NCBI GenBank assembly: GCA_963792585.1
Contig: CAWBWI010000001.1
Coordinates: forward strand, 736,001-800,000
Origin: Candidatus Eiseniibacteriota bacterium
GTDB lineage: Bacteria > Eisenbacteria > RBG-16-71-46 > CAIMUX01 > VGJL01
Direction: 5' to 3'
Length of the DNA: 64,000 nt
Shown here: one piece after another, positions 1 through 64,000 of the stretch
Layout: every line of letters begins with the position of its first letter
Position numbering within the stretch: the first letter of the stretch is position 1
Position numbers and translations under genes: made by a program
The notes under the pieces: generated by a model
Told to the model about the DNA's origin: nothing
The model's input: the letters and a program-made list of their open reading frames with translations, nothing else
Databases searched by the model: none

Positions 1-818
1 GTCCCAACGGGGCGGGGAAGACGACCACCCTGCGGATGCTGACCGGCACTCTGGTACCGACGAGCGGTCGGGTCCGATTGTCGGGCAGGGATGTCTTCGG
101 TGAAGGCGCCGCCGCGCGCGCACGGCTCGGCTCGATGCCCGAGCAACTCGCGCTATACGGTGAGATGTCGGTCGATGCATACCTGCGCTTCATCGGCGCC
201 ATGAAGGGGATCGAGAGGGAACGGCTGCAGCGGGCCTTGGCAGATGTGCGCGCACGCCTCTCGCTCGATGATGTGTGGCGACGCCCCACGCGGGCGATTT
301 CCCGGGGATACCGTCAGAGGGTCGGCTTGGCCCAGGCGTTGCTGGGCGATCCGGAGGTTCTGATCCTCGATGAGCCGACTACCGGCCTCGATCCGAATCA
401 GATCCGTGAGTTTCGCTCCCTGCTGCGCGCTCTGGGCAAGGAGCATGCAGTCCTGCTGTCGACGCATATCTTGACCGAGGCGATCGAGGTCTGCGATCGC
501 GTGCTCATCCTGAACCGGGGCCGGCTCGTCGCCAGCGACCGCCCCGATCGACTTGTAGCGGCGGCCGCCGGCGGGCATGCCGTCGTCGCGCGGGTTCGCA
601 TGGCCGGACTGCCGGATCTGGGCCGTCACGGCGGCCACATCGAGGCGGAGGAGCCTCCGGGGACCTGGAGGATCGAGGGTGCCTGGACGGAGGAGCAGGG
701 AAGGACCGTCATGACCCGGCTGGTCGAGCAAGGTGGGACGGTCCTGGAGTGGCGCACGGCCGGCATGGGGCTCGAGGAGGTCTTCCGATCCCTCACCATC
801 GGAGAGGAAGATCGATGA
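1..818 (+). CDS. ABC transporter ATP-binding protein (GldA-like), 5' truncated by window edge
   Basis: Walker A (G)PNGAGKTT from base 3, signature ISRGYRQR, Walker B VLILDEPT, H-loop STH. Confidence 0.93.
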   Translation, partial: PNGAGKTTTLRMLTGTLVPTSGRVRLSGRDVFGEGAAARARLGSMPEQLALYGEMSVDAYLRFIGAMKGIERERLQRALADVRARLSLDDVWRRPTRAISRGYRQRVGLAQALLGDPEVLILDEPTTGLDPNQIREFRSLLRALGKEHAVLLSTHILTEAIEVCDRVLILNRGRLVASDRPDRLVAAAAGGHAVVARVRMAGLPDLGRHGGHIEAEEPPGTWRIEGAWTEEQGRTVMTRLVEQGGTVLEWRTAGMGLEEVFRSLTIGEEDR

Positions 819-1607
819 GGGGTCTCGCCCGCGCCCGCGCGATCGCCGCGCGCGAATACCGGAGCTTCTTCGGCTCTCCCGTGGGCTGGACCGTTTCTGC
901 AGTTTTCTCCCTGATTGCCGGGCTGGTCTTCGTGGGCCTCCTGATCCGTTTTCGGGAGAGCGCCATCAGCCTTAGCCGTGCGGGGCAACTGAGGCCCGGC
1001 GAGGTCGGTCTGCACGTGAACGACTGGATCGTTCGTCCCTACCTCTACAACCTTGGTTCCGTGCTCCTGTTCTTCATCCCCCTGCTGACCATGCGGAGCA
1101 TGGCTGAGGAGCGGCGGTCGGGGAGTCTCGACTTGCTCTTGTCCCTTCCCGTGCGCGCTCAGGACCTCGTCCTCGGAAAGTTCTTCGGGGCGAGCCTGAC
1201 CTTGCTCTCCCTGCTGGTGATCGTGCCGGTTCACGGCACGATCCTGAGCCTCGCCGAGCACCCCGGATTGGGGCGCGGCCGCGGCCGGACTTCTCGGGAT
1301 GATCCTGATCGGGCTCTTCATGATCGCGCTCGGCGTCCTGATCTCCAGCCTCTCGCAGAGTCAGATCGAGGCGGGGGTCCTGACGTTGGGCGTGCTGCTC
1401 CTCCTCGGTCTGGGTCCGAGTGTGGCCGAATCGGTCAGCCCGGGTCTGGCCCACGTTCTCGGTTTCGTCGCCGTGCTCGGGCGCTTCGAGGACTTCACCC
1501 GCGGGATCATCGACTTCCGGCACGTCTGTTTCTTCCTCGGCTCGACGCTCCTGATGCTCGCGCTTGCGCTCCGATCCGTGGACCTGCTCCGCTGGAGGGG
1601 GGTGTGA
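815..1607 (+). CDS. ABC-2 permease (GldF-like), one frameshift near 1255-1264
   Basis: REYRSFFGSPVGW and LTMRSMAEERRSGSLDLLLSLP...GKF motifs; C-half continues in the ORF 1299-1607 frame (PDWGAAAAGLLGMILIG...RFEDFTRGIIDFR); ATGA overlap with upstream gene. Confidence 0.85.
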
Positions 1608-3145
1608 ACGGCGCATCCCGACTGCTGCCGTTGCTTCTGGTGGCCATCTTCCTCGCAGCCCTTGCGGGAGGTCTCGCGGGGGTGAGCGGGCCTCGGGCCT
1701 ATCTTCCCCGGCTGCTCCTGCTGATCTCCGCGGTCGCCTTTCTCGCCTTCCTCTACCGCGGTCGTGGGGACATCGCGTTCCTCTTCCTCCGCGCCCGCCG
1801 CGCTTCGGAGCCCGGACCCGCCACCACCTGGCTCCTCGCCGCCGCCATCCTGCTGCTGGGTTCCGCTCTGCTTTCCCGCATTCCGAACCGGGTCGACGTG
1901 ACGGCGCGCCGTATGAACCGGCTGAGCGAGGCGAGCCAGGCCGTTCTCGCATCGGGGAAAGAACCCCTCGAGATGATCGGCGTCTACCGGGAGACCAGCG
2001 CGCTGCGCGATCGCGCCGTCGACTTGCTCGAGAACTACCGAAACGCCTCTCGGCGGATCCAGGTGCGCATGCTCGATCCGGACCGCCAGCCGGAGGAGGC
2101 GCGTGCGCTCGGCTTGACGCGCGTAGGGATCGTCGTCGTACGTTCCGGCGCGGTGAAGGAGGAAGTAGACGACCTGACCGAGGATGGGATGACGCAGGCG
2201 ATCCTGCGGGTGGAACACCCAGCGCGGACTCGGATCCTTTTCGTCAGCGGTCACGGAGAAGCTCCGATCGACGACGCAGGCCCATCCGGTCTCGGGCGAT
2301 TCACGGCCGCCCTGCGGCAGTCGGGGTACGACGCGGGCGAGATTCGGCTCTTCGAGCAGGCAATTGGGCCCGACGTCGCCGCGCTCGCCGTCATCGGCCC
2401 GCAACGGGACTTCCTGCCGGGTGAGATCGACAAGCTGGGTCGGTACATGGATGGAGGCGGCCGGCTTCTCCTCTGTCTGGAGCCGGGCGCCGACGGCGGA
2501 CTCGCGTCCCTCCTGAGAATGCGGGGTATCAGTCTCGACAGCCTGGAGGTGTACGACGAGAGCCCGGCCACACGAGGGCTGGCAATGGGGCCGCGGACCT
2601 TGCTCGTGACCGAATATGCGTCGCACCCGATCCTAGGTTCCGGGGCCGGCTACACGGTGTTTTCCGGCGCACGGACAATCAGCCTCTCGAAGGATGCCGT
2701 TTGGGGCGTCGATGCGAAGACCCTCTTCCGAACCGGGCCCCAGGCGCGGAAGGCGTCGATCGGCTCCGAAACGGTCGGCCCGTCCGGGCCCGCCGTGTCG
2801 CAGCCCATCGCGGTAGTGGAGGAATGGGAAGTCACCGCAAGTGGAAACGCCGCGCCCGGTGAGTCGGCCCCTGAGAAATCGTACGCGCGCATGATTGTCG
2901 TGGGGGACAGCGATTGGCTCGAAGGGCAGTTCATCGACCTCTACGCGAATCGCGACCTTGGCCTTCGCAGCATGCACTGGCTCGCCCGGCGTGAATTCTT
3001 GCTTCGGATCCCGCCGATGGATTTGCGCGGAACACCGCTGCGTATCGGGCTCTCCGGAATGCGGGCGCTGTTCTACCTTCTTCAAGTCGGATTGCCGCTC
3101 AGCCTGCTCGGAATCGGCCTCTGGGTCTGGACCCGGAGGCGTTAG
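1604..3145 (+). CDS. GldG-family ABC transporter auxiliary component
   Basis: GTG start overlapping permease stop; N-terminal TM helices, DVT..R...LS..S motif, GHGE motif, VVGDSD and C-terminal TM ending WTRRR. Confidence 0.87.
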   Translation: MNGASRLLPLLLVAIFLAALAGGLAGVSGPRAYLPRLLLLISAVAFLAFLYRGRGDIAFLFLRARRASEPGPATTWLLAAAILLLGSALLSRIPNRVDVTARRMNRLSEASQAVLASGKEPLEMIGVYRETSALRDRAVDLLENYRNASRRIQVRMLDPDRQPEEARALGLTRVGIVVVRSGAVKEEVDDLTEDGMTQAILRVEHPARTRILFVSGHGEAPIDDAGPSGLGRFTAALRQSGYDAGEIRLFEQAIGPDVAALAVIGPQRDFLPGEIDKLGRYMDGGGRLLLCLEPGADGGLASLLRMRGISLDSLEVYDESPATRGLAMGPRTLLVTEYASHPILGSGAGYTVFSGARTISLSKDAVWGVDAKTLFRTGPQARKASIGSETVGPSGPAVSQPIAVVEEWEVTASGNAAPGESAPEKSYARMIVVGDSDWLEGQFIDLYANRDLGLRSMHWLARREFLLRIPPMDLRGTPLRIGLSGMRALFYLLQVGLPLSLLGIGLWVWTRRR

Positions 3146-3147
3146 CC

Positions 3148-4476
3148 GTGGGCCGCAGGATCGTTTCACCCCTGCAGGGGGGACTTCTCCTCCTCCTCGT
3201 CGGGATGGGGGTGCTCCTCCTCCGAACGCGGGGGGCGCAGGACGGGGCGGGGACGGGGAACCCACCGGCCCCTCCGCCCTTCTCCGCGGCGAACGTGGAG
3301 GAGATTTCGTTCCGTCGGGGAGCCAGCTTCGTTCGCGTCGTGCGCGAAAGCAACGGCTTCTGGATCGTCGAGCCGTACCGGGATCGCGCGGCGGAGGAGT
3401 TGATCGCCCAGTCCCTCAGGGTCGCTTCGACTCTGGAGCCTCTTCGCGTCCTACCCGATACCATGGGCGCCCCCTTCGGTCTGGCGCCTCCTTTCGCCGT
3501 TTGGCGATGCGTCTGGTCCGGCGGTGAGTACGTCATCGCCCTGGGAGATTCGATTCCGGCGGGAGGAGGACGCTATGCGCGGCGGACAGGGTCTCGCGAG
3601 GTCATGGTCGTCGACCCCTTCCTCGCTCGCCGATTTCTGGCGCCCCCAATCCAGGACCTTCACAGCATGGCGGCCTGTCCGCTGGGGGTGGGTCCGATCG
3701 ACTCCGTCCGTATCGTGACGCGTGATGAGAGGATCGTGGTGGTCCGTCGTAGGGCGGACTTCTGGGAAATCGTCGCCCCGATCCATGCCGAAGCCTCTGC
3801 GGCGGAAGTCGCCCGGGCCGTCCAGAACCTGCGGACGACAACGATGACCCAGGTTCTCGGGCCGACGGAACGGTTCGACCTGGCGGCATTGGGACTCGAC
3901 CCACCCCGGGCAACCTGGACCCTGGTGCAGGGCGCCAACCGCATGACCGCCCGCATCGGTCATCCCACCCCCGACGAGCGCAGCGCCCATCTGATCCCGG
4001 CCGGCAGAGAGGTCGTGGGCTGGATCGGGACCGAGAGCTTCCGAACCTGGGTGGATGGAGTTGCCGGCCTCAGGGAGTCACGAATGCTCTGGGCTTCGGC
4101 CGACTCCGTCCAGGAAGTCGTGGTCCGGAAGGGTTCCGAGCGCAGGGATTTCGTGAAGAGTCCGGACCGCGGTTGGCGCGAGCTGGCCGCCGCGGAAACC
4201 CTTGAAATCCGGCAGGATGCATTCACCCAGGCCTTGCAGAACCTCTGCGCCGTCAGGGCGATCGCCTACTCGGCCCCGGCGGAGGGCTCCGCCTCCGGTC
4301 CGACCATTCGGATCCGTCTTGGCGGTCCGGGAGGACGCCCGGATAGCGTGGCGCTGAGCCCCCCCGGCGGTGCCTCGGGGGCGGCGCGGGGGACCCGCCA
4401 GCCCACGACATGCATGGTTTCCTCGACCGCCTATCGGACCTGGAGCCTCTGGCTGGGCCGCCCTCTCCGTCCCTGA
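3148..4476 (+). CDS. DUF4340-like domain protein
   Basis: N-terminal TM, repeated W-I-V-x-P and FGL/LGLDPP units; usual fourth gene after GldA/F/G. Confidence 0.7.
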   Translation: MGRRIVSPLQGGLLLLLVGMGVLLLRTRGAQDGAGTGNPPAPPPFSAANVEEISFRRGASFVRVVRESNGFWIVEPYRDRAAEELIAQSLRVASTLEPLRVLPDTMGAPFGLAPPFAVWRCVWSGGEYVIALGDSIPAGGGRYARRTGSREVMVVDPFLARRFLAPPIQDLHSMAACPLGVGPIDSVRIVTRDERIVVVRRRADFWEIVAPIHAEASAAEVARAVQNLRTTTMTQVLGPTERFDLAALGLDPPRATWTLVQGANRMTARIGHPTPDERSAHLIPAGREVVGWIGTESFRTWVDGVAGLRESRMLWASADSVQEVVVRKGSERRDFVKSPDRGWRELAAAETLEIRQDAFTQALQNLCAVRAIAYSAPAEGSASGPTIRIRLGGPGGRPDSVALSPPGGASGAARGTRQPTTCMVSSTAYRTWSLWLGRPLRP

Positions 4477-4544
4477 ACTGATCTTTTCTATTTCAGGATC
4501 ACTTTTTCGTAAACGCGGACCGCAGATCCTCCGACGCATTTGTA

Positions 4545-4567
4545 TGGACGATCGTCCAAAGGAGGTA
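4545..4567 (+). promoter_or_regulatory. Perfect 14-bp palindrome TGGACGATCGTCCA abutting strong RBS AAGGAGGT
   Basis: Direct reading of 4545-4558 and 4559-4567. Confidence 0.5.
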
Positions 4568-4574
4568 TCTGAAG

Positions 4575-4961
4575 ATGCTGAAGACGAATCAGTGGAAGGT
4601 CACGATGGTCAGCCCGAACCAGATCGCGTCGAAGCACTATCGTTGCTGCACGACGACGAAGGCGGTCCAGAACTTCTGCACGCGGTACGGCGTGAACCAT
4701 TTCTGGTGGACCCCGCCGCAGGGCTCTCACAAGGTCTTCATGATCGATGCCAAGAGCTTCCGGTCGTACTGGAGCCAGGTCTATGGAAAGACCCAGATCC
4801 CGAGCTCGCGCAAGATCACCACGAAGACCACCGCCTTCTCGCGGACGACCTCATCGAACAGGACGAACACCCCGAAGAGGTCGAAGAATACGACCACGAA
4901 CAAGACGTACTCTTTCCACCGCAATAAGGGGACGAAGACCACGTTCCGGCGCGCAGCCTAA
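4575..4961 (+). CDS. Small highly basic hypothetical protein with Thr/Ser/Lys/Arg-rich tail
   Basis: Strong RBS, GC3-biased codons, only one acidic residue in 128 aa. Confidence 0.8.
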   Translation: MLKTNQWKVTMVSPNQIASKHYRCCTTTKAVQNFCTRYGVNHFWWTPPQGSHKVFMIDAKSFRSYWSQVYGKTQIPSSRKITTKTTAFSRTTSSNRTNTPKRSKNTTTNKTYSFHRNKGTKTTFRRAA

Positions 4962-5053
4962 CGCCGCCCCCCGTGACAACGGCGACCCCGGGCGCGCGGC
5001 CCGGGGCCGCTTTGCTTGACCCCGCACCATTCCCGCACTACTCTGCCGAGACG

Positions 5054-5410
5054 ATGCACGGATCCGTGCCGCACCCCGATGGAGCCGTTGTCGTCCTGAC
5101 AACGGTGGAGAACACGGACCAGGCGAGGTCGCTTGCTCGAGACCTCGTCTCCAGGCGGCTCGCTGCTTGTGTGACCGCTCTCCCCGCACGTTCGGTCTAC
5201 TCATGGGAAGGTGGCGTCCACGAGGATGCGGAGGTGCTCCTGCTCATCAAGACTTCTCCGCAAAACGTGGATTACCTCGAGCACTTCCTGCAGGAATCGC
5301 ATCCGTTCGAGTTGCCGGAATTCCTCGTCCTCCCGGTAGGGCGGGGATCGCAGCGGTATCTCGACTGGCTCCACGACGCGACCCAACCGATCGACACGGA
5401 GGAAGGATGA
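5054..5410 (+). CDS. cutA: Divalent-cation tolerance protein CutA
   Basis: LVSRRLAACV, SVYSWEG, EVLLLIKT, HPFELPE motifs. Confidence 0.92.
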   Translation: MHGSVPHPDGAVVVLTTVENTDQARSLARDLVSRRLAACVTALPARSVYSWEGGVHEDAEVLLLIKTSPQNVDYLEHFLQESHPFELPEFLVLPVGRGSQRYLDWLHDATQPIDTEEG

Positions 5411-6213
5411 ACCACCCCCTCAGCGGCATCATCACGCTCGTGACCGATTTCGGGGTCCGGGACAGCTATGTGGGGACCATGAAGGGGGTCATCCACCGCA
5501 TCCACCGCGATGCCGTGATCGTCGACCTCACCCACGAAATCCATCCTCAAGACCTCATGGAAGCGGCGCTGGTTCTGGAGAATTGCCGCCGTTTCTTCCC
5601 CGAGGGAACGGTTCATGTCGCGGTGGTCGACCCGGGGGTCGGAACCCGCCGCCGACCGATCATCGTCGATGCGGCGGACCATCTCTTCGTCGGGCCCGAC
5701 AATGGAGTCTTCTCGCGGATCCTCGCGTCGCAGGGGCCTGTCGAGGTACGGGAGATCCGCAACGAGAGGTACATCCTCCCCCACATCAGCGACACGTTTC
5801 ACGGTCGGGACATCTTCGCTCCGATTGCGGCCCACCTTGCGAGCGGGACCTCGCCCGGAGACATCGGACCGATCGTGACCGATCCGGCACGACGCGACCC
5901 GCCGCAACCGATCGTCTGGCAGGACCAAATCACGGGCGAGGTGATCCACATCGACAGCTTCGGGAACATCCTGACCAACGTGTCCAGAGAGATCTTCGAG
6001 ATGTGCGTCCGCGGGAAGCGGTTCAAGATCGTCGTCAACGGCAAGGAGATCAGCAGCATTTCACGCAGCTACGAGGACGTGGAACGGGGGAAAGCCCTCG
6101 CCCTGTTCGGCAGCATGGACATGCTCGAGGTCGCAATCCACAGCGGACGCGCCGATCGCCGCATCGGGGCCGGGAAGGGCGACCCCGTCCAGATCATCAC
6201 TGAATCTATCTGA
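5407..6213 (+). CDS. SAM hydroxide adenosyltransferase (DUF62; chlorinase/fluorinase family)
   Basis: ITLVTDFG, VVDPGVGT, GPDNG, TFHGRDIFAP, IDSFGN motifs. Confidence 0.92.
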   Translation: MNHPLSGIITLVTDFGVRDSYVGTMKGVIHRIHRDAVIVDLTHEIHPQDLMEAALVLENCRRFFPEGTVHVAVVDPGVGTRRRPIIVDAADHLFVGPDNGVFSRILASQGPVEVREIRNERYILPHISDTFHGRDIFAPIAAHLASGTSPGDIGPIVTDPARRDPPQPIVWQDQITGEVIHIDSFGNILTNVSREIFEMCVRGKRFKIVVNGKEISSISRSYEDVERGKALALFGSMDMLEVAIHSGRADRRIGAGKGDPVQIITESI

Positions 6214-6303
6214 TGGCTGGAGCGCTTGTTCCGGTCGCCCTCGACTGGTAGAATTGCGCCGGATCGGAAGCCCCCGGTCCGACTACCTTGGAGAAGACAA
6301 TCC

Positions 6304-7662
6304 ATGAAACTCCGCGCTGCCCTAGCGCTTGTCGCGATCCTCGCCGCGCGCCCGAGTCTTGGCGTGAACTGCTACTATGCCGTCCTGCACTCCCACACCT
6401 CCTACTCGGATGGGATCGGAACTCCGGAGGACGCGTTCACCTATGCGCGTGATGTGGCGAATATCGATGTCCTGGGACTCACAGAGCACACGCACCTGCT
6501 CACCGCGACCGAGTGGTCCCAGCTTCTCGCGACCGCCGACAGTTTCTGCCAGGACGGTGTCTTTGTCGCGCTCGGTGCGCAGGAGTTCGGGAATCTGAAC
6601 GACTTCGGTCATCTGGGGATCTACGACTCGCCGTTCAAGAACCCAAATGAGACCGAGAACCTACTCGGCAGCTACCAGTTCATGAGGAGCTACGGGGCGA
6701 TCGGGGGGTTCAATCATCCGAACCCCGAGTACGGGACGAATTTCAACGACCTGGCATTCTACCCAGATTACGTCAACGAGCTGATCTCCATCGAAATCCG
6801 AAACGGAGTCCGGGCCGACGACTACGAGCCTCAGTACATTCAGGCGCTCCGCAACGGCTGGCACATCGGGCCGTTCGCCAACCAGGACAATCACGAAGGA
6901 CACTGGGGAGACCAGGGGAATCCGAATAGCGGGGGACAGATCTACCTTACCGGGATCCTCGCGAACAGCCTGACGAAGGCGGACATCCTGGATGCCCTGC
7001 GTGCCCGGCGTTTCTTCGCCTGCGAGGTGGACCCTCCGTCGGACAGGATGGAGCTGGAGTTTTATGCCAACGGGCAGATCATGGGCTCATCGATCGTATC
7101 TTCGGCTCACCTTGCTTTGACGGGAACGGCCCGCGCGGTCAACGGTGTGAGCCTGTTTAACAGAGTCGACCTCTTTGAAGACGGAGTGATCGTCCGCACC
7201 TCGCAGCAAATCGGCACGAGCATCTCATGGACGTTCGATGAGGGCTTGGTGGACGGTGAGAGCCATTTCTACTTCGTGCGGGTCACGCAGGTCGACGGCG
7301 ACCACTCCTGGTCCGCACCCATCTGGGTGACCGCGGATGTCGATCCGGCCGGCGCGGGGGAGGCGCCCTCAACGGACGGCTTCGCCGTCGGCATCCTGGG
7401 CCCAAATCCTTCCGGGGAGACGACCCGATTCTCGATTCACATTCCCAAGCGGGAGACTGCTGCGGAGGTGTCGATCGACATCTTCGACATCCGGGGAAGG
7501 GTCGTCGGACGGATGGAGCCTCAGCGGTTCGGCCCGGGGTTCCACACCTGGAGCTGGGTGGGTTCGGAGGGTGGCGGAGCGCTTCCCGCCGGCGTCTATT
7601 TCGCCCGCTTGGCGGCCGACGGGAAGCCGGTGGCCTGTCGTCGGTTGGTTCGCATGCCGTAG
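6304..7662 (+). CDS. Secreted PHP-family (CehA/McbA-like) metallohydrolase with C-terminal FlgD-Ig/T9SS-type sorting domain
   Basis: Signal peptide; HSHTSYSDG, TEH, NHP, DNH metal ligands; C-terminal PNP...IDIFDIRGRVV...LPAGVYFARL. Confidence 0.85.
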   Translation: MKLRAALALVAILAARPSLGVNCYYAVLHSHTSYSDGIGTPEDAFTYARDVANIDVLGLTEHTHLLTATEWSQLLATADSFCQDGVFVALGAQEFGNLNDFGHLGIYDSPFKNPNETENLLGSYQFMRSYGAIGGFNHPNPEYGTNFNDLAFYPDYVNELISIEIRNGVRADDYEPQYIQALRNGWHIGPFANQDNHEGHWGDQGNPNSGGQIYLTGILANSLTKADILDALRARRFFACEVDPPSDRMELEFYANGQIMGSSIVSSAHLALTGTARAVNGVSLFNRVDLFEDGVIVRTSQQIGTSISWTFDEGLVDGESHFYFVRVTQVDGDHSWSAPIWVTADVDPAGAGEAPSTDGFAVGILGPNPSGETTRFSIHIPKRETAAEVSIDIFDIRGRVVGRMEPQRFGPGFHTWSWVGSEGGGALPAGVYFARLAADGKPVACRRLVRMP

Positions 7663-8049
7663 AAGCACGCACAATCTAGCCTGAATCTCGCCGGCAACAA
7701 TTTTTCTTCTTGTCTCTACCGCCCGACGCCTAGAAACTCTGGGTAGCCGGGAGGGGAGGAGTCATGGGTGCGCGATGGGTGTCCTGGGCGATTCCGATCG
7801 CTCCGCGTTTCGCGGCGATCGCTGCGAGATCTACCCTCCGTCGGCCGCAACTCCTTGTGCCTTCCGCGATTAGGAGCGATTTCCCCGGGGTTTGGACTCG
7901 TCGAGCCAAGCGCAGTTCGGGCTTCCTCCGGTATCCTCGACGGCGATGGAAATGCCCCGCCCTCTGCGGGGTAGTACCTAGTGTGTCTTGGTCGGTGTTC
8001 ATTTGGGAGGGGCCGGCCGCCGGAGGCGGCCTTCTGGAGGTTGGCAGCG

Positions 8050-8682
8050 ATGCCTCGCTACTTTGAAGATCCGAACCAGTGGGAGAAGCCCGAAAAGAAC
8101 AAGTTTCTCCCCGCCCTTGCGGCAAGAAGTTGGTATCTGGTCGTTCCGCTGATCGCAGTCTGGTGGTTCCACACGAAGGCGGTCGTCCCCCAGATCGCGG
8201 CGATCGATCAGAAAATCGTGGAGGACCGGAAGGAAACCGAGTTGATACGCAGCAAGACGCTGGCCGAGGCGCGCGGGCTCGGGGTAGAGATATCCAAGCT
8301 CCGGGCCGAGGCGGACACCTTCTCCGTGCGCAGCGGTCAATATGCCGCGGTGCTCGACAGCGTACTCGCCATTCAGCGGAAGCACGTCAGCGAGACGCAT
8401 CGGCTCGAGATTCAGTCCGACTCGCTCCGAGCGATCCTCTCCGAAACGGACGGGAAGTCGCTTGTGTATTCGGACTCCTTGACGCGAATGCAAGCGCAAG
8501 TCGATTCGCTCCGCACGCTGATCGATAGCCGCCTGGCCGAGGCAAAGCGCCTGGAAGAGGAGATCGCGGTGAATCGCGACCTCGCCGATCGGCTGAATCG
8601 TCCCGAGATCTATCGAAAGAACACGGCGCTCGTCACCGGATCGGGAAACTACCCGAACCGGGACGCCTTGCCGAAGCGCTAG
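8050..8682 (+). CDS. Membrane-anchored coiled-coil hypothetical protein
   Basis: GGAGG RBS; one N-terminal hydrophobic segment followed by a long heptad-like region. Confidence 0.75.
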   Translation: MPRYFEDPNQWEKPEKNKFLPALAARSWYLVVPLIAVWWFHTKAVVPQIAAIDQKIVEDRKETELIRSKTLAEARGLGVEISKLRAEADTFSVRSGQYAAVLDSVLAIQRKHVSETHRLEIQSDSLRAILSETDGKSLVYSDSLTRMQAQVDSLRTLIDSRLAEAKRLEEEIAVNRDLADRLNRPEIYRKNTALVTGSGNYPNRDALPKR

Positions 8683-8697
8683 GGGAGGGATCGAACT

Positions 8698-9678
8698 GTG
8701 GTTCGGCATTGGACGGACGACGATACCCCGAGGGAGAAGTTCAAGCTTCGTCCGAAGCACGCCTTTCTCCTCGTCGACCTGGCGGTCCTGGCGGTCATCT
8801 TCACGGTCGCGGGTCGGATGTATGTGAACTCCCACGGCGCCAAGCTGATCGCCGCCAAGGAACAGCAGCGCGTCGCCGCCCAGGCGGAGAACGCCGCGCT
8901 CTTGATGCAGGCGGACTCCGTTGCGGCCGCCGCGAATTCATCACTCACGGAGATGAAGTCGGAGCATTCCCAGACGATCGACGAGCTTCAGCGTCTCAAG
9001 ACGCAACTCGAGAATGACGTCCCCAGAACGCGGCAACTCGAGCAGGGTCTCTTCCGCCTCTCCGACATGGTCCTCGACCTGCGCGAGCGGAGCGTGGTCG
9101 CGAACAAGGAGTTGAAATCCCGCGAGCGCAACGCGCACGAGAGAAGCGCGGAGGTCGACTCGCTCCGCAACAAGTCGGATCGCACGACGCAGGCGCTCAC
9201 TCAGACCCAAGCCGAGTATGCGAGCGCGACCACGGATCTTGGACAGGCCAAGCAGAGTGAGGCCCATGACCCGAAGGGGCTCTTTCCGGCCTCCACGGGG
9301 GTGGCGCTCCGGCGCGACATGAGCGCCAACCAGGACCTCACCAACCTCGAGTTGCAGCATCTCTTCTATAATTCGGGGATGAACGATCTGGGTGTTTCGA
9401 TGGCCTTTGGACTCGGATCGAACGATGAGGTCGCATCGAACAAGGAGGTGGGGCTCCTTCTGACGCGACCCTTAATTCACCGCAGGCTGGGGCTGGACCT
9501 TGGGGCGGGATTCTCCCAGCTCTCGAATACGGGCGGCACTGATGACAACGGGGCGTACGCGTCGGCGGCCCTGCGACTCTCGCCGTTCTACAAGGAGCGA
9601 TTCCACGTCGGCCTTGGGGCGCGGGCGAGCCACGGGGACTTCGTGCCGTTCCTCGGCTTCTCCATCGGCCGGCGATAG
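8698..9678 (+). CDS. Membrane-anchored coiled-coil protein with C-terminal beta-barrel-like domain
   Basis: RBS GGGAGG; N-terminal TM, about 145-aa coiled coil, about 125-aa C-terminus of alternating hydrophobic/Gly strands. Confidence 0.72.
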   Translation: MVRHWTDDDTPREKFKLRPKHAFLLVDLAVLAVIFTVAGRMYVNSHGAKLIAAKEQQRVAAQAENAALLMQADSVAAAANSSLTEMKSEHSQTIDELQRLKTQLENDVPRTRQLEQGLFRLSDMVLDLRERSVVANKELKSRERNAHERSAEVDSLRNKSDRTTQALTQTQAEYASATTDLGQAKQSEAHDPKGLFPASTGVALRRDMSANQDLTNLELQHLFYNSGMNDLGVSMAFGLGSNDEVASNKEVGLLLTRPLIHRRLGLDLGAGFSQLSNTGGTDDNGAYASAALRLSPFYKERFHVGLGARASHGDFVPFLGFSIGRR

Positions 9679-9695
9679 GCGGAGGGACCACGGAG

Positions 9696-10685
9696 ATGGG
9701 TGCGCCGGATTCGATGCAGACCCAGCCGCCGGGACGGCCGCACGCACCGCGTCTCCGCGCGCGTATCTGGGTCTACCTGTCGATCGTGGTTGCACTGCTG
9801 GCATTCCGGGTTGTCCCGGGGTTGGTCAGTCGCTGGAGAACCTCCGAGGAGCTTCGCAATGCTCCCAAGACGCTCACGCTCGCGGGACTGGACCTCGCCC
9901 CCACGCTCATCCCGCGGATCGTCGACTCCTACCGCGTTCTCTACCCGCACATTGAATTCCAGATTCTGCCGGGAGGCACCCGGCAAGCGCTCGAGGACCT
10001 CTTCAATCTGCGGGCCGACGTGGCATTCACGAGCAGGCCGATGACAATCGATGAGCAAAGAATCGTGCGCGCCATCGGAGACACCGCGTTGTCTTTCCCG
10101 ATCGCCCTGGGTGGTATCGCCGTTCTCGGCGCGACTGGAATGCCCCCGGACTCGCTCCCGATCGAGCAGCTCCGACGAATCCTCCGTGGAGATCGCCCGA
10201 GCGATCTGCAGGTTCCGGAGCCGGATCACCTCTACGCGGCGGATCCGAATCTGGGACTCTGGACGGCACTTACGACCCAACTGGGTCTCCCGGACTCCAC
10301 CGGCGCGGCAATCTCCTGGCTCGCGAGCGATTTCGACGTCATCCAGGCCGTGGGAAACGATCGGGGCTCGCTCGGCTTCGTGAGCACGCTCGCGCTGCCC
10401 GCGGACCTCGATCGGCGCGGCGTGCGTCCGATCGGCCTCCGGGGCGAGCAAACCTGGGAGGCCGCGACCCTGACCGAGGGTAACGTCGCCGGCGGGGCCT
10501 ATCCTCTCTTTCACTATCTGTACGTCTCCTGCCGGCCCGAGGGTGGACCGTTGGCCTCCGGGTTCGTCTCGTTTCTGAACAGCGGCAAGGGCCAACGTCT
10601 CGTCGAGCGGGAAGGATTCCTGCCGGCCAGGGCGATGCCTCGCGAGATCGAACTGGTGCAGAGACCGATCAGCGCGACCGGTTGA
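9696..10685 (+). CDS. PstS-like substrate-binding protein (PBP2 fold) with N-terminal anchor
   Basis: GGTRQAL...ADVAFTSRPMT..E, IALGGIAV, YPLFHYLYV, FVSFLNSGKGQRLVEREGFLP. Confidence 0.8.
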   Translation: MGAPDSMQTQPPGRPHAPRLRARIWVYLSIVVALLAFRVVPGLVSRWRTSEELRNAPKTLTLAGLDLAPTLIPRIVDSYRVLYPHIEFQILPGGTRQALEDLFNLRADVAFTSRPMTIDEQRIVRAIGDTALSFPIALGGIAVLGATGMPPDSLPIEQLRRILRGDRPSDLQVPEPDHLYAADPNLGLWTALTTQLGLPDSTGAAISWLASDFDVIQAVGNDRGSLGFVSTLALPADLDRRGVRPIGLRGEQTWEAATLTEGNVAGGAYPLFHYLYVSCRPEGGPLASGFVSFLNSGKGQRLVEREGFLPARAMPREIELVQRPISATG

Positions 10686-10711
10686 CATCCACGAGGAAGG
10701 GAGAGATCTAG

Positions 10712-12582
10712 ATGCTCAGACGTTCGGAACCCAGAAGGATCGGCCACCCCCGTGCCCGCGGTCTGGTGGTGTGGTTGGTCCTGATGTCGATTCCGCTCAT
10801 GGCATTCGCCGCGAAGAAGAGCTACCGGTATGAAGACGATCCCAATCGGCTCGGCATGAAGGCCGTCGATGAAAGTCGCTTCGATGATGCTCAGAAGTAC
10901 TTCGACGAGGCGATCGCAAATGAGTACCAGGTCTACAAGGCTCACTACGGTCTTGCCCAGATCAAGGCGATTCAGGGCGGCTATGGCGATGCGGAACCGC
11001 TCTACCGCCTGGCCCTGATGGAGAAGAACCAGGAGACGGGCTCCCCTGACTATCCGGAATGCCATGCGAGCCTCGGGCTCGTGCTATTGCGGCTGGGACG
11101 GGACGCCGAAGCGAAGCAGGAATTCGACCTGGCCCTGCGCGAGAAGGGGAACGTCTGGGAGGCCCAATACGGGATGGCCCGGGTGCTCATCCTCGAGCAG
11201 AAGTACGACGATGCGGCCAAGCTGCTGGAGAAGGGGTCGAAGAAGAAGGGGAAGCTCGACGGCGAGGACTACTACCGGTACGGAATGGCGCTGGTGCAGA
11301 TGGCCCAAGGAGACCTTCCGGCGGCGGAGAAGAACGCCCTGGCCGCGCTCAACCTGAATCCGAGCGACCCGGACTATGGGACGCTCGTGGCGGAGATCTA
11401 CACCCAGCGGGGCGTTCCGACCCTTGCGATCGAGGCCTACGAGAAGGCTCTCGCAACACCCGGAGTGCGGATCACGGCGCCAATTCGCCACAGCCTCGGT
11501 CTCCTCTATCAGAAGGAAGCGATCACCAATCGCGATCAGGCCATGTTCGGAAAGGCGCGCGATCAATATCAGGAAGCGGCAAAGATCGACTCCACCTTTG
11601 CGCCCGCCTGGAAGGACCTTGCCGACCTCATGCTGCTGGCCAAGCGCTACGAGGATGCGGCGGGCGGCTACCTCCGATACAGCAACTTGCGGAGGGATGA
11701 CCCCGCGGGATTCCTCGGTTTCGCCGAGGCGGCGCTCAAGCTTCGTGGCTACTCCAAGCCGGCGTACGAGGCGGCGCAGCAGGCCTTCCGGCTCGACAGC
11801 ACAACGGTCCGCAGCAGGCTGATCCTGGCCCGTTCCGCTTTCCAGGCGAAGGACCGGGGGGCCGCGGCGCGGGTCTACGGAACGGTCACGGACTCCACGC
11901 AGTTCGAAGCAAACGACTACCTGGCCATCGGCCAGATGAAACTCGAACAGAAGGACTTCGCGGCGGCCGACCGCGCGCTCATGAAGTCGGTGGCGATGGA
12001 CTCGACTCTTGCCGACGCGTACTTCTCGCTTGGCTTGCTGGATCTCAATCAGCAGAAGCCGGATTCCGCGTTGGTGCACTTCCAGAAGTCCGTGGAGCTC
12101 GCGCCCAACAACATGGGCGGCTGGCTCAACAAGGGGATCGCCAGCTTGCAGCTGAAGCAGAACAAGGATGCCGTAGCTTCGCTTCGCAGGGCCACGCAAC
12201 TCGCTCCGGACTTTGCGCAAGCGCGCGTCTACTTGGGCAACGCCCTTCTACAGGTCGATTCCCTCACGGCGGCCAGCGTCGAATTCAAGGTCGCTAGAGA
12301 GAAGGACCCCAAAACCAGGGGGCTTTGCGGGGACTCGCTTTCTGCTACCTTAAGCGAGGCGACTACGGACAGGCTGTTTCCGTGATGAAGGATGCTACGA
12401 CCGCCGACCCCAGCAACGCTGACAATTGGATGATGTTGGGTCGGGCTCTCGTGGGGAACGGGAACAACGCCGGAGCGATCGATGCCTTCAAGAAAGTGCT
12501 GGAGTTGAAGCCGGACAACAAGGATGCGAAGGATGCGATTGCCATCCTGACCGGGGCCAACAAGAGCGCGGGCGGCAAGTAG
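10712..12582 (+). CDS. Secreted TPR-repeat protein, one frameshift at about 12311-12314
   Basis: Signal peptide and many TPR helices; adding one A to the A4 run joins DPK(N)QGALRGLAFCY in the ORF 12325-12582 frame. Confidence 0.85.
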
Positions 12583-12615
12583 GAAGCGTCGGACCAAGAG
12601 GAGAGGGTTGAAAGC

Positions 12616-12966
12616 ATGACCTTGGACGTGGAGAAGCGCGGCGATGTTCATATCCTCAAACCTCGAAAGGACCTGAGCGGCGGAGAGGAGACGAGGGAGA
12701 TCGAGAAGGCGATTCAAGACATCATCGCTCAAGGGCCGCCGCATGTCGTCATCGACCTAGGGAAGGTCTCCTATGTGAACAGCACCGGCCTGGGGTCTCT
12801 CGTAGCGGCACACACGAGTTGTCGAAACCGTGAGGGCTGGCTTCGGCTGGCACAGATCGGCAAGAGAATCAAGAACCTGTTCCTGATCACGAAGTTGGCG
12901 TTTGTTTTCGAGACTTTCGATAGCGTCGATGAGGCCATCGAAGGCAAGGACCGCGGAGAAAAGTGA
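12616..12966 (+). CDS. STAS-domain anti-sigma factor antagonist
   Basis: VVIDLGKVSYVNSTGLGSLV with conserved phospho-Ser, LFLITKL..VFETFDSVDEAI. Confidence 0.92.
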   Translation: MTLDVEKRGDVHILKPRKDLSGGEETREIEKAIQDIIAQGPPHVVIDLGKVSYVNSTGLGSLVAAHTSCRNREGWLRLAQIGKRIKNLFLITKLAFVFETFDSVDEAIEGKDRGEK

Positions 12967-12992
12967 GCTAAGAGCTTAGCCGGAGGATTCAA

Positions 12993-13721
12993 ATGAAGGG
13001 TTACGTGTTCATCCCCATCCTGATCGTCTCGTTGCTGATCTCCCTGGCGATCTACCAGTACCTTTTGCCGGAGTTCATCAAGCTCGGCGGCTACCTTGTC
13101 CCGTTCCTCTTGATGCTCTCGATGCTCCTGCTCACGTTCATCGTCGAGAGGTTGATCACCTTGAAGAAGGCACAGGGACGCGGCGATTTCAGCGGGTTCT
13201 CCCGGGCCCTCAAGAAGTCGATCGACAGTGGGAAGATGGATGACGCCATCAATGTCTGTCGCAAGCAGGGCGGCTGCTTGGCCAATGTCGTGGGCGCCGG
13301 CCTCGAGCGCTTCAGCCAGTTGAGCAAGGCCAATCTCGAGAAGGACGAGGTCGTCGATGAGACGCGTCGCGCGATCGAAGAGGCCAACGCCCTCGAAACC
13401 CCCTTGCTCGAGCGAAATCTGATCGCCCTCTCGACGATCGCCTCGATCGCGACGATGGTCGGTCTGCTCGGCACCACGATCGGCATGATCCGCTCGTTCA
13501 AGGCGATGGGGCACGCGGGCGCCCCGGACGCGATCCAGCTGGCGGTCGGGATCTCCGAGGCGCTCATCAACACGGCCGGCGGCCTCATCATCGCTATCCT
13601 CGGAATCATCATGTACAACTTCTTCACCAACAAGGTGGACAGCTTCAACTACCAGATGGATGAGACTTCCTACGAGGTGATGGAGCTCCTGCGGCACCAG
13701 AAGGAAAGGGGCAATGTCTAA
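12993..13721 (+). CDS. exbB: MotA/TolQ/ExbB proton channel protein
   Basis: LSTIASIATMVGLLGTTIGMIRSF, GISEALINTAGGL. Confidence 0.92.
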   Translation: MKGYVFIPILIVSLLISLAIYQYLLPEFIKLGGYLVPFLLMLSMLLLTFIVERLITLKKAQGRGDFSGFSRALKKSIDSGKMDDAINVCRKQGGCLANVVGAGLERFSQLSKANLEKDEVVDETRRAIEEANALETPLLERNLIALSTIASIATMVGLLGTTIGMIRSFKAMGHAGAPDAIQLAVGISEALINTAGGLIIAILGIIMYNFFTNKVDSFNYQMDETSYEVMELLRHQKERGNV

Positions 13722-14160
13722 GCGGCACGCCAAGCGGATCGCGGTCCGCATCGACATGACCCCAATGGTCGACGTGGCGTTCCTGCTGCTGATCTTCTTC
13801 ATGTCGACGACCCAGTTCAAGCCGCCGGAGGAGGTCGCCGTCGTCCTGCCGGCGTCGAGTTCGGAGATCAAGGTCCCGGAGACGGGAATCATCGTGATCA
13901 CGGTCAACAAGAGCGGCAAGATCTTCATCGGGGACGAGTCCGGACAGGCGGGAGAAGTGCCGAAGGACGACATCATGAACGCCATCGTCACGGCCCGCAG
14001 CCGCCGACCCACTGCGCGTGTGATCGTCAAGGGCGACAAGGATGCCCAATACGGCTTGATCGCCGACGTGATGGATGCTCTTCAGAATACGCAGACCAAC
14101 CGGTTCAACTTGATGACCGAGTTGAAGACCACGTCGGGTCCGAAGCAGAAGGAGAACTGA
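13714..14160 (+). CDS. exbD: Biopolymer transporter ExbD
   Basis: IDMTPMVDVAFLLLIFFM; IVKGDKDAQYGLIADVMDAL. Confidence 0.92.
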   Translation: MSKRHAKRIAVRIDMTPMVDVAFLLLIFFMSTTQFKPPEEVAVVLPASSSEIKVPETGIIVITVNKSGKIFIGDESGQAGEVPKDDIMNAIVTARSRRPTARVIVKGDKDAQYGLIADVMDALQNTQTNRFNLMTELKTTSGPKQKEN

Positions 14161-14164
14161 GCCC

Positions 14165-14659
14165 ATGGCGGGCATGGACGCAGCAGAACCTAAAGAACGG
14201 AAGAAGGGTTCGGGCTTACGGCGGCAGAAGCGGCGCGTCAGCATCCGAATTGACATGACGCCGATGGTCGACATCGCCTTCCTTCTGCTCATCTTCTTCA
14301 TGGTGACGACGGTCTTTCGCAAGCCCCAGGCGATGGAGGTCAACCTCCCGCCGGCCGGCGTGACGGTTCAGGTCCCTGAGTCGAACGTCATCACACTCTT
14401 CGTTCGGGCTGATGAGCGGATCTATTTCCGGAAGGCGACGGGGCCCCTGGAGTCGACGGCGATGAAGGATCTCGTGCAGTTCTTCACGGATGAGCACCGG
14501 CTCAACCCCGAGCTGATCGTCCTCGTCAAGGTTCATCGGGAAGCGCGCTATGAGACGATGGTCGACGTGATGGACGAACTCGAGCTTGCCGATATGAGCC
14601 GATTCAGCCTCGTGCCGATGCAGCCCGAGGATGTGAAGGAAGTGGAGGCTCTTCCATGA
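14165..14659 (+). CDS. exbD: Biopolymer transporter ExbD (second copy)
   Basis: IDMTPMVDIAFLLLIFFMVTT; ARYETMVDVMDEL. Confidence 0.92.
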   Translation: MAGMDAAEPKERKKGSGLRRQKRRVSIRIDMTPMVDIAFLLLIFFMVTTVFRKPQAMEVNLPPAGVTVQVPESNVITLFVRADERIYFRKATGPLESTAMKDLVQFFTDEHRLNPELIVLVKVHREARYETMVDVMDELELADMSRFSLVPMQPEDVKEVEALP

Positions 14660-15417
14660 CGAAGGCTCCGAAGACCTACGTCACCGGGTTCGAGCACGCG
14701 GAGCACCTACCGGTCACGGGAGAATTGCATCCACTTCGGATCAGGTCGCGGCGCTTCACATTCTGGGCGACCGGCGTTGCCACGGCGTTTCACCTCGTTG
14801 CCTTCGGCGGCTGGTTCATCGCCCGCAACATGCAGAAGGAACCGGAGCGCCCTCGTGAGGTCAGAATCGTGAAGTACACCGAACTCGGAGTGCCGCCCTC
14901 GATCGCTGCGGATGCACCCCAAGCTGTGCAGGTCGCCGCGGCGGTGGCGCCTCCTTCACTCGGTGTTCCGGAACCGGTGCCGGATTTCCAGGCAACGACC
15001 AGCACGATCGCGACCCAGGACCAGCTCGCCCAGATGTTGACCCCGACGAGTCTGTCCAACCTCGACGGCGGGGGAGGAGACTCCCTCGTGGTCGATATCC
15101 CCACGGGAGACGCCGGCGGAGACAACCCGTCTCCGGACGACTTCGTGGCCGTGGAGGAGATGCCCGTTCTGATCTCCATGCCGCCGCCTGTCTACCCTGA
15201 CATGGCGCGGCAAGCGGAGGTTGAGGGAACCGTCATGGTCCGCGCGTTGGTGGGTAAGGACGGGAAGGTCCAGGACGCCTTCGTGACCGAAGGCATCCCG
15301 ATGCTCAACGATGCTGCCGTCGCGGCGTCGAAGAAGGCGGTGTTCAAACCCGCCCTCCAGCAACACAAACCCGTCGCGGTTTGGGTCCAGATCCCGATGC
15401 GCTTCACTCTCAACTGA
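14656..15417 (+). CDS. tonB: Energy transducer TonB
   Basis: TM with His (ATAFH), Pro-rich linker, YPDMARQAEVEGTVMV...FKPA...PVAVWVQIPMRF. Confidence 0.92.
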   Translation: MTKAPKTYVTGFEHAEHLPVTGELHPLRIRSRRFTFWATGVATAFHLVAFGGWFIARNMQKEPERPREVRIVKYTELGVPPSIAADAPQAVQVAAAVAPPSLGVPEPVPDFQATTSTIATQDQLAQMLTPTSLSNLDGGGGDSLVVDIPTGDAGGDNPSPDDFVAVEEMPVLISMPPPVYPDMARQAEVEGTVMVRALVGKDGKVQDAFVTEGIPMLNDAAVAASKKAVFKPALQQHKPVAVWVQIPMRFTLN

Positions 15418-15444
15418 CCCTACGAATCCTCGTCAAGCTCTACG

Positions 15445-15478
15445 GGCCCCGAATCCAGACAGGATTCGGGGCCTTCTC
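15445..15478 (+). terminator. Intrinsic terminator after tonB
   Basis: GGCCCCGAATCC-agaca-GGATTCGGGGCC followed by TTCT. Confidence 0.7.
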
Positions 15479-15565
15479 CGTCGGTTGGATGGCTCGAAGC
15501 TCCATCGAGGCGTTGCGTCCGGCGCCGCAGCCGCATATGCTGTCGGCCCGAGAAGGGGGAGCCAT

Positions 15566-16111
15566 ATGTCCATCCTGATCGATGTCGGACTGGCCGCCGT
15601 GGTCGTCCTCAGCCTCCTGGCCGGGATCAAGACCGGTCTGGTGGACTCCGTGTTCTCTCTGGCCTCATGGGTCGTGGGGGGACTGGTCGCATTCCGAGCA
15701 TCGGCGCCCATTCTCTCGCACCTCCCGGACCGGTTTCAGGCGATCCCCGGGGCTGTCGTACTGACCGGCGTTCTCCTATTCCTGGCGACCTACTTCGTCA
15801 TCCGGAGCATCGGGACCCTCGCAAGCGGAAGTTCGAAGGGGGGTTCGAGTGGATTGGATCGATTCTCCGGAACCATCTTCGGCGTGGTGCGGGGGGTCTT
15901 CCTCGCTGCTGCGGTGGCCTGTTTCCTCGTCGGCTATCTTCCCCACGATTCCCGGATGATCCGTGGAAGCCGGGCCCTTCCGATCCTGGCGCCGGCGGGG
16001 CGCATCGTTGCCGGGCTCGCGCCCGGAGCGATCCGCACGCGCATGGATCGCGGCTGGGCCCGCCTCCAGGCCGAGCCCCGACCTCCGGCAGGTGGGGCGG
16101 TCGAAGCCTAG
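15566..16111 (+). CDS. cvpA: CvpA-family membrane protein
   Basis: IDVGL...GIKTGLVDSVFSL, LDRFSGTIFGVVRG, IRGSRALP. Confidence 0.85.
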   Translation: MSILIDVGLAAVVVLSLLAGIKTGLVDSVFSLASWVVGGLVAFRASAPILSHLPDRFQAIPGAVVLTGVLLFLATYFVIRSIGTLASGSSKGGSSGLDRFSGTIFGVVRGVFLAAAVACFLVGYLPHDSRMIRGSRALPILAPAGRIVAGLAPGAIRTRMDRGWARLQAEPRPPAGGAVEA

Positions 16112-17337
16112 GTTCGGTTCCCTGCTCCGGTCGGCGGAGTCGTTCGCGCCCGGAGATCCACGAAGCTGCGGATCATCGCGGCGGCCGGCACCGCGATGAC
16201 GACCCCGATCGGTCCAAGAACCGCGCCGAAGACGAGCACCGATATCAGCGTCAACGCCGGGTTCAATCCGACCGCGTGACCGACGATGCGTGGAGAGAGC
16301 ACCTGCCCTTCGATCACCTGTTCGACGGCGAAGACAATCGCCAAGCGCAGCAGGAGTGTCCCCGGCTCGGCGGAGAGGATGGCCGAGGCCACACAGAGTA
16401 CGACAACTGTCCAGAAGCCGAGCACAGGAATCAAGTTGAGCAATCCCGCCAGGAATCCCAGTGGAATCGCATACGGCAGGCCGATGATGAGGAACCCGAC
16501 CGTCAAGAGCACACCAACCGCGAGGGCCACGAGCACCTGCCCGCGATAATAGGCGCTGATCGTCCCCTCGATGATGCCGAACCATTCGGCCGCTTGCGCG
16601 CGCCGGTCGGTTGGAATCCGGTCCCGGATCCAGAGCGTCAGCTTGTCGAAGTCCGCAAGCATGTAGTAGGTGAGGATCGGGGCCAGGACCGCCATCGCGA
16701 GGACGCTCAGCACCGCGCCGATTCCCTTGGTAACTCCGGCAGCGCCCCCCCAAACCCCTTTCAAGATCGTCTCGAGGTGCCCCGAGACGGGCCTGAGCCA
16801 TGTCGTCAGGTCGGGTGCCTGCGAGTCCGGGATGAAACGGGAAATGAGGGGAAGCAAGCGCTCGTAGGCCGTGTTGAGAGCGCCGGGAAGCGCCCGGAAG
16901 AGGGTCCCCAGCTGCTCGATCATCGGGGGAAGCATGAAGAGCACGAAGACCGCGCCGATCACGAGGACCGGGAGAATGGCGATGAGGGAGCCGACGCTCC
17001 GAGGGACCCGCCGCCTCTCCAGACGGTCAACGATCGGGTCCAGCCAGTACGCCACGAGCAAACCTACCAGGAGGGGATAGACAACCATCCGCGACTTGTG
17101 GAGAATCCAGAGCGATCCAAGCAACCCCAGCAAGGCGAGGATCTGCCGGGCCCACGGCTGCCTGCGGGCAGGCCATGTGAGGGTCGCTGCCGCCGCGATC
17201 AGGGCGATCAGCCCCAGTTCGCGGAAGAGGGTCCAGAGCAGCAACAGCAGAACGCCGCCGATGAGCAAACCCGGGATGCTCAGGATCGTGGGCGGTCCCG
17301 ATGGGGACGAGTCAGGGGAGGGATGGTCCTGTGTCAT
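16108..17337 (-). CDS. AI-2E (PerM) family transporter
   Basis: AYWLDPIVDRLERRRVPR, YYRGQ, LNLIPVLG, QVIEGQVLSPRIVGHAVGLNP. Confidence 0.92.
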   Translation of the reverse strand: MTQDHPSPDSSPSGPPTILSIPGLLIGGVLLLLLWTLFRELGLIALIAAAATLTWPARRQPWARQILALLGLLGSLWILHKSRMVVYPLLVGLLVAYWLDPIVDRLERRRVPRSVGSLIAILPVLVIGAVFVLFMLPPMIEQLGTLFRALPGALNTAYERLLPLISRFIPDSQAPDLTTWLRPVSGHLETILKGVWGGAAGVTKGIGAVLSVLAMAVLAPILTYYMLADFDKLTLWIRDRIPTDRRAQAAEWFGIIEGTISAYYRGQVLVALAVGVLLTVGFLIIGLPYAIPLGFLAGLLNLIPVLGFWTVVVLCVASAILSAEPGTLLLRLAIVFAVEQVIEGQVLSPRIVGHAVGLNPALTLISVLVFGAVLGPIGVVIAVPAAAMIRSFVDLRARTTPPTGAGNRT

Positions 17338-17864
17338 TTCACTTCGTTCGAACCCGCGTCGACATAGCCCTGGCGAGCGCGCCGTGGCCGGAGGCGGATG
17401 CCCTCATCCTGCCGACGAACGATTATCTCTGGATGGCGACCGGTCCCGCGCTCGAAACCAAGAAGCTCGCCGGTGAGGAGGCCGAACTTGCCGCAGTTCG
17501 TCTGGGACCGATTCCGCCGGGCCAGGTGGTCATTGCCCCCGCGGGCTCTCTCCCGCTGGCCGGGATCATCCATACGGCCGTCATGGGTCAGGATCTGCAC
17601 GTCGACGGCCCGCTGGCCGCTCAGGCCCTGGCCCAAGCCGTGAAGCTTGCGGCTGACCGCAAGTGGAGCCGGCTTCTCATCCACTCGATTCAGGCGACCG
17701 GGCGCGGGACCCGTCCCGAAGTTCTTCGCGGGGCGCTCTCGGCCATCGTCGACATCTTCCTCGACGAGACCCCCGTGCGCAGCGTGACCCTCCTGGTTGA
17801 GAACGAGGCCGAGCGGTCCGTTCTCCACGAGGCGATGATGCGGCTCGTTCAGGGGCATCCTTAG
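17331..17864 (+). CDS. Divergent macro-domain protein
   Basis: GGGGAGGG RBS before GTG at 17331; ADALILPTNDYLWM, GPIPPGQVVIAPAGSLP..GIIHTAVM. Confidence 0.72.
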   Translation: MSFHFVRTRVDIALASAPWPEADALILPTNDYLWMATGPALETKKLAGEEAELAAVRLGPIPPGQVVIAPAGSLPLAGIIHTAVMGQDLHVDGPLAAQALAQAVKLAADRKWSRLLIHSIQATGRGTRPEVLRGALSAIVDIFLDETPVRSVTLLVENEAERSVLHEAMMRLVQGHP

Positions 17865-18619
17865 GTCCGCACGGTCATCGAATTCCCGAGCGCCGCCAGT
17901 CCCAATCGTACAAGCCACCAGACCACCCATATTCCGACGACCGCGGTTGTCGCCTTGCTCTTGGACGTACCGGTGACCACCTGCACACCCACGATGAGAA
18001 CCGCGATGGTCCAGATGTCGAAGACGCTCAGTACGCCCGCGAACTTGCGTCCGGCCGAATCCGCGGGGAAGAACGCTCCGGGGCCGAAGGTGATGTCCAG
18101 CTTCGCGGAGACGCGCGCGATGATGGTGAAGAGAACGCTCTCCACGGCGCGTGGCGCCCACCCAAGGCACCCGACGAACCAGAGCAGGGCGAACTTGGCG
18201 GTGCCTCCCATCATGAAATTGAGAACGAGGAGTAGGGCGGCGGCGAGAATAAGGTTCAACACCAGGACGCTCAGGACCGATCCGAGAAGCATCCAAATCC
18301 GTAGGGCGCCCGCGCCGCTGAACTTGTCCATGCGCTCGAGCGCCTGTTCCTTCTGCTCCGCGGACATCTGGGGATCGTCCTGGATCTTCGCCCGAACGCT
18401 GGACTGCTGTTCCTGGGTCTGCTTGACCACGAGGTCGTGGAGGAGCAGGCCGCTCGTGATCTGGACGAGGATCACGATGAGAAGGGGGACGAGCCAGGCG
18501 TTTCGGTTGGCCGGGAGCGCAAAGGCTCGCGGCGAGACGGCCAAGGCGCTGGTGAAGCGGGAGATCGGTGACGGTGGGGTTCCGCCCGCCCCCACGTCCG
18601 AAGGGTAACTGGATGCCAT
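17861..18619 (-). CDS. Yip1-family membrane protein
   Basis: SPRAF...WLVPLLIV, soluble MSAEQKEQALE loop, several TM helices, SVFDIW. Confidence 0.78.
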   Translation of the reverse strand: MASSYPSDVGAGGTPPSPISRFTSALAVSPRAFALPANRNAWLVPLLIVILVQITSGLLLHDLVVKQTQEQQSSVRAKIQDDPQMSAEQKEQALERMDKFSGAGALRIWMLLGSVLSVLVLNLILAAALLLVLNFMMGGTAKFALLWFVGCLGWAPRAVESVLFTIIARVSAKLDITFGPGAFFPADSAGRKFAGVLSVFDIWTIAVLIVGVQVVTGTSKSKATTAVVGIWVVWWLVRLGLAALGNSMTVRT

Positions 18620-18663
18620 GATGGGCCCTCCTGAGGCGCCGGCCCAGCCCGGCGCGCGGCCCG

Positions 18664-18692
18664 AGAATCCCGTTGAATTGCGAGCCTGTCAA
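18664..18692 (-). promoter_or_regulatory. Sigma-70-like promoter for Yip1 gene
   Basis: TTGACA-17 bp-GATTCT on minus strand. Confidence 0.5.
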
Positions 18693-18745
18693 TCGCTACT
18701 TGGGATTGGAGTTGGATGGACTAGAGAAGGTGACGTAATCGTTTG

Positions 18746-18773
18746 TTGACAAGTCGCCAGAAGGTGCGAGAAT
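18746..18773 (+). promoter_or_regulatory. Sigma-70-like promoter for the PEP-CTERM/EPS locus
   Basis: TTGACA-16 bp-GAGAAT with extended TGn. Confidence 0.55.
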
Positions 18774-18840
18774 TAGGAACAAGCCGCTCGAGCCCATATG
18801 CGGGGCATCTCCGACGGGGATGCGGCGAGGAGGCATCGTC

Positions 18841-19503
18841 GTGGCAATCACCTGGAGCAGGCGTTTCGCTCTATGCGTTGTAATATTAATGACCTCAACC
18901 AGCTGGGCGGGGGCTGCTTCGTTCTTCGACTTCTATGGTTTCGACTACTTGGATGGTCCGCCCCTCTCCGTCGGCACCGTGCTCTCCATCCCAATGTTGT
19001 TCGATCCTGTTCAACCGGATCCGGCCTTACCCCTGGATCTGGAAGGGAATGAATACACTGTGTTTGTCGGAGACCTCCAGATCAACGATGTCCAGTCCTC
19101 CGGAGGGGTCGTGATCGTGACTTTCTCGGGAGGCTTCATCCAGATCTTCGAGGACCCGGCGAAGAACTCACAGTGGACCATCGATCCGCCCAATCCGCAG
19201 GTCCCGACCACGTTCACAGACGGGACCCTGATCCTGGGAGGCGGCTTCACGGACTGCGTGATGATCTTCGACGTCGTATTCGAAACGGGGACTGTCCAGG
19301 GTCATGTCGACTTCACGACCGGGACACGTCTCGACGAACTCGATGCTCCGACCGGCTGGCTCTTCTACGGCGGGGTGACCACGAACCCCCTCGCAGGCAT
19401 CCCGTCCGGCTACGAGATGGCATGGGATCCGCAACTGATGGGTCCCGAGACTGTCCCGACGCACGCCACCACATGGGGCAAGGTTCGGGGGCTGTTCCGA
19501 TAG
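18841..19503 (+). CDS. Secreted protein, paralog of the next gene, ending in TTWGKVRGLFR
   Basis: GAGGAGG RBS, signal peptide, shared PPNP..P.TFTDG...LGG.F and AGIP.GYE blocks. Confidence 0.85.
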   Translation: MAITWSRRFALCVVILMTSTSWAGAASFFDFYGFDYLDGPPLSVGTVLSIPMLFDPVQPDPALPLDLEGNEYTVFVGDLQINDVQSSGGVVIVTFSGGFIQIFEDPAKNSQWTIDPPNPQVPTTFTDGTLILGGGFTDCVMIFDVVFETGTVQGHVDFTTGTRLDELDAPTGWLFYGGVTTNPLAGIPSGYEMAWDPQLMGPETVPTHATTWGKVRGLFR

Positions 19504-19564
19504 GGGCCGCTCCCGGGCGGACCTCCGACCGGAAGCGACTCGGCCAGAAGCCAAGGAGTATTCC

Positions 19565-20260
19565 ATGAAGAAATCGAACCGGAGCTGGATCCTGGTGTGT
19601 GCGGCACTCATCGCTTTCGCCGGAACCGCCGGTCCCGCGATAGCGTTTCCTCTGGTGATGGACTATACGGGATTCACGTGGAGCACCTACACCGGGGGCC
19701 AGTGGCATTTCGACGCCGTCGGGGTGTTGGACAACTTCTCCCCGGCCGTCGGAATTCCCGGGGAGACGTATACCTACTACCTCTCCAACCTGGCGCTCAA
19801 CTCGGACCAGGACTTGGGCTCCGGACTTCACCGTCGCATGTACGGGGGAGGCGAGTTCAGGATCTACGAATCGACGTCACCGGCGGACCGGCCCTACAAC
19901 TACGGCATCAATCCGCCCAACCCGACCGCTCCCGCGACCTTCACCGACGGAAACTACTGGCTTGGCGGAGAATTCTCGAGCTTCTCGCTGCTCATCGACA
20001 CGACGCGCGGCCTCGCCACCGCGACGGGACAGGGAAGCTACGTCGGGGGCAGCTACTATCAGAATCTCTCCGACACCGACCTGTTCACGTTTGCGGGGCT
20101 AACCAGGAACGATCAGGCCGGCATCCCGGTCGGCTACGAGTACGCCATCGACGGCCAGGTCAGCGCCGCTGTAACCCCCGTGCCCGAACCGTCCACGCTG
20201 GTCCTGCTCGGCACGGGTTTGCTCGGACTTTGCGCTCGCTTGCGTCCGTCCAAGAAATAG
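19565..20260 (+). CDS. PEP-CTERM sorting-domain protein
   Basis: Signal peptide; C-terminal VPEPSTLVLLGTGLLGLCARLRPSKK. Confidence 0.93.
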   Translation: MKKSNRSWILVCAALIAFAGTAGPAIAFPLVMDYTGFTWSTYTGGQWHFDAVGVLDNFSPAVGIPGETYTYYLSNLALNSDQDLGSGLHRRMYGGGEFRIYESTSPADRPYNYGINPPNPTAPATFTDGNYWLGGEFSSFSLLIDTTRGLATATGQGSYVGGSYYQNLSDTDLFTFAGLTRNDQAGIPVGYEYAIDGQVSAAVTPVPEPSTLVLLGTGLLGLCARLRPSKK

Positions 20261-20280
20261 CCTAAGAAGCAGATATCCAG

Positions 20281-20320
20281 GCGGGGAGACCTCCGAAGGG
20301 GCCTCCCCGCATTTCTTTGT
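20281..20320 (+). terminator. Intrinsic terminator after the PEP-CTERM gene
   Basis: GCGGGGAG...CTCCCCGC followed by ATTTCTTTGT. Confidence 0.75.
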
Positions 20321-20452
20321 TCCGGAAGAGCGCCTAATAGCTCGACCGGGCCCGCTCCAATGCCGATACTATCGAGGCTCCCGGTACGACCCGGGACGGA
20401 GATCCTCGGAGAGGGCTCCCGGGCGGTCACGGTCGGTCAGGGAGGATCTTGC

Positions 20453-23029
20453 GTGGGACCGCGTTTGAGACGGATTGCGTTGAATGCACTGGACGCGCTG
20501 CTCGTCAACGCCGCGATCCTGCTCGCCCTTCTGTTGCGTTTCGACGGCCATGTCCCCTCCGACTATCTGAGGGGCTATCTCGAGGTTTCCTACTTCGCAA
20601 CCATCGCGGCCCTGGTATTCCTGAACCTCTTCAAGGTTCACCGGACCCTCTGGAGATACGCCGGCGTGCCGACGGCGCTCGCCACGATCAACGCCCTCAC
20701 ACTCGCCTTCGCCGCGTTCTACGGCCTCAACCTCGCAATTCGCCCGCAGCCGCTGCCGCGCAGCGTGGTGATTCTCTCCTGGATCCTCTCGATCGGAGCC
20801 GTCCTTGGGATTCGCCTGTTGTGGAAGTCCCTGCGCCGCCCCGCGCGCCGGAACTCCCAAAGTGGACGGAGAATCCTCATCATCGGCGCGGGGGATGCCG
20901 GGGCGATGGTGGCGCGCGAGCTGGCGCGATCCCCGACCTACCCGGGACATCCCGTGGGCTTCGTCGACGACGATCCGAGGAAGCAGCGCTCCCGCATCGA
21001 GAGCCTGGAAGTCCTGGGCACGACATTCGATCTCCCCCGGTTGTTGTCGGAGAAGCAGATTGGAGAGGTGATCCTTTCGGCCCCGTCCGCGCCGACCCGC
21101 TTGATCCGCCAGGTCGTACGCGTGTGCCTCGATATGGGGGTGACCTGTCGAACCGTTCCTGCCCTCGCGGACTACATCGAGGGCAAGGGCGCCCTCGACC
21201 AGGTCCGCGAGGTGCAGATCGAGGACCTGCTCGGACGGGATCCGATCCAGCTCGACCTCCCGGGAATCCGGACCCGGGTGGCCGGCAAAACGGTGCTGGT
21301 CACCGGAGCGGGCGGCTCGATCGGTTCCGAGCTCTGCCGGCAACTCGCGCGCTTCTCCCCGGGCCGTCTGGTGTTGCTCGATCACAACGAGAACGGCTTG
21401 ACCTATCTGGGTCTCGAACTTCACGAGGCCTACCCGCGGCTCGACGTGCTGCTCGTGGTGGGGGACATCAAGGACGAGATCGGAATCCACGAGCTCTTCG
21501 CAGCGCAAAAGCCGCACCTCGTCTTTCATGCAGCGGCGCACAAGCATGTCAATCTGCTGGAGCGACGTCCCCGCGAGGCGATCCTCAACAACATCATGGG
21601 CACGCGCAACGTCGCGCGGGCCTGCGAGGCCGTCGAGGTCGAGACCCTGACGCTGATCTCGACCGACAAGGCAGTCAATCCTTCGAGCGTCATGGGCGCT
21701 TCAAAGCGCGTCTGCGAGATGATCGTCCAGGGAATGGCGGGGCGCGCGCACTCGACCATGGTGGCGGTCCGCTTCGGAAACGTGATCGGCTCGGAGGGCA
21801 GTGTCCTGCCAATCTTCCGACGCCAACTCGCGCGGGGCGGGCCTCTGACGGTCACCCATCCCGAGGCGAGAAGGTTCTTCATGACGATTCCCGAGGCGAG
21901 CCAGCTCGTCATTCAGGCGGCGTTGCTCGGGCAGTCGGGGGATGTCTTCCTGCTCGACATGGGAGAGCCCGTCCGGATCCTCGAGGTCGCCCGGCAACTG
22001 ATCCGCCTGAGCGGTCTCGAGCCCGATCGCGACGTGAGAATCGAGTTCATCGGGCTGCGACCGGGGGAGAAACTCGAGGAAGAGTTGCTCACGCAGATCG
22101 AGAGGACGCGGACGACCCGTCACTCGAAGATCTACAAGTGCGAGCTGGACGAGCTCGATCCGGTCTCCACCGAGCGTTCGATCGATGGATTGATCCATCT
22201 GGCCGCCCACGGCACGGCGGAAGAGATTCGCGCGGCCTTGCGCGGACTCGTGCGCGAATACAAGGAGGTAACGCCCGCTCCGCTTCCTGCAGGAAGCGCC
22301 ACGAGCGAGGAGAGCTTGCGTCCGACCGGACTCGCGCCCAGCATTCCCGAGCCGACGGGCAAACGGACGTTGGATGTCGTCGCGGCATCCGTGAGCCTTC
22401 TGCTCCTGGCGATTCCCGCCGGCCTTGCCTGGCTCCTGGTCCACGCCTCCGGTCCGGCCCAGGTCGTCTTCCAACCCGAGGAACGGATCGGGGCGAACCG
22501 CCGGCATGCGGATCGACGGAATCTCGGGGGCCGGGTCGGAATCGACCGACGGTACACGGAGCGGAGGAAACGCGGACTTCCGGGCAGGCCTTTCCTGACC
22601 TACCGGATCCGGCTCCAGGCCTCCGAACACGCCAGCCCGTTCCAGATTCGGCTCGCACGGTGGGTCGATGCTCTTCATCTCGATCGACTTCTCTACCTCT
22701 GGAGTGTCTTGCGCGGGGACATGAGCCTCGTCGGACCCTCGGCGCACCTCATCGACGGCGTGGCCTGGAAGCAGGATGCCATCAGCGCCTGGACGTTCGC
22801 GCGCCGGCCCGGCCTTACCGGCCCGTCCCAGATCCTGGGGGGCCAGGGAGAGGAAGTCATCCAGTATGATCGCTACTATGGTCGCCATGCGAATTGGCGG
22901 CTCGACATGGACGCGCTGCGCCAGGCCCTGCCTCGTCTCGTGCGCCGCCGTCCGAATGGTCCGGAACTGCACGAGCCTCCACTGGAGACTCGGACGGCAC
23001 AGGCCACGGGGGAAGGGGAGATCGGCTGA
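20453..23029 (+). CDS. CapD/PglF-like nucleotide-sugar 4,6-dehydratase fused to a degenerate phosphoglycosyl-transferase domain
   Basis: 4 TM, GAGDAG, EDLLGR, TGAGGSIGSEL, HAAAHKHV, STDKAVNP, RFGNV; C-terminal KRTLD...LWSVLRGDMSLVGP...RPGLTG. Confidence 0.9.
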   Translation: MGPRLRRIALNALDALLVNAAILLALLLRFDGHVPSDYLRGYLEVSYFATIAALVFLNLFKVHRTLWRYAGVPTALATINALTLAFAAFYGLNLAIRPQPLPRSVVILSWILSIGAVLGIRLLWKSLRRPARRNSQSGRRILIIGAGDAGAMVARELARSPTYPGHPVGFVDDDPRKQRSRIESLEVLGTTFDLPRLLSEKQIGEVILSAPSAPTRLIRQVVRVCLDMGVTCRTVPALADYIEGKGALDQVREVQIEDLLGRDPIQLDLPGIRTRVAGKTVLVTGAGGSIGSELCRQLARFSPGRLVLLDHNENGLTYLGLELHEAYPRLDVLLVVGDIKDEIGIHELFAAQKPHLVFHAAAHKHVNLLERRPREAILNNIMGTRNVARACEAVEVETLTLISTDKAVNPSSVMGASKRVCEMIVQGMAGRAHSTMVAVRFGNVIGSEGSVLPIFRRQLARGGPLTVTHPEARRFFMTIPEASQLVIQAALLGQSGDVFLLDMGEPVRILEVARQLIRLSGLEPDRDVRIEFIGLRPGEKLEEELLTQIERTRTTRHSKIYKCELDELDPVSTERSIDGLIHLAAHGTAEEIRAALRGLVREYKEVTPAPLPAGSATSEESLRPTGLAPSIPEPTGKRTLDVVAASVSLLLLAIPAGLAWLLVHASGPAQVVFQPEERIGANRRHADRRNLGGRVGIDRRYTERRKRGLPGRPFLTYRIRLQASEHASPFQIRLARWVDALHLDRLLYLWSVLRGDMSLVGPSAHLIDGVAWKQDAISAWTFARRPGLTGPSQILGGQGEEVIQYDRYYGRHANWRLDMDALRQALPRLVRRRPNGPELHEPPLETRTAQATGEGEIG

Positions 23030-23982
23030 TGTCTCTGAGAATCATCATGGCCTTCGTTTGTCTCGCCGCCTTGGCGGCGCCCGGCGCCGTTCACGCGGAT
23101 GGGGAATACCTGATCGGCGCCGGTGACGGGCTGAGCATCTCGGTCTGGGAACGGCCGGAATTGACGCGGAACGTGATCGTGCGGCAAAGCGGCGTGATCA
23201 CATACCCGCCGCTTGGCGACGTCACGGCATCCGGGATCACGAGCGCGGATTTGGCGAGAGACCTCGAGCGCAGGCTGAACGATTTCCTCAGACGTCCGAC
23301 GCAGGTGACAGTCGAGGTGGTCGCATTCAATAGCCAGTACGTGACCGTCGTCGGCGCCGTTGGGGCGCCGGGCCGATACAGCTTCGAGCGCCTTCCTGGT
23401 GTGCTCGAGGTCCTTGGCAGTGCGGGGGGCGGGGCTTTGGGCGCGGACATCAGCGGAGTTCAGATCTACAGGACCGAGGGCGGACGGCAGGTTGCGGTCC
23501 CGGTCGACCTCGCGGCGGCCATGCGCGACGGCAATCTGGCCGCGGTGCCGGCCCTGAAAGCAGGCGACGTCGTCTACGTGCCCGGGAGTGCGGCCGAGAT
23601 GGCCGGCGGGGCGAATGTTGCCTATGTGGTAGGAGACGTCGCCCGGCCGGGGGCTTACTCTGTCGGGAACGGCATGGACCTGATGAAGCTCGTCAGCCTC
23701 GCCGGCGGGACATTGCCGAACGCAGATCTGGCCGCGGTCGAGGTCGTCGCGCGTTCCGGTGAGGGAACGGGAGCCTTCATCGCGACCGTTGACCTGAAGC
23801 ACTACTTCGACGGTGGGCAGGCCGAGTTCTTGGTCCGCCCTGGAGACCTGGTCCGGGTGCCGGCTCGCGGACGAAGCATCGCCGGGGAGATCTTCTCGAC
23901 CACCAGCGGGTTGGCGGCGCTCTCGCAGTCGCTCCTGAACAGCCTGCTGATCACCGGCGCCATCCGGATCAACAACAGGTAG
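23029..23982 (+). CDS. wza: Polysaccharide export protein (Wza-like, SLBB domains)
   Basis: YLIGAGDGLSISVW, GVITYPPLGDVTASG, VVGAVGAPGRY, LKAGDVVYVP. Confidence 0.88.
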   Translation: MSLRIIMAFVCLAALAAPGAVHADGEYLIGAGDGLSISVWERPELTRNVIVRQSGVITYPPLGDVTASGITSADLARDLERRLNDFLRRPTQVTVEVVAFNSQYVTVVGAVGAPGRYSFERLPGVLEVLGSAGGGALGADISGVQIYRTEGGRQVAVPVDLAAAMRDGNLAAVPALKAGDVVYVPGSAAEMAGGANVAYVVGDVARPGAYSVGNGMDLMKLVSLAGGTLPNADLAAVEVVARSGEGTGAFIATVDLKHYFDGGQAEFLVRPGDLVRVPARGRSIAGEIFSTTSGLAALSQSLLNSLLITGAIRINNR

Positions 23983-23999
23983 GAAGATAGGAAAATCCG

Positions 24000-26222
24000 A
24001 TGCCGATGCAGACTCCGACTTCATTCACGGAGGGACGGGACCTTCGAAGCGTGGCCGCGATGGTGTGGCGCCGAAAGTGGATCGTGGCGATCCCGACCAT
24101 CGCCGGACTTCTTACGGGTGTCGTTGTAGGGCTGCCCAAGATCCTGAAGCCGGTCTATCGCGCCCAGGCAGCCCTCCTGGTGGAATACCCGCAGCCGGTC
24201 AGCAGGAACCTCCAAGAAGTGATTCCCACTGCGGGTCTAACCGATCAGAAGGCGCGCCTCCAGTCGTTGATGCAGAGCAACGAGTTCCTCTTGAAGGTCG
24301 CTGAAGCCAGCGGCCTGCGCGGCGATCCCGGACTCCACAAGTGGGTCGCGAAGAGTCGCCGCCAGTATCGCGACATGTCCGACCAGGAACTCGAGGACCT
24401 GCAACTCACGAAGTGGCTTCGGACGCGCATGCTCGTGATGCCGGGTCGATCGGACAACACGATTCTGGTGAGGTACGACGACTACTACCCCGCGCAAGCG
24501 CAATTGGTCGTCCAGAACCTGACGAATGCGATCATCAAGGCGAACACCAGCGCCCAGCTCGACCGCGTTCGGGCCCTCTACGATTTCAGCGTGGATCAGC
24601 TCGCCGTCTATAAGCAGCGCCTGTCCGATGCGGAGAAGAAGCTCGAGGACTTTCAGCGGGGTGTAAGCGTCGACCGTAGTCGCACGAGCCTGATCGGACC
24701 GGCAAACGAGGCGGAGGCCCGTCGCCAGCGGGCTCAAGCGAACGACGAGCTGGCCCGCACGAGATCCCAACGCGACGCCCTGCGGTCGGCCGTGCAGACC
24801 CGCTCGCCGGAGGCGGCTGCGGAGCTTCGCGCCGGGGCGGGCGCCGGCTGGGCCGCGGCGACGCAGGAGATCCGCGACCTGGAGAGGCAGTACGCCGACG
24901 AGACGGTCGCACCGACCCCCGGACAGGGGAGCGAGTCCATCGCTCTTCAGATCGCGCGCAAGTTCCAGGAGATGGAAGGGATTGCCCGGCAGGTTGTCGC
25001 CCAACCCGGCCGCAACATTCCGGAAGCTCTGCGCGGCCAGGCCGTCGACCTCCTGCTCGCGGAGGCGAGAACGACGGGCATCGAATCGCGCATCGACGGC
25101 TATGACCGGCAGCTGGGCGACTACCAATCCCAGATCGCGGGGACGCCCCGCGAGGAGACGACCCTGAAGCGACTGGCGCAGGACGTGGAGACGAATCGAA
25201 CCCTCTACAACGCGTTCGTGCAACAGATCGCCGCAACACAGATCAGCCAGGCGTTCGAGGCGAACCAAGCGGGGATCCGGCTCACGATCCTGGAGCCGGC
25301 GTCGCGCCCGCTGGCCCCGATCAAGCCCAACCGTGTCGCGGTCGCCGTCCTGGGACTCGTCGTCGGCATGCTGCTCGGCATCGGCGGGTTGGTTCTGATC
25401 GAGCGCCACGACCAGACGTACCGGGATGCGCGCGAAGCGGAGCGATCTCTGGGGTTGCGCGTGTTGGGAACACTGCCGCAGCTCGAGACCGGACGGCGGC
25501 ACAAAGGAGACCGGCTCATCTGGACTCCGAAGCGGCTCGAGGCGTTCCTTCAGGATTCCCCCGCCTTCCAGGAGATGCGCCGGGTGGCGCTCCAGTTGCG
25601 CAACGACGAGGAGTCGCCCGTGCGGAGCCTGCTCGTGACGAGCGCCCGCGGCGGGGAGGGAAAGACGACGGCGTGCATCATGCTGGGCGCGGCCGTTGCC
25701 GCCGAGGAAGCGAAGGTACCGGTGTTGCTTGTCGACCTCGACTTCCGTCGGGCTTCGCTCGGGCGCTCGTTCGGCGTCGACAAGGAAGAGGGAGGACTCG
25801 TCAAGATTCTCGAGTCCCGCCGGTTCGACGAAGGGTGGCCGCAGAAGACGGGCGTCCCAAACCTCCACGTCCTGCCGCTCGGATGCCCTCCGATGCCTCG
25901 CAACGACCTGCTGACATTCGAGAACCTGTCGTGGCTCCTGCCGGAACTCACGCGGCGGTATGGGTTCGTCATCATCGATTCTCCACCGAACCTGCCGGTG
26001 CCCGATCCGCTCATCATCGGCCAGCTGGTCGACGCCGTGATTCTCGTGCTCAAGGCGGGAGGGACCCCCAGGCACATGGTCGAACGCGGGGTGGAGTTGC
26101 AGAAGCAGTTCACCGGAAACCTTCGTGGCCTCTTGATGAACAACGTCGATGAGACCATGCCGTACTACTACGACTACCGGCATTACGGGTACGCGAAGCA
26201 ACCCCGGTCGGAACAGGGCTAA
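24000..26222 (+). CDS. wzc: Polysaccharide chain-length determinant / tyrosine autokinase (Wzc)
   Basis: WRRKW TM, periplasmic coiled coil, PIKPN TM, Walker A SARGGEGKTT, VDLDFRR, IIDSPP, C-terminal YYYDYRHYGY cluster. Confidence 0.92.
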   Translation: MPMQTPTSFTEGRDLRSVAAMVWRRKWIVAIPTIAGLLTGVVVGLPKILKPVYRAQAALLVEYPQPVSRNLQEVIPTAGLTDQKARLQSLMQSNEFLLKVAEASGLRGDPGLHKWVAKSRRQYRDMSDQELEDLQLTKWLRTRMLVMPGRSDNTILVRYDDYYPAQAQLVVQNLTNAIIKANTSAQLDRVRALYDFSVDQLAVYKQRLSDAEKKLEDFQRGVSVDRSRTSLIGPANEAEARRQRAQANDELARTRSQRDALRSAVQTRSPEAAAELRAGAGAGWAAATQEIRDLERQYADETVAPTPGQGSESIALQIARKFQEMEGIARQVVAQPGRNIPEALRGQAVDLLLAEARTTGIESRIDGYDRQLGDYQSQIAGTPREETTLKRLAQDVETNRTLYNAFVQQIAATQISQAFEANQAGIRLTILEPASRPLAPIKPNRVAVAVLGLVVGMLLGIGGLVLIERHDQTYRDAREAERSLGLRVLGTLPQLETGRRHKGDRLIWTPKRLEAFLQDSPAFQEMRRVALQLRNDEESPVRSLLVTSARGGEGKTTACIMLGAAVAAEEAKVPVLLVDLDFRRASLGRSFGVDKEEGGLVKILESRRFDEGWPQKTGVPNLHVLPLGCPPMPRNDLLTFENLSWLLPELTRRYGFVIIDSPPNLPVPDPLIIGQLVDAVILVLKAGGTPRHMVERGVELQKQFTGNLRGLLMNNVDETMPYYYDYRHYGYAKQPRSEQG

Positions 26223-26242
26223 CGGATGAAACGGCGGATCCG

Positions 26243-27094
26243 ATGAGCGTCGCGGGGGTGCGCGGCGCGAATGACGTCGGAGGGCGGAATCTCCGCCTGG
26301 TGGGCTGGGCCATAGCCATTCTGGGACTCGCCCTGGCCTACAGCGGTACTGCCAAGATCCTGTTCCAGGTCTGGCGCCAAAATCAGAACTACTCGCACGG
26401 ATTCCTCATTCCTCCCGTGGCAGCTTGGTTGATTTGGAGGGAGCGGGCATATCTGCGCACCGCTGAGGGAGGCGGCTCGTGGCTGGGCATCCTCCTGCTG
26501 TTCCCCGCCCTGCTCCTGCAACTCGCCGGTTTGCGGGGCGACGTCGCGACCCTTCAGGGGATGTCGCTCATCCTGGCCGTCGCGGGTATCGTCCTGCAGT
26601 TGCGCGGACCGCGCGTCATGGCTCGAATCGCTTTTCCGATCGCCTTTCTCGTATTCATGATCCCAACCCTCCCGCTCTTCATGAACACGCTGAGCTTCAA
26701 GCTCAAGCTCCTCGCGGCTCGAGGAGCGATTTCGATCAGCCACGCGCTGGGGATCATGGTCCAGCGGGACGGGGTCAACCTGGTCTTCCCGGGCGGCGTG
26801 CTGAGCGTGGAGAACGCCTGCTCCGGCCTCCGATCGCTCGTCGCCTTGATGGCGCTCGGCGCGCTCTTTGCGTACTTGGCGCAGGGGCCGCTCTGGAAGC
26901 GGATTCTCCTCTTCGCGCTGGCCCTTCCGATCGCCGTGCTGGCGAATGTCATCCGCATCTCTGCGCTTTGCGTCTACGCGGGCATGGGAGACGTTCATGG
27001 GGCAGCGGGGCTGTTCCACGAGGTCGGGGGCTTCGCCCTCTTCGGAATCGCCTTCCTGTTGCTGCTCCTCTGCCGAAGGGTGCTCCGGTGCTAG
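26243..27094 (+). CDS. Exosortase (EpsH/XrtA family)
   Basis: YSHGFLIP, catalytic VENACSGLRS, ANVIRI and distal His. Confidence 0.95.
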   Translation: MSVAGVRGANDVGGRNLRLVGWAIAILGLALAYSGTAKILFQVWRQNQNYSHGFLIPPVAAWLIWRERAYLRTAEGGGSWLGILLLFPALLLQLAGLRGDVATLQGMSLILAVAGIVLQLRGPRVMARIAFPIAFLVFMIPTLPLFMNTLSFKLKLLAARGAISISHALGIMVQRDGVNLVFPGGVLSVENACSGLRSLVALMALGALFAYLAQGPLWKRILLFALALPIAVLANVIRISALCVYAGMGDVHGAAGLFHEVGGFALFGIAFLLLLLCRRVLRC

Positions 27095-27714
27095 CCCGCG
27101 CGGCCCGCATTCTCGCCCCCGGTCTCCTGCTCTGCCTCCTCGGGGCCTATCGCGTGGCGTTTCCTCCCACACCAGGCGCGGAGAGCCACCTGAGAGAGTT
27201 GCCGATGGTCCTGCTCGGCCTTCCCGGAACCGACGTACCCGCAGACCGGGCGATTCTGGACGACCTCGAGTCGAGCGACATGTTGATTCGGGATTACCGA
27301 CGGCCGGACGGCAATCCCGTCTGGGTCGTCCTGATCTACTTCGTGAATACACGCCTCGGGGGTCACGACCCGCAGCTCTGCTACCGGAGTCAGGGATTTC
27401 ACACGTCGGACTTGCCCGACCTGCGAGTCCCGGGTGGAATGTCGGGTCTGGTGGCGGAGAGCTTCCTGGCGAGTAAGGCCGGGCGTGCAGAGCGTGTGGC
27501 AACCTTCTGGTATGCCCCCGGCGGTAGGATCCTGCCGGACGTCGAGCAGTATCGTGGGCGGCTCTTTCTGCAGGGCCTTCGAGAGAATCGTACCTACGGC
27601 GTCTTCGTCCGGATCTCGACGATTGAGACTCCGCGGGCGGGTGAGGCCGAAGAGTGGAACGCCCGGTTCGCCGCGGAGCTTGCGCGGCGGCTCCCGGGCT
27701 TGATCCGGGAATAG
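27088..27714 (+). CDS. epsI: EpsI-family exosortase-associated protein
   Basis: LIRDYRRPDGNPVWV, HDPQLCYRSQG, TFWY, GVFVRIS; directly follows exosortase. Confidence 0.88.
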   Translation: MLARAARILAPGLLLCLLGAYRVAFPPTPGAESHLRELPMVLLGLPGTDVPADRAILDDLESSDMLIRDYRRPDGNPVWVVLIYFVNTRLGGHDPQLCYRSQGFHTSDLPDLRVPGGMSGLVAESFLASKAGRAERVATFWYAPGGRILPDVEQYRGRLFLQGLRENRTYGVFVRISTIETPRAGEAEEWNARFAAELARRLPGLIRE

Positions 27715-27726
27715 GGAGGTCCATGG

Positions 27727-28563
27727 ATGGGCCAGATCAGTCTTCTTCTCTGGTCGTGGATCGAGACGACACGCAGCTTCACGCGAGGACGCTTGTGGAT
27801 GCCGATACTCGCGTTCAGCATCGCGCAGTGGATCGGTCTGCTTGCCATCACGCAGTTCCACCGGCCCCTGCTCGCGCCGGTGCTCGTACCGCTCTTCCGG
27901 ATGATCTTCGGGGACGCGATCCTGCACTACCCGAACTTCTATCTAGGTCTGTATGACATCTACGGCACCGTAAGCATCGTTCTCGACCTCCTGCTCTGGT
28001 CCTGGCTGCAGGGCGCCGCGTTTCTCGCCGTATGGCAGGCCGACCGACCCGCAGAGCCCGGCCGCGGGGCATTCGGTCGGTCCAAGGCCGCCTACGGGAA
28101 GCTATTCCTGGTGCGCCTCTGTCTGGACGGCCTCCTGATCATCCTGCTCGTCTTTGGAAGGCGTCTCATCGTGGGTGCGGGACCTGAAGTATCGGGCGGT
28201 AGCTTGCGGATGTTCCGCTACGGCTCGATCTTGATCGGCTCGCTCCTCGAATCGCTACTGGTCTACGCGCCCCTGGCGATTCTGATCGAGAACCGCGGGG
28301 TGTTCTCCGGAATCCGTCGCAGCCTCCGTCTTGGATGGAAGGCGCCGATCGCGACGTTCATGGTCGTCCTTGCCCCGAACCTTCTGCAGGTCCCCGCGGG
28401 AGCCGTCTTTCGCAGGAGCGATTCGATCATCGTGAACATGGCTCCCGAGGTCGTCGGCTGGCTGATGGCCCTCTGGATCGCTGTTTACGGCGTCTCGCTC
28501 TTCTATCTGGTGGGCGCGGCCACCCGACTCTTCCGGGTGCGAACGGAGGCCGCCGATGTCTAG
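27727..28563 (+). CDS. Multi-pass membrane hypothetical protein
   Basis: About 6 hydrophobic segments; AILIENRGVFSGIRRS.RL motif; RBS GGAGG. Confidence 0.75.
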   Translation: MGQISLLLWSWIETTRSFTRGRLWMPILAFSIAQWIGLLAITQFHRPLLAPVLVPLFRMIFGDAILHYPNFYLGLYDIYGTVSIVLDLLLWSWLQGAAFLAVWQADRPAEPGRGAFGRSKAAYGKLFLVRLCLDGLLIILLVFGRRLIVGAGPEVSGGSLRMFRYGSILIGSLLESLLVYAPLAILIENRGVFSGIRRSLRLGWKAPIATFMVVLAPNLLQVPAGAVFRRSDSIIVNMAPEVVGWLMALWIAVYGVSLFYLVGAATRLFRVRTEAADV

Positions 28564-30094
28564 GAGATTCCGCATGCGAAGGGTCTACCGCACGTTTTGC
28601 CCGGGGTTGCTGCTCATCTCGCTGACGCTCGTCTCTTGCGGAGAGAGCCCGGTGACGCGCCGTTATCGAATCGAACGCGACATGCTTCGCGCCAGCCGGA
28701 TGGATCGCCAGCTGCAGATCAGGTCGGATGCGCCGCCCACCCCCGAGCGCGCGCGCGAAATCCTCAAAACGTACGAGCGTGTCCTGTCGCGAAACCCCCT
28801 CCCGACCGGGACGGCTCCGGCCGACACGGTCATCATCCACGAGATCGGGCGGATCCGAGCCGGAGCGGAACTGCGGGTTGTCGACCTGCAACGCTTCCTC
28901 GGAGATACGACGGCAGTGCGCCAGCGCCTGGAGGAGGGAGCAAGGGCCTACTCCTGGGACAATGCTCTCTCGCTCACATACCGCCGTGCGCTCATCGAGG
29001 AGTCGCTCGCCCGCGGCGACGGCGGGAAGGCCGTCCGTCTCTACCAGGCCATGGCCGCCGATCTTCCCGCAAGGGGTCCCGCGGGCCGACCGGTCATCGA
29101 GGTCTTGCAGGCGCCCATTCGCGCTGCGGATCTTCTGAACCAGATGGGATTCCAAGACGAGGCGTTCGCGGAGTTGGACCGCGCGGAGGTCTATTACCGG
29201 GATCTCATCGGCGACTCGCCGCGTGACGTGACCGCCGCCTGGTCGTGGCTCCAGATCGCGGAGGCGTCGCGCCGGCGGAGCAATCTGAGCAAGGCGGCGG
29301 ATGCCCTCGTCCAGGCGAGAAGGGCCGCCGCGGGTGATTCGCTCCTCGAGCCCAGCATCTTGCTCAGCCTTGGCGTCCTGTTGCAGGAGGGCAAGAGAGA
29401 CATGCCGGCCGCCATCGCGAGCTATGCCGAACTGAGGCGTTCGTTCCCCGCGCGCCGGGAACTCGCTGCGGAGGCGATGTGGCGCGAAGCGGCCTGTCAG
29501 GGAGAACTGAAGCGTTACGACCAAGCCCTGGCGATGATCGACACCCTCGAGTCGCGCTTCCCACGCGATCGGGTGAATATCGCCCGGGGACGGCTGATCG
29601 GCGCCCGGGTCCTGAGCCAGGAAGGGAGATGGCAGGAAGCCCAGTCGCGGTACCGATCCCTTCAAGCGGATTACCCGGAAAGCCCGGAAGCCCTCAGCGC
29701 TCCGTTCGAGGTCGCGGCGCACTACGCCGAGCAGGGGGAGATGGAAGCGGTCCGCACGACCCTGCAGCGCGCGATCGACGACTATCGGAGACTCGTGGAG
29801 GATCCGACGACCTCCGATCAGACGCGCCGTCGTGCGGCCGAGATCGCCGTCAGCGCCCTCGTCAGGCTGGAGCGCTGGGCGGACGCCGCCGCGCAGATCG
29901 TCTCGAACGTCAAACGCTTCCCGCGCGACCCGCGCAATCCTCAAGCACTCATCCAGGCTGCGGCAATCTACAAGGAGCGCCTGAGCGATCCGGCGCGCGC
30001 CGCGGACCTGCTCGAGCAGATGGCGACGGATTACCCCGGGTCCCCCCTCGCCGGCAAGGCACGCGAGGAAGCCGGGCGGCTTCGGGGACAATGA
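28556..30094 (+). CDS. TPR-repeat lipoprotein
   Basis: Lipobox LVSC; repeated YP.SP.A / FP.R TPR turns. Confidence 0.8.
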   Translation: MSRRFRMRRVYRTFCPGLLLISLTLVSCGESPVTRRYRIERDMLRASRMDRQLQIRSDAPPTPERAREILKTYERVLSRNPLPTGTAPADTVIIHEIGRIRAGAELRVVDLQRFLGDTTAVRQRLEEGARAYSWDNALSLTYRRALIEESLARGDGGKAVRLYQAMAADLPARGPAGRPVIEVLQAPIRAADLLNQMGFQDEAFAELDRAEVYYRDLIGDSPRDVTAAWSWLQIAEASRRRSNLSKAADALVQARRAAAGDSLLEPSILLSLGVLLQEGKRDMPAAIASYAELRRSFPARRELAAEAMWREAACQGELKRYDQALAMIDTLESRFPRDRVNIARGRLIGARVLSQEGRWQEAQSRYRSLQADYPESPEALSAPFEVAAHYAEQGEMEAVRTTLQRAIDDYRRLVEDPTTSDQTRRRAAEIAVSALVRLERWADAAAQIVSNVKRFPRDPRNPQALIQAAAIYKERLSDPARAADLLEQMATDYPGSPLAGKAREEAGRLRGQ

Positions 30095-30114
30095 CCCCGG
30101 ACGCTCGCTAGGAC

Positions 30115-31575
30115 ATGATGAGTCTGCTGATCTGGATCGGAGCCGGACTGCTCCTCTGCCTCGTCGGCGGGTTCGCGGCGGCCGTTCGCCCGAGCCGGTC
30201 CAGCCTTTGGTTTCTGATCGCCACCCTGGGATTCGGTCTTTGTTGTTGGTTCCTCGGGATCCTAGGTCTCGACGCGCCGCCCCTCGGCCGGGCGATCTGG
30301 ACGAGGCTACTCTGGAGCACGCTCGTGCTGACCGTGCCCTCCTGGATCGCGTTTTCCAATGCCTTTGGACGGGGCGAGAACGTGGGCCGAAGCCGGGGGC
30401 AGCGGCCCCTGCTCGTCTTCTTCTGGCTCGGCGCCCTCATTGTCCTTGCGCTCGGGTTGGCGCGCCCGCCGATCGAGTACGAAGCCGCGAGCAAGCTCAT
30501 CGAACTCCGCCATCCGATGGGGCGTTGGGTGGTCATCTATGCGTTGGTGGGGCTCATCCTCGCTCTCTGGAATCTCCATGCGACGCTCGAGACGGCCCGC
30601 CGTGCGGGCAAGCGCCGCACAGCTTCTGCAATCTACGCGCTCGTTCCCCTGGTCGTGACCGGCATCTACCTGCTCGCCGACGTGCTCCTCTATGGGCAGC
30701 AGTGGAGGGCCAAGACGATCCTTCTCGTCCCCGCGGTCGTGGTCTCGATGGTCACCTTCGTGCTCGTCATGGGGCGCCGGCGTATTGCCGACCTCGGGGG
30801 AGCCTCTGGCCGACCGGTCGTGTACTCATCGCTGGTTCTGACCTCGCTGGGGTTTCTTTTCGTGACCATGGCGTTCGTGGCGCAGGTGCTCCGGATGACG
30901 GGCGTGGTCGCCGGACGATGGTACGAGCCGGCCATCGCGGCCGGTCTGATCCTCATCTTTGCGTTGACGATCTTTCCGGGCATCCGGGAGGAACTGCGCA
31001 GCTTCGCAGACCGTAACCTCAGCGTCTCCCGGTTCGAATACCGAACCCTCTGGCAACGCTTGAACATCGCCCTCTCCGCCGCCGGTGACATCGAGGATCT
31101 GGCCATCTCGCTCCACGACTTCCTCCGATCGATCTTCGGGCCCATCCGGATGCAACTCTGGGTGATCGCCCCGGACCACGCTTCCCTGGTCCCGATCGCC
31201 GGGGAACATGCGCAAGAGCTCCGCGATGAGAACCCCCTCGTGCGGGCCGTCCGCGACCGGCCCGACCCGGTCCTGATCACCGGGGAGGCGTCGCGGGTCG
31301 ACGAGATCCCTCTCCACGTCGCCTGCGAGGAAATGAGCCAACGCTATGGGCTGCGGGTCTTCTTCCCGATCCACGCCGGCGGAGACCTGGTCGGAATCTT
31401 GGCGTGCGGTTCGGGCGGCAGCCGGGTGCTCCATCCGGAGGACATCGAGCTTCTCCGCACGGTCACCGAGCACCTCGGCGGTGTCCTTGGAGTTCGGGGA
31501 TGGAACGCTCCGCTACGCGATCCCGCGGCAACGCCGCCGGCTATCGGGCGGAGTCACGGCGGGGTCGAAGCATGA
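30115..31575 (+). CDS. PrsK-like membrane sensor with GAF domain but no histidine-kinase domain
   Basis: About 8 TM, RPVVYSS, SRFEYRTLW, GAF-type FFPIHAGGDLVGILACG...EDIELLRTV; no H/N/G boxes before stop. Confidence 0.75.
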   Translation: MMSLLIWIGAGLLLCLVGGFAAAVRPSRSSLWFLIATLGFGLCCWFLGILGLDAPPLGRAIWTRLLWSTLVLTVPSWIAFSNAFGRGENVGRSRGQRPLLVFFWLGALIVLALGLARPPIEYEAASKLIELRHPMGRWVVIYALVGLILALWNLHATLETARRAGKRRTASAIYALVPLVVTGIYLLADVLLYGQQWRAKTILLVPAVVVSMVTFVLVMGRRRIADLGGASGRPVVYSSLVLTSLGFLFVTMAFVAQVLRMTGVVAGRWYEPAIAAGLILIFALTIFPGIREELRSFADRNLSVSRFEYRTLWQRLNIALSAAGDIEDLAISLHDFLRSIFGPIRMQLWVIAPDHASLVPIAGEHAQELRDENPLVRAVRDRPDPVLITGEASRVDEIPLHVACEEMSQRYGLRVFFPIHAGGDLVGILACGSGGSRVLHPEDIELLRTVTEHLGGVLGVRGWNAPLRDPAATPPAIGRSHGGVEA

Positions 31576-33026
31576 CCGGACCGGGGACAATCGGGCGCCC
31601 GGAGGACCGCGCGTTCCATTCTACGGGCGAGCCGCTGCGCTCACCCATGGAGCTGATCGAACGCGACCGGGCCATGATGATCATCTTCGGCACGGCGGTC
31701 GTCGCCGTCATCCTCGTGGCCCTCTTGGCGATCCTCGGTTACGAGTTCAACCAGGCCCCGCACCGCATCTTCAAGGTCGTCGGGGGGGCGACCTTCGTTG
31801 TCGTCGTCTTGTCTCGCCCCACGTGGATTCCCTACTTCCTGTGCCTCGCATTCCCATATGCAACGTGGCTTCCCAAATCGCCGATCCCTCTGCTCAACGC
31901 GACAACGATCCTGACCCTCGGAGCCTGCGTGGGGATCACGATCCTGTCGCTGCAGCGCAGAACACACCCGATCGTGCCGACCCGACTGAATGCGCCGATC
32001 GCGGCCCTGATCGGGTGGCTCGTATTCTCCTTGGCCTACGGTGCCGTCTTCTGGCCGGAGAGAAGAAACGATGCCGCAGTCAGCATCAGGGAGTTCTGGA
32101 GCAGCATCTCCGGAATCGGCATCTACTACGTGGGGACCCATCTCGTCCTCGACCGGAAGCAACTCAGGAGGGCCATTGGGTGGTTGCTGTTCGGTTCCGC
32201 GCTCGGAGTCGTAGGACCGTTCTACGAGGCGATGTCCGAAGGGTTTGGGATGCGCACCGCCGGGGGAATCGGGGACATCAATCGGATGGGGGCCTTCCTC
32301 GCGTTTGCCGCGGTTTTCGCGATCGGGATGATCCCCGCCTACAAGGGAATGAAGAAGGTCCTCGTGATCCTTGCCGGAATCGTTCCCACGGTCGGCATGA
32401 TCTTCCCCAATTCCCGCGGAGCCTACATCGGCTTCCTCGGCGCCTCGATCCCGCAATCCTTCCGCAGAAGCGTGAGCGGTACGGTCGTGATCCTCGCCAT
32501 CCTCGGCAGCAGTCCGCTCTGGGCCCCCAACTTCGTTCAGGACCGGGTCAAGAGCACGTGGGACGCCGCGAAGAGCGACGACCGGCAGACGGCCCTCGAC
32601 GCGGACTCCGGGGGCAGGATCACCGTGTGGAAGGCGATCGGACAGGTTATCCTCGAGCATCCCGTGGTCGGCGTCGGGTACGGAAACCTGCTGGAAGCGA
32701 CCCGGGTTGTCCAGGGCCGCTACAAGAACGCCCACAACCTCTATCTGGAGCTTGCCGGGGAAGCAGGCCTCGTCGGCCTGGGCCTCCTGATCTGGCTTCT
32801 CGTCGCCTGCTGGCGACTGGGCTCCCGGTTGACGCGCAGGGGAGGGCAAACCGCGGTGCTCGGCCGCGCATACCACGGGGTCATTCTTTGTCTTGTGATC
32901 GCCAACATCTTCGGTCAACGCTTCTTTGACTTTGGTCTGAGCGGTTTCTTCTTCATGCTGTCGGCGCTCGTCGCACTCGAGGATCGCTTCACGCAGTCGG
33001 AGCCGCTGGTGGAGGGAGAATCATGA
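31572..33026 (+). CDS. O-antigen ligase / Wzy_C family protein
   Basis: Multi-TM; NSRGAY, GRITVWK, HPVVGVGYGN, AHNLYLELAGEAGLVGL. Confidence 0.88.
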   Translation: MTGPGTIGRPEDRAFHSTGEPLRSPMELIERDRAMMIIFGTAVVAVILVALLAILGYEFNQAPHRIFKVVGGATFVVVVLSRPTWIPYFLCLAFPYATWLPKSPIPLLNATTILTLGACVGITILSLQRRTHPIVPTRLNAPIAALIGWLVFSLAYGAVFWPERRNDAAVSIREFWSSISGIGIYYVGTHLVLDRKQLRRAIGWLLFGSALGVVGPFYEAMSEGFGMRTAGGIGDINRMGAFLAFAAVFAIGMIPAYKGMKKVLVILAGIVPTVGMIFPNSRGAYIGFLGASIPQSFRRSVSGTVVILAILGSSPLWAPNFVQDRVKSTWDAAKSDDRQTALDADSGGRITVWKAIGQVILEHPVVGVGYGNLLEATRVVQGRYKNAHNLYLELAGEAGLVGLGLLIWLLVACWRLGSRLTRRGGQTAVLGRAYHGVILCLVIANIFGQRFFDFGLSGFFFMLSALVALEDRFTQSEPLVEGES

Positions 33027-34210
33027 TTCCTGCCGTACTGGGGGGAACGCCGCCGGCCGGCGTGATCCCGATCAGCGAACCGACCCTGCCCGAGCTGGGC
33101 GACTTCACGCGTGAGCTGGAGAGGATCTTCGCATCGCGGCAGATCACGAACGACCGATGGGTGCGGAAACTCGAGGAGGAGGCGGCGCGAATGATCGGCG
33201 TTCCCGAGGTGGTCGCCCTTTCGAGCGCCACTTCCGGGCTCATTCTGGTCGCCAAGTTGCTCGGCTTGCGCGGCAAGGTCGCGCTCCCGTCTTTCACTTT
33301 TCCGGCGACGCTCCATGCGCTTCTCTGGAACGGTCTGGAGCCGGTCCTCGTCGATTGCGATCCCGAATCCTTCAATCTCGACGTCGGCGCGGTCGAATCC
33401 GCAATCGAGTCGGGCGCGAAATGCGTCGTGCCCGTCTACATCTTCGGGAATGCCCCCGACTGGAATCGACTCGAACCGTTGCTGGCGACGCGCGGAGTGC
33501 GCGCGTTCAGCGACGCGGCCCACGCCCTGGGAACGCGGCTCGGCTCGCGTGGGGCGGGCGACTTCGGAGATGCCGAGATCTTCAGTCTCGCCCCCACGAA
33601 GGTCACCATCTCCGGCGAGGGCGGCTTGGTCGCAACGCACAACGAGGCGCTCGCACGCGATCTCCGGATTGCCCGCAATTACGGCAACCCGGGAAGCTAT
33701 GACTGTCTCTTCGCGGGCCTGAACGCGCGGCAATCGGAGATCCACGCCCTGCTGGGCTGTCTAAGCCTTGCGCAGACCGAGGAGCACATCCGGCGCCGGG
33801 ATGAGCGGGTCCGGCGCTATCGCGCGGCCTTCGCGGAACTTCCCGGGCTGAGATTCCAGCGCTTCGCTCCCGACTGCCGGACGACGCACAACTACTTCGC
33901 CGTTCGCATCGAGTCCGGCGCGTTCGGGCTGACCAATCGGGAACTCCAGAAGGCGCTGGACGCGGATGGAATCCGCTCGAAGATCTACTTCTATCCACCG
34001 CTCCACCGGCAGAGCCACTTTCAACACCTCTCGGGCCTGCATGGGACATTCCCGAACACGGACCGTGTCTGCGACGAGGTCCTCTGTCTCCCGCTCTTCA
34101 GCCACATGACCGACGAGGCGCAGGAGCGGGTGATCGCGACCGTTCGGGCCTGCCAGGGGGCTGCGGGGGCCGTGAGGAACGCGGTTTCCGTCGGAGGGGG
34201 AGTTCATTGA
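33023..34210 (+). CDS. DegT/DnrJ/EryC1/StrS aminotransferase
   Basis: SSATSGL, PSFTFPAT, DAAHALG, FSLAPTKV (PLP Lys), GEGG. Confidence 0.93.
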   Translation: MIPAVLGGTPPAGVIPISEPTLPELGDFTRELERIFASRQITNDRWVRKLEEEAARMIGVPEVVALSSATSGLILVAKLLGLRGKVALPSFTFPATLHALLWNGLEPVLVDCDPESFNLDVGAVESAIESGAKCVVPVYIFGNAPDWNRLEPLLATRGVRAFSDAAHALGTRLGSRGAGDFGDAEIFSLAPTKVTISGEGGLVATHNEALARDLRIARNYGNPGSYDCLFAGLNARQSEIHALLGCLSLAQTEEHIRRRDERVRRYRAAFAELPGLRFQRFAPDCRTTHNYFAVRIESGAFGLTNRELQKALDADGIRSKIYFYPPLHRQSHFQHLSGLHGTFPNTDRVCDEVLCLPLFSHMTDEAQERVIATVRACQGAAGAVRNAVSVGGGVH

Positions 34211-34944
34211 CCGGGAACGCACACGCGGACCTCGGACCCCTCCCGGATGAACCCGCGGGGGGATCGTATGTCCGCGTCGTGAAACCGGCCCTGGACGGGG
34301 CTTGCGCATTCCTGGGGCTCCTGATCCTCTCACCGCTCCTCCTCGCCCTTTCTCTCGCGGTCGCGATCGACTCCCGGGGCGGGGTCTTCTTCCGCCAGGA
34401 GCGAGTCGGGTTGCTGGGCCGTCCGTTTCAGATCCTGAAGTTCCGGACGATGGTGCCCGGAGCGCAGCAAATGGGAACGGGGATGCTCGTGAAGGAGGAC
34501 GATCCGAGGATCACGCGCGTCGGAACGTTTCTGCGCGCGACGAGCCTTGACGAGTTGCCGCAGCTGTGGAATGTGTTTCGCGGGGAAATGAGCTTCGTGG
34601 GGCCGCGTCCGACACTGGCATACCAGGTGCGGCAGTACGATGCACGGCAGCGGGATCGCCTGCGTCTGCGCCCCGGCGTGACAGGACTCGCGCAGGTGAG
34701 TGGACGGAAATCGATACCATGGGACGAGCGCATTCGAATCGATCTGCGTTATCTCGAACGGGTCTCGCCCGGGCTCGACCTGCGGATCCTCCTCTGGACC
34801 GCGGGTGTCGTGCTCGGGGCGAAGGACCCGCCGGCGCAGGCGGAGTATTGGAAGGAACCGGCCGACCCGAAGCCGCAAGGTTCGGACGATCGGCATGAGA
34901 GCCAGGGAGGGGATCATGATTCGCGATCGACGGCAGCGCGGTAG
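34207..34944 (+). CDS. Monotopic phosphoglycosyl transferase (PglC/WbaP-like)
   Basis: [47 protein letters not shown]. Confidence 0.94.
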
Positions 34945-35737
34945 GCCCGGAAGAGATGCTGCGAGGTTCATACTCGCGGCATGCCTGCTCGCTGCGGGCG
35001 CTACCTGCGCACGTGCGCAGGAGACGGTCGACCCGGCTGCGGGGACGGGCATTCTCAGCCTCAAGTCCGAACCGACCGGCGCGGTCATCGAACTCGTGGG
35101 CGAGCATCACTGGAGAGGCATGACCCCCTGCGACTTCAACCGCGGTCTCAAGGGACCCTACGAACTCACCGCGAAGATGCGCCTCTACGAACGGTGGCAC
35201 CGCACCCTGAACCTCACGGAGGGGGAGTCGCGCGAGATGACGATCCGTCTCTCGCCGAAGCGCGCCTGGAAGGCGGGCTTGCGCAGCCTGATCGTCCCCG
35301 GATGGGGGCAGTTCTATGCGGAGGAGCGGGGGAAAGGAGCGGTCCTGCTCGGGGCGGCGGCGCTTTCAGCCGGGGGGCTCCTCGGGGCGCACCTCGTCTA
35401 TCGGAGTCGCGTGGACGACTACCAGGAGGCCCGAGACCGCTATTTCCAGTCGACCCACTACGAGGATCTCGCCGGCCTGCGCGGCGCGATGATGCGAAAG
35501 GACCGAAGGGCGGCCGACGCATACGACCTGCGGCAAGGGTTCCTCTATGCGACGGCGGCCTGCTCGGCAATCTCCTTCCTCGACGCGGTCTTCTTCTTCC
35601 CTTCGCGGTCGGAAGGCGCCTACGCCACGGTGCGCCCGTTCGGCGACGAAGGCCCCGACCTGACGCTGCGCCCGGCCGGCGCCGGGAATATCGAACTGGC
35701 CGTTGTCCTGAGGGCGAGTCATGGGGGTGTCCGATGA
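34916..35737 (+). CDS. PEGA-domain / DUF5683-like exported protein
   Basis: GILSLKSEPTGAVI...GMTP, then AGLRSLIVPGWGQFY. Confidence 0.78.
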   Translation: MIRDRRQRGRPGRDAARFILAACLLAAGATCARAQETVDPAAGTGILSLKSEPTGAVIELVGEHHWRGMTPCDFNRGLKGPYELTAKMRLYERWHRTLNLTEGESREMTIRLSPKRAWKAGLRSLIVPGWGQFYAEERGKGAVLLGAAALSAGGLLGAHLVYRSRVDDYQEARDRYFQSTHYEDLAGLRGAMMRKDRRAADAYDLRQGFLYATAACSAISFLDAVFFFPSRSEGAYATVRPFGDEGPDLTLRPAGAGNIELAVVLRASHGGVR

Positions 35738-37623
35738 ACGGCATCATTCGCAAGTTGATCGTCGGCGCGGTGCTGAGCGCGGCGCTGGGAGCCGGCTGCT
35801 CCCAGGACCACGGACTGAGCCCCGCGTACAGCCCCCGGGATCCTCGGGGTGGGGCGAAGACGCCGCCGGTGCCGTCCAACGTGACGGCGCTTGTCGGAAA
35901 CCGATCCGTCACACTCTCTTGGGGGCTGCCCGACTCCAGCCTCGCTTCCAGCGTGAGGATCTACAGGATCTACAGGCAAACGGCCTCGGACGAGTCGCCG
36001 ACGATCGCCGACTCCTCCCGGACGAGCCCCAAGTCGGTCATCGATCTGTCCAACGGTCGCGCCGTCCGGTTGTCGATCAGCGCGGTGCTGACGAACGACC
36101 TCGAGGGGAAGCGTTCGGCCGATGTCGAGGTCCTTCCGGCCCTTCTTTCCCTCACCATTCAGGAAGGCAAGGCGGTCACCCGTTCCCGAGAGGTCGTCGT
36201 GGGGATCAGTGTGCCCGGCGGCGCCAGCACCGTGACGCTTGGGGAACAACCGGACTTGGGCGACGGGATCACACGATCCTACGCGGCGAGCATGACGTGG
36301 ACCCTCTCCGATGGCGACGGATTGAAGACGGTATACGGCCGGATCTCCGACGCGCTCGGAAACCCTTCGGAAATCGTCTCGGGTACGATTCGCCTCGACA
36401 CGAAGGCCGACATCATCAGCTTCGACTTCGACGGCAGCGACACCCGCGCGCCGGGTGACGCGATCATCTTCCACATGCGCGCGGGGGAACCGTTTGGAAC
36501 GGCGGAACTGGAAGTCCCCCGTGACGGATCGCTCCGGACCATGCGCGACGACGGTGTGGCCCCCGACCAGACTGCCGGGGACGGCGTCTACACCCTCGAG
36601 TACATCGCGGAGACGAACCGGCAATTCATCGGCGGCGAGGTCGTCGGGCAATTCAGGGACGAGGCGGGAAACAGGGCACCCGAGCGTCCCGCGCCCCGCA
36701 GGCTTACGGTTCACGCCGAACCACCCGCGGTCACCCTGTTTCCCCTGGCGAGTGGGGATCCGCAGGAGATTTCCCTGGAGTGGACCCGCGCACCCGAGGG
36801 AACGCCATTCGGGAACTACCGGATTTTCAGAGACGTCGTTCCGGGCGTGGCGCAATCCACATCGCGCCGGCTCATCGAGGATATTGGGAATGTAGAGATC
36901 ATCACCCACACGGACGAGACCGTGGAGCCGGGGCGAACCTATTACTACATCGTCGAACTGGTCGACCCCCTCGGCACGGCCACTCCGAGCAATGAGGTCT
37001 CGGGCGCCTCGAAGCACAACGATCCCCCCACCGCCGTCGTTCTCGCCGCTCCCTATGGGATCACCGAGAGTTCGGTCAGCCTGGTCTGGAGCCGCAACGA
37101 GGAGGATGACTTCCGTCTGTACCGGGTCCTGCGGGCGGAACACCCGAATGTCGCCACGGACCCGACACGCCGATCCCTCACGGAGATCGCGGATCGCACG
37201 ATCGTGCGCTACGTGGACAACGCGGAACTCGAAGAGGGAGGGACCTACTATTATGTCGTCGAGACGGTCGACGATCTGGGCCTCGAGACCGTCAGCAACG
37301 AGCGCTCCGCGACGCTGGACGACCGGTACCCGGCCGCCGTGGAACTGGCCGCACCGGATTCTGCGGGGCAGACAACGGTCGATCTCACCTGGACTGAAAA
37401 CAGGGATCGCGACTTCGAATCGTATCGACTCTACCGCTCCGGGAGCGCGGGGGTCGACGAGACGGATGCGCTTGTCGTGAGCATAGCCGAGTCGGAGCGC
37501 ACCCGATGGATGGACGGGACCCTGACCCGAGACACAGACTACTACTACCGCATCTTCGTCCGCGACAAAGGCGGCCACCTGACGCCGAGCAACGAGATCA
37601 AGGTCACGACGGCGAACGAGTAG
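35734..37623 (+). CDS. Fibronectin type III lipoprotein with choice-of-anchor X-like motif
   Basis: Lipobox LGAGC; four FN3-like repeats (L.W...YRIYR...YYY.V...SNEV); MRDDGVAPDQTAGDGVYT. Confidence 0.82.
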   Translation: MNGIIRKLIVGAVLSAALGAGCSQDHGLSPAYSPRDPRGGAKTPPVPSNVTALVGNRSVTLSWGLPDSSLASSVRIYRIYRQTASDESPTIADSSRTSPKSVIDLSNGRAVRLSISAVLTNDLEGKRSADVEVLPALLSLTIQEGKAVTRSREVVVGISVPGGASTVTLGEQPDLGDGITRSYAASMTWTLSDGDGLKTVYGRISDALGNPSEIVSGTIRLDTKADIISFDFDGSDTRAPGDAIIFHMRAGEPFGTAELEVPRDGSLRTMRDDGVAPDQTAGDGVYTLEYIAETNRQFIGGEVVGQFRDEAGNRAPERPAPRRLTVHAEPPAVTLFPLASGDPQEISLEWTRAPEGTPFGNYRIFRDVVPGVAQSTSRRLIEDIGNVEIITHTDETVEPGRTYYYIVELVDPLGTATPSNEVSGASKHNDPPTAVVLAAPYGITESSVSLVWSRNEEDDFRLYRVLRAEHPNVATDPTRRSLTEIADRTIVRYVDNAELEEGGTYYYVVETVDDLGLETVSNERSATLDDRYPAAVELAAPDSAGQTTVDLTWTENRDRDFESYRLYRSGSAGVDETDALVVSIAESERTRWMDGTLTRDTDYYYRIFVRDKGGHLTPSNEIKVTTANE

Positions 37624-37752
37624 TCGGCCGAGGGCAGTCGGGGGGTCGACACGATGACGACACCGATGACAACACGCCGTTGACCTCCGACATGTACATC
37701 GTATCGGCGAGGGTGGCGCAGCAGTCGTCTTCGATTGGACGGACGACGAGAC

Positions 37753-37786
37753 GGGGGCGGGTCCCGAACGTGACCCGCCCCCTTGT
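37753..37786. terminator. Hairpin terminator between convergent genes
   Basis: GGGGGCGGGTC-ccgaacgt-GACCCGCCCCC-TTGT. Confidence 0.7.
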
Positions 37787-37807
37787 GATTGCCGGTCGGC
37801 GCGATTC

Positions 37808-39418
37808 CTAGCGGGTTCTGGACTGCCAGTCCCCGGCGGACTCCTTCCGAGCCATGTCCTCAGCTTGCGGGAAGAGGGCGAGGGCCGCGGTCACCTGCGG
37901 ATCCGTGTCGATGACGGCCTGCCAACGGGCTTCGTCGCCGTAGATATTGCGCGCCATCTCCCGCTTGATACCCGCCCGGACGTCGGCCATCTCCGCCTTC
38001 ATGCTGTCGGCCGAGTATGCGACCTTGCGCTCCTTCAGGAATCCCTCGAAGCGCCGCACGACGTCGTCGGGGATCACGTAGTCTCGCCGGAAGGCATCTC
38101 CGTTTGCGAAGCTCGGCTTCGTCTCCCCGACATACAGGTTGGCGAAGTCGAAGTAGCTGTTCGCGAGCTTCTGCTGCAACTTGCTCGGCAGGGGACGCTG
38201 CGCCAGCTTGACATCGGGAGCAATCCCACCGCCGCCGAGGACGGTACGCCCCGCCGCCGTCTTGAATGCGGGCATCTTCTCGTGGGCCGTATCCTGAGCC
38301 GCCTCCTGTTCCACCTCGGCCGCCGACTCCTCCAGATACCGCTCGCGGTCGCTGTAGTCCCTCTGAATCAATCTACCGCTCGGCGTGTAGTAGCGTGCGA
38401 CCGTTAGGAGCAGGGCGCCGCCGTTCTTCAGGGGGTATTGCCGTTGCACGAGTCCCTTGCCCCAGCTCGTCTCGCCGACAACCAGCCCGCGGTCCCAATC
38501 CTGCAGGGCACCGGACACGATCTCGGAGGCGCTCGCCGTGCCGTGGTTGATCAGCACGATCAGCGGGTACTTCGTGTGCTTGCCGCGCCCTGTCGAGAAA
38601 TACTCCTCGTTGGAGTCGGGGATCCGGCCAAGCGTGTAGACGAGTTTCTTACCGGCGGGGAGGAACTTGTCGGACATCTCGATCGCCTGGTTCAGATACC
38701 CGCCGGCATTGCCACGCAGATCGAGGACGAGCTTCTCCATGCCCTGGGATTCGAGCTTCTGCAGCGCCGTCTCGAGCTCGTCGCTCGTGGTCGCCGAGAA
38801 CCGGTTGACATAGACGTAACCGATGCCCGGCTTCAACATGAACGACGCGGGGACGCTGTAGATCGGGATTTCCTCGCGGACGATGTCGAACTCGAGCGGG
38901 TCCTTCTCACCGGGCCGCCGCACGGTCACGTGGACGACGGTGCCACGCTCACCCCGAAGCTTGTCGAAGACCTCTTCTTCCTTGATCCCCTTGGCGGTGG
39001 TTCCGTCGATCTTGCTGATGACGTCGCCCGCCCGGATACCCAGCTTGTCCGAGGGGGAACCCGCGATGGCAGAGATCACCGTCAGGTCACCGTCGACGAT
39101 CGCGAATGAGACCCCGATCCCGTAGTAGGTCCCGCGGTTGCGTTCCTGCATCTTCTGGAAGCGATCCGGGTCGAGGTAGTTGGAGTGCGGGTCGAGCTGG
39201 TCGAGCACCCCCTTGATCGCGCCATCGACCAGGTCTTCGCCGTTCGTCTTCTCGACATAGTTGTCGTTGACCAGCGAAAGGACCTCGGTCAGCACCTGGA
39301 GCTGGCTATAAACGGTCCGTCCGGCCGCCATCCCGGTATTGAGGGCGCCGGCCCCCGCCAGAATGGCGACGAGCGCTACGCAGCCGGTGACGACAAGGAC
39401 GATACGCTTCGGGTTCAT
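37808..39418 (-). CDS. S41 family C-terminal processing peptidase (CtpA/Prc-like)
   Basis: LDPHSNY, PDZ GIGV, LDLRGNAGG, TASASEIV, SWGKGLVQ, ARYYTPSGR. Confidence 0.95.
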   Translation of the reverse strand: MNPKRIVLVVTGCVALVAILAGAGALNTGMAAGRTVYSQLQVLTEVLSLVNDNYVEKTNGEDLVDGAIKGVLDQLDPHSNYLDPDRFQKMQERNRGTYYGIGVSFAIVDGDLTVISAIAGSPSDKLGIRAGDVISKIDGTTAKGIKEEEVFDKLRGERGTVVHVTVRRPGEKDPLEFDIVREEIPIYSVPASFMLKPGIGYVYVNRFSATTSDELETALQKLESQGMEKLVLDLRGNAGGYLNQAIEMSDKFLPAGKKLVYTLGRIPDSNEEYFSTGRGKHTKYPLIVLINHGTASASEIVSGALQDWDRGLVVGETSWGKGLVQRQYPLKNGGALLLTVARYYTPSGRLIQRDYSDRERYLEESAAEVEQEAAQDTAHEKMPAFKTAAGRTVLGGGGIAPDVKLAQRPLPSKLQQKLANSYFDFANLYVGETKPSFANGDAFRRDYVIPDDVVRRFEGFLKERKVAYSADSMKAEMADVRAGIKREMARNIYGDEARWQAVIDTDPQVTAALALFPQAEDMARKESAGDWQSRTR

Positions 39419-39539
39419 CCTGCTTCTCCCTTCAAGGTGCGGTCGGGTCTTCGTCCGCTACGATCGGCCGGAAGACCCCCGTCCATCGGCTAAATTACCA
39501 CATTGCAGGGAACAAGGTTGCGGAGAAACCGGTTCCGCG

Positions 39540-39568
39540 TTGCCCGTCTTTATTCCTTGCCGTATCGT
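39540..39568 (+). promoter_or_regulatory. Sigma-70-like promoter for nucleotide-sugar genes
   Basis: TTGCCC-17 bp-TATCGT. Confidence 0.4.
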
Positions 39569-39678
39569 CCCTCTCGTTGGGCGTGGGGAAAAGGCCCCCG
39601 GCCGGCCGGCGGAACCCCCTCGGGGCTCAAGACGGCCTTACCGGCGCCCGATCCGAATGCAGAGGAGGAGGTGGGTCC

Positions 39679-40982
39679 GTGAACCTCGAAAGCAAACTGC
39701 GCGATCGATCTGCACATCTTTCAGTCATCGGTCTCGGGTACGTCGGTTTGCCTTTGGCCACCGAGTTCGCCAAGGCGGGTTTCCGTGTGACCGGCATCGA
39801 GTTGGACGCCGGAAAGGTCGCCTCGATCATGAAGGGGGTCTCCTATATCCAGGATGTCCCCAGTGAGTGGATTGCCCCGCTCGTGCGAGATGGGCGCCTT
39901 GCCGCCACGACCGACTATTCGGTCCTGGCCGGCTGCGATACGGTCAACATCTGTGTCCCGACGCCGCTCGGGAAGACGCGGGCCCCGGACCTCTCCTACA
40001 TCAACGGCGCCGTCGAGAGGATCGCGGAATTCCTTCATCCCGGGATGCTGATCATCCTCGAGAGCACGACCTACCCGGGGACGACGGATGAGGTGATTCA
40101 GGCCCGGCTCGAACTGACCGGGCTTCGGACGGGCACGGACTTCCACCTCGCCTTTTCCCCGGAGCGCGTCGACCCGGGCAATCCGGTGTATCAGACGAGG
40201 AACATCCCCAAGGTGGTGGGCGGCTTCACGCCGGAGTGCACCCGCCTGGCGAAGATCCTCTACGAATCCTGCGATGGACACGGTGGTCCCGGTCAGGCTC
40301 CACGAGGGTCGCCGAGATGGTCAAGCTGCTCGAGAACACCTTCCGAAGCGTGAACATCGGGCTCGTCAACGAGCTTGCGCTCCTGTGCGACCGGATGGGA
40401 ATCGACGTCTGGGACGTCATCGACGCGGCGGCCACGAAACCGTTCGGGTTCATGCCGTTCTATCCCGGGTCCGGGCTTGGGCGGCCACTGCATCCCGATC
40501 GATCCGTTCTACCTCTCCTGGAAGGCGCGGGCGGCCGGCTTCGAGGCTCGCTTCATCGAACTCGCGGGTCAGGTCAACTCCTACATGCCGCGAACACGTC
40601 GTGGAGCGGATCGCGTCGCGCTGAACTCGATCCGCCGGAGCGTGAACGGCTCGAAGGTCCTCGTCCTCGGCGTCGCCTACAAGGCCGACATCGACGACCT
40701 GCGCGAATCTCCCGCGCTCGACATCCTGAAGCGACTCGCGGAGATGGGGGCGCCGAGTTTAGTACCACGACCCGTATCGTGCCCTCGCTGGACGTCGGGG
40801 AGATCCACCTCGAGTCGGTCGACCTGACGGACGACGCGCTGCGGCGAGTGCGACTGCGCCGTCCTGATCACCGCCCACAAGGAGTTGCCCTACGACCGCA
40901 TTCTCGAGCGGAGAGTCGGCTCGTCGTGGACACCCGCAACGGTTGGAAAGGGGTGAGCAGCCCGAAGCTGCACCGGCTCTGA
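39679..40982 (+). CDS. Nucleotide-sugar dehydrogenase (WbpA/TviB/WecC family), several frameshifts
   Basis: [67 protein letters not shown] spread over three frames. Confidence 0.88.
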
Positions 40983-40996
40983 GGCAGGAGGCATCA

Positions 40997-41953
40997 TTGG
41001 GCGACATCGTGCTCGTCGACGGGCGGGGCCGGGTTCATCGGCTCCCACCTGGCCGAGAGGCGTCTCGAGGACGGCCGCAACGGTCCGCATCCTGGACGAT
41101 CTCTCGACGGGACATCGGGAGAACGTGGATCGACTGAGCGCGCGGTTCACGGGGCAAGCTCGAGGTCATCGACGGGGACATCCGCGACCGGGACACGCGT
41201 CGGCCCGGGCGATGCAGGATGTGCGGGAGGTCCTCCACGAGGCGGCTCTGCCGTCCGTCGAGCGCTCGGTCCGCGACCCGTGGACGAGCCACGAGGTCAA
41301 CGTGGACGGGACGCTCGGGCTTCTGGAGGCCGCCCGCGCGAGAGCGAAGGTCCGTCGGTTCGTCCTCGCGGGCTCCTCTTCGTCTACGGAGACCAGCCGG
41401 AGCTGCCCAAGCGCGAGACGATGGCCCCCTCCCCGCGATCGCCCTACGCCCTGTCGAAACTCATCGCCGAGCAGTACGACGCGGCTCTATGCGGAGCTCT
41501 ATGGGCTCCCGACCTTGACCTTCCGCTACTTCAACGTCTTCGGTCCCCGCCAGGACCCGGACTCTCCCTACGCGGCGGTCATCCCCCTCTTCCTCAGGCC
41601 ATCCGGACAGGGGGAGTCGCCGACGATCTACGGCGACGGCGGGCAGACCCGCGACTTCACCTTCATCGACAACGTCGTCGAAGCGAACATCGCCGCGCTC
41701 GACTGCCCGCCGCCGAACGGGGACGCCGATGAACATCGCCTGCGGACGGCAGACGTCGCTCCTTCAGTTGCTGGACGGGCTGTGCGACGTGTGCGCGACC
41801 AAGGTCCAACCGGACTTCCAACCACCCCGGCAGGGGGACGTCCGGGATTCCGTGGCCGACATCAGCCGAGCGACCGATCGGCTCGCCTTCGCCCCGAAGG
41901 TCTCGTTGGAAGAGGGGCTCAAGCGAACGGTGGAGTGGTTCACGCGGAGTTGA
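40997..41953 (+). CDS. NAD-dependent nucleotide-sugar epimerase (WbpP-like SDR), several frameshifts
   Basis: GGAGFIGSHL, HEAALPSVERSV.DP, SPYALSK, RYFNVFGPRQDPDSPYAAVIP, GDGGQTRDF, GDVRDSVAD. Confidence 0.85.
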
Positions 41954-42063
41954 TCCGGACGCGGCGATCTGCCCGCAACTCATGCTTTTTGCGGCTCCCC
42001 ACGCGGCAGTTCCGATCGCGATCCGACTGCCGGGTTCGTTCTGCACAAGCGCAACATATTGTG

Positions 42064-42127
42064 AAACAATGCGTTAGACTACCTCGAAAGAACGCCGCAA
42101 CTTGCCCTTCCCGGGCACGATAGTCGC
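42064..42127 (+). promoter_or_regulatory. Sigma-54 promoter with upstream IHF-like site
   Basis: GGCACG-ATAG-TCGC (GG 42114-15, GC 42126-27, 10-bp spacing); AAACAATGCGTTA at 42064-42076 is one mismatch from WATCAANNNNTTR. Confidence 0.62.
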
Positions 42128-42144
42128 CATGGAGTGGATCGACC

Positions 42145-43365
42145 ATGATGTCGATTCACCTGAATGCCCGGGCAAGCCTGCTGGGACTCCTTTGCCTCGC
42201 GGGAACCGCGACGAGCGGCCTTTCCGGCGACCTTGGGGGTCAGGCGGGACATTTGCGTTCGAGTCGCTCCGGAGACCTTCTACGGCCTCCGAGGCGGTCT
42301 TCGGGGGCAGTTGCGGCCCCGAAGCCGGTCCGGAAGCGGCCCGGAGCAACCCGGCCGCCCTCAGCGGCATCCTCGATTTGACCTTGGCGGCCAGCCATCA
42401 GTCTTGGCAGACGGACCTTCAGGAGCAATGGAGCGGTCTCGCATTCCCGATCCCCCGCGGGGGAGCCTCCGTGGAGATCTCCGCGTTCCACGCGGGTGCA
42501 CTGGAGGCCTCTCGCCTGACGGTCTTTCGCTTGGCTCTTTCCGGCCAGTTGAGTTCCTGGCGGGCCTGGGCGCAGGCGTCACGGTCCGTCCGGGACTGCG
42601 GGCTGGATTGTCCGTGCACGGCCTCTACCTCGGAAGCGATGGGAGCCGGCTGACAGGCATGTCCGTGGGCGGCGGATTGGAGTGGGACGTTTCGGGAATG
42701 ACGCTCGGCATGGCTGCCCGAAACATCGGGGCGCGTCCGAGGGGAGACCAGGGGGTCTATCGACTCCCGGCGGAATTCACCTTCAGCGCGAGGTCCGACG
42801 TCCGCAGACGCGCGACGCTCGGGCTGGTTGCGACGCGGGATCGGGACGGAGAGATGCGGGGATCTCTGGCCTCGCGCGTGCGGCTGCACGGCGGCGTCTC
42901 GCTCATGGCGGGAACGCGGTACGAGACGGCTGCGGATTCGGAACCGGTCCGCGGGAGCGCCGGGCTCGAAGTGCAACTCGGCGCCCTCATGATCGGCTAC
43001 GCGCTCACGCCCGGAGACGAGCTGGGATCCGGACACGTTGTCTCGGTTCGCTTCACGCGGACCCGATCCCAGCGGCCGACCGCCGTTCTCGCCGCGCCGT
43101 CGCCCGATCCGGTTCACCGTCCTTCACCAGCATCCGCGGAACTTGGAGTCCCGGCACCCGCCACGTACGCGGTCTGGGTGGGATCCACCGATCTCCCGCG
43201 AGCGCGACCGCGGAGGTGCGCGCCCTGCGCGCTCAGAGGCTCCCGGGAGCCGATGTGATCGCCCTCGATGACGGGACCTACCGCGTCCGCATTGCGCGGC
43301 ACCTCCCGCGGGAGGAAGCGACTCTGCTCGCGCAACGCCTCCAAGCGGTCACCGAAGTCGAGTAG
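42145..43365 (+). CDS. PorV/PorQ-like outer-membrane beta-barrel with C-terminal SPOR-like domain, frameshifted
   Basis: NPAAL...SHQSW, LGMAARNIG, amphipathic strands ending HVVSVRF, Pro linker, then YAVWVG...GTYRVRI...EEATLLAQRL; pieces in different frames. Confidence 0.6.
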
Positions 43366-43432
43366 CCTGCTTGCCACCGTCCCCTCGGGCCGATACGCTC
43401 CAGCGGGGGTGATCCCCCGGCAAGGAGCGGGC

Positions 43433-44502
43433 ATGGCGCGGTTCGTCATCACGGGTGGGGCGGGGTTCATCGGTTCGCACGCCGCGGAGCACTTCGCGGC
43501 GCGGGGTCACGAGGTGGTCGTCGTCGACAATCTCTCGCGGGGCACGCTCCTCCAGAAGGCGGATCCCAACGCCACCGCACAACTGGGACTATCTGGGGGC
43601 GATTCCCGGGATCGAGACGGGTGCGCGGCGACATGCGGGAGGCCGGGTTGATGGACCGCCTGGTTCGGGACGCCGACGCGATTCTCCACGCCGCGGCGCA
43701 GACGGCCGTGACGACCTCGACGATCGACCCCGAGACCGACTTCACGTCCAATGCGCTGGGCACCTTCCGCGTTCTCGAGGCGGCGCGCAGGTCGCGACGC
43801 CAACCGACCGTCATCTACTGCTCGACGAACAAGGTCTACGGCGCGAACGTCAACCGCGTGCCGATTCTCGGTCGAGGACCGAATCGCTATGATTCGGCGA
43901 GCCGTACACGCGGGGGATTCGAGGAGACCTTCGGGATCGACCTGTGCGAGCACACCCCCTACGGTTGCTCGAAGCTGACCGGCGACCTCTACGTCCAGGA
44001 CTATCGGCCATCTCTACGGTCTGCGCGACGGCGTCTTCCGGATGTCGTGCATCTACGGAACGCGTCAGTTCGGCATGGAGGACCAAGGGCTGGGTGGCGT
44101 GGTTCGTCCTGGCCGCGTTGACCGGCGCGCCGCTCTGACCGTCTTCGGCGACGGCCGCCAGGTCCGCGACGTCCTCTGGGTCGACGATCTCGTGCGCGCC
44201 TACGAGGCCTTCCTCGAGGGGGCCGCAGATCGGCGTCTACAATATGGGCGGCGGTCCCCAGATGACCCTCTCCCTGCTGGAACTCGTGGATCAGCTCGAG
44301 GCGCGATTGGGGCACCCGGTCCAGTACGGGATCGGACCCTGGCGGCCCAGCGATCAGAAGGTCTACATCTCCTGCATCGATCGCGCACGGGCGGAACTCG
44401 GCTGGGAGCCGAGGGTCGACTCCATCCGAGGGTGTCGACCGGCTGATCGCCTGGGCCCAGCAGAAGATCGATCTCTTCGCCCATCTGCGCCCGACTGGGT
44501 AA
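43433..44502 (+). CDS. NAD-dependent epimerase (CDP-paratose 2-epimerase-like), several frameshifts
   Basis: ITGGAGFIGSH, HAAAQTAVTTS, STNKVYG, TPYGCSK, MSCIYGTRQFG.EDQG, GDGRQVRDVL, RPSDQKVY. Confidence 0.85.
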
Positions 44503-44567
44503 TCTTGCTCATGCTCTGAGTCCCTCCGGCCGATATCCCTTTGGGGATGTTTGCCCAGGAGGAGTGC

Positions 44568-46306
44568 ATGGGAAGAGTCGAGTCGGTGGTGGCGGGGATT
44601 CCCCTCGGCGATGCCGCAGACCTACGCGCGCGGATGGATGAGCTGGCCGCCCTGGTTCCCGACCTTCCCCCATGGTCGGGGAACGGCTCGGACGCGCGAA
44701 CGGCGCCGCCCTCCTCGACCTGATCGAGCACAAGCAGCGACAGCTGATCCAGTTCAACGTCCGCTTGGCCGGGCTGCGGGAGCTGACCGAAGCGCTCCTG
44801 CGCGACCCGGAAGAGGAACGCGTGCTCCGATCGATCAGCCTCTATCTCGGGCACGCCTATGGTCTGCCGGAGGTTCGTCGTCCTCACGCGGACTCCGGAA
44901 GGAGGTCTTCGCGGCTATCGCTCCCGGGGGATCGGCAAGGGCCTCTGCGAGGCAGTCCGCTGGTCCGGGGAGAGCCTCAATGGAACGGCTTGGGAGACGC
45001 GCGCTCAGCGGGAAAACGGTCGAGGTCGATGACGACCCGGCCGCACCGGACACATCCGTCGCACTTCCGTTGATCTTCCCGCTCGTGACGGGGGACGACG
45101 ACGAGAGGCGGGCCGGGGGTGATGGGATTGTTGGCGTTGCGCCCCGATCCCGCGACGGGCGCCGGAACGGATCCGCTGGAGCTCGAGCAGATCGTCTTCC
45201 AGGCGGCCACTCTCTTCGAGAGCGTTCGTCACCACCGCCGCGCGATGCAGGAGACCCGCTTCCGCGAATGTCTCTTCCAGGCCATGGGGGATGGCCTGAT
45301 CGCGACCGACCCGATGGGGAAGGTCACCGCCGTCAATCGGGCCGCGCTCGAGCTATTCGGGTCTGAGGCCGGTTTCCTCATGTCCCATCCGGTGGAGCGC
45401 CTGTCGGAGCAAGCCCCGCAGGTCGTGGAACTCTTCCGCAGCGCTCTCGATGGCAGGCTGCCTGCGGGGCCCGTGGAGGCGTGGATCCGCAACGGAGAGG
45501 AACGCATCCCCGTGAGTCTCGCCATCGTTGGATTCGAGGAGGAACCTGGAAATCCGGGCGGTATGGTCGCGACGCTTTCCGACCTGCGCCCGGTTCGCGC
45601 GATGGAGGAGGAGATGCGGCGGCTGGACCGGCTCGCCGCGCTGGGTCGGTTCGCGACGGCGGTCGCGCACGAGATTCGCAACCCCCTCGCGGCGATCGGC
45701 GCAGGGATCGACTACCTGAGCCGGGCGGTGGGGCAGGAACGCTCCAGCGAGATCGGAATGCTCCGCAGCGAGATCCGTCGGCTCGATCGGATCGTCCGTG
45801 ACCTGCTCGAGCCGGCGAAGAGGCGACCGCTCGATTGCAGACAGATCGAGGTGGCGGCGCTCGTGGATCGGGCCCGCAGGGCGACCGAGCCCATGGCGCA
45901 GGAACGGCGTCAGAGGTTCGTGTTGCGAACCCCGGCCGAGGAGGCGCTCCGCGCTTCGACCGTCGTGGTCGACGAGGAACGAATGCTCCAGGTCCTCGTG
46001 AACCTGGTCCGCAATGCGGTCGAGGCCTCCCCCGAGGACGGAGAAATCGAGATCGGGTGGGAACGCGAAGAGACGGAGAACCCACCCGCAACGCGCATTT
46101 GGATTCGGGATCACGGCCCCGGGATACCCCCCGAGGCGCTCTCGAGGATCTTCGAGCCGTTCTACTCGACCAAAGCCGGAGGCACGGGCCTCGGGCTCTA
46201 CGTCAGTCAGAGCGTGGTCGATCAGCATGGCGGCAGGTTGTTCGCGGAGATCGCCTCCGGCGGCGGCACCTGCATGCAGATCTGTCTGCCGGTGCCAACG
46301 GCATAG
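44568..46306 (+). CDS. Soluble PAS sensor histidine kinase, N-terminal part frameshifted
   Basis: PAS (GDGLIATD..G.VTAVNRAA), H-box AHEIRNPL, N-box QVLVNLVRNA, DHGPGI, FEPFYSTK, GTGLGL. Confidence 0.88.
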
Positions 46307-46318
46307 GAGGATACGCGC

Positions 46319-47732
46319 ATGACAGCTACGATCCTGATCGTCGATGACCAGGAGTCGCTGCGACATTTCCTGGCGAAGTCCCTTCAGGAGGACGGCTACG
46401 CGATCCAGACCGCGGGAACCCTCGCCGAGGGTTGGGCCCACGTGATGCAGGAGGGGACCGACCTGGTGCTCCTCGACCTGCGGCTACCCGACGGGCTGGG
46501 GATCACGATGCTCGAGCAACTCCACCAGCGGGAACCCGACCTTCCGGTCATCGTCATGACCGCATTCGGGGAGGTCCAGACCGCCGTCGCCGCCATGAAG
46601 GCCGGCGCCTACGACTTCTTGACCAAACCCTTCGATCTCGAGGAACTCCGCGTCCTCTGCGTCAAGGCCCTGGAGTCGGCCCGTGCATTCCGCGAGCTGT
46701 CGCATCATCGCAGGAATGAGAAGGAGCGCTACGCCCGCGATTTCGTGCGCGGTGTTTCGCCCGCGATCCGCTCCGTCTACGAGGTTGCGGAGAAGGTCGC
46801 CGTGAGCGACACGACGAGCGTGCTGATTCAGGGCGAGAGCGGTACGGGCAAGCAGGTAATCGCCCGTTACATTCACGACATGGGTCCCCTCGCCGATGGG
46901 CCTTTCCTCGAGATCAACTGCGCCGCGATCCCGTCCCGAACTGCTCGAGACCGAGCTCTTCGGCCACGAGAAGGGGGCCTTCACGGACGCGCGCGTCCGC
47001 AAGCAGGGATTGCTCGAACTCGCCGATAGGGGAAGCATCTTCCTCGACGAAATCGGGGAGATGAGCATGAACCTCCAGGTGAAGCTGCTGAAGGTTCTGG
47101 AGAGCATGACGTTCCGGCGCGTCGGCGGAACTCGGGACATCAAGGTCTCGGTCCGGATCCTCTCCGCCTCGAATCAGGATCTCTCCCGGATGGTCTCCGA
47201 AGGGCGCTTTCGCGAGGATCTCTACTATCGCCTCATGGTGGTTCCGATCCGGATGCCCTCTCTGAGGGAGCGACGGGAGGACATTCCGTTGTTGTCGGAC
47301 CACTTCGTCCGCAGTTTCGCCAAGGCATTCCGCAAGCGCTTCCATGGAGTCCGTCCGGAGGCGCTCGCGAAGCTCTACGAGTATCCGTGGCCCGGCAATA
47401 TCCGAGAACTGCGTAATGTTTTCGAGCGGACCGTCCTGCTGGAAGACGGGGAGTGGATCGAGCCCCAGCACCTGAAGCTCGGTATCGAATCGACCGCCGG
47501 CCGCAGGGGTGGGGATCTGCTCGAGTCGATCCGCGAGGTCCTGGTCGAGGGGAGAGTGGATCCGGCCGGTATCCCGTTCGAGCAGTGGGTCGAGGAACTC
47601 GAACGGGGGCTCATCCTGCGCGCGTTCGACGCCTCGGGCGGGAACCAGACCCGAACGGCGGAGATGCTGCAGACAACGCGCGACAAGCTCCGCTACCGAA
47701 TGAAGCAGTACGGCCTTCGCGAGGCCGCCTAG
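46319..47732 (+). CDS. Sigma-54-dependent response regulator (NtrC/AtoC family), one frameshift at about 46935
   Basis: REC domain, GESGTGK, INCAAIP, GAFTDA, FLDEIGE, WPGNIREL, C-terminal HTH. Confidence 0.93.
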
Positions 47733-47761
47733 CTCCAAACCCGACCTCCGCTATCACAGGA

Positions 47762-47800
47762 GCGGCCGCCTTGGACGATTGTCCCGGGGCGGCCGTCTTC
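47762..47800 (+). terminator. Probable terminator hairpin
   Basis: GCGGCCGCC...GGCGGCCGT followed by CTTC. Confidence 0.45.
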
Positions 47801-47834
47801 CTATACTCACCCCATGCGCCTCGACCGATCCGTC

Positions 47835-48335
47835 ATGCGATTCGCTCTGATCTTCCTACTCGCGCTCGTCGCGGGTTGCGGGCTCTATTCGTTCTCGGGA
47901 AGCTCGCTGCCGTCTCATATCAAGACGATCGCTGTCCCGATCATGGAGAACAAGACGCTCGACTACCAGGTGGCGAACGAGGCGACGGAGGCGATCACGC
48001 AGCGCTTCATCCAGGACAACCGGCTGAAGGTGGTGGGGGAGAGCCGGGCCGACTGCGTTCTGGAGGGGCAGATCACCTCCTACGAGAACAAGGTCTACAA
48101 CTACTCCGCCAGCCAAACCCCCGAGGACTACATCGTGGTCATTCGGGTCGCGGCCACGATGCGGGATGCCGTCAAGAACCGAGAACTCTGGAAACAGGAT
48201 CCGATCACCGTGTCGGCCATCTATACGGTCGTCCCGGGGAGCGCCCAGGAATTGAAGGACGAAGCCGGTGCGCGTCGCAAGGCGATCCAGAACCTCGCGG
48301 AGGACGTCCTGGCCCGGACGATGGAGCAGTGGTGA
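47835..48335 (+). CDS. lptE: LptE-family lipoprotein
   Basis: Lipobox VAGC, YSFSGSSLPSHIKTIAVP..ENKT; usual position upstream of holA. Confidence 0.82.
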   Translation: MRFALIFLLALVAGCGLYSFSGSSLPSHIKTIAVPIMENKTLDYQVANEATEAITQRFIQDNRLKVVGESRADCVLEGQITSYENKVYNYSASQTPEDYIVVIRVAATMRDAVKNRELWKQDPITVSAIYTVVPGSAQELKDEAGARRKAIQNLAEDVLARTMEQW

Positions 48336-49327
48336 GGGCGCTGGCCCGACGCGTCATCGATGCCGACGCGATCACGGCGCGGATCGAGCGACAGGGCGCG
48401 CCTGCGACACTCCTGCTCGCCGGCCCCGAGATTCTGCTCCGAGACGAGATCCTCGCCCGGATGCGCAGTGCCGTCGTCGGCGACACGGACCAAGGGCGCT
48501 GGAGCCGGGAGGTCTACGCCGCACGGGAAACCCCGCTGTCGGAGATCAATGCCGGCCTACGTGTCGTCGGTCTCTTCGCGGAATCGCGCCTCATCATCGT
48601 GAGCGAGGTCGAGCGCTACGGTCGCGTTTCCCAGGCCGATCGCAACGAGCTCTACCGCTGCCTCGAGCAACCCAGTCCGGGGATCCACCTCGCGCTCCTG
48701 AGCGAGAAGCCCCTCTGGGAACTGGAGCGGGCAAACGAGTTCCTGAAAGGCTGCCTCCAGAAGGTCGAGGCGGTCGTGCGTCTGGATCATCCGAGTGCGG
48801 ATCAGGCCGTGCAGATCGTCCGAAAGGTGGGCCGGGAACGTCATCGCCTCGAAATGTCCGAAGCGATCGCTCGGCGGCTCGTCGATGCCGTGGGACCGAA
48901 CTTGCTCGAACTGAGCCACGAGCTCGACCGGCTCGCCCTACGACTGGGCCCCGACGCGCGGGTCGATGAGTCGACCCTGGAGGATTGGCTCCGTAGCGGC
49001 GTCGTCGGCACCCTCGGCGACCTCGAGGCGGCGCTGATGGCGGAAGACGCCGGTCGAGCGCTTCGGTTCTGGGACACCGTGCGGCGCAACATGAACGCGC
49101 CGGCCGTCACATGGATGATGGGAAGCCGACACCTCGACCCGCGGTGGGGAAGGCAGGCGGGAGAGCGGGCCCCCTCCCGGTCGTTTCTCTCGAAGGTCCT
49201 ACGGGAGTGCTATCGGTTGGAACGGGCGGTGAAACGGGGGGAGATCCCCTCGCACCTGCAGGAAACCGCTTTCGAGGCGATGATTCTCAGACTTTGCGCG
49301 CAACGGCCGCAGCCTCCAACGCGTTGA
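48332..49327 (+). CDS. holA: DNA polymerase III delta subunit
   Basis: LLLAGPE.LL, LFAESRLIIV, LVDAVGPNL..L..ELDRL. Confidence 0.8.
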   Translation: MRALARRVIDADAITARIERQGAPATLLLAGPEILLRDEILARMRSAVVGDTDQGRWSREVYAARETPLSEINAGLRVVGLFAESRLIIVSEVERYGRVSQADRNELYRCLEQPSPGIHLALLSEKPLWELERANEFLKGCLQKVEAVVRLDHPSADQAVQIVRKVGRERHRLEMSEAIARRLVDAVGPNLLELSHELDRLALRLGPDARVDESTLEDWLRSGVVGTLGDLEAALMAEDAGRALRFWDTVRRNMNAPAVTWMMGSRHLDPRWGRQAGERAPSRSFLSKVLRECYRLERAVKRGEIPSHLQETAFEAMILRLCAQRPQPPTR

Positions 49328-49376
49328 GGATGCCTCCCCCGCCGGGTTCACGGTGGGGGAGTCGAAGGTGGATCGA

Positions 49377-50231
49377 ATGAGACCGATGGTGCGACTGCTC
49401 TTGTTCCTGTTGCTTGCGTCATTCCTGCCGTGCGCGATCGGCCGGGCGACTCCGGATGCGCCCACCAAGGAGGAGATCGCCTGGGCCAGCAGCTTCGAGG
49501 CGGCTCTCGAGGAGGCGCAGATCGAGGGTCGGATCGTGATGGTCGATTTCTTCACGACCTGGTGCGGCTGGTGCCGCAGACTCGACGCCGACACATACTC
49601 CCACCCTGAGATCGTCCGTCGGAGCCGCGCCATGGTGTGCGTCAAGGTCAATGCGGAGGTCCGCAAGGATATCGCAAGCCGCTACGCGGTGCGCGCGTTT
49701 CCGACGATCACATTCCTTCAAGGAGACGGAACGCTGATCGACGCGGTCCGCGGGTACAGCCCGCCGGAGAAGTTCGGCCCGATCCTGGACAAGTATCTGG
49801 ATCGTCGCGGCGCGGAATTCACCCTCACCCAGAGGCTCAGGGATCACCCGGAACTTGCGGACGTGCGGTACGATCTGGCCCGCCTCCATCTTCGGAACGG
49901 CGACGCCGCCCGAGCCCTCGCCGAGCTCGATACCCTTGCCCACGCGTCCGACGGACTCCCGGAAGAGCGCGCCTGGGAGATTCGGTTGGATTTCGGCAAA
50001 GCCCTTCTGGGTGCCGACAGGCCGAAGGACGCGGGCAAGGAACTGGAGGCGTTCGTCAAGAAACAGAAGAAATCGCCACGGTACGCGGAGGCCGTCTACT
50101 TCCTTGCCGAGGCGAAACTGGCCCAAGGCGAGCGGAAGGATGCGCGGAAGTGGTTTCGGAAGCTCCTCGACGTGAAGCCGTCGGGTTGGCTCGCCGAGAA
50201 ATCGCGGGCCCGTTTGGAAGAGCTCGGATGA
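49377..50231 (+). CDS. Exported thioredoxin-fold protein with C-terminal TPR
   Basis: Signal peptide, WCGWC active site, AFPT cis-Pro, TPR helices. Confidence 0.88.
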   Translation: MRPMVRLLLFLLLASFLPCAIGRATPDAPTKEEIAWASSFEAALEEAQIEGRIVMVDFFTTWCGWCRRLDADTYSHPEIVRRSRAMVCVKVNAEVRKDIASRYAVRAFPTITFLQGDGTLIDAVRGYSPPEKFGPILDKYLDRRGAEFTLTQRLRDHPELADVRYDLARLHLRNGDAARALAELDTLAHASDGLPEERAWEIRLDFGKALLGADRPKDAGKELEAFVKKQKKSPRYAEAVYFLAEAKLAQGERKDARKWFRKLLDVKPSGWLAEKSRARLEELG

Positions 50232-50248
50232 CCTTTCGGGGGGAAAAT

Positions 50249-50287
50249 GAACCGGGCCCCAAGGGCACGTGGCCGGGGGTCCGGTTC
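50249..50287. terminator. Hairpin after thioredoxin gene
   Basis: GAACCGGGCCCC...GGGGTCCGGTTC. Confidence 0.5.
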
Positions 50288-50703
50288 TGCGCCGGTCGAG
50301 CGACCAGCCTTGCGCTCAGAGACCCCTCCGCGGTGCCGTGCCTGAAGACCTTCAAACGGAGCCCCTACATTGAGCGTGTGGTCCGCGATCTCAGGACAGC
50401 TCACATCCACTGCAGATTCGTCTCTGATATCGAAGGCGAGGCTGTTGCACGCCATTCCGTCCACTCTCTCGCCTTCGTCGGAGGAGAGATGCATGTCCCG
50501 TGCCCAGGAGCGAAGGTGCGGCGCTTCGCACGAGAAAAGCGCGATCTTGGTGCGGCGCAACATGGTGCCGTGCGCAACGAAGTTCGGTGTTTCGGGAACG
50601 GTGGGGGAGGGTTCGATGAAGCATGCTGAATTGCAGGAAGAATGCGTGCGTCCCGCACGACTGGGCAGAGCCGGCATCGCTGGTAGGTTACATAATGTAT
50701 CTT

Positions 50704-53393
50704 ATGCGACATTTGCCATTCCGGCATGTCTCCATCGTTTGCTGCCCTTCTTCGTGGCGGCCGCCTGCTTTGGGGTCCCTCGGCCCTCCCTTGCCTCGAT
50801 CCAGGAGCCCGTCTGGGGTTACCTGGACAATGGAATGGCCTATGTCCTCCTCGAGTCCCACGCCGCGCCCCTGATCGGCAGTTCCGTCATCGTCCACTCC
50901 GGTTCGGCCCGCGAGGACATGGCGACCAGCGGCGCGAGCCACTTCCTCGAGCACCTGCTCTTCAACGGGACGACGACGCGCACCCAGGAGCAGCTATACG
51001 ACGAAGTGGACGCGATCGGCGGGTACAACAACGCGACCACGCGAAAGACACACGTCGCATACATGATGGTGACCCCGGCCGAGAAGATCCGCACCGGCAT
51101 GGAGATCCAGGCCGACATGCTCTTCCACTCGACCATCGACCCGGCGAAAGTCGAGAAGGAACGCGGCATCATTCTCGCCGAAATGGCCAAGGACCAGGAC
51201 TCCGGGACCTTCGAGCAGGAACGCACCCTGGACCTCGCCGTCTTCGGCCCCGCGGGGCCCGGCCTGCCCACCCTCGGAAGCGTCCAATCGCTCAAGAGCA
51301 TCAGCCGCGCGACTATCTTTGACTTCTACAAGCGGCTCTACACGCCGCAAAACATGACCCTGGTCGTCGTTGGCGACTTCGCCTCAGGTGAGATGGAGGG
51401 TGAGATCCGGCAGGTCTTCGGCGCCGAACCTCCCGGGCCGACTCCCCCTGCCTCCTCGTATCCGGAGCCCCACTGGGATCCGAATCCGGCCCTGATCCCG
51501 ACCTCCGGCGACGCACTCGTCCTCGAGGGGACCTGGCGGGCCCCGAATCCCACGGAGCCGGCCTTCCTCGCCACGCAGTGCGTGAACGACCTGCTCACAG
51601 GCGATGAGTCCGCCCCCTTGAACAAGGCGCTGCGCGATCGATTCGGCGGACAAGATCCGGTCCGCGGGCGGCCGCCTCGACTTGGTGCCCGGGTGAGGCC
51701 TTCTTCCGCTACCGAATCGAGGCCGACCCTACCCTCGATTGGCGCGAGCTGCACGCAGGGACTCCCGGGGATCATTCACGCGGTCCGGGTAGCCCCCCGA
51801 CCCGCCGACGTCGAAGCATGGAAGGTCTCGACGCGAAACGCAGGAGTACTACCTCCGGGAGCGTCCCCACTACTACGCGATCATGGCCGGTGAGGGCATT
51901 GCGTCGCAGGGCGTCGAATCGATGCTCGGACTCCCCCGCCGCCTGTCCGCTCTCACATCGGCGGACATTCTGGCCGCGACCGAAAGGTGGATGCAGGGCC
52001 CGAGTCGAACGGTGGTCCTCTTACCGCAGGCGGGCGCCGCGGCGCCGGAGGTCGCGGAACAGGCCCGTCGCAAAGAGCCTCCGCCGCACACCTCCCGAAC
52101 GGACTCGATCTCCTCGTCCTATCGAGTCCGGAGAGCCCCGTCCTCGCACTGCACCTCTTCGTGCAGGGCCGGTCCCAGATCGAGCCGGTCGGGCTCGACG
52201 GCGCGTCGAACTGCCTCCAGCGGCTTCTCCCGGTGCGCACGGCCCGTCGGATCCGGCGACGCTCACGCGGCGGCTTCGCGCCATCGGCGCTGAGTTGAAG
52301 ACCGCCGATGATCCGAACATCCCCTATGACGACTTCTACTCGACGAGCTCCTTCAGCTTCGTTCGCTTGCAGACTCTGGATCGATACGCGCCCGACGCCT
52401 TCGGCCTCCTCCAGGAGATGCTCACCCGGCACGGGCTGGACGGATGCCGATTTCGCCGAGACGCAGAAGGCGATGCTCGCCTCCGCGGAACGAGCAGCGG
52501 CAGGCTCCAGTGCGACCGCGCGCGGCATGGTCCGCGAGACGCTCTATCCCGGCCTGCCCCGCGCACGGGCGGTCTTCGGGACACCGGCCACGCTGAAGGC
52601 GCTCACGGCATCGGCCCTACGCGATCTCTCCGCCCGCTACTACATCGGCAAGCGAATGCTACTCGTCGTCGGCCACGAGCCTGCCCCCGGAGGAGATCGC
52701 CGCAATCGCGACGCGCACGGTGGGAGTCATCCCCGCCGGCGAGACTCCCCCGCCTGCCCCGGGCGCCCCGAACATCGAGGCGACCCTTCGTTCGAATCTC
52801 GCTGCGAGCGATCCCGCTCCCGGCGGAGTTCCCGGGCTTCGCCCTTCCCGATTCGTCGCTGCTGCGTGCCAAGAAAGTCGGTGCGCGGCAAGCGGCCATC
52901 ACCTGGGTCCGCTCCCTTGGGCGTGTTCCGGCCGACGCGATGCCCGATCTCGAGGTCTGGAATGCGGCCCTGTCGAGCAGGATCCAGTTCCAGCTTCGGG
53001 AGCGCGAAGGGCTCGCCTACTCGATCGGCTCGTCCGTGGAGCGACTCGACAACGGGACCCTCCTCTGGGTCGCTTCCGCCGGAACCGCCGTGGCCAGCGT
53101 CCCCCGGATTCTCGCAGGGTTTTCAGGAGGAGCTTCGGAGGGCATTGGCCCATGCGCCGGACAGCGTCGAGGTGAGCAAGCAGGGGATGCAGATCTACGG
53201 CCGCTCGCTCATGCGGCGCGCGACGCGCATGAACCGGGCCTATGCCGCAGGGCTCGCCGTCATCGACGGTCGGGATCCCGCCGGGATCGACGATGAGATC
53301 CGCGCGCCGATGAAGGTGACCTCGGATGCGATCGCCGGCACGATCCGTTCGCTGGGGAGTGCGGGGCCGGGGCTGGTGACGATCGTCTACTGA
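50704..53393 (+). CDS. M16 family (pitrilysin-like) zinc peptidase, several frameshifts, start approximate
   Basis: LDNG, SGASHFLEHLLFNGT (HxxEH), YTPQNMTLVVVGDF, second half LPNGL and LREREGLAYS in shifted frames. Confidence 0.85.
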
Positions 53394-53412
53394 TCGTTCC
53401 GACGAAATAACA

Positions 53413-53440
53413 GAGGGGAGAAGGTCACCCTTCTCCCCTC
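53413..53440. terminator. Terminator between convergent genes
   Basis: Perfect 12-bp stem GAGGGGAGAAGG-tcac-CCTTCTCCCCTC; T-rich tail on minus strand. Confidence 0.75.
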
Positions 53441-53464
53441 GCGCGGTCGCCCGGATCCTTTGTA

Positions 53465-54142
53465 TCAGGAACCCAGATGGGCGCGCGTGATCTCGATTCC
53501 CTCGCGTGCGTCGCGGGCGCGAGGACTGTCGCTGAAGTCCTCGATCACCCTTTGGAAGGCGCTCCTCGCTTCCGTCCATTTTCCGGCATCCGCGTACGCG
53601 TACCCTGCGCTGACGAGGTCGTCCGCCCGTAGCGGCGATCCCTCGATCGCGGCGGCTTCGAGATAGGACTTGGCCGCCTGCTCATGCTGTCCCATCGAAT
53701 CGAGGACCGCGGCGAGACCCCGGACGCCGGAGGCCTTCAGGAGGCCGTCGTTTGGGGGCGAGGCGAGGAACTTCTCATAGAGGCTCTTGGCGTCGGCCGC
53801 GTTCCCCAGTTCCGCCTGGGCGTCGGCCGCGCGGAGCAGGCCGATCTTCCCATTCGTCGAGCCCTTCTGACCCTCATAGGCCTGCTTGAACTTCGCAAGG
53901 GCGTCCGTCAGGTTTCCCTGCTGATACTGGGCCTCGCCGTCCATGACGAGAACCGCGGCCCGTTGCTCGCCGCGCGCCCCCATCCGGCGGAAGACCTGGG
54001 ATCCCACGGCCGCCGCGATCGCCAGAAGCAGGACGATCAGGAGGATGAACCCCCGCTCGTCGATGAACTTCTTCACCTTGTTGAGCCCCTCGAGAACCGG
54101 ATCCTCGCGGAGTTCCTCTTTCGTCATCTTGCCTTCGGTCAA
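53465..54142 (-). CDS. YfgM-like membrane-anchored TPR protein
   Basis: GAGGAG RBS before TTG; KEELRED motif, single TM, TPR repeats. Confidence 0.78.
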   Translation of the reverse strand: MTEGKMTKEELREDPVLEGLNKVKKFIDERGFILLIVLLLAIAAAVGSQVFRRMGARGEQRAAVLVMDGEAQYQQGNLTDALAKFKQAYEGQKGSTNGKIGLLRAADAQAELGNAADAKSLYEKFLASPPNDGLLKASGVRGLAAVLDSMGQHEQAAKSYLEAAAIEGSPLRADDLVSAGYAYADAGKWTEARSAFQRVIEDFSDSPRARDAREGIEITRAHLGS

Positions 54143-55305
54143 CCCATTCCCTCCTCGCCGGAAACCACAAGCTTCGAAATTACCCTGCCGGGGCGCCCTC
54201 GGGTCAAGGGGGGTCCATCGGTTTCCCCGCCGCCGCGCACCTTCCAGGCCACCTTCCCCTCGCAATCGGCACAGACCCATCCCCCCTCCCCATCCGGCCG
54301 GGGAGCCTCGAGCGGGGTCAGACCGCAGGAGACGCAGAAGGCGGGAAGCAGGGTCCGGGTTGCTTCATCCCAGACCCTCACGGGGGCCGACTTCACGCTC
54401 GCCTTCGAGGTCCCCTTGGATGCCTTGGGGCCGACGAAGTGGTAGGCCTGGCGTGGGAACATCTGGACTCCGACGGCCACGAGACGCGCATTGACCTGGG
54501 GAGTCCAGAAGACGCCGGCCTCCTCGATCCGCCTCTTCCACTCCAGCTGCAGAAATCGGATCCTCTCCTCGCGTTCCTCGAGACGGGTGCTCCACCGCCG
54601 GCTCTGATTGCGCGCCTCCTCGATCAACTGCTCGTAGTAGCCGCGGATCGACTCCGTCTCCTCGTCGAGACGCTCCTTGCAGGATTGCTCGACCTTCTTG
54701 ATTCGGCGGCGCATCCGCCGTTCCAGCGCCCGCACTCCCGCATCCATGGCCCACTCGGGAATCGGGACGGCTGGAATCACCGCTCGGCCCTTTCGCGGCT
54801 CCATTTCGAGGCCGCCCCAGAGTTCCGTCAGGTCCGCCGTCTGCGCCCAGACGTCCAGGCTGCCGCTGTCGACGCTCACGACCTCCATCTCGTCCGCCGC
54901 CTCGATCGAGGGATAGGTGATCGTGAAGACGAAATGGTAGACGGCCTGGTAGACCGGCTCCGGCTTGGCGGCGGTCAGATCGCCGACGGGCGGGATCTTC
55001 TCGGCCGCGGGGGGCTTGACGCTGCCGCTCGGCGGTTTGACATAGCCGACACCGATCCGCCCTTCCTCGCGAGCGACGCCCAGGAGTCGATCGAAGACCG
55101 GATTGCCCACGACGGCGAGTTCCGCCCGAGGATGCTTTGCCATCGCCTTGCGGCTGAACGAGAAGATCAACTCGCTCTTGCCGAAACGCTCGCGCAGGTC
55201 TTTGGGGACGGTCAGCTGCCAGACGTCGGGCTCGAGAAGCTCCGGCTGCAGCCCGCGAGCGCCAAGCCACTCCCGCAGGAAGGTCTGGAGGGCGGCGGCT
55301 TTCAT
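54139..55305 (-). CDS. YqhG-like protein with coiled coil and C-terminal zinc ribbon
   Basis: GGAGG RBS and ATGA overlap with helicase stop; RLDEETESIRGYYEQL; CVSC...CADC. Confidence 0.65.
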   Translation of the reverse strand: MKAAALQTFLREWLGARGLQPELLEPDVWQLTVPKDLRERFGKSELIFSFSRKAMAKHPRAELAVVGNPVFDRLLGVAREEGRIGVGYVKPPSGSVKPPAAEKIPPVGDLTAAKPEPVYQAVYHFVFTITYPSIEAADEMEVVSVDSGSLDVWAQTADLTELWGGLEMEPRKGRAVIPAVPIPEWAMDAGVRALERRMRRRIKKVEQSCKERLDEETESIRGYYEQLIEEARNQSRRWSTRLEEREERIRFLQLEWKRRIEEAGVFWTPQVNARLVAVGVQMFPRQAYHFVGPKASKGTSKASVKSAPVRVWDEATRTLLPAFCVSCGLTPLEAPRPDGEGGWVCADCEGKVAWKVRGGGETDGPPLTRGRPGRVISKLVVSGEEGMG

Positions 55306-57282
55306 GGGGTCGCCTCCGAGTGCGGGGAAAGTTCCTCGAAGAGCACGTGGTCGTACTCCTTGACCTTCTCGTACCGCTTGCGCGCGAGCAGCAAGATCCT
55401 CACCGAACTTCCCGAAGGCCTCTTCGAGATCACGCCGGTTGCGGTGGCTCGCCCAGATCTGGAAGACCCTCTGCTCGAAGCTCTCCCGCTCGCTCCACTG
55501 GCCGAGGACCATGTCCATTTCGCCGATGACCATCTCGAACATGTTGATCTTCCGGTGCAGGATCGAGAGAACGTAGTCCTCCACGGTGTCGCGCGCGGTG
55601 AAGTTGTGGATGCGGATGTCGCGCGTCTGCCCGAGCCGATGGATACGGCCGATTCGTTGCTCGATGCGCATCGGGTTCCACGGCAGGTCATAGTTGACCA
55701 CGGTGTTGCAGAACTGGAGGTTCCGCCCCTCTCCACCGGCCTCGGTGCTGATCAGGATTCGCGTCTTCCCGCGGAAGGCCTCCACTGCGGCGTCCTTTTC
55801 CTTCGTGGTGAGGGAACCGTGGAAGATCGCCGGGATCTCCCCGTGCTCGCGGATCCCCTCCTCGAGATACTCGAGCGTGCGCCGGAACTGCGTGAAGATC
55901 AGGATCTTCTCCTGGTCGCGATCGACGATCTTCAGCAGACCTTCGAGCTTGCGGCTGGTTTTCACGTCGCGCGCCATCTCGACGAGCCGGATCAGGCGCT
56001 TGGCCTGGCCTCCCTTGCGGAAGACGCGCAGGGAACGCTCGAGCGTCTTCTGTGCCGCGTAGTGGCTGCTCCCCATCTCCTTCTGCAGAACCAGGAGAAG
56101 GAAATGCCAGCGCGAGTACTCCTCCGGCTCGCTCTCGGCGACGACGTCGTGGACGAAGGCCGAAACGCCGTCGTAGAGCCGCCTTTCCTCCGGGCTCAAG
56201 TCGAACGTCTCGATGTTCACCTCGCGCTGCGGGAACTTCAAAGAAGTCGAACTTCGCGTGGTGCGGATCATCACCTCGCTGAGCATGTTCGAGAGCTTCC
56301 GCGTGTTCTTGGGCAGGCGCTTGTCGCCGCGGACCATGAACTCCTTGCGGAACGCGCGGTAGGTGCCGAGCACCCCGGGCTTGAGCAGCGTGACCAGGTT
56401 GTAGAGCTCCCGCATGTCGTTCTGCACCGGCGTGGCGGTGAGCAGCAGCAGGTATTTCAGCGAGAGCGCATCCACGAACTTCCATCCTTGCGTGAGGTGG
56501 TTGCGAAGTCGATGCGCTTCGTCGACGACCAGGATGTCGAAGTCCTGCTTTCCGATCTCCTCCCGGTTCCGTTCCGTCTTGGCCGTATCGAGAGAGGCGA
56601 TCATCAGCGGATGGGCGCCCCAGTCCTCCCCGCGCGCGCGAATCGCGAACGGCAGGTCGAACTTGTGCGTCAGTTCCTCGCGCCACTGTGTGAGGAGGGA
56701 CACGGGGGCGAGCACCAAGGCGCGCCGGACGAGCCCGCGCAGGACATACTCCTTGAGGATCAGACCCGCCTCGATGGTCTTTCCGAGTCCGACCTCGTCG
56801 GCCAGAAGGGCGCGCCCGCGCATCTGGCGAAGCACTCTGAGGACTGCGCGAATCTGGAAGTCGTAACGCTCCAGGTCGCGGACCCCGTTCAGGCAAAGAA
56901 GGCTCTCGAATCCGCGGGTCAGGGCGAGTCGTTCCGCGTTGAGGTGCAGCAGGAATCCGGCCGATCCGTTGCGCGGCGGGTGCTCGATGCTGCGGAAGAG
57001 CGTGAGGGAATCGGCGTCGACCGAGAGAGCGCCCTTCTCCTCCGCAACGACGAGGTGGAGGTCCGGCGCGGCGCCCGCCGTGTCGCCCGTTGGCTCCGTA
57101 GGGACGACGTCGGGTGCTTTCACCCCGACGCGCGGGTGATTCGAGTTCAGTCGGCGCACGCCGTCCGCGAAGGCCACCTCGAGAATGTCGAAGAAGGCTC
57201 TCGGCTTAACGCCGACCACCATCCCCTCGCCGTAGTCGGCGTGGTAGATCGTGTCCCCCACGGCAAACCTTCGCACCGACAC
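55302..57282 (-). CDS. SNF2-family helicase (YqhH-like), one frameshift near 55392
   Basis: LADEVGLGKT, VVDEAH, LTATP, STEAGGEGRNLQ, YDLPWNPMRIEQRIGRIHRLGQ; true C-terminus LARKRYEKVKEYDHVLFEE lies in a shifted frame. Confidence 0.9.
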
Positions 57283-57293
57283 GTGACTCCTCC

Positions 57294-57965
57294 CTAGATT
57301 ACATAAAAGTGGACCCCCAGCGCGGGCTGGAGCGCCACATTCGTCGCATTGCTGCCCTTCATGGCGAACGCACGGCCGCTAAGATCGACGCTGAACGACC
57401 GCGTGACGAAGTACTCTACACCAACGGCGCCCCCGTAAAGGAGTCGATACTCCTTTGTCTGGATGTCGCTCTTCTTGAACCGCAGTTCCTGCTGTTGGAT
57501 CCCCACAAAGGGCGCTACATAATAGCTCACCTGCAGACGCCTGCGAAAGTAGAGATAATAGTCCGCGTGCACCGTCGTGAATTTCAGCCAGCCGGGCAAA
57601 GACTGGCGTTGGGGCCCGTTGTATCCGGTCTTCCGCTGGTAGCGGATGTCGTCGAAACCGAACCCCAGCGCGTGGCTTCGGTCCAAGACGAAGCGAACCC
57701 CGAAGTGGAGCGACGGTCCAGAGGAGTTGAAGACGTCGGTCATCTTGAACTCGGCGGGCCCGGCCGTCCCATCTCCAAACGGCCAGTCCAGGACACGGAA
57801 CCGCTCTCCCGACAGCAACCTGCCGTAACCGAACTGCCCGCCGAAGCTCGGCGTGCTGGTCCGGTGCTCGTATGCATGGGCGGGCGCTGAAAACAGGAGC
57901 GTCCCCAGGACGAGAGCGGAGACCGCGCGCAGCCTCGGATGATCACCCTTCGGGATCGAGATCAT
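57294..57965 (-). CDS. Outer-membrane beta-barrel protein
   Basis: Signal peptide AHA, alternating strands, GVEYFVTRSFSVD, C-terminal GVHFY. Confidence 0.72.
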   Translation of the reverse strand: MISIPKGDHPRLRAVSALVLGTLLFSAPAHAYEHRTSTPSFGGQFGYGRLLSGERFRVLDWPFGDGTAGPAEFKMTDVFNSSGPSLHFGVRFVLDRSHALGFGFDDIRYQRKTGYNGPQRQSLPGWLKFTTVHADYYLYFRRRLQVSYYVAPFVGIQQQELRFKKSDIQTKEYRLLYGGAVGVEYFVTRSFSVDLSGRAFAMKGSNATNVALQPALGVHFYVI

Positions 57966-57973
57966 GGCACCTC

Positions 57974-58885
57974 CTAAATGCTTCCCCCACCCCGAGGGTG
58001 AAAGCGACGGTGGACTTTGCGCAATGTGGCCTGATCGACCGCCGTGTATATCTCCGTCGTCGTCAGCGACCGATGGCCGAGGAGTTCCTGCACGATCCGC
58101 AGCGAGGCTCCCTCCTCAAGCATATGCGTCGCGAAGGTGTGACGCAGCAAATGCGGATGGAGACGGGACGGATCGAGCCCCGCGGCCGCCCCCCTCTTGC
58201 GGAGAATCCGGAAGAATCCCATTCGGGAGAGGGCCCCTCCCCGCCGGTTGACGAAGAGGCGCGAACTCCTGCCGTCCGCGGACAACAGGGGCCGCCCGCG
58301 CGCGAGGTAGGATCGAACGGCGTCGCATGCCGGCCGCCCCAAGGGCACGATCCTCTCCCGATCTCCCTTGCCCCGAACCCGGATCCATCGGTTCTCGAGA
58401 TCGATCTGTTCCGCGCCCAAACCGACGAGTTCCGAGGCGCGCAATCCCGCCCCATAGGCGACCTCGAGAAGGGCCCGATCCCGAAGGTCGAGCGGCCCTT
58501 CTCCGATGGTGGCCGACAGGATCCTGTCCACGTCTTCACGCCCCAGGCTGTGCGGAAGGCTGCGCGCCGAACGGGGCCCCTCCAGCTCGCGAGAGGGATC
58601 GGACCCGATCCACCCCTCCCGCATCATGTGGCGGTAGAAACCCCGGAGCGTGGAGCGATAGCGCTGTAGGCTGCGGCGCGCCCTGCCGGCTCGATGCAGG
58701 CGCTCCATGTCGGCCCGCAGGAGATCAGTGTCCACCGCACCGAAGTCCGCCACGGAGCGGGCCTGGAGAAAGGCGATGTGCTGGATCAGGTCGCTTCGGT
58801 AGGAGGTCACGCTTCGCTGCGAGAGGCGTCGCTCGAGGCGAAGGTGGTCGAGATAGGCATCGACCATCTCTTCCCCGCCCTTCAC
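57974..58885 (-). CDS. xerD: Site-specific tyrosine recombinase XerD
   Basis: LRDRALLEVAYGAGLRASEL, GKGDRERIVP, HPHLLRHTFATHML, VQELLGH..L.TTEIY. Confidence 0.88.
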   Translation of the reverse strand: MKGGEEMVDAYLDHLRLERRLSQRSVTSYRSDLIQHIAFLQARSVADFGAVDTDLLRADMERLHRAGRARRSLQRYRSTLRGFYRHMMREGWIGSDPSRELEGPRSARSLPHSLGREDVDRILSATIGEGPLDLRDRALLEVAYGAGLRASELVGLGAEQIDLENRWIRVRGKGDRERIVPLGRPACDAVRSYLARGRPLLSADGRSSRLFVNRRGGALSRMGFFRILRKRGAAAGLDPSRLHPHLLRHTFATHMLEEGASLRIVQELLGHRSLTTTEIYTAVDQATLRKVHRRFHPRGGGSI

Positions 58886-60732
58886 GCCTGCGCCTCACCG
58901 GCCGGACCTGCGCCCGTCCAGCCGCGGTCGAGCGCCTCCCGCAGGGCTCGGGCGCGGATCGGACCGATCCCCGGCACGCGGGCGATCGTCTCCACCGACG
59001 CGCGGCGCATCGCCTCGAGGCTACCGAAGTGGCGCAGGAGTTGCGCGCGACGCCTCGGCCCGATCCCGGGAAGGGGGTCGAGGGCGGATCGCGTCTGGCC
59101 CTTGCTCCGGAGCGTGCGGTGGTAGGCGACGGCGAAACGATGGGCCTCGTCGCGTACCCGCTGGAGCAGGCGCAGCCCCGCCGAGCTTCGGGGCAGCCGT
59201 ACCGGTGTCTTCACCCCCGGAAGGACGACAAGCTCCTCCCGCTTCGCGAGGCCGAGGATCGGGATCGCCGTCCAGCCCTCCTCCTCGAGCACGTCGCGGG
59301 CGCGACCCACCTGTCCCTTCCCTCCATCGATCAGGATCAGGTCGGGCGGCGTTTCCCCTTCCTCCCTGAGACGACGCAGGCGACGCCGCAGGACCTCGCC
59401 GATCATGGCGAAGTCGTCGGGGCCCTGCACTTGCCGGATCCGATAGCGCCGGTAGCCGCTCTTCAGCGGGCTCCCATCCTGGAAACAGACGCGCGAGGCA
59501 ACGGCGTGGGTCTCCTGCAAATTCGAGATGTCGTAGCCCTCGATGCGGTACGGCGTCGCCGCCAGCTCCAGCCGCTCCTGGAGATCGTAGATTCCTGCGT
59601 CGACATGACCACGCCGATTGCGCTCCCTGAGTTCCTCCTCCTCGAGCCGCATGTGGGCGTTGTCCCGGGCCGCCTCGTGGAGGCGGCCGAGGACGCCTCC
59701 GCGCGCGACGCGGATGCGCACGGGCTTGCCGGCGCGCTCGGTGAGTCCGTCCTGCAGAAGCTCGACCTCGCGCGGCGTCTCCCCCGTCACGATCTCGGGC
59801 GGCACCTGGGGCGACTCCAGATAGACCCGCGCGATCACGGTTCGCAGGATTTCCGCGACGGGGGTCTCTTCGGCGCGCGACATCATCCGCGTTTCCTTGC
59901 CGAGCACCTTCCCGTCCCGGACGTGGAGGGTCGCGCAGCACGCGGTTCCGCCCCTGGCGACAACGCCGATCACGTCGGTGTCCGCCGCAAGGGAAGGAGT
60001 CATTCGCTGCTGCTGGGCGATTCGCTCGAGCGTCTCGATGTCATCCCGAAGGCGTGCTGATTCCTCGAATCGAAGCTCCGCCGCCGCGGCGAGCATCTGC
60101 GAGCGCAGCTCTTCGACCACCGATGCGACGCCGCCCTCCAGGAATCGAACGAGGCGGCCGACGGTGGCGGCATAGGCGTCCCGCTCGATCCGCTTCGTGC
60201 AGGGGGCGGGACAACGCTCGATGAAGAACTCGAGGCACTCCCGTTCCTCGCGGTCCACCCGCCGGTCCGTGCAGTTGCGCAGCGGGAAAACCTTTCGCAG
60301 GGTCTTCAGCGTCTGGCGGAGGTCCTTCACGTGCGTGTAGGGGCCGAAATAGCGCGACCCGTCCGCGACGATCTTGCGCGTGAGGAAGAGCCCCGGAAAA
60401 CGATGGTAGAGCGAGACCTTTAGATACGGGTAGCGCTTGTCGTCCTTCAACTCGATGTTGAATGCTGGACGGTGGCGCTTGATCAGGTTCGCCTCGAGGA
60501 TGAGCGCCTCGTTCTCGTTGGCGGTGACGATGGTGTCGAGATCGACGATCCGCTCCACCAGCAGGTCCAGCCTCGCGTCCATCCCCGGTTTCCGGCGGAA
60601 GTAGCTGCGGACCCGCAGGTGGAGGCGCTTTGCCTTGCCCACGTAGAGAATTTCGTCGCCCCTGTCCCGGAAGAGGTAGACCCCGCTACGGTCCGGCAGC
60701 AGGCGGAGCTTGGCCTCGAGTCGTTCGTTCAT
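58882..60732 (-). CDS. uvrC: Excinuclease ABC subunit C
   Basis: GIY-YIG (GVY..YVGKA), IEGYDISN, DDFAM, PDLILIDGGKGQ, RDEAHRFA, HhH. Confidence 0.97.
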   Translation of the reverse strand: MNERLEAKLRLLPDRSGVYLFRDRGDEILYVGKAKRLHLRVRSYFRRKPGMDARLDLLVERIVDLDTIVTANENEALILEANLIKRHRPAFNIELKDDKRYPYLKVSLYHRFPGLFLTRKIVADGSRYFGPYTHVKDLRQTLKTLRKVFPLRNCTDRRVDREERECLEFFIERCPAPCTKRIERDAYAATVGRLVRFLEGGVASVVEELRSQMLAAAAELRFEESARLRDDIETLERIAQQQRMTPSLAADTDVIGVVARGGTACCATLHVRDGKVLGKETRMMSRAEETPVAEILRTVIARVYLESPQVPPEIVTGETPREVELLQDGLTERAGKPVRIRVARGGVLGRLHEAARDNAHMRLEEEELRERNRRGHVDAGIYDLQERLELAATPYRIEGYDISNLQETHAVASRVCFQDGSPLKSGYRRYRIRQVQGPDDFAMIGEVLRRRLRRLREEGETPPDLILIDGGKGQVGRARDVLEEEGWTAIPILGLAKREELVVLPGVKTPVRLPRSSAGLRLLQRVRDEAHRFAVAYHRTLRSKGQTRSALDPLPGIGPRRRAQLLRHFGSLEAMRRASVETIARVPGIGPIRARALREALDRGWTGAGPAGEAQA

Positions 60733-60789
60733 CTTCGGGAGAGCGTATCACGAGGGTTCCGTCGGCGCCTCCCCGGCGGAAAAGCGGAT

Positions 60790-60814
60790 GGGGAGCCGTT
60801 GAGACCGGCTCCCC
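60790..60814 (-). terminator. Hairpin downstream of tRNA-Arg
   Basis: GGGGAGCCG...CGGCTCCCC 9-bp stem. Confidence 0.5.
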
Positions 60815-60819
60815 GTCTT

Positions 60820-60893
<74 letters not shown>

Positions 60894-60938
60894 TCGACGA
60901 TCGCAATTGCTACCGATACCAGTCGCAGCCGAAAGGGG

Positions 60939-61490
60939 TCAAGGGGCCCCTTCCGAGGGAGCATATCGAACCAGCGACTCGACGGGCGCATCGGTCAAGC
61001 GCCCGCGGCCGCCGAGGGCGTCGATCTCCGCGAGAAAGAGATATCCGGCGACGTCTCCTCCGGCCCTGCGCACGAGGCGCCCCGTCGCCGCCGCGGTACC
61101 CCCCGTGGCGAGCACGTCGTCGACGATCCAGGCGACCGCCCCGCGCGGAATCGCGTCCGCATGCATCTCGAGCGTTCCCTCGCCATACTCGAGGGCATAG
61201 CGCTCGGAAATCGTCTCGAACGGCAACTTCCCGGGTTTGCGCACGAGGACCATCGGCAGGCCCCGGCGCAGAGCAATCCCCGCTCCCAGGACGAATCCGC
61301 GCGCCTCGACCGCCACGACATGCGTCGCGGTCGCGCCCGCCGGCGAGTCGGCCATCGCCGCGATCGTTTCCCCGAAGAGCTCGGGTCTCAAGAGCAGCGT
61401 GCTCACGTCCCGGAACAGGACCCCCGGCTGCGGGAAATCGGGGATGTTGCGGATCGCGCTGCGGACCCGGGCGGAAAGATCATTGTTCAT
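60939..61490 (-). CDS. apt: Adenine phosphoribosyltransferase
   Basis: IPDFPQPGVLFRD, EARGF, RKPGKLP, YALEYG, VDDVLATGGT. Confidence 0.96.
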   Translation of the reverse strand: MNNDLSARVRSAIRNIPDFPQPGVLFRDVSTLLLRPELFGETIAAMADSPAGATATHVVAVEARGFVLGAGIALRRGLPMVLVRKPGKLPFETISERYALEYGEGTLEMHADAIPRGAVAWIVDDVLATGGTAAATGRLVRRAGGDVAGYLFLAEIDALGGRGRLTDAPVESLVRYAPSEGAP

Positions 61491-61518
61491 GGGGATCCTC
61501 GTTTGCGGGGGGGAAGAA

Positions 61519-61594
<76 letters not shown>

Positions 61595-61653
61595 ACCCGA
61601 CCGAAACTTCCTTGCGAAACCTATCACCCGACCCGCTATCTGACAAGCACCTT

Positions 61654-62318
61654 TCAACCACGCCCCTCCTGCCAGCCCTCGCGCCCGATGAGGGGCACGA
61701 AAGAGCAAAGGCAGCTTTCCTCCTCGTGGAAGCCGTCCACGCGCCGCTCGATGATCCGGAGCACTTGCTGCGAACCGGCTCCGATCGGGATCACCAATCG
61801 CGCCCCCATCGCGAGTTGCTCTCGGAGGCTGTCCGGCATCTTCGGCGCCCCTGCAGTGACGACGATCCCGTCGAACGGGGCGAACTGCTTCCAACCGACC
61901 GTGCCGTCCCCTACACGTTGCACGACGTTCGTGATCGAGGCGTCGGCGAGTATCTTCTGGGCGCGCTGGGCCAGGGGCGCGATTCGCTCGACCGTGAAGA
62001 CGGTGCGCACGAGCGTGGCGAGGATCGCGGCCTGGTAACCCGATCCCGTTCCGATCTCGAGAATGCGATCGTCCGGCTGCGGCTGCAGCGCCTCGGTCAT
62101 GAGGGCGACCATGTAGGGCTGCGAGATGGTCTGGCCGTGACCGATCGGGAGCGCATAGTCGCCGTATGCCCCCCCTGCATCGCCGGCTCGACGAACAGGT
62201 GGCGCGGCACCTTCAGGAACGCGTCGAGGACCCGCTCATCGCGGATGCCCCGAGAGCGAAGCTGCTGCTCGACCATCCTGGTCCGAGCCGCGACCGGATC
62301 GACGCCCGGCTCGTTCAC
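61654..62318 (-). CDS. pcm: Protein-L-isoaspartate O-methyltransferase, one frameshift in G7 run at 62169-62175
   Basis: MVEQQLRSRGI, VPRHLFV, PIGHGQTISQP, LEIGTGSGYQAA, APFDGIVVTA, FVPLIG. Confidence 0.92.
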
Positions 62319-63082
62319 TTCCCGGTCCCGCCGGAAAGGTCCCACGCCGCGAGTCCCTCCATGGCCCGGTAGTCGGTCGCATCCAGTTGGATCGGCGTGA
62401 TCGAGACGTAGCCCTCGTCGACCGCATCGAGGTCACTGCCCGGCTGCGCATCCCACGTCGGCTTGTCGCCCCCGATCCAGTAATAGGGGCGCCCGCGCGG
62501 GTCGGTCTTCCCGACGATCCGGTCACGGTAGATGCGTTTCCCGAGACGCGTGATCCTGTATCCCTTGATCTCCTCCTCGGACAGCGACGGCACGTTCACG
62601 TTGACCAGGGTGCCGTCCGGCAGCCCATGCTCCATGAGGCTCCGCACGACCGTGCGCGCCACGGCTCCCGCAGCGACGAAGCCGCCGGGACGCCAGTCGT
62701 CGAGCGAGATCGCAATCGCGGGACATCCCATCATCCGACCCTCGATCGCCGCGGCCACGGTTCCGGAGTACGACACGTCGTCCCCCAGATTCGCCCCGTG
62801 ATTGATGCCGGAGACGACGAGGGCAATCGGCGCCTCGATCAAGTCGGGGACTCCCCTGCATGCGAGCAGAACGCAATCGGTCGGGGTCCCGTCGACGGCG
62901 AAGGTTCGTGGTCCCAGCTGCCGGACGCGCAGGGGCCGGTGCAACGTGAGCGCGTGGCTCGTGGCGCTCTGCTCCCGTTCGGGGGCGACGACCCAGATCC
63001 TCCCGAGCGGCTCGATGGCCTCCCGGAGCGCCGATAGACCTTCGGCGAGTATCCCGTCGTCATTGGTGAGCAGAATGTCCAT
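62315..63082 (-). CDS. surE: 5'/3'-nucleotidase SurE
   Basis: [40 protein letters not shown]. Confidence 0.96.
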
Positions 63083-63114
63083 TGGGATCCCGAGGGGCCC
63101 TGGTCGGAAAAGAG

Positions 63115-63192
<78 letters not shown>

Positions 63193-63318
63193 CCTTCATC
63201 GTTTGGTTCGTGCCATGTCTCCGGCACGAGCCCAGCAAAGCGAGTATCCCTCGGGACCCACCCCTTTTGCAAGGGACTTGGCGGGACCCGAGGGACGCTG
63301 CATTCGTGAGTGGTTTGG

Positions 63319-63996
63319 CTACGCCCGCTTGCGTTTTCTCGCCACGGCCGCGCCGATGAGACCCCCGCCGAGGAGCAGGATGCTCGTCGGTTCGGGGATG
63401 GGGGTCGTCACCGTATCCGGAACGAGCAGGTGGTTGCCGATGGAGCCGTCTGCGGCGGGATCGCTCGGGTCGGTGTCGTTGACGAAGAACCCCGCGTTCC
63501 AGGCGGCATTCTGTCCGTAACCGCCCGCATTCCCGTCCTTCGAGTAGAAGTCGCCCCACATCGGCCGGCGATCGCTGTCGAAGGCAACGTGAGTGGTCGT
63601 TCCCAAAGCCCCATCGAACTTGACGGCATGGAGATTCTCGGGGATCAGAGGATTGCTGCCGCCCTCGGACCCGAACCAGTCGACGCCGAGGCTGCTGAAA
63701 TCCCCCGTCGCATTGGAGATGTTTGCGGTGGTGAAGGTTCGCGAAACCTCGAACAGCAAATGGCTCGTGGCGCCGGTGGGATGCGAGAACGTGTAGTCGT
63801 AATGCCACGTCAGGTCAGCATTCTGCGTGACGATCCAGTCGAGCCTCGTCGTGCCGCCGGCGATCCAGTTTCCGTTGCCGAGGATCCCCCCGTCGGCGCT
63901 CGAGAGGTAGCCGACGAAGGCTTGAGAGGCCGTCGGGAGCGCGGTCAGAAGGGCAATGTTGAGAATAAGTATGACGATCCGCAAGGAACGGCTCAT
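63319..63996 (-). CDS. PEP-CTERM sorting-domain protein
   Basis: Signal peptide (ASQA); C-terminal IPEPTSILLLGGGLIGAAVARKRKRA. Confidence 0.93.
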   Translation of the reverse strand: MSRSLRIVILILNIALLTALPTASQAFVGYLSSADGGILGNGNWIAGGTTRLDWIVTQNADLTWHYDYTFSHPTGATSHLLFEVSRTFTTANISNATGDFSSLGVDWFGSEGGSNPLIPENLHAVKFDGALGTTTHVAFDSDRRPMWGDFYSKDGNAGGYGQNAAWNAGFFVNDTDPSDPAADGSIGNHLLVPDTVTTPIPEPTSILLLGGGLIGAAVARKRKRA

Positions 63997-64000
63997 GACC

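Follow-up and report, generated by a model that had tools for sequence, protein, structure and literature searches.

A gene pair of Candidatus Eiseniibacteriota may encode a coiled-coil strut of fixed length between the two membranes

Can a pair of bacterial proteins, or even a single polypeptide chain, be held in the inner and the outer membrane at the same time and so fix the distance between them? The question is raised by two adjacent genes in a 64,000-nucleotide stretch of the genome of a Candidatus Eiseniibacteriota bacterium (assembly GCA_963792585.1, contig CAWBWI010000001.1, positions 736,001 to 800,000; hereafter the window). All features described below lie on the plus strand and are numbered from the first nucleotide of the window. 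The initial annotation had placed two open reading frames at 8050..9678, and both were recovered there: P1 (8050..8682), a predicted bitopic coiled-coil protein of 210 aa, and P2 (8698..9678), a protein of 326 aa with a predicted membrane helix, a coiled coil and a C-terminal barrel (AF2 model, mean pLDDT 83).

At E ≤ 0.001 we found 93 relatives of P2 and 46 of P1, and thus both are real genes. The open reading frame list begins P1 at GTG 7981, as opposed to ATG 8050 in the initial annotation; the ATG agrees with the homologues, which begin with MPR, and a GGAGG ribosome-binding site lies 10 nt upstream of it. P2 starts at GTG 8698, preceded by GGGAGGG. Contigs from four RNA libraries, derived from a relative about 95% identical, span 7700-10700 without indels and join the P1-P2 and P2-PstS junctions, which is weak evidence, as such libraries can contain DNA. 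A scan of 7500-16300 revealed no sigma-70-like promoter and only unconvincing terminator-like sites, and Rfam gave no match near the two genes. Neither protein reached the cut-off of any Pfam or NCBIfam family. The Pfam match to KIF9 and the NCBIfam matches to SMC, HlyD, RecN, Rad50 and others, far under cut-off, were dismissed as coiled-coil noise, and an HlyD-type periplasmic adaptor, with lipoyl and barrel domains on either side of a helical hairpin, was likewise rejected for P2, as TIGR01843 scored 16 bits against a cut-off of 208.65 and covered the coiled coil only. Three of seven P2 N-terminal segments gave weak matches to DUF4330 (E 0.045-0.23). The pair was seen only in Eisenbacteria-like genomes, and a paralogous P1-P2 pair with about 25% identity exists.

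The C-terminal domain of P2 (residues 190-326; 9265..9675) had been described as about eight strands, six of which were named, and the AF2 model contains eight (200-324). They close into an antiparallel barrel (residues 196-325) at a pLDDT of about 90. Every one of the best 27 of 38 Foldseek matches at E ≤ 0.001 is a barrel of the outer membrane or a designed transmembrane barrel (TMB); the top ones are Ail, a designed TMB, OmpA, FapF, OmpX and PagL. VIA-align gave Z 17.0 for the N-terminal domain of OprF (rmsd 2.2 Å, 122 residues), 16.7 for the designed TMB, 16.1 for OmpA and 15.9 for PagL. At the sequence level the domain stands apart: barrel-family profiles (OmpA_membrane, OMP_b-brl and the like) in Pfam/NCBIfam did not match P2 at E ≤ 0.1, and no PDB sequence matched the P2 barrel profile below E 0.02. 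ESM Atlas matches were all below 0.9, the best (0.89) being a cluster with DUF481 in 12% of its members. A search of 1.84 billion representatives with the barrel profile returned 35 matches, all of them members of the family, of 104-338 aa and with the barrel at the C-terminus; none was a fused or longer form of the barrel.

The initial annotation had set this reading against a soluble beta fold, and here the best structural matches are outer-membrane barrels and the exterior of the strands is of lipid type. If the barrel were instead soluble and periplasmic, P2 would be an inner-membrane protein of the TolA kind, with a binding domain atop a helical stalk. Such a protein would agree with the location of the pair next to tolA and tonB genes, with the very high sequence conservation and many conserved charged residues of the domain, and with its non-aromatic GRR end. 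The C-terminal aromatic residue that serves as an assembly signal is absent from the family, 117 of whose 121 proteins end in GRR, GR or GRK; five of the nine full-length receptors of the same genome end in F or W. The last strand of P2, VPFLGFSIGRR, nevertheless resembles ILPFIGLSVWS, the end of one TonB-dependent receptor of this genome. Designed soluble eight-stranded barrels match the model too, yet they reach at most a Z of about 13.5 over about 102 residues, as against 14.5-17 over 120-128 residues for the outer-membrane barrels. Moreover, the faces of the strands are set out as in membrane barrels. Among 21 sequences, the two faces are 2-4 hydropathy units apart in strands 1, 3, 5, 7 and 8 (strands 2, 4 and 6 are less clear); one face consists of L, V, F and I, and the opposite face carries the invariant Gly232, Gly252, Asp267, Gly271, Arg293 and Gly307 and the near-invariant Arg309. 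The predicted periplasmic turns are conserved and basic (HRR 261-263, YKER 298-301, GRR 324-326), and the predicted outer-side loops are minimal, of about four residues, and variable. We consider a soluble barrel improbable; the model supports a C-terminal barrel of the OmpA kind in P2, with eight strands and an exterior of lipid type.

If the barrel sits in the outer membrane, where does the other end of the chain lie? The initial annotation had assigned each protein a charged stub followed by a single hydrophobic segment, in line with the one apolar stretch that hydropathy gives for each (residues 19-40 in P1, 21-39 in P2). The P1 membrane helix (residues 19-41; 8104..8172) carries Arg26, Trp28, Leu30 and Pro33, all invariant in 32 of 32 sequences, and the arginine, the R.W[YFW] motif and the proline are kept in all nine paralogues. 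The N-terminal hydrophobic helix of P2 (residues 21-40; 8758..8817) has a near-invariant His21 and an Asp27 found in all 43 sequences, and the ten paralogues have an acid at this position (nine Asp, one Glu). Both charges lie 6-8 residues inside the apolar stretch.

The N-terminal segment of P2 can also be read as an unusually long signal peptide, owing to a candidate signal-peptidase site after Gly39 and to the conserved pair Gly38-Gly39 that closes the apolar run, so that cleavage at this site may occur. Mature P2 would then consist of an outer-membrane barrel with a 150-residue helical stalk in the periplasm that reaches the inner-membrane-anchored P1, similar to OmpM or SlpA minus the domain that binds the wall, and the bridge would be made of two proteins. 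The site obeys the (-3,-1) rule in 88% of the 43 sequences (position -1 is small in 100%, and position -3 holds an allowed residue in 88%), a signal peptide is the ordinary route of barrel proteins, and one TonB-dependent receptor of the same genome has an acid within the core of its signal peptide. However, several features fit a retained helix better: all 53 aligned sequences, from both types of paralogue, have an acid at this position, P1 has the matching invariant arginine at the same depth, the 20-residue stub before the helix is partly conserved, and conservation is higher in the membrane helices (0.60 and 0.63) than in the coiled coils (0.48 and 0.54). AF2 also runs an unbroken helix from residue 19 to 114, across the candidate site.

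Long coiled coils had been proposed for both proteins, and a 3.5-residue hydrophobic period indeed dominates their helical parts, of about 145-150 residues each. In P1, AF2 predicts one helix (19-183) followed by a disordered tail; its periplasmic coiled coil (residues 42-183; 8173..8598) is modelled at pLDDT 80-97 and keeps a near-constant heptad phase over 56-181. The coiled coil of P2 (residues 41-189; 8818..9264) is free of indels in the family and is modelled as two helices (19-114 and 119-189), with a constant heptad phase at about 61-187. AF2 breaks the P2 helix at 115-118 (pLDDT < 50) and thus a hairpin folded back at this point may form; the heptad phase runs on through the kink. The initial annotation had estimated a span of about 20 nm from some 145 helical residues, close to the width of the periplasm, and by the same kind of arithmetic the roughly 150 residues 40-189, at 0.15 nm each, give about 22 nm.

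The lengths of these segments are almost fixed. From Asp27 to the start of the barrel, P2 has exactly 164 residues in 93 of the 95 scorable proteins out of 121; one exception has 165, and the other is a pattern mis-hit that counts 164 by eye. Locus by locus, all 12 that could be scored out of 14 show the 164-residue spacing, among them paralogues that are about 25% identical. From Arg26 to the conserved tail, P1 has 162 (n = 40) or 163 (n = 3) residues in the 43 scorable of its 46 relatives, and 162-163 in 11 of 12 loci. A discarded signal peptide would escape such a constraint, and we regard cleavage of P2 as a less likely, though credible, alternative to a helix that stays in the inner membrane. 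The matched spacings place the beginning of the P1 tail level with the end of the P2 helix. This tail, RPxxYRKNxALVTGEGDFPNRDALPKR (8599..8679), is predicted to be disordered alone (pLDDT about 50) and is the most conserved part of P1 (0.83). The tail bears some likeness to the Bacteroidetes TonB box VVVTGYG. The receptors of this genome carry boxes like EVVITA, EVVIEA and VEIRAE, to which NTALVTGSG is only loosely similar, and we keep a TonB box in P1 as a lead only. Spacing nearly free of indels, maintained in some 100 sequences from two types of paralogue, is what a molecular ruler would leave behind; so clean a signature is rare, and it makes the idea directly testable by heptad changes.

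The two genes also lie side by side. P1 is directly upstream of P2 in all 14 orthologous loci and in five of six short paralogous loci, and a PstS-like gene directly follows P2 in all 13 assessable orthologous loci. Together with the matched lengths and the complementary intramembrane charges, these comparisons support P1 and P2 as an obligate-looking pair.

The pair had been placed at the head of a TonB-ExbBD operon, an arrangement that the downstream genes bear out: a PstS-like binding protein with an N-terminal hydrophobic segment (9696..10685; PBP_like_2, E 9.5e-17), a TPR protein in two frames in the window (10712..12582; frame change near 12310-12325), a STAS-domain protein (12616..12966; PF01740, E 3.7e-16), an ExbB/TolQ-type proton channel (12993..13721; MotA_ExbB match), two ExbD/TolR paralogues (13714..14659; 13714-14160 and 14165-14659), with no others in the assembly, and TonB (14656..15417; TonB_C, E 8.7e-19). 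The operon was also said to have no TonB-dependent receptor, and indeed the genome has 11 Plug matches, none of them in the window. The Ton operon is, however, older than the pair, and the pair also occurs away from Ton genes. The order PstS-TPR-STAS-ExbB-ExbD-ExbD-TonB is kept in two other families without P1-P2, and thus P1 and P2 do not belong to the core of the Ton motor. We found three neighbourhoods of the pair: before the Ton operon, before tolA-tolB-pal-ybgF and behind a C25 peptidase. TonB_C or TonB_2 proteins are among the neighbours of the f13 loci. Where the pair lies behind a C25 peptidase, a gene of 525 aa separates the two; a PorV-like identity was considered for it and rejected, since it belongs to no Pfam family and does not look like a barrel by eye. 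In the assembly, which is 84% complete, MotA_ExbB matched twice, once to the ExbB of the window and once beside flagellar-type genes, where we take the neighbour to be MotB-like. A single ExbB-ExbD set stands against 11 Plug receptors, seven TonB_C proteins and one tolA-tolB-pal-ybgF cluster without tolQR.

Another possibility is that P2 is a plug subunit of the ExbD/TolR/MotB kind. Its Asp helix would lie inside the ExbB pentamer, its barrel would anchor the stator to the outer membrane as the OmpA-like domain of MotB does to the wall, and P1 would be an output arm like TonB or TolA. Like these subunits, P2 has one N-terminal helix in which an Asp close to the cytoplasmic end is conserved; the segment VDLAVLAVIF (FNPxxxxPIIDIL in the paralogues) resembles MVDVAFLLLIFF of the ExbD in the window, and hhalign aligns Asp27 with the ExbD Asp. 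tolQ-tolR usually lie upstream of tolA-tolB-pal-ybgF, and one family has the P1-P2 pair in just this place. The hhalign match, however, covers 21 columns at a probability of 2% (E 0.022), Pfam ExbD matched none of seven N-terminal segments even at E ≤ 10, and the periplasmic part of P2 is wholly different. The operon already holds two ExbD genes, and the paralogous pairs are far from any ExbB. A plug role for P2 is thus a long shot, and we return to a strut between the membranes.

How would such a strut compare with known envelope proteins? The P2 barrel (residues 196-325 of the AF2 model) superposes on the N-terminal domain of OmpA/OprF, OmpX and PagL with Z 15.9-17.0 and rmsd 2.2-2.7 Å over 121-123 residues, and shares with the small OmpA-type barrels a hydrophobic outside and a Gly/charged inside. 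Eight strands behind a periplasmic helix would put both termini of the barrel in the periplasm, as in these proteins. P2 differs from them in having no sequence relation, outer loops of about four residues and the GRR end, and in that its barrel closes a chain in which a membrane helix and a coiled coil of 150 residues come first. For OmpM of diderm Firmicutes and SlpA of Deinococcus, the available text of PMC10628300 and PMC9388160 describes envelope tethers with a periplasmic coiled-coil stalk and a C-terminal outer-membrane barrel. P2 has the same order of stalk and barrel, but OmpM and SlpA bind peptidoglycan via an SLH domain, whereas P2 has no SLH match and an N-terminal apolar helix instead. 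The OmpM and SlpA barrels are large, in contrast to the eight-stranded barrel of P2, which also has P1 as a dedicated partner. For Braun's lipoprotein (Lpp), the length of the coiled coil sets the envelope spacing, according to the available text of PMC8824477. The fixed lengths of P1 and P2 point to the same sort of constraint. Lpp, a lipoprotein of 58 residues, joins outer membrane and wall, whereas P1 and P2, about three times longer, would join one membrane to the other. According to the available text of PMC12204202, TolA and TonB begin with a single membrane helix, cross the periplasm with a spacer and end in a C-terminal module close to the outer membrane. P1 and P2 would follow the same plan, although the N-terminal helix of P2 may be cleaved off, and their genes adjoin ExbB-ExbD or tolB-pal, but neither protein has a TonB_C or TonB_2 domain. 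The TonB/TolA helix carries a His in an SHLS motif, whereas the P2 and P1 helices have no such His and bear Asp and Arg, respectively. Their spacer is a heptad coiled coil of near-invariant length, and the end of P2 would be embedded in the membrane.

We then propose a model for the P1-P2 pair. Both N-terminal helices would remain in the inner membrane, paired via Arg26 of P1 and Asp27 of P2, and the two chains would wind round each other across the periplasm as a putative hetero coiled coil. Inserted in the outer membrane, the P2 barrel would act as a minimal anchor, and the conserved tail of P1, level with the barrel, would dock on its periplasmic rim. We put the chances about even that P1 and P2 form a parallel, in-register coiled-coil strut with a fixed length of about 22 nm, anchored in both membranes. 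It is more tentative, although tempting, to see in P2 the first single chain anchored in both bacterial membranes, with an Asp helix, a ruler of exactly 164 residues and a barrel of the OmpA type, clamped by P1 via the Arg-Asp pair into a staple that sets the membrane distance for Ton/Tol machines. The envelope-spanning tether of the initial annotation is thus supported in part, as an OmpA-like barrel, coiled coils of periplasmic length and an obligate-looking pair, all in silico. The strut would likely serve to fix the gap between the two membranes at the sites where the Ton/Tol force transducers act, a role that fits the place of the pair before the only ExbB-ExbD set of the assembly and, in another family, before tolA-tolB-pal-ybgF.

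A literature search, with most subscription journals outside its scope, yielded no description of a single-chain protein with a membrane helix, a coiled coil and an outer-membrane barrel, nor of any other protein that a single chain anchors in both membranes. The known outer-membrane tethers Lpp, Pal, OmpA, OmpM and SlpA attach the outer membrane to the cell wall, and the envelope-spanning machines known to us consist of several proteins. A fixed-length link of this kind from membrane to membrane has likely not been described before. If true, it would represent a new way to set the width of the periplasm, whether by a single chain or by a two-protein coiled coil. It would also pose a puzzle of biogenesis for which we know of no precedent, in that a barrel would have to be built into the outer membrane with the other end of its chain held in the inner membrane.

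P1 (210 aa, 8050–8682; ATG at 8050 with GGAGG upstream) and P2 (326 aa, 8698–9678; GTG at 8698 with GGGAGGG upstream) are adjacent open reading frames on the same strand, and both share their start positions with their homologues. No Pfam or NCBIfam family reaches its cut-off for either protein, and the sub-threshold matches (KIF9, SMC, HlyD, RecN and others) are confined to the coiled coil. P2 is followed by genes for a PstS-like binding protein, a TPR protein, a STAS protein, ExbB, two ExbD paralogues and TonB, separated by 17–30-nt gaps or small overlaps. The initial annotation described this as a TonB-ExbBD operon without a TonB-dependent receptor, and indeed the 11 Plug-domain receptors of this genome are all encoded outside the window.

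Several neighboring genes have features of their own. The PstS-like protein (9696–10685) starts with a long charged stretch followed by an apolar segment (IWVYLSIVVALLAF) and lacks a lipobox; judged from its sequence, it may be membrane-anchored rather than free or lipidated. The TPR gene (10712–12582) changes frame near 12310–12325 (region 12290–12345), amid CCCC, AAAA and GGGGG runs, so that its final 85 TPR-like residues are read in a different frame; body and tail share one frame in four relatives (L022–L025). The change reflects a genuine frameshift or else a mistake in the assembly. The STAS protein (12616–12966, anti-sigma antagonist type) is encoded between the TPR gene and exbB, a place it keeps even in families without P1–P2 (loci L036 and L037). 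The gene 5' of P1 (6226–7662), also found there in several close relatives (L005, L006, L008 and L022), matches the PHP domain weakly and ends in a FlgD_ig / Por_Secre_tail-like region, a sorting domain of the type IX secretion style, with every domain score under the Pfam cut-offs. Three minus-strand tRNA genes (Arg-CCT, Pro-CGG and Pro-GGG) lie within 60820–63191.

Hydropathy gives P2 a single apolar stretch, residues 21–39. The AlphaFold2 model of P2 (43 sequences, mean pLDDT 83) contains helices at 19–114 and 119–189, a low-confidence break at 115–118, and eight strands between 200 and 324 with pLDDT of about 90. No PDB entry is related in sequence to the C-terminal domain. At E ≤ 0.001, the Foldseek matches listed are outer-membrane or designed transmembrane barrels throughout, which agrees with the earlier reading of the C-terminus as a barrel. 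In VIA-align the domain superimposes best on OprF-N (Z 17.0, rmsd 2.2 Å over 122 residues), followed by a designed transmembrane barrel (16.7), OmpA (16.1), PagL (15.9), and NspA and OmpW (about 14.6), while for soluble designed barrels Z is at most about 13.5, with about 102 residues aligned. In 21 sequences covering both paralogue types, strands 1, 3, 5, 7 and 8 present one face of L/V/F/I and an opposite face with invariant Gly, Asp267 and Arg293 and a near-invariant Arg309. It is thus improbable that the domain is a soluble periplasmic barrel, a reading opposed by both the strand pattern and the ranking of the structural matches. Assuming that strand 1 leaves the periplasmic helix, the conserved HRR (261–263), YKER (298–301) and GRR (324–326) would line the periplasmic rim of the barrel and the predicted outer loops are variable and only four residues long, an arrangement that in the model fits a minimal anchor in the outer membrane. 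P2 ends in GRR without a terminal aromatic residue; the closing strand, VPFLGFSIGRR, is similar to the C-terminus of a TonB-dependent receptor from the same genome, ILPFIGLSVWS, and five of the nine full-length receptors of this genome end in F or W.

The long coiled coils proposed earlier are supported in both proteins, where the strongest period of family-averaged hydropathy is 3.5 residues. The heptad phase of P2 is unchanged from about 61 to 187 and runs straight through the AlphaFold2 break, so the break is probably an artefact of modelling a monomer rather than a hairpin. The phase of P1 is constant over 56–181 save for one shift near 84, and AlphaFold2 (32 sequences) predicts a single unbroken P1 helix at 19–183 (pLDDT 80–97). 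Within these coils, DS[LV] is repeated in P1 (LDSV 102–105, SDSL 124–127, SDSL 141–144 and VDSL 151–154); P2 has an invariant QADSV (71–75) and, in the family consensus, a further ADS about 19 residues on.

Each membrane helix carries a conserved charge 6–8 residues into the apolar stretch, counted from the cytoplasmic side. Asp27 of P2 is invariant in 43/43 sequences, and an acid (nine Asp, one Glu) occupies its position in all ten paralogues that are 25% identical. Arg26 of P1 is invariant in 32/32 sequences, as are Trp28, Leu30 and Pro33, and is retained in 9/9 paralogues. The membrane helix is more conserved than the coiled coil in both P2 (0.60 versus 0.48) and P1 (0.63 versus 0.54). An alternative is that the N-terminal segment of P2 is cleaved and that the bridge persists but is made of two proteins. 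After Gly39, 88% of 43 P2 sequences have a site compatible with the (-3,-1) rule, and in this genome the signal-peptide core of one receptor contains an acid. Cleavage is nevertheless doubtful, at perhaps one chance in four, given that the acid is invariant, that stub and helix are conserved, that P1 has a matching Arg and that indels are absent from Asp27 onward.

Of 121 P2 proteins, 95 could be scored (the other 26 being fragments or divergent paralogues missed by the patterns), and in 93 of these the acid and the DP...FP motif at the start of the barrel are 164 residues apart; the exceptions are one protein at 165 and one pattern mis-hit that is 164 by eye. The same value holds in all 12 scorable loci of 14, paralogues included. 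In P1, the distance from Arg26 to the tail Tyr is 162 (40 proteins) or 163 (3 proteins) residues in the 43 scorable of 46, and 162–163 in 11 of 12 loci, the motif being absent from L033. If Arg and Asp are level, the P1 tail starts exactly where the P2 helix ends and the barrel begins. This tail, RPxxYRKNxALVTGEGDFPNRDALPKR, is the most conserved region of P1 (mean column identity 0.83) and is predicted by AlphaFold2 to be disordered (pLDDT about 50), a typical combination in motifs that become folded upon binding a partner.

Synteny across related genomes, suggested as a check by the initial annotation, supports a linked pair. P1 lies immediately 5' of P2 in 14/14 orthologous loci and in 5/6 short loci of the paralogous pair, the sixth giving no tblastn hit, and a PstS-like gene is 3' of P2 in 13/13 assessable loci. 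Orthologues head PstS-TPR-STAS-ExbB-ExbD-ExbD-TonB (L022–L025). In family f13 (L029 and L032), the pair is directly 5' of TonB_2 (TolA-like) and PD40 (TolB-like) proteins, followed by an OmpA-family (Pal-like) and a TPR_6/YfiO (YbgF-like) protein. The place 5' of tolA-tolB-pal-ybgF is usually occupied by tolQ-tolR. P2 might accordingly be an ExbD-like stator subunit, an attractive reading in that its helix motif resembles that of ExbD and hhalign sets Asp27 on the ExbD Asp; profile tests for this relationship failed, and we regard it as quite unlikely. Families f3 and f4 have a paralogous pair about 25% identical to P1–P2 (L026, L027, L028, L031 and L035), which lies 3' of a 1743–1800-aa Peptidase_C25 + FG-GAP + FlgD_ig protein, presumably gingipain- or PorU-like; a 500–540-aa helical protein without a Pfam family intervenes in most of these loci, and no Ton genes are nearby.

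Searches gave 93 P2 relatives (nearly all 313–330 aa) and 46 P1 relatives (mostly 207–224 aa) at E ≤ 0.001, and the few with an organism name are Candidatus Eisenbacteria. The P2 profile matched 37 of 201 genomes of the phylum, including 32/32 of families f1–f4 (the window's own left out) and 2/2 of f13; it matched 2/87 in f5, both just short weak stretches, and 0/41 in f8. Since f5 and f8 genomes without the pair retain the Ton operon (ExbB 53–59% identical to that of the window by tblastn), the operon is the older of the two and the pair was placed ahead of it later. A profile of the P2 C-terminal domain found 35 proteins among 1.84 billion cluster representatives, each 104–338 aa long and carrying the domain C-terminally, with no fused or longer form among them; the family is thus closed. 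In four metatranscriptome libraries, contigs of a relative about 95% identical span 7700–10700 without indels and cross both the P1–P2 and P2–PstS junctions, which hints at expression of the locus, given that such libraries can hold DNA and that a contig over two genes does not show a single transcript.

The 84%-complete assembly has two MotA_ExbB matches, the window's ExbB and one beside flagellar-type genes (C3:871 kb), and its only ExbD proteins are the window's two. It also has seven TonB_C proteins along with the Plug receptors, and a tolA-tolB-pal-ybgF cluster (C1:1490338–1494191, outside the window) with no tolQ-tolR beside it. Therefore, as far as the assembly shows, the motor beside P1–P2 would serve all TonB_C proteins and this cluster.

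The P2 barrel is predicted to work like OmpA-type anchors, with no sequence membership in their families. OmpM and SlpA have a stalk-plus-barrel layout (PMC10628300, PMC9388160) that P2 resembles, but P2 lacks a wall-binding domain. The length constraint resembles that of Lpp as a periplasmic ruler (PMC8824477). A single chain of membrane helix, coiled coil and outer-membrane barrel was not found in the literature covered, which includes few subscription journals.

We propose, at roughly even odds, a model in which P1 and P2 wind, in parallel and in register, into a coiled coil that is anchored at both membranes and some 150 residues long, which at 0.15 nm per residue makes about 22 nm. The two helices would pair via Arg26 and Asp27 at the inner-membrane end, the P2 barrel would be the hold in the outer membrane, and the P1 tail would dock on the basic periplasmic rim of the barrel. 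Anatomy, conservation, lengths and synteny are what the analysis shows; the membrane locations, the helix pairing and the docking are predicted from them. The pair would then likely act as a spacer or staple, keeping the two membranes a set distance apart near the Ton/Tol force transducers.

Follow-up and report, generated by a model that had tools for sequence, protein, structure and literature searches.

Our analysis centred on two adjacent genes in the window, by which we mean the whole stretch of 64,000 nucleotides. The first, ORF A (18820..19503, + strand), encodes an exported beta-sandwich protein of 227 aa when read from the first ATG; an alternative start at 18841, used in an earlier note on this DNA, gives 220 aa and corresponds to the database copy P0001. 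The second, ORF B (19565..20260, + strand; 231 aa), is a paralog of ORF A with a PEP-CTERM end. The two proteins share 35% identity over 137 aa (BLASTP, E 2e-20), and the alignment stops at A206/B199, ahead of both tails. Both N-termini were signal-peptide-like. The earlier description of two neighbouring homologs with signal peptides, whose likeness ends before the tails, was therefore accurate.

The C-terminus of ORF A (...VPTHATTWGKVRGLFR) carries the TWG tail, which comprises the last 17 residues (TVPTHATTWGKVRGLFR; 19450..19500, + strand), contains no hydrophobic run, and is followed by the stop codon TAG at 19501-19503. ORF B ends in a PEP-CTERM sorting signal (VPEPSTLVLLGTGLLGLCARLRPSKK; 20177..20257, + strand) that scored above cut-off with both PF07589 (residues 205-227, E 6.8e-7, 29.6 bits; cut-off 20.7) and TIGR02595 (21.9 bits; cut-off 16), in line with its earlier assignment as an exosortase-type substrate with a VPEP-TM-basic end. 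For ORF A itself, neither Pfam nor NCBIfam yielded any family, even with the threshold relaxed to E<=10, and Foldseek matched its passenger domain to no PDB structure at E<=0.001.

Immediately downstream of the pair begins a polysaccharide/exosortase locus, whose first gene (20360..23029, + strand) encodes Polysacc_synt_2 fused to Bac_transf (1.6e-105 and 2e-19, respectively). Further downstream are a chain-length determinant/tyrosine-kinase-type protein with Wzz, GNVR and AAA_31 domain matches (24000..26222, + strand) and an exosortase of the EpsH family (26243..27094, + strand; PF09721, 8.7e-65), so that the pair does head an exosortase/EPS locus, as had been proposed. The exosortase is the predicted processing enzyme for the PEP-CTERM of ORF B and bears on ORF B only; no action on ORF A is predicted. 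Upstream of ORF A, a sigma-70-like promoter match (TTGACA, a 16 nt spacer and GAGAAT, with TG) was located at 18746..18773 (+ strand), but with 1 found versus 0.5 expected in shuffles, this is a matter of consensus likeness alone and no evidence of function. As to the claim that the pair has its own terminator, a simple terminator scan found none after ORF B, but the minimum free energy structure contains a terminator-like element at 20281..20321 (+ strand), namely a G+C-rich hairpin (20281-20310) followed by a U-rich run (20311-20321, AUUUCUUUGUU), which makes a terminator plausible. The surrounding 111 nt (20255-20365) had a folding z of -2.35, and RNA-library contigs stop at 20255 and 20267 in 2/4 runs, a weak hint in the same direction. 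RNA-library contigs from a ~93%-identical relative span A and B and bridge both, which counts as weak evidence. The DNA and RNA sequencing runs contained small shares of the 64-kb stretch only.

A TWG-type tail was kept in 19/19 of the ORF A homologues found (32-74% identity), one of which ends in N and not R. The tandem of a TWG protein followed by a PEP-CTERM protein was present in 6/6 genomes having the pair (G013, G091, G126, G127, G103 and G128; two families), and in each of these the second member ends in VPEP, a TM segment and basic residues. We also searched with A2, a tail-free, passenger-only profile of ORF A, which matched 236 proteins. Among the best 150 of these 236 relatives, at least 95 had the strict TWG ending, with more in relaxed variants, 3 had a PEP-CTERM-like ending, and ~15 ended in a T9SS-type domain without an internal TWG. 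Within the source genome, a Cys-rich module (...C-x-PNPC) is found ahead of TWG tails as well as T9SS domains. The TWG tail is a modular, strictly terminal tag that is conserved across orthologues and stands where relatives of the passenger carry a PEP-CTERM or a T9SS domain. The argument from alternative tails on one passenger is thus stronger than the earlier reader knew, because the passenger is now seen with three endings and the tandem is conserved. The latter amounts to a natural experiment, in which one domain, next to an exosortase locus, carries TWG in one copy and PEP-CTERM in the other.

A profile search of the 5.4 Mb source genome located the tail at the C-terminus of 111 ORFs, and ~3% of the genome's genes carry it; such counts are lower bounds because the genome is 84% complete. 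The strict 10-residue motif was terminal in 100 of 49,500 ORFs (>=60 aa), but in none of the reversed ORFs and in no ORF of any of the 5 shuffled sets. Anywhere in a protein the strict motif occurred 111 times, 100 of them at the very end, and in a few tails it is followed by 1-15 further residues. The genome-wide consensus was P-[TV]-P-[TV]-x-x-T-T-W-G-x-[IV]-[KR]-x-L-[YF]-R-stop (the first T of TT may also be S), with W and G in 102/102 tails and the final R in 98/102. With a median of 245 aa, tail proteins are small, and 67/109 of their genes lie <=3 kb from another tail gene. A crude hydropathy test found a signal-peptide-like N-terminus in 94/111 tail ORFs, the 17 failures including some truncated ORFs or wrong starts, and 13/109 tail proteins had a lipobox-like start. 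The 103 passengers of >=100 aa formed 33 BLAST similarity groups, and 6/20 representative passengers carried Pfam domains (CHRD, DUF7450, NHL, CBM_4_9, LTD and AhpC/TSA). These results place the motif on exported proteins with unrelated passengers, as the earlier note had suggested checking, and show that it is not limited to the A/B family, which had been named as one ground for rejecting a sorting role. We consider that this modular C-terminal tag on ~110 otherwise unrelated signal-peptide proteins is, on balance, probably a sorting/docking signal, which an envelope protein would recognise following Sec export. Stop-codon read-through into a hidden domain was considered and rejected; in-frame translations after all 109 tails were non-coding-like, with scattered stops.

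With regard to structure, AlphaFold modelled residues 35-207 of ORF A as a beta-sandwich with pLDDT >90, and the last two 10-residue blocks with pLDDT of 54 and 49. The tail includes a helix (218-225) of low confidence that is unpacked against the domain. In the model, the tail thus appears as a low-confidence appendage outside the beta-sandwich, on a Pro/Thr hinge, and not as an integral part of the fold, which was another ground for rejection that had been named. The tail had further been described as a short amphipathic motif without a TM helix. The second half of this description stands, as there is no hydrophobic stretch; the amphipathic helix is weakly supported, its hydrophobic moment of 0.505 being reached by 34% of shuffles. 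Strand-like periodicity was reached by 12% of shuffles.

These properties bear on the possibility that the tail needs no reader and that its W, Y/F and K/R residues make it a cationic interfacial anchor, which would attach exported proteins to lipopolysaccharide or a membrane leaflet in the way that certain periplasmic enzymes use C-terminal amphipathic anchors. The modelled short helix, despite its low confidence, would be consistent with such an anchor, as would the aromatic and basic residues (net charge +2.3 over the last 10 residues), the few tails that accept 1-15 residues past the motif, and the fact that we found no reader gene. Judged by the amphipathic-helix criterion of the PBP5 type, the tail shows helix 218-225 at low confidence, with a moment that 34% of shuffles reach. 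Against an anchor, this moment is ordinary, the mean hydrophobicity of 101 tails was -0.16, and a stable anchor would be expected to be longer than 9-10 residues. An invariant W-G and a fixed spacing across phyla also exceed what a generic membrane peptide would need. We therefore regard reader-free anchoring as improbable. The invariant W-G, together with the near-invariant basic residue across two phyla, points to a specific partner, as judged from sequence conservation.

Across the sampled genomes, TWG tails were detected in 118/121 Eisenbacteria and in 95/101 genomes of a second phylum (that of G124), and most sampled genomes of these two phyla contained dozens of tail genes. Tails were rare in Bacteroidota (8/151 genomes, with 1-2 matches each). 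The Eisenbacteria family f8 had 0-6 tails per genome, yet T9SS cargo in 26/26 genomes. We also surveyed lineages with a DNA pattern, which matched at least 124 loci and is informative on which named lineages have the tail, but not on how abundant it is; because its stop was set as TRA, TAG-ending tails were missed. In the records searched, two Ignavibacteria (Rosettibacter primus and a Melioribacter roseus MAG) had a single tail protein each, and in both the gene sits between a MATE-like gene and maf. One of these records is from an isolate and the other is a MAG of a cultured species. Family f8, the Bacteroidota and the two single-tail Ignavibacteria lineages provide contrast sets that are usable for phylogenetic profiling.

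It is possible that the tail depends on the T9SS, either as a minimal substitute for a T9SS domain or as a detached piece of one, and is read by outer-membrane components of the T9SS (either a shuttle of the PorV type or the PorU attachment complex), with the T9SS exporting or anchoring the protein. By record titles, all lineages with the tail among the loci matched by the TRA-stop pattern (at least 124) belong to the FCB group, and T9SS C-terminal domains were found in 121/121 sampled Eisenbacteria genomes. The source genome encodes PorU (NF033707, 569 bits; cut-off 420), the PorV family (PF19572) and at least 150 T9SS domains above cut-off. Tail genes were also closer to T9SS cargo than by chance, both as neighbours (42/296 observed vs. 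19.5 expected) and as clusters (33/48 vs. 24 +/- 3.3 at random), and both the passenger and the Cys-rich module are found with a tail in some proteins and a T9SS domain in others. Nonetheless, the Bacteroidota, home of the T9SS, hardly use the tail, and family f8 retains cargo in all genomes with few or no tails. PorV-family counts do not track tails, and we found no T9SS domain with a tail ahead of it in the source genome. A search of the 121 genomes of the phylum for a tail-then-PNP pattern gave 12 matches, of which 11 have a stop codon immediately following the tail and 1 is open. In addition, a beta-sandwich is described as required for export (PMC4804311), and a 17-residue tail cannot form one. 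Taken together, we consider a T9SS-dependent signal unlikely.

Our search for a reader covered PorV-family counts, gene neighbourhoods and tail-poor genomes, and found none. Counts of PorV-family genes (NF033710; 2-9 per genome) did not follow tail counts, with 3-7 in the tail-poor family f8 and 2-4 in the tail-rich family f4, and the number of PorV paralogs was dropped as a clue. Among 296 neighbours of tail genes in the source genome, no candidate reader family recurred; the recurrent groups were the T9SS cargo, a transposase-like group, a regulator group and an HNH-type gene. The latter is a mobile repeated gene of 900 aa, present in 7 copies at 83-89% identity and without a Pfam match. Crude gene calls revealed no common candidate adjoining the tail genes of five tail-poor genomes (G012, G034, G053, G055 and G116), nor beside the single tail gene of the two Ignavibacteria.

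The same neighbourhoods are relevant to a purely structural role, in which the tail would be an assembly motif and tail proteins would pair mutually or with large surface proteins, in a dockerin-like manner, without any sorting. The small size of the tail proteins, the close spacing of many of their genes and the large T9SS cargo genes nearby above chance could all be read in this way. But no T9SS cargo passenger family was enriched beside tail genes (25/129 vs. 42/246 overall) and no receptor domain was identified, and we think such a role quite improbable. Another alternative is that the tail serves not as an address but to mark proteins for a C-terminal protease or a quality-control/maturation step, for example by a PDZ-bearing S41 or HtrA-type peptidase. 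The tail is strictly C-terminal, PDZ domains recognise C-terminal strands through strand addition, and the same locus encodes a PDZ-bearing S41 peptidase (37808-39418, - strand). S41 peptidases, however, are common housekeeping genes, and this adjacency is one instance only. PDZ ligands typically have a hydrophobic last residue, unlike the tails with their final R, and extensions past the motif are tolerated. It is also difficult to see a purpose in marking 3% of genes for cleavage, and we hold a protease tag to be very unlikely.

A more far-reaching reading, to which we assign a probability of roughly 0.4, is that the tail belongs to a new sorting/docking system of FCB-group bacteria. Such a system would have its own reader and would add a further class of C-terminal signals, lacking both a membrane helix and a folded domain. 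It would direct ~3% of the proteome, or more than 100 small binding proteins in each cell, to one defined envelope site, and lineages could freely exchange the signal for PEP-CTERM or T9SS domains. In the sorting/docking reading that we prefer, the tail, which is short and basic (net charge about +2), would be bound by a receptor once the protein has been exported. In an extended tail, the I/V, small-residue and Y/F positions would lie on one face, and binding may therefore occur by strand addition to the partner's sheet. The receptor would then hold mostly small binding proteins at a defined site of the envelope. One passenger is a TlpA/ResA-like thiol-disulfide oxidoreductase; such proteins are usually periplasmic, so that an inner location fits better than surface display. 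For the tandem pair, one beta-sandwich domain would follow two routes, ORF B via the exosortase beside the polysaccharide locus and ORF A via the TWG route. This would agree with the earlier suggestion that the tail targets proteins through machinery of its own and that the paralogs have two destinations. If the tail is an address label, it would represent an unannotated layer of envelope biology in Eisenbacteria and the phylum of G124, and a simple tail profile would move thousands of proteins from the "hypothetical" category to that of envelope proteins. With LPXTG, PEP-CTERM and the T9SS domain, the signal in each case opened the way to finding a secretion or anchoring machine.

When compared with known C-terminal signals, the TWG tail was distinct. 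Sorting-signal models of NCBIfam release 20 (LPXTG, GlyGly-CTERM, MYXO-CTERM, T9SS type B and others) matched neither ORF A (E<=10) nor 20 further tail proteins (hmmscan, E<=0.1), and no Pfam model covered the tail in these proteins. A match to a characterised sorting HMM, which would have removed the novelty, is thus absent, and our search found no published description or Pfam/NCBIfam model of the tail. The tail resembles PEP-CTERM in being a C-terminal tag of Sec-exported proteins, with many unrelated passengers per genome and a Pro-rich hinge before the tag. It also occupies the same position on a paralog, where PE-TVPT of ORF A aligns with TPVPEPS of ORF B. It differs from PEP-CTERM (PF07589/TIGR02595) in having no PEP match, no membrane helix and no Arg/Lys cluster after a helix, and in abundance, with ~110 TWG tails vs. 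10 PEP-CTERM matches above cut-off in the source genome. Since exosortase is an intramembrane enzyme and the TWG tail has no membrane-spanning segment, processing of the exosortase type is inapplicable to it. In the "choice-of-anchor" families of NCBIfam, one passenger family likewise carries alternative C-terminal anchors, but neither A nor B matches these models, and NCBIfam has no anchor model for the TWG ending. The beta-signal of outer-membrane beta-barrel proteins is also a short terminal stretch with strand-like alternation, and is read by strand pairing. However, it has an aromatic end and is part of the barrel, whereas TWG tails end in R (98/102), and their passengers are soluble domains (beta-sandwich, lectin-like or redoxin).

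We rejected the Fpm-1 basic terminal domain of Fibrobacter succinogenes as an instance of the TWG tail because PMC6851124 equates it with a T9SS domain of 70-90 aa. The T9SS type A domain (TIGR04183/PF18962), which PorV reads and PorU cuts, shares with the TWG tail its position on passenger relatives, the Cys-rich module that precedes it and the same broad bacterial group, and the genes lie closer together than by chance. It differs in being a folded domain of 60-90 residues, as compared with 17 residues that are unfolded in the model and match no T9SS model; even the "short" T9SS domains of Prevotella intermedia are reported to have ~60 residues (PMC11969387). T9SS type B domains, as PMC12618676 describes them, are folded, have five motifs, rely on dedicated PorP/SprF shuttles and are often encoded beside their shuttle, whereas we saw no conserved partner beside the tail genes. 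The same account (PMC12618676) makes type B a precedent for C-terminal signals of a second class, in which a dedicated outer-membrane reader determines where the protein ends up.

ORF A (18820/18841-19503, + strand, ending TVPTHATTWGKVRGLFR in the TWG tail) and ORF B (19565-20260, + strand, ending in a PEP-CTERM signal that scores over curated cut-offs) are adjacent on the same strand of a 5.4 Mb genome (G000; 7 contigs, 65% G+C, 84% complete, 1.2% contamination), in which the window occupies C1:736001-800000. They share 35% identity over 137 residues (BLAST, E 2e-20) and the alignment ends at A206/B199, which bears out the earlier note's claim that these neighbours are homologs carrying different tails. 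ORF A had no match in Pfam or NCBIfam, even at E<=10. The TWG member comes first and the PEP-CTERM member second, with divergent Yip1 and Macro genes upstream, and TWG again precedes PEP-CTERM in 6/6 genomes in which our search of 31 located the tandem (G013, G091, G126 and G127 of Eisenbacteria family f1, G103 and G128 of family f3). A more distant pair in another genome, G011, has TWG on both members. This conserved TWG/PEP-CTERM tandem is new here.

Directly 3' of the pair lies the exosortase/EPS locus that it had been said to head. Its first gene (20360-23029, + strand) encodes an 889-aa protein in which a Polysacc_synt_2 dehydratase-type domain is fused to a Bac_transf sugar transferase, and further products of the locus are a chain-length determinant, an exosortase (PF09721, 8.7e-65), a Wzy-like protein, an aminotransferase and a sugar transferase. 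The claim that the pair has its own terminator is plausible: a hairpin with a U-rich run directly follows B (20281-20321), and a simple terminator scan did not pick it up. Metatranscriptome contigs from four libraries (~93% identical, hence a relative's) span A, B and the intervening gap, and those of two runs end at 20255 and 20267, just 5' of the hairpin. Since RNA libraries may contain DNA and contigs are not equal to single transcripts, we take this as a weak hint of expression.

The same locus includes a C-terminal processing peptidase (S41, PDZ, CtpB-like N-domain; 37808-39418, - strand), whose family targets protein C-termini; nothing links it to the tail. Two sugar genes on the + strand are split: a UDP-glucose/GDP-mannose dehydrogenase in two ORFs (39577-40827, with the N-domain at 39577-40353 and the central and C-terminal domains at 40375-40827) and an epimerase/dehydratase in three (41125-42123, 43268-43651 and 43621-44121), which may reflect frameshifts, decay or assembly errors. 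A second PEP-CTERM protein (63319-63996, - strand; PF07589, 27.8 bits), encoded near the other end of the window, is one of 10 such matches in the genome.

Searching all six-frame ORFs of the genome, first by regular expression and next with a 22-residue profile, recovered 111 ORFs that terminate in the tail, with the logo P-[TV]-P-[TV]-x-x-[TS]-T-W-G-x-[IV]-[KR]-x-L-[YF]-R. None of 102 tails lacked W or G, and R was the last residue in 98/102. The strict motif was terminal in 100 of 49,500 ORFs and occurred 111 times anywhere in them, 100 of these terminal; it ended none of the reversed ORFs and none in any of five shuffled sets. The tail proteins are small (median 245 aa), 13/109 are lipoprotein-like, and 67/109 tail genes have another within 3 kb. 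The tail sits on unrelated signal-peptide proteins, which is what the earlier note had asked to be checked: 94/111 have a signal-peptide-like start (crude hydropathy rule), and 103 tail-less passengers of >=100 aa fell into 33 BLAST groups, 27 of them singletons. The largest group (n=59) is partly joined via a Cys-rich C...C-x-PNPC module. Among 20 representatives of the 109, Pfam named CHRD, DUF7450, NHL, CBM_4_9, LTD and AhpC/TSA passengers, 13 had no Pfam hit, and one had a sub-threshold DUF7901 match only; no Pfam or NCBIfam model covered the tail region in these 20. One tail protein (L019, C2:319467-320018, - strand, ending ...TWGLIKNLYK) is a TlpA/ResA-like thiol-disulfide oxidoreductase (AhpC-TSA, Redoxin). 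Enzymes of this kind usually act in the periplasm, which bears on the destination of tail proteins.

Stop codons of the tail genes are skewed. TAG ends 75 of 109 (TGA 22, TAA 12), as it does ORF A (19501-19503), compared with 38.3% of 2520 confident ORFs (TGA 54.6%, TAA 7.1%) and 37% of R-ending ORFs; TAG is thus far commoner after TWG tails than genome-wide, with the caveat that paralogs are not independent observations. This TAG excess is new here. In small samples TAG was also the most frequent stop in family f8 (8/12) and in relatives (6/12), but not in G124, a genome of a second tail-rich phylum (9/24). The in-frame sequence beyond the stops held no conserved extension. A repeated gene with an HNH-like Cys/His end and no Pfam hit has seven copies (L218 at C1:115251-117983, L219, L220 and four more); five are ~900 aa long and 83-89% identical, while the other two, of 770 and 788 aa, show ~58% identity. 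It looks mobile; three copies adjoin tail genes, probably by chance.

A profile built solely from the tail-less passengers of A and B was run against 1.84 billion representatives and matched 236 proteins (E<=0.001). Endings of the best 150, classified by script, were strictly TWG in 95 and PEP-CTERM-like in 3, with 52 'other' endings, many of which are fragments or relaxed variants such as NWG, SFG and SWT; ~15 longer relatives (315-1122 aa) among these 150 end in a T9SS-type domain and lack an internal TWG. The Cys-rich module of the source genome likewise stands before a TWG tail or before a T9SS domain. Homologues of A (32-74% identity) kept a TWG-type tail in 19/19 cases, three of them with 3-14 additional residues past it and one with a final N for R. 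The three-way exchange of tails on one passenger is new here.

In the AlphaFold2 model of A (21-row alignment), residues 35-207 form a confident beta-sandwich (pLDDT mostly above 90; no PDB match at E<=0.001 with Foldseek). The last 20 residues reach pLDDT 54 and 49, and a low-confidence helix (218-225) is not packed against the domain, so the predicted structure agrees that the tail is not integral to the fold. An assembly motif, or a tag addressed to a protease, is a less likely reading of the tail than a sorting or docking signal, and so is a membrane or LPS anchor needing no reader protein. The tails are basic (+2.3 across the last 10 residues) and non-hydrophobic (-0.16). The earlier description of the tail as amphipathic is weakly supported; we avoid the term amphipathic helix because the helical moment is ordinary (34% of shuffles reach the same) and strand-like alternation fits somewhat better (12%).

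It is possible that the tail's partner belongs to the T9SS. PorU (569 bits) and members of the PorV family are encoded in the source genome, as are at least 150 T9SS domains, and tail genes lie nearer T9SS cargo than by chance (42/296 neighbours vs 19.5 expected; 33/48 tail clusters vs 24 +/- 3.3 in 500 random placements, maximum 34). A separate profile of our own found 246 T9SS domains among 3813 crudely called genes (6.5%); once the ~110 TWG tails and the 10 PEP-CTERM proteins are added, almost one gene in ten encodes a C-terminal tag. We give this reading, as a separate rival, a low probability. Simple dependence is counted against because no T9SS domain preceded by a tail was found in this genome (30 of 150 domains inspected; motif scan of all ORFs), family f8 is tail-poor, PorV-family counts do not follow the tails and tails are rare in Bacteroidota. 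T9SS domains occur in 121/121 genomes of the phylum and tails in 118/121, yet the 26 genomes of f8 have just 0-6 tails, with PorV-family counts equal to those elsewhere. In a Bacteroidota sample, 8/151 genomes had a match (1-2 each, in open frames of ~140-170 aa). Both the tail-poor, T9SS-rich f8 and the contrast with Bacteroidota are new here, as is the absence of correlation with PorV-family number. A 'tail then PNP' pattern had 12 matches in the 121 genomes, 11 with a stop directly after the tail; the sole open one (L232, G097:C3:434319-434365), where T-W-G-R-I-K reads through into ...GAPNP, may be a rare fusion of tail and T9SS domain.

Beyond Eisenbacteria, G124 (65% G+C), a MAG that carries the label Fibrobacteraceae, belongs to a phylum in which tails were found in 95/101 genomes, with up to 53 per genome. 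At 25 G124 loci, real tail motifs lay 0-6 residues from the end, mostly one, and two internal regex matches were due to chance. In a pattern search that missed TAG-stop tails and took lineages from record titles, the matches listed included Eisenbacteria, Zixibacteria, Latescibacterota, Krumholzibacteriia, Kapaibacterium, Melioribacter, Rosettibacter, Ignavibacteriales, Fibrobacteraceae and Bacteroidia. Two Ignavibacteria have a single tail gene, flanked in conserved synteny by maf and a MATE-like gene and encoding a lone small signal-peptide protein that ends ...TWGSIKALFR: 131 aa in the cultured isolate Rosettibacter primus (G121, L196:10007-10402) and 136 aa in a MAG of Melioribacter roseus, a cultured species (G122, L197:10036-10446). 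These could open the tail to genetics in a host that can be cultured.

No paper describing the TWG tail or its motif spellings was found in the literature searched outside subscription journals. The basic terminal domain of Fibrobacter succinogenes was rejected as a TWG tail, as PMC6851124 equates it with the T9SS domain. With a probability of roughly 0.55, we favour the tail being a sorting or docking signal that a protein partner would read after Sec export. Our results show a tag that is modular, strictly terminal, conserved, outside the fold and interchangeable with two known sorting signals, and it is by these marks that sorting signals have been recognised.
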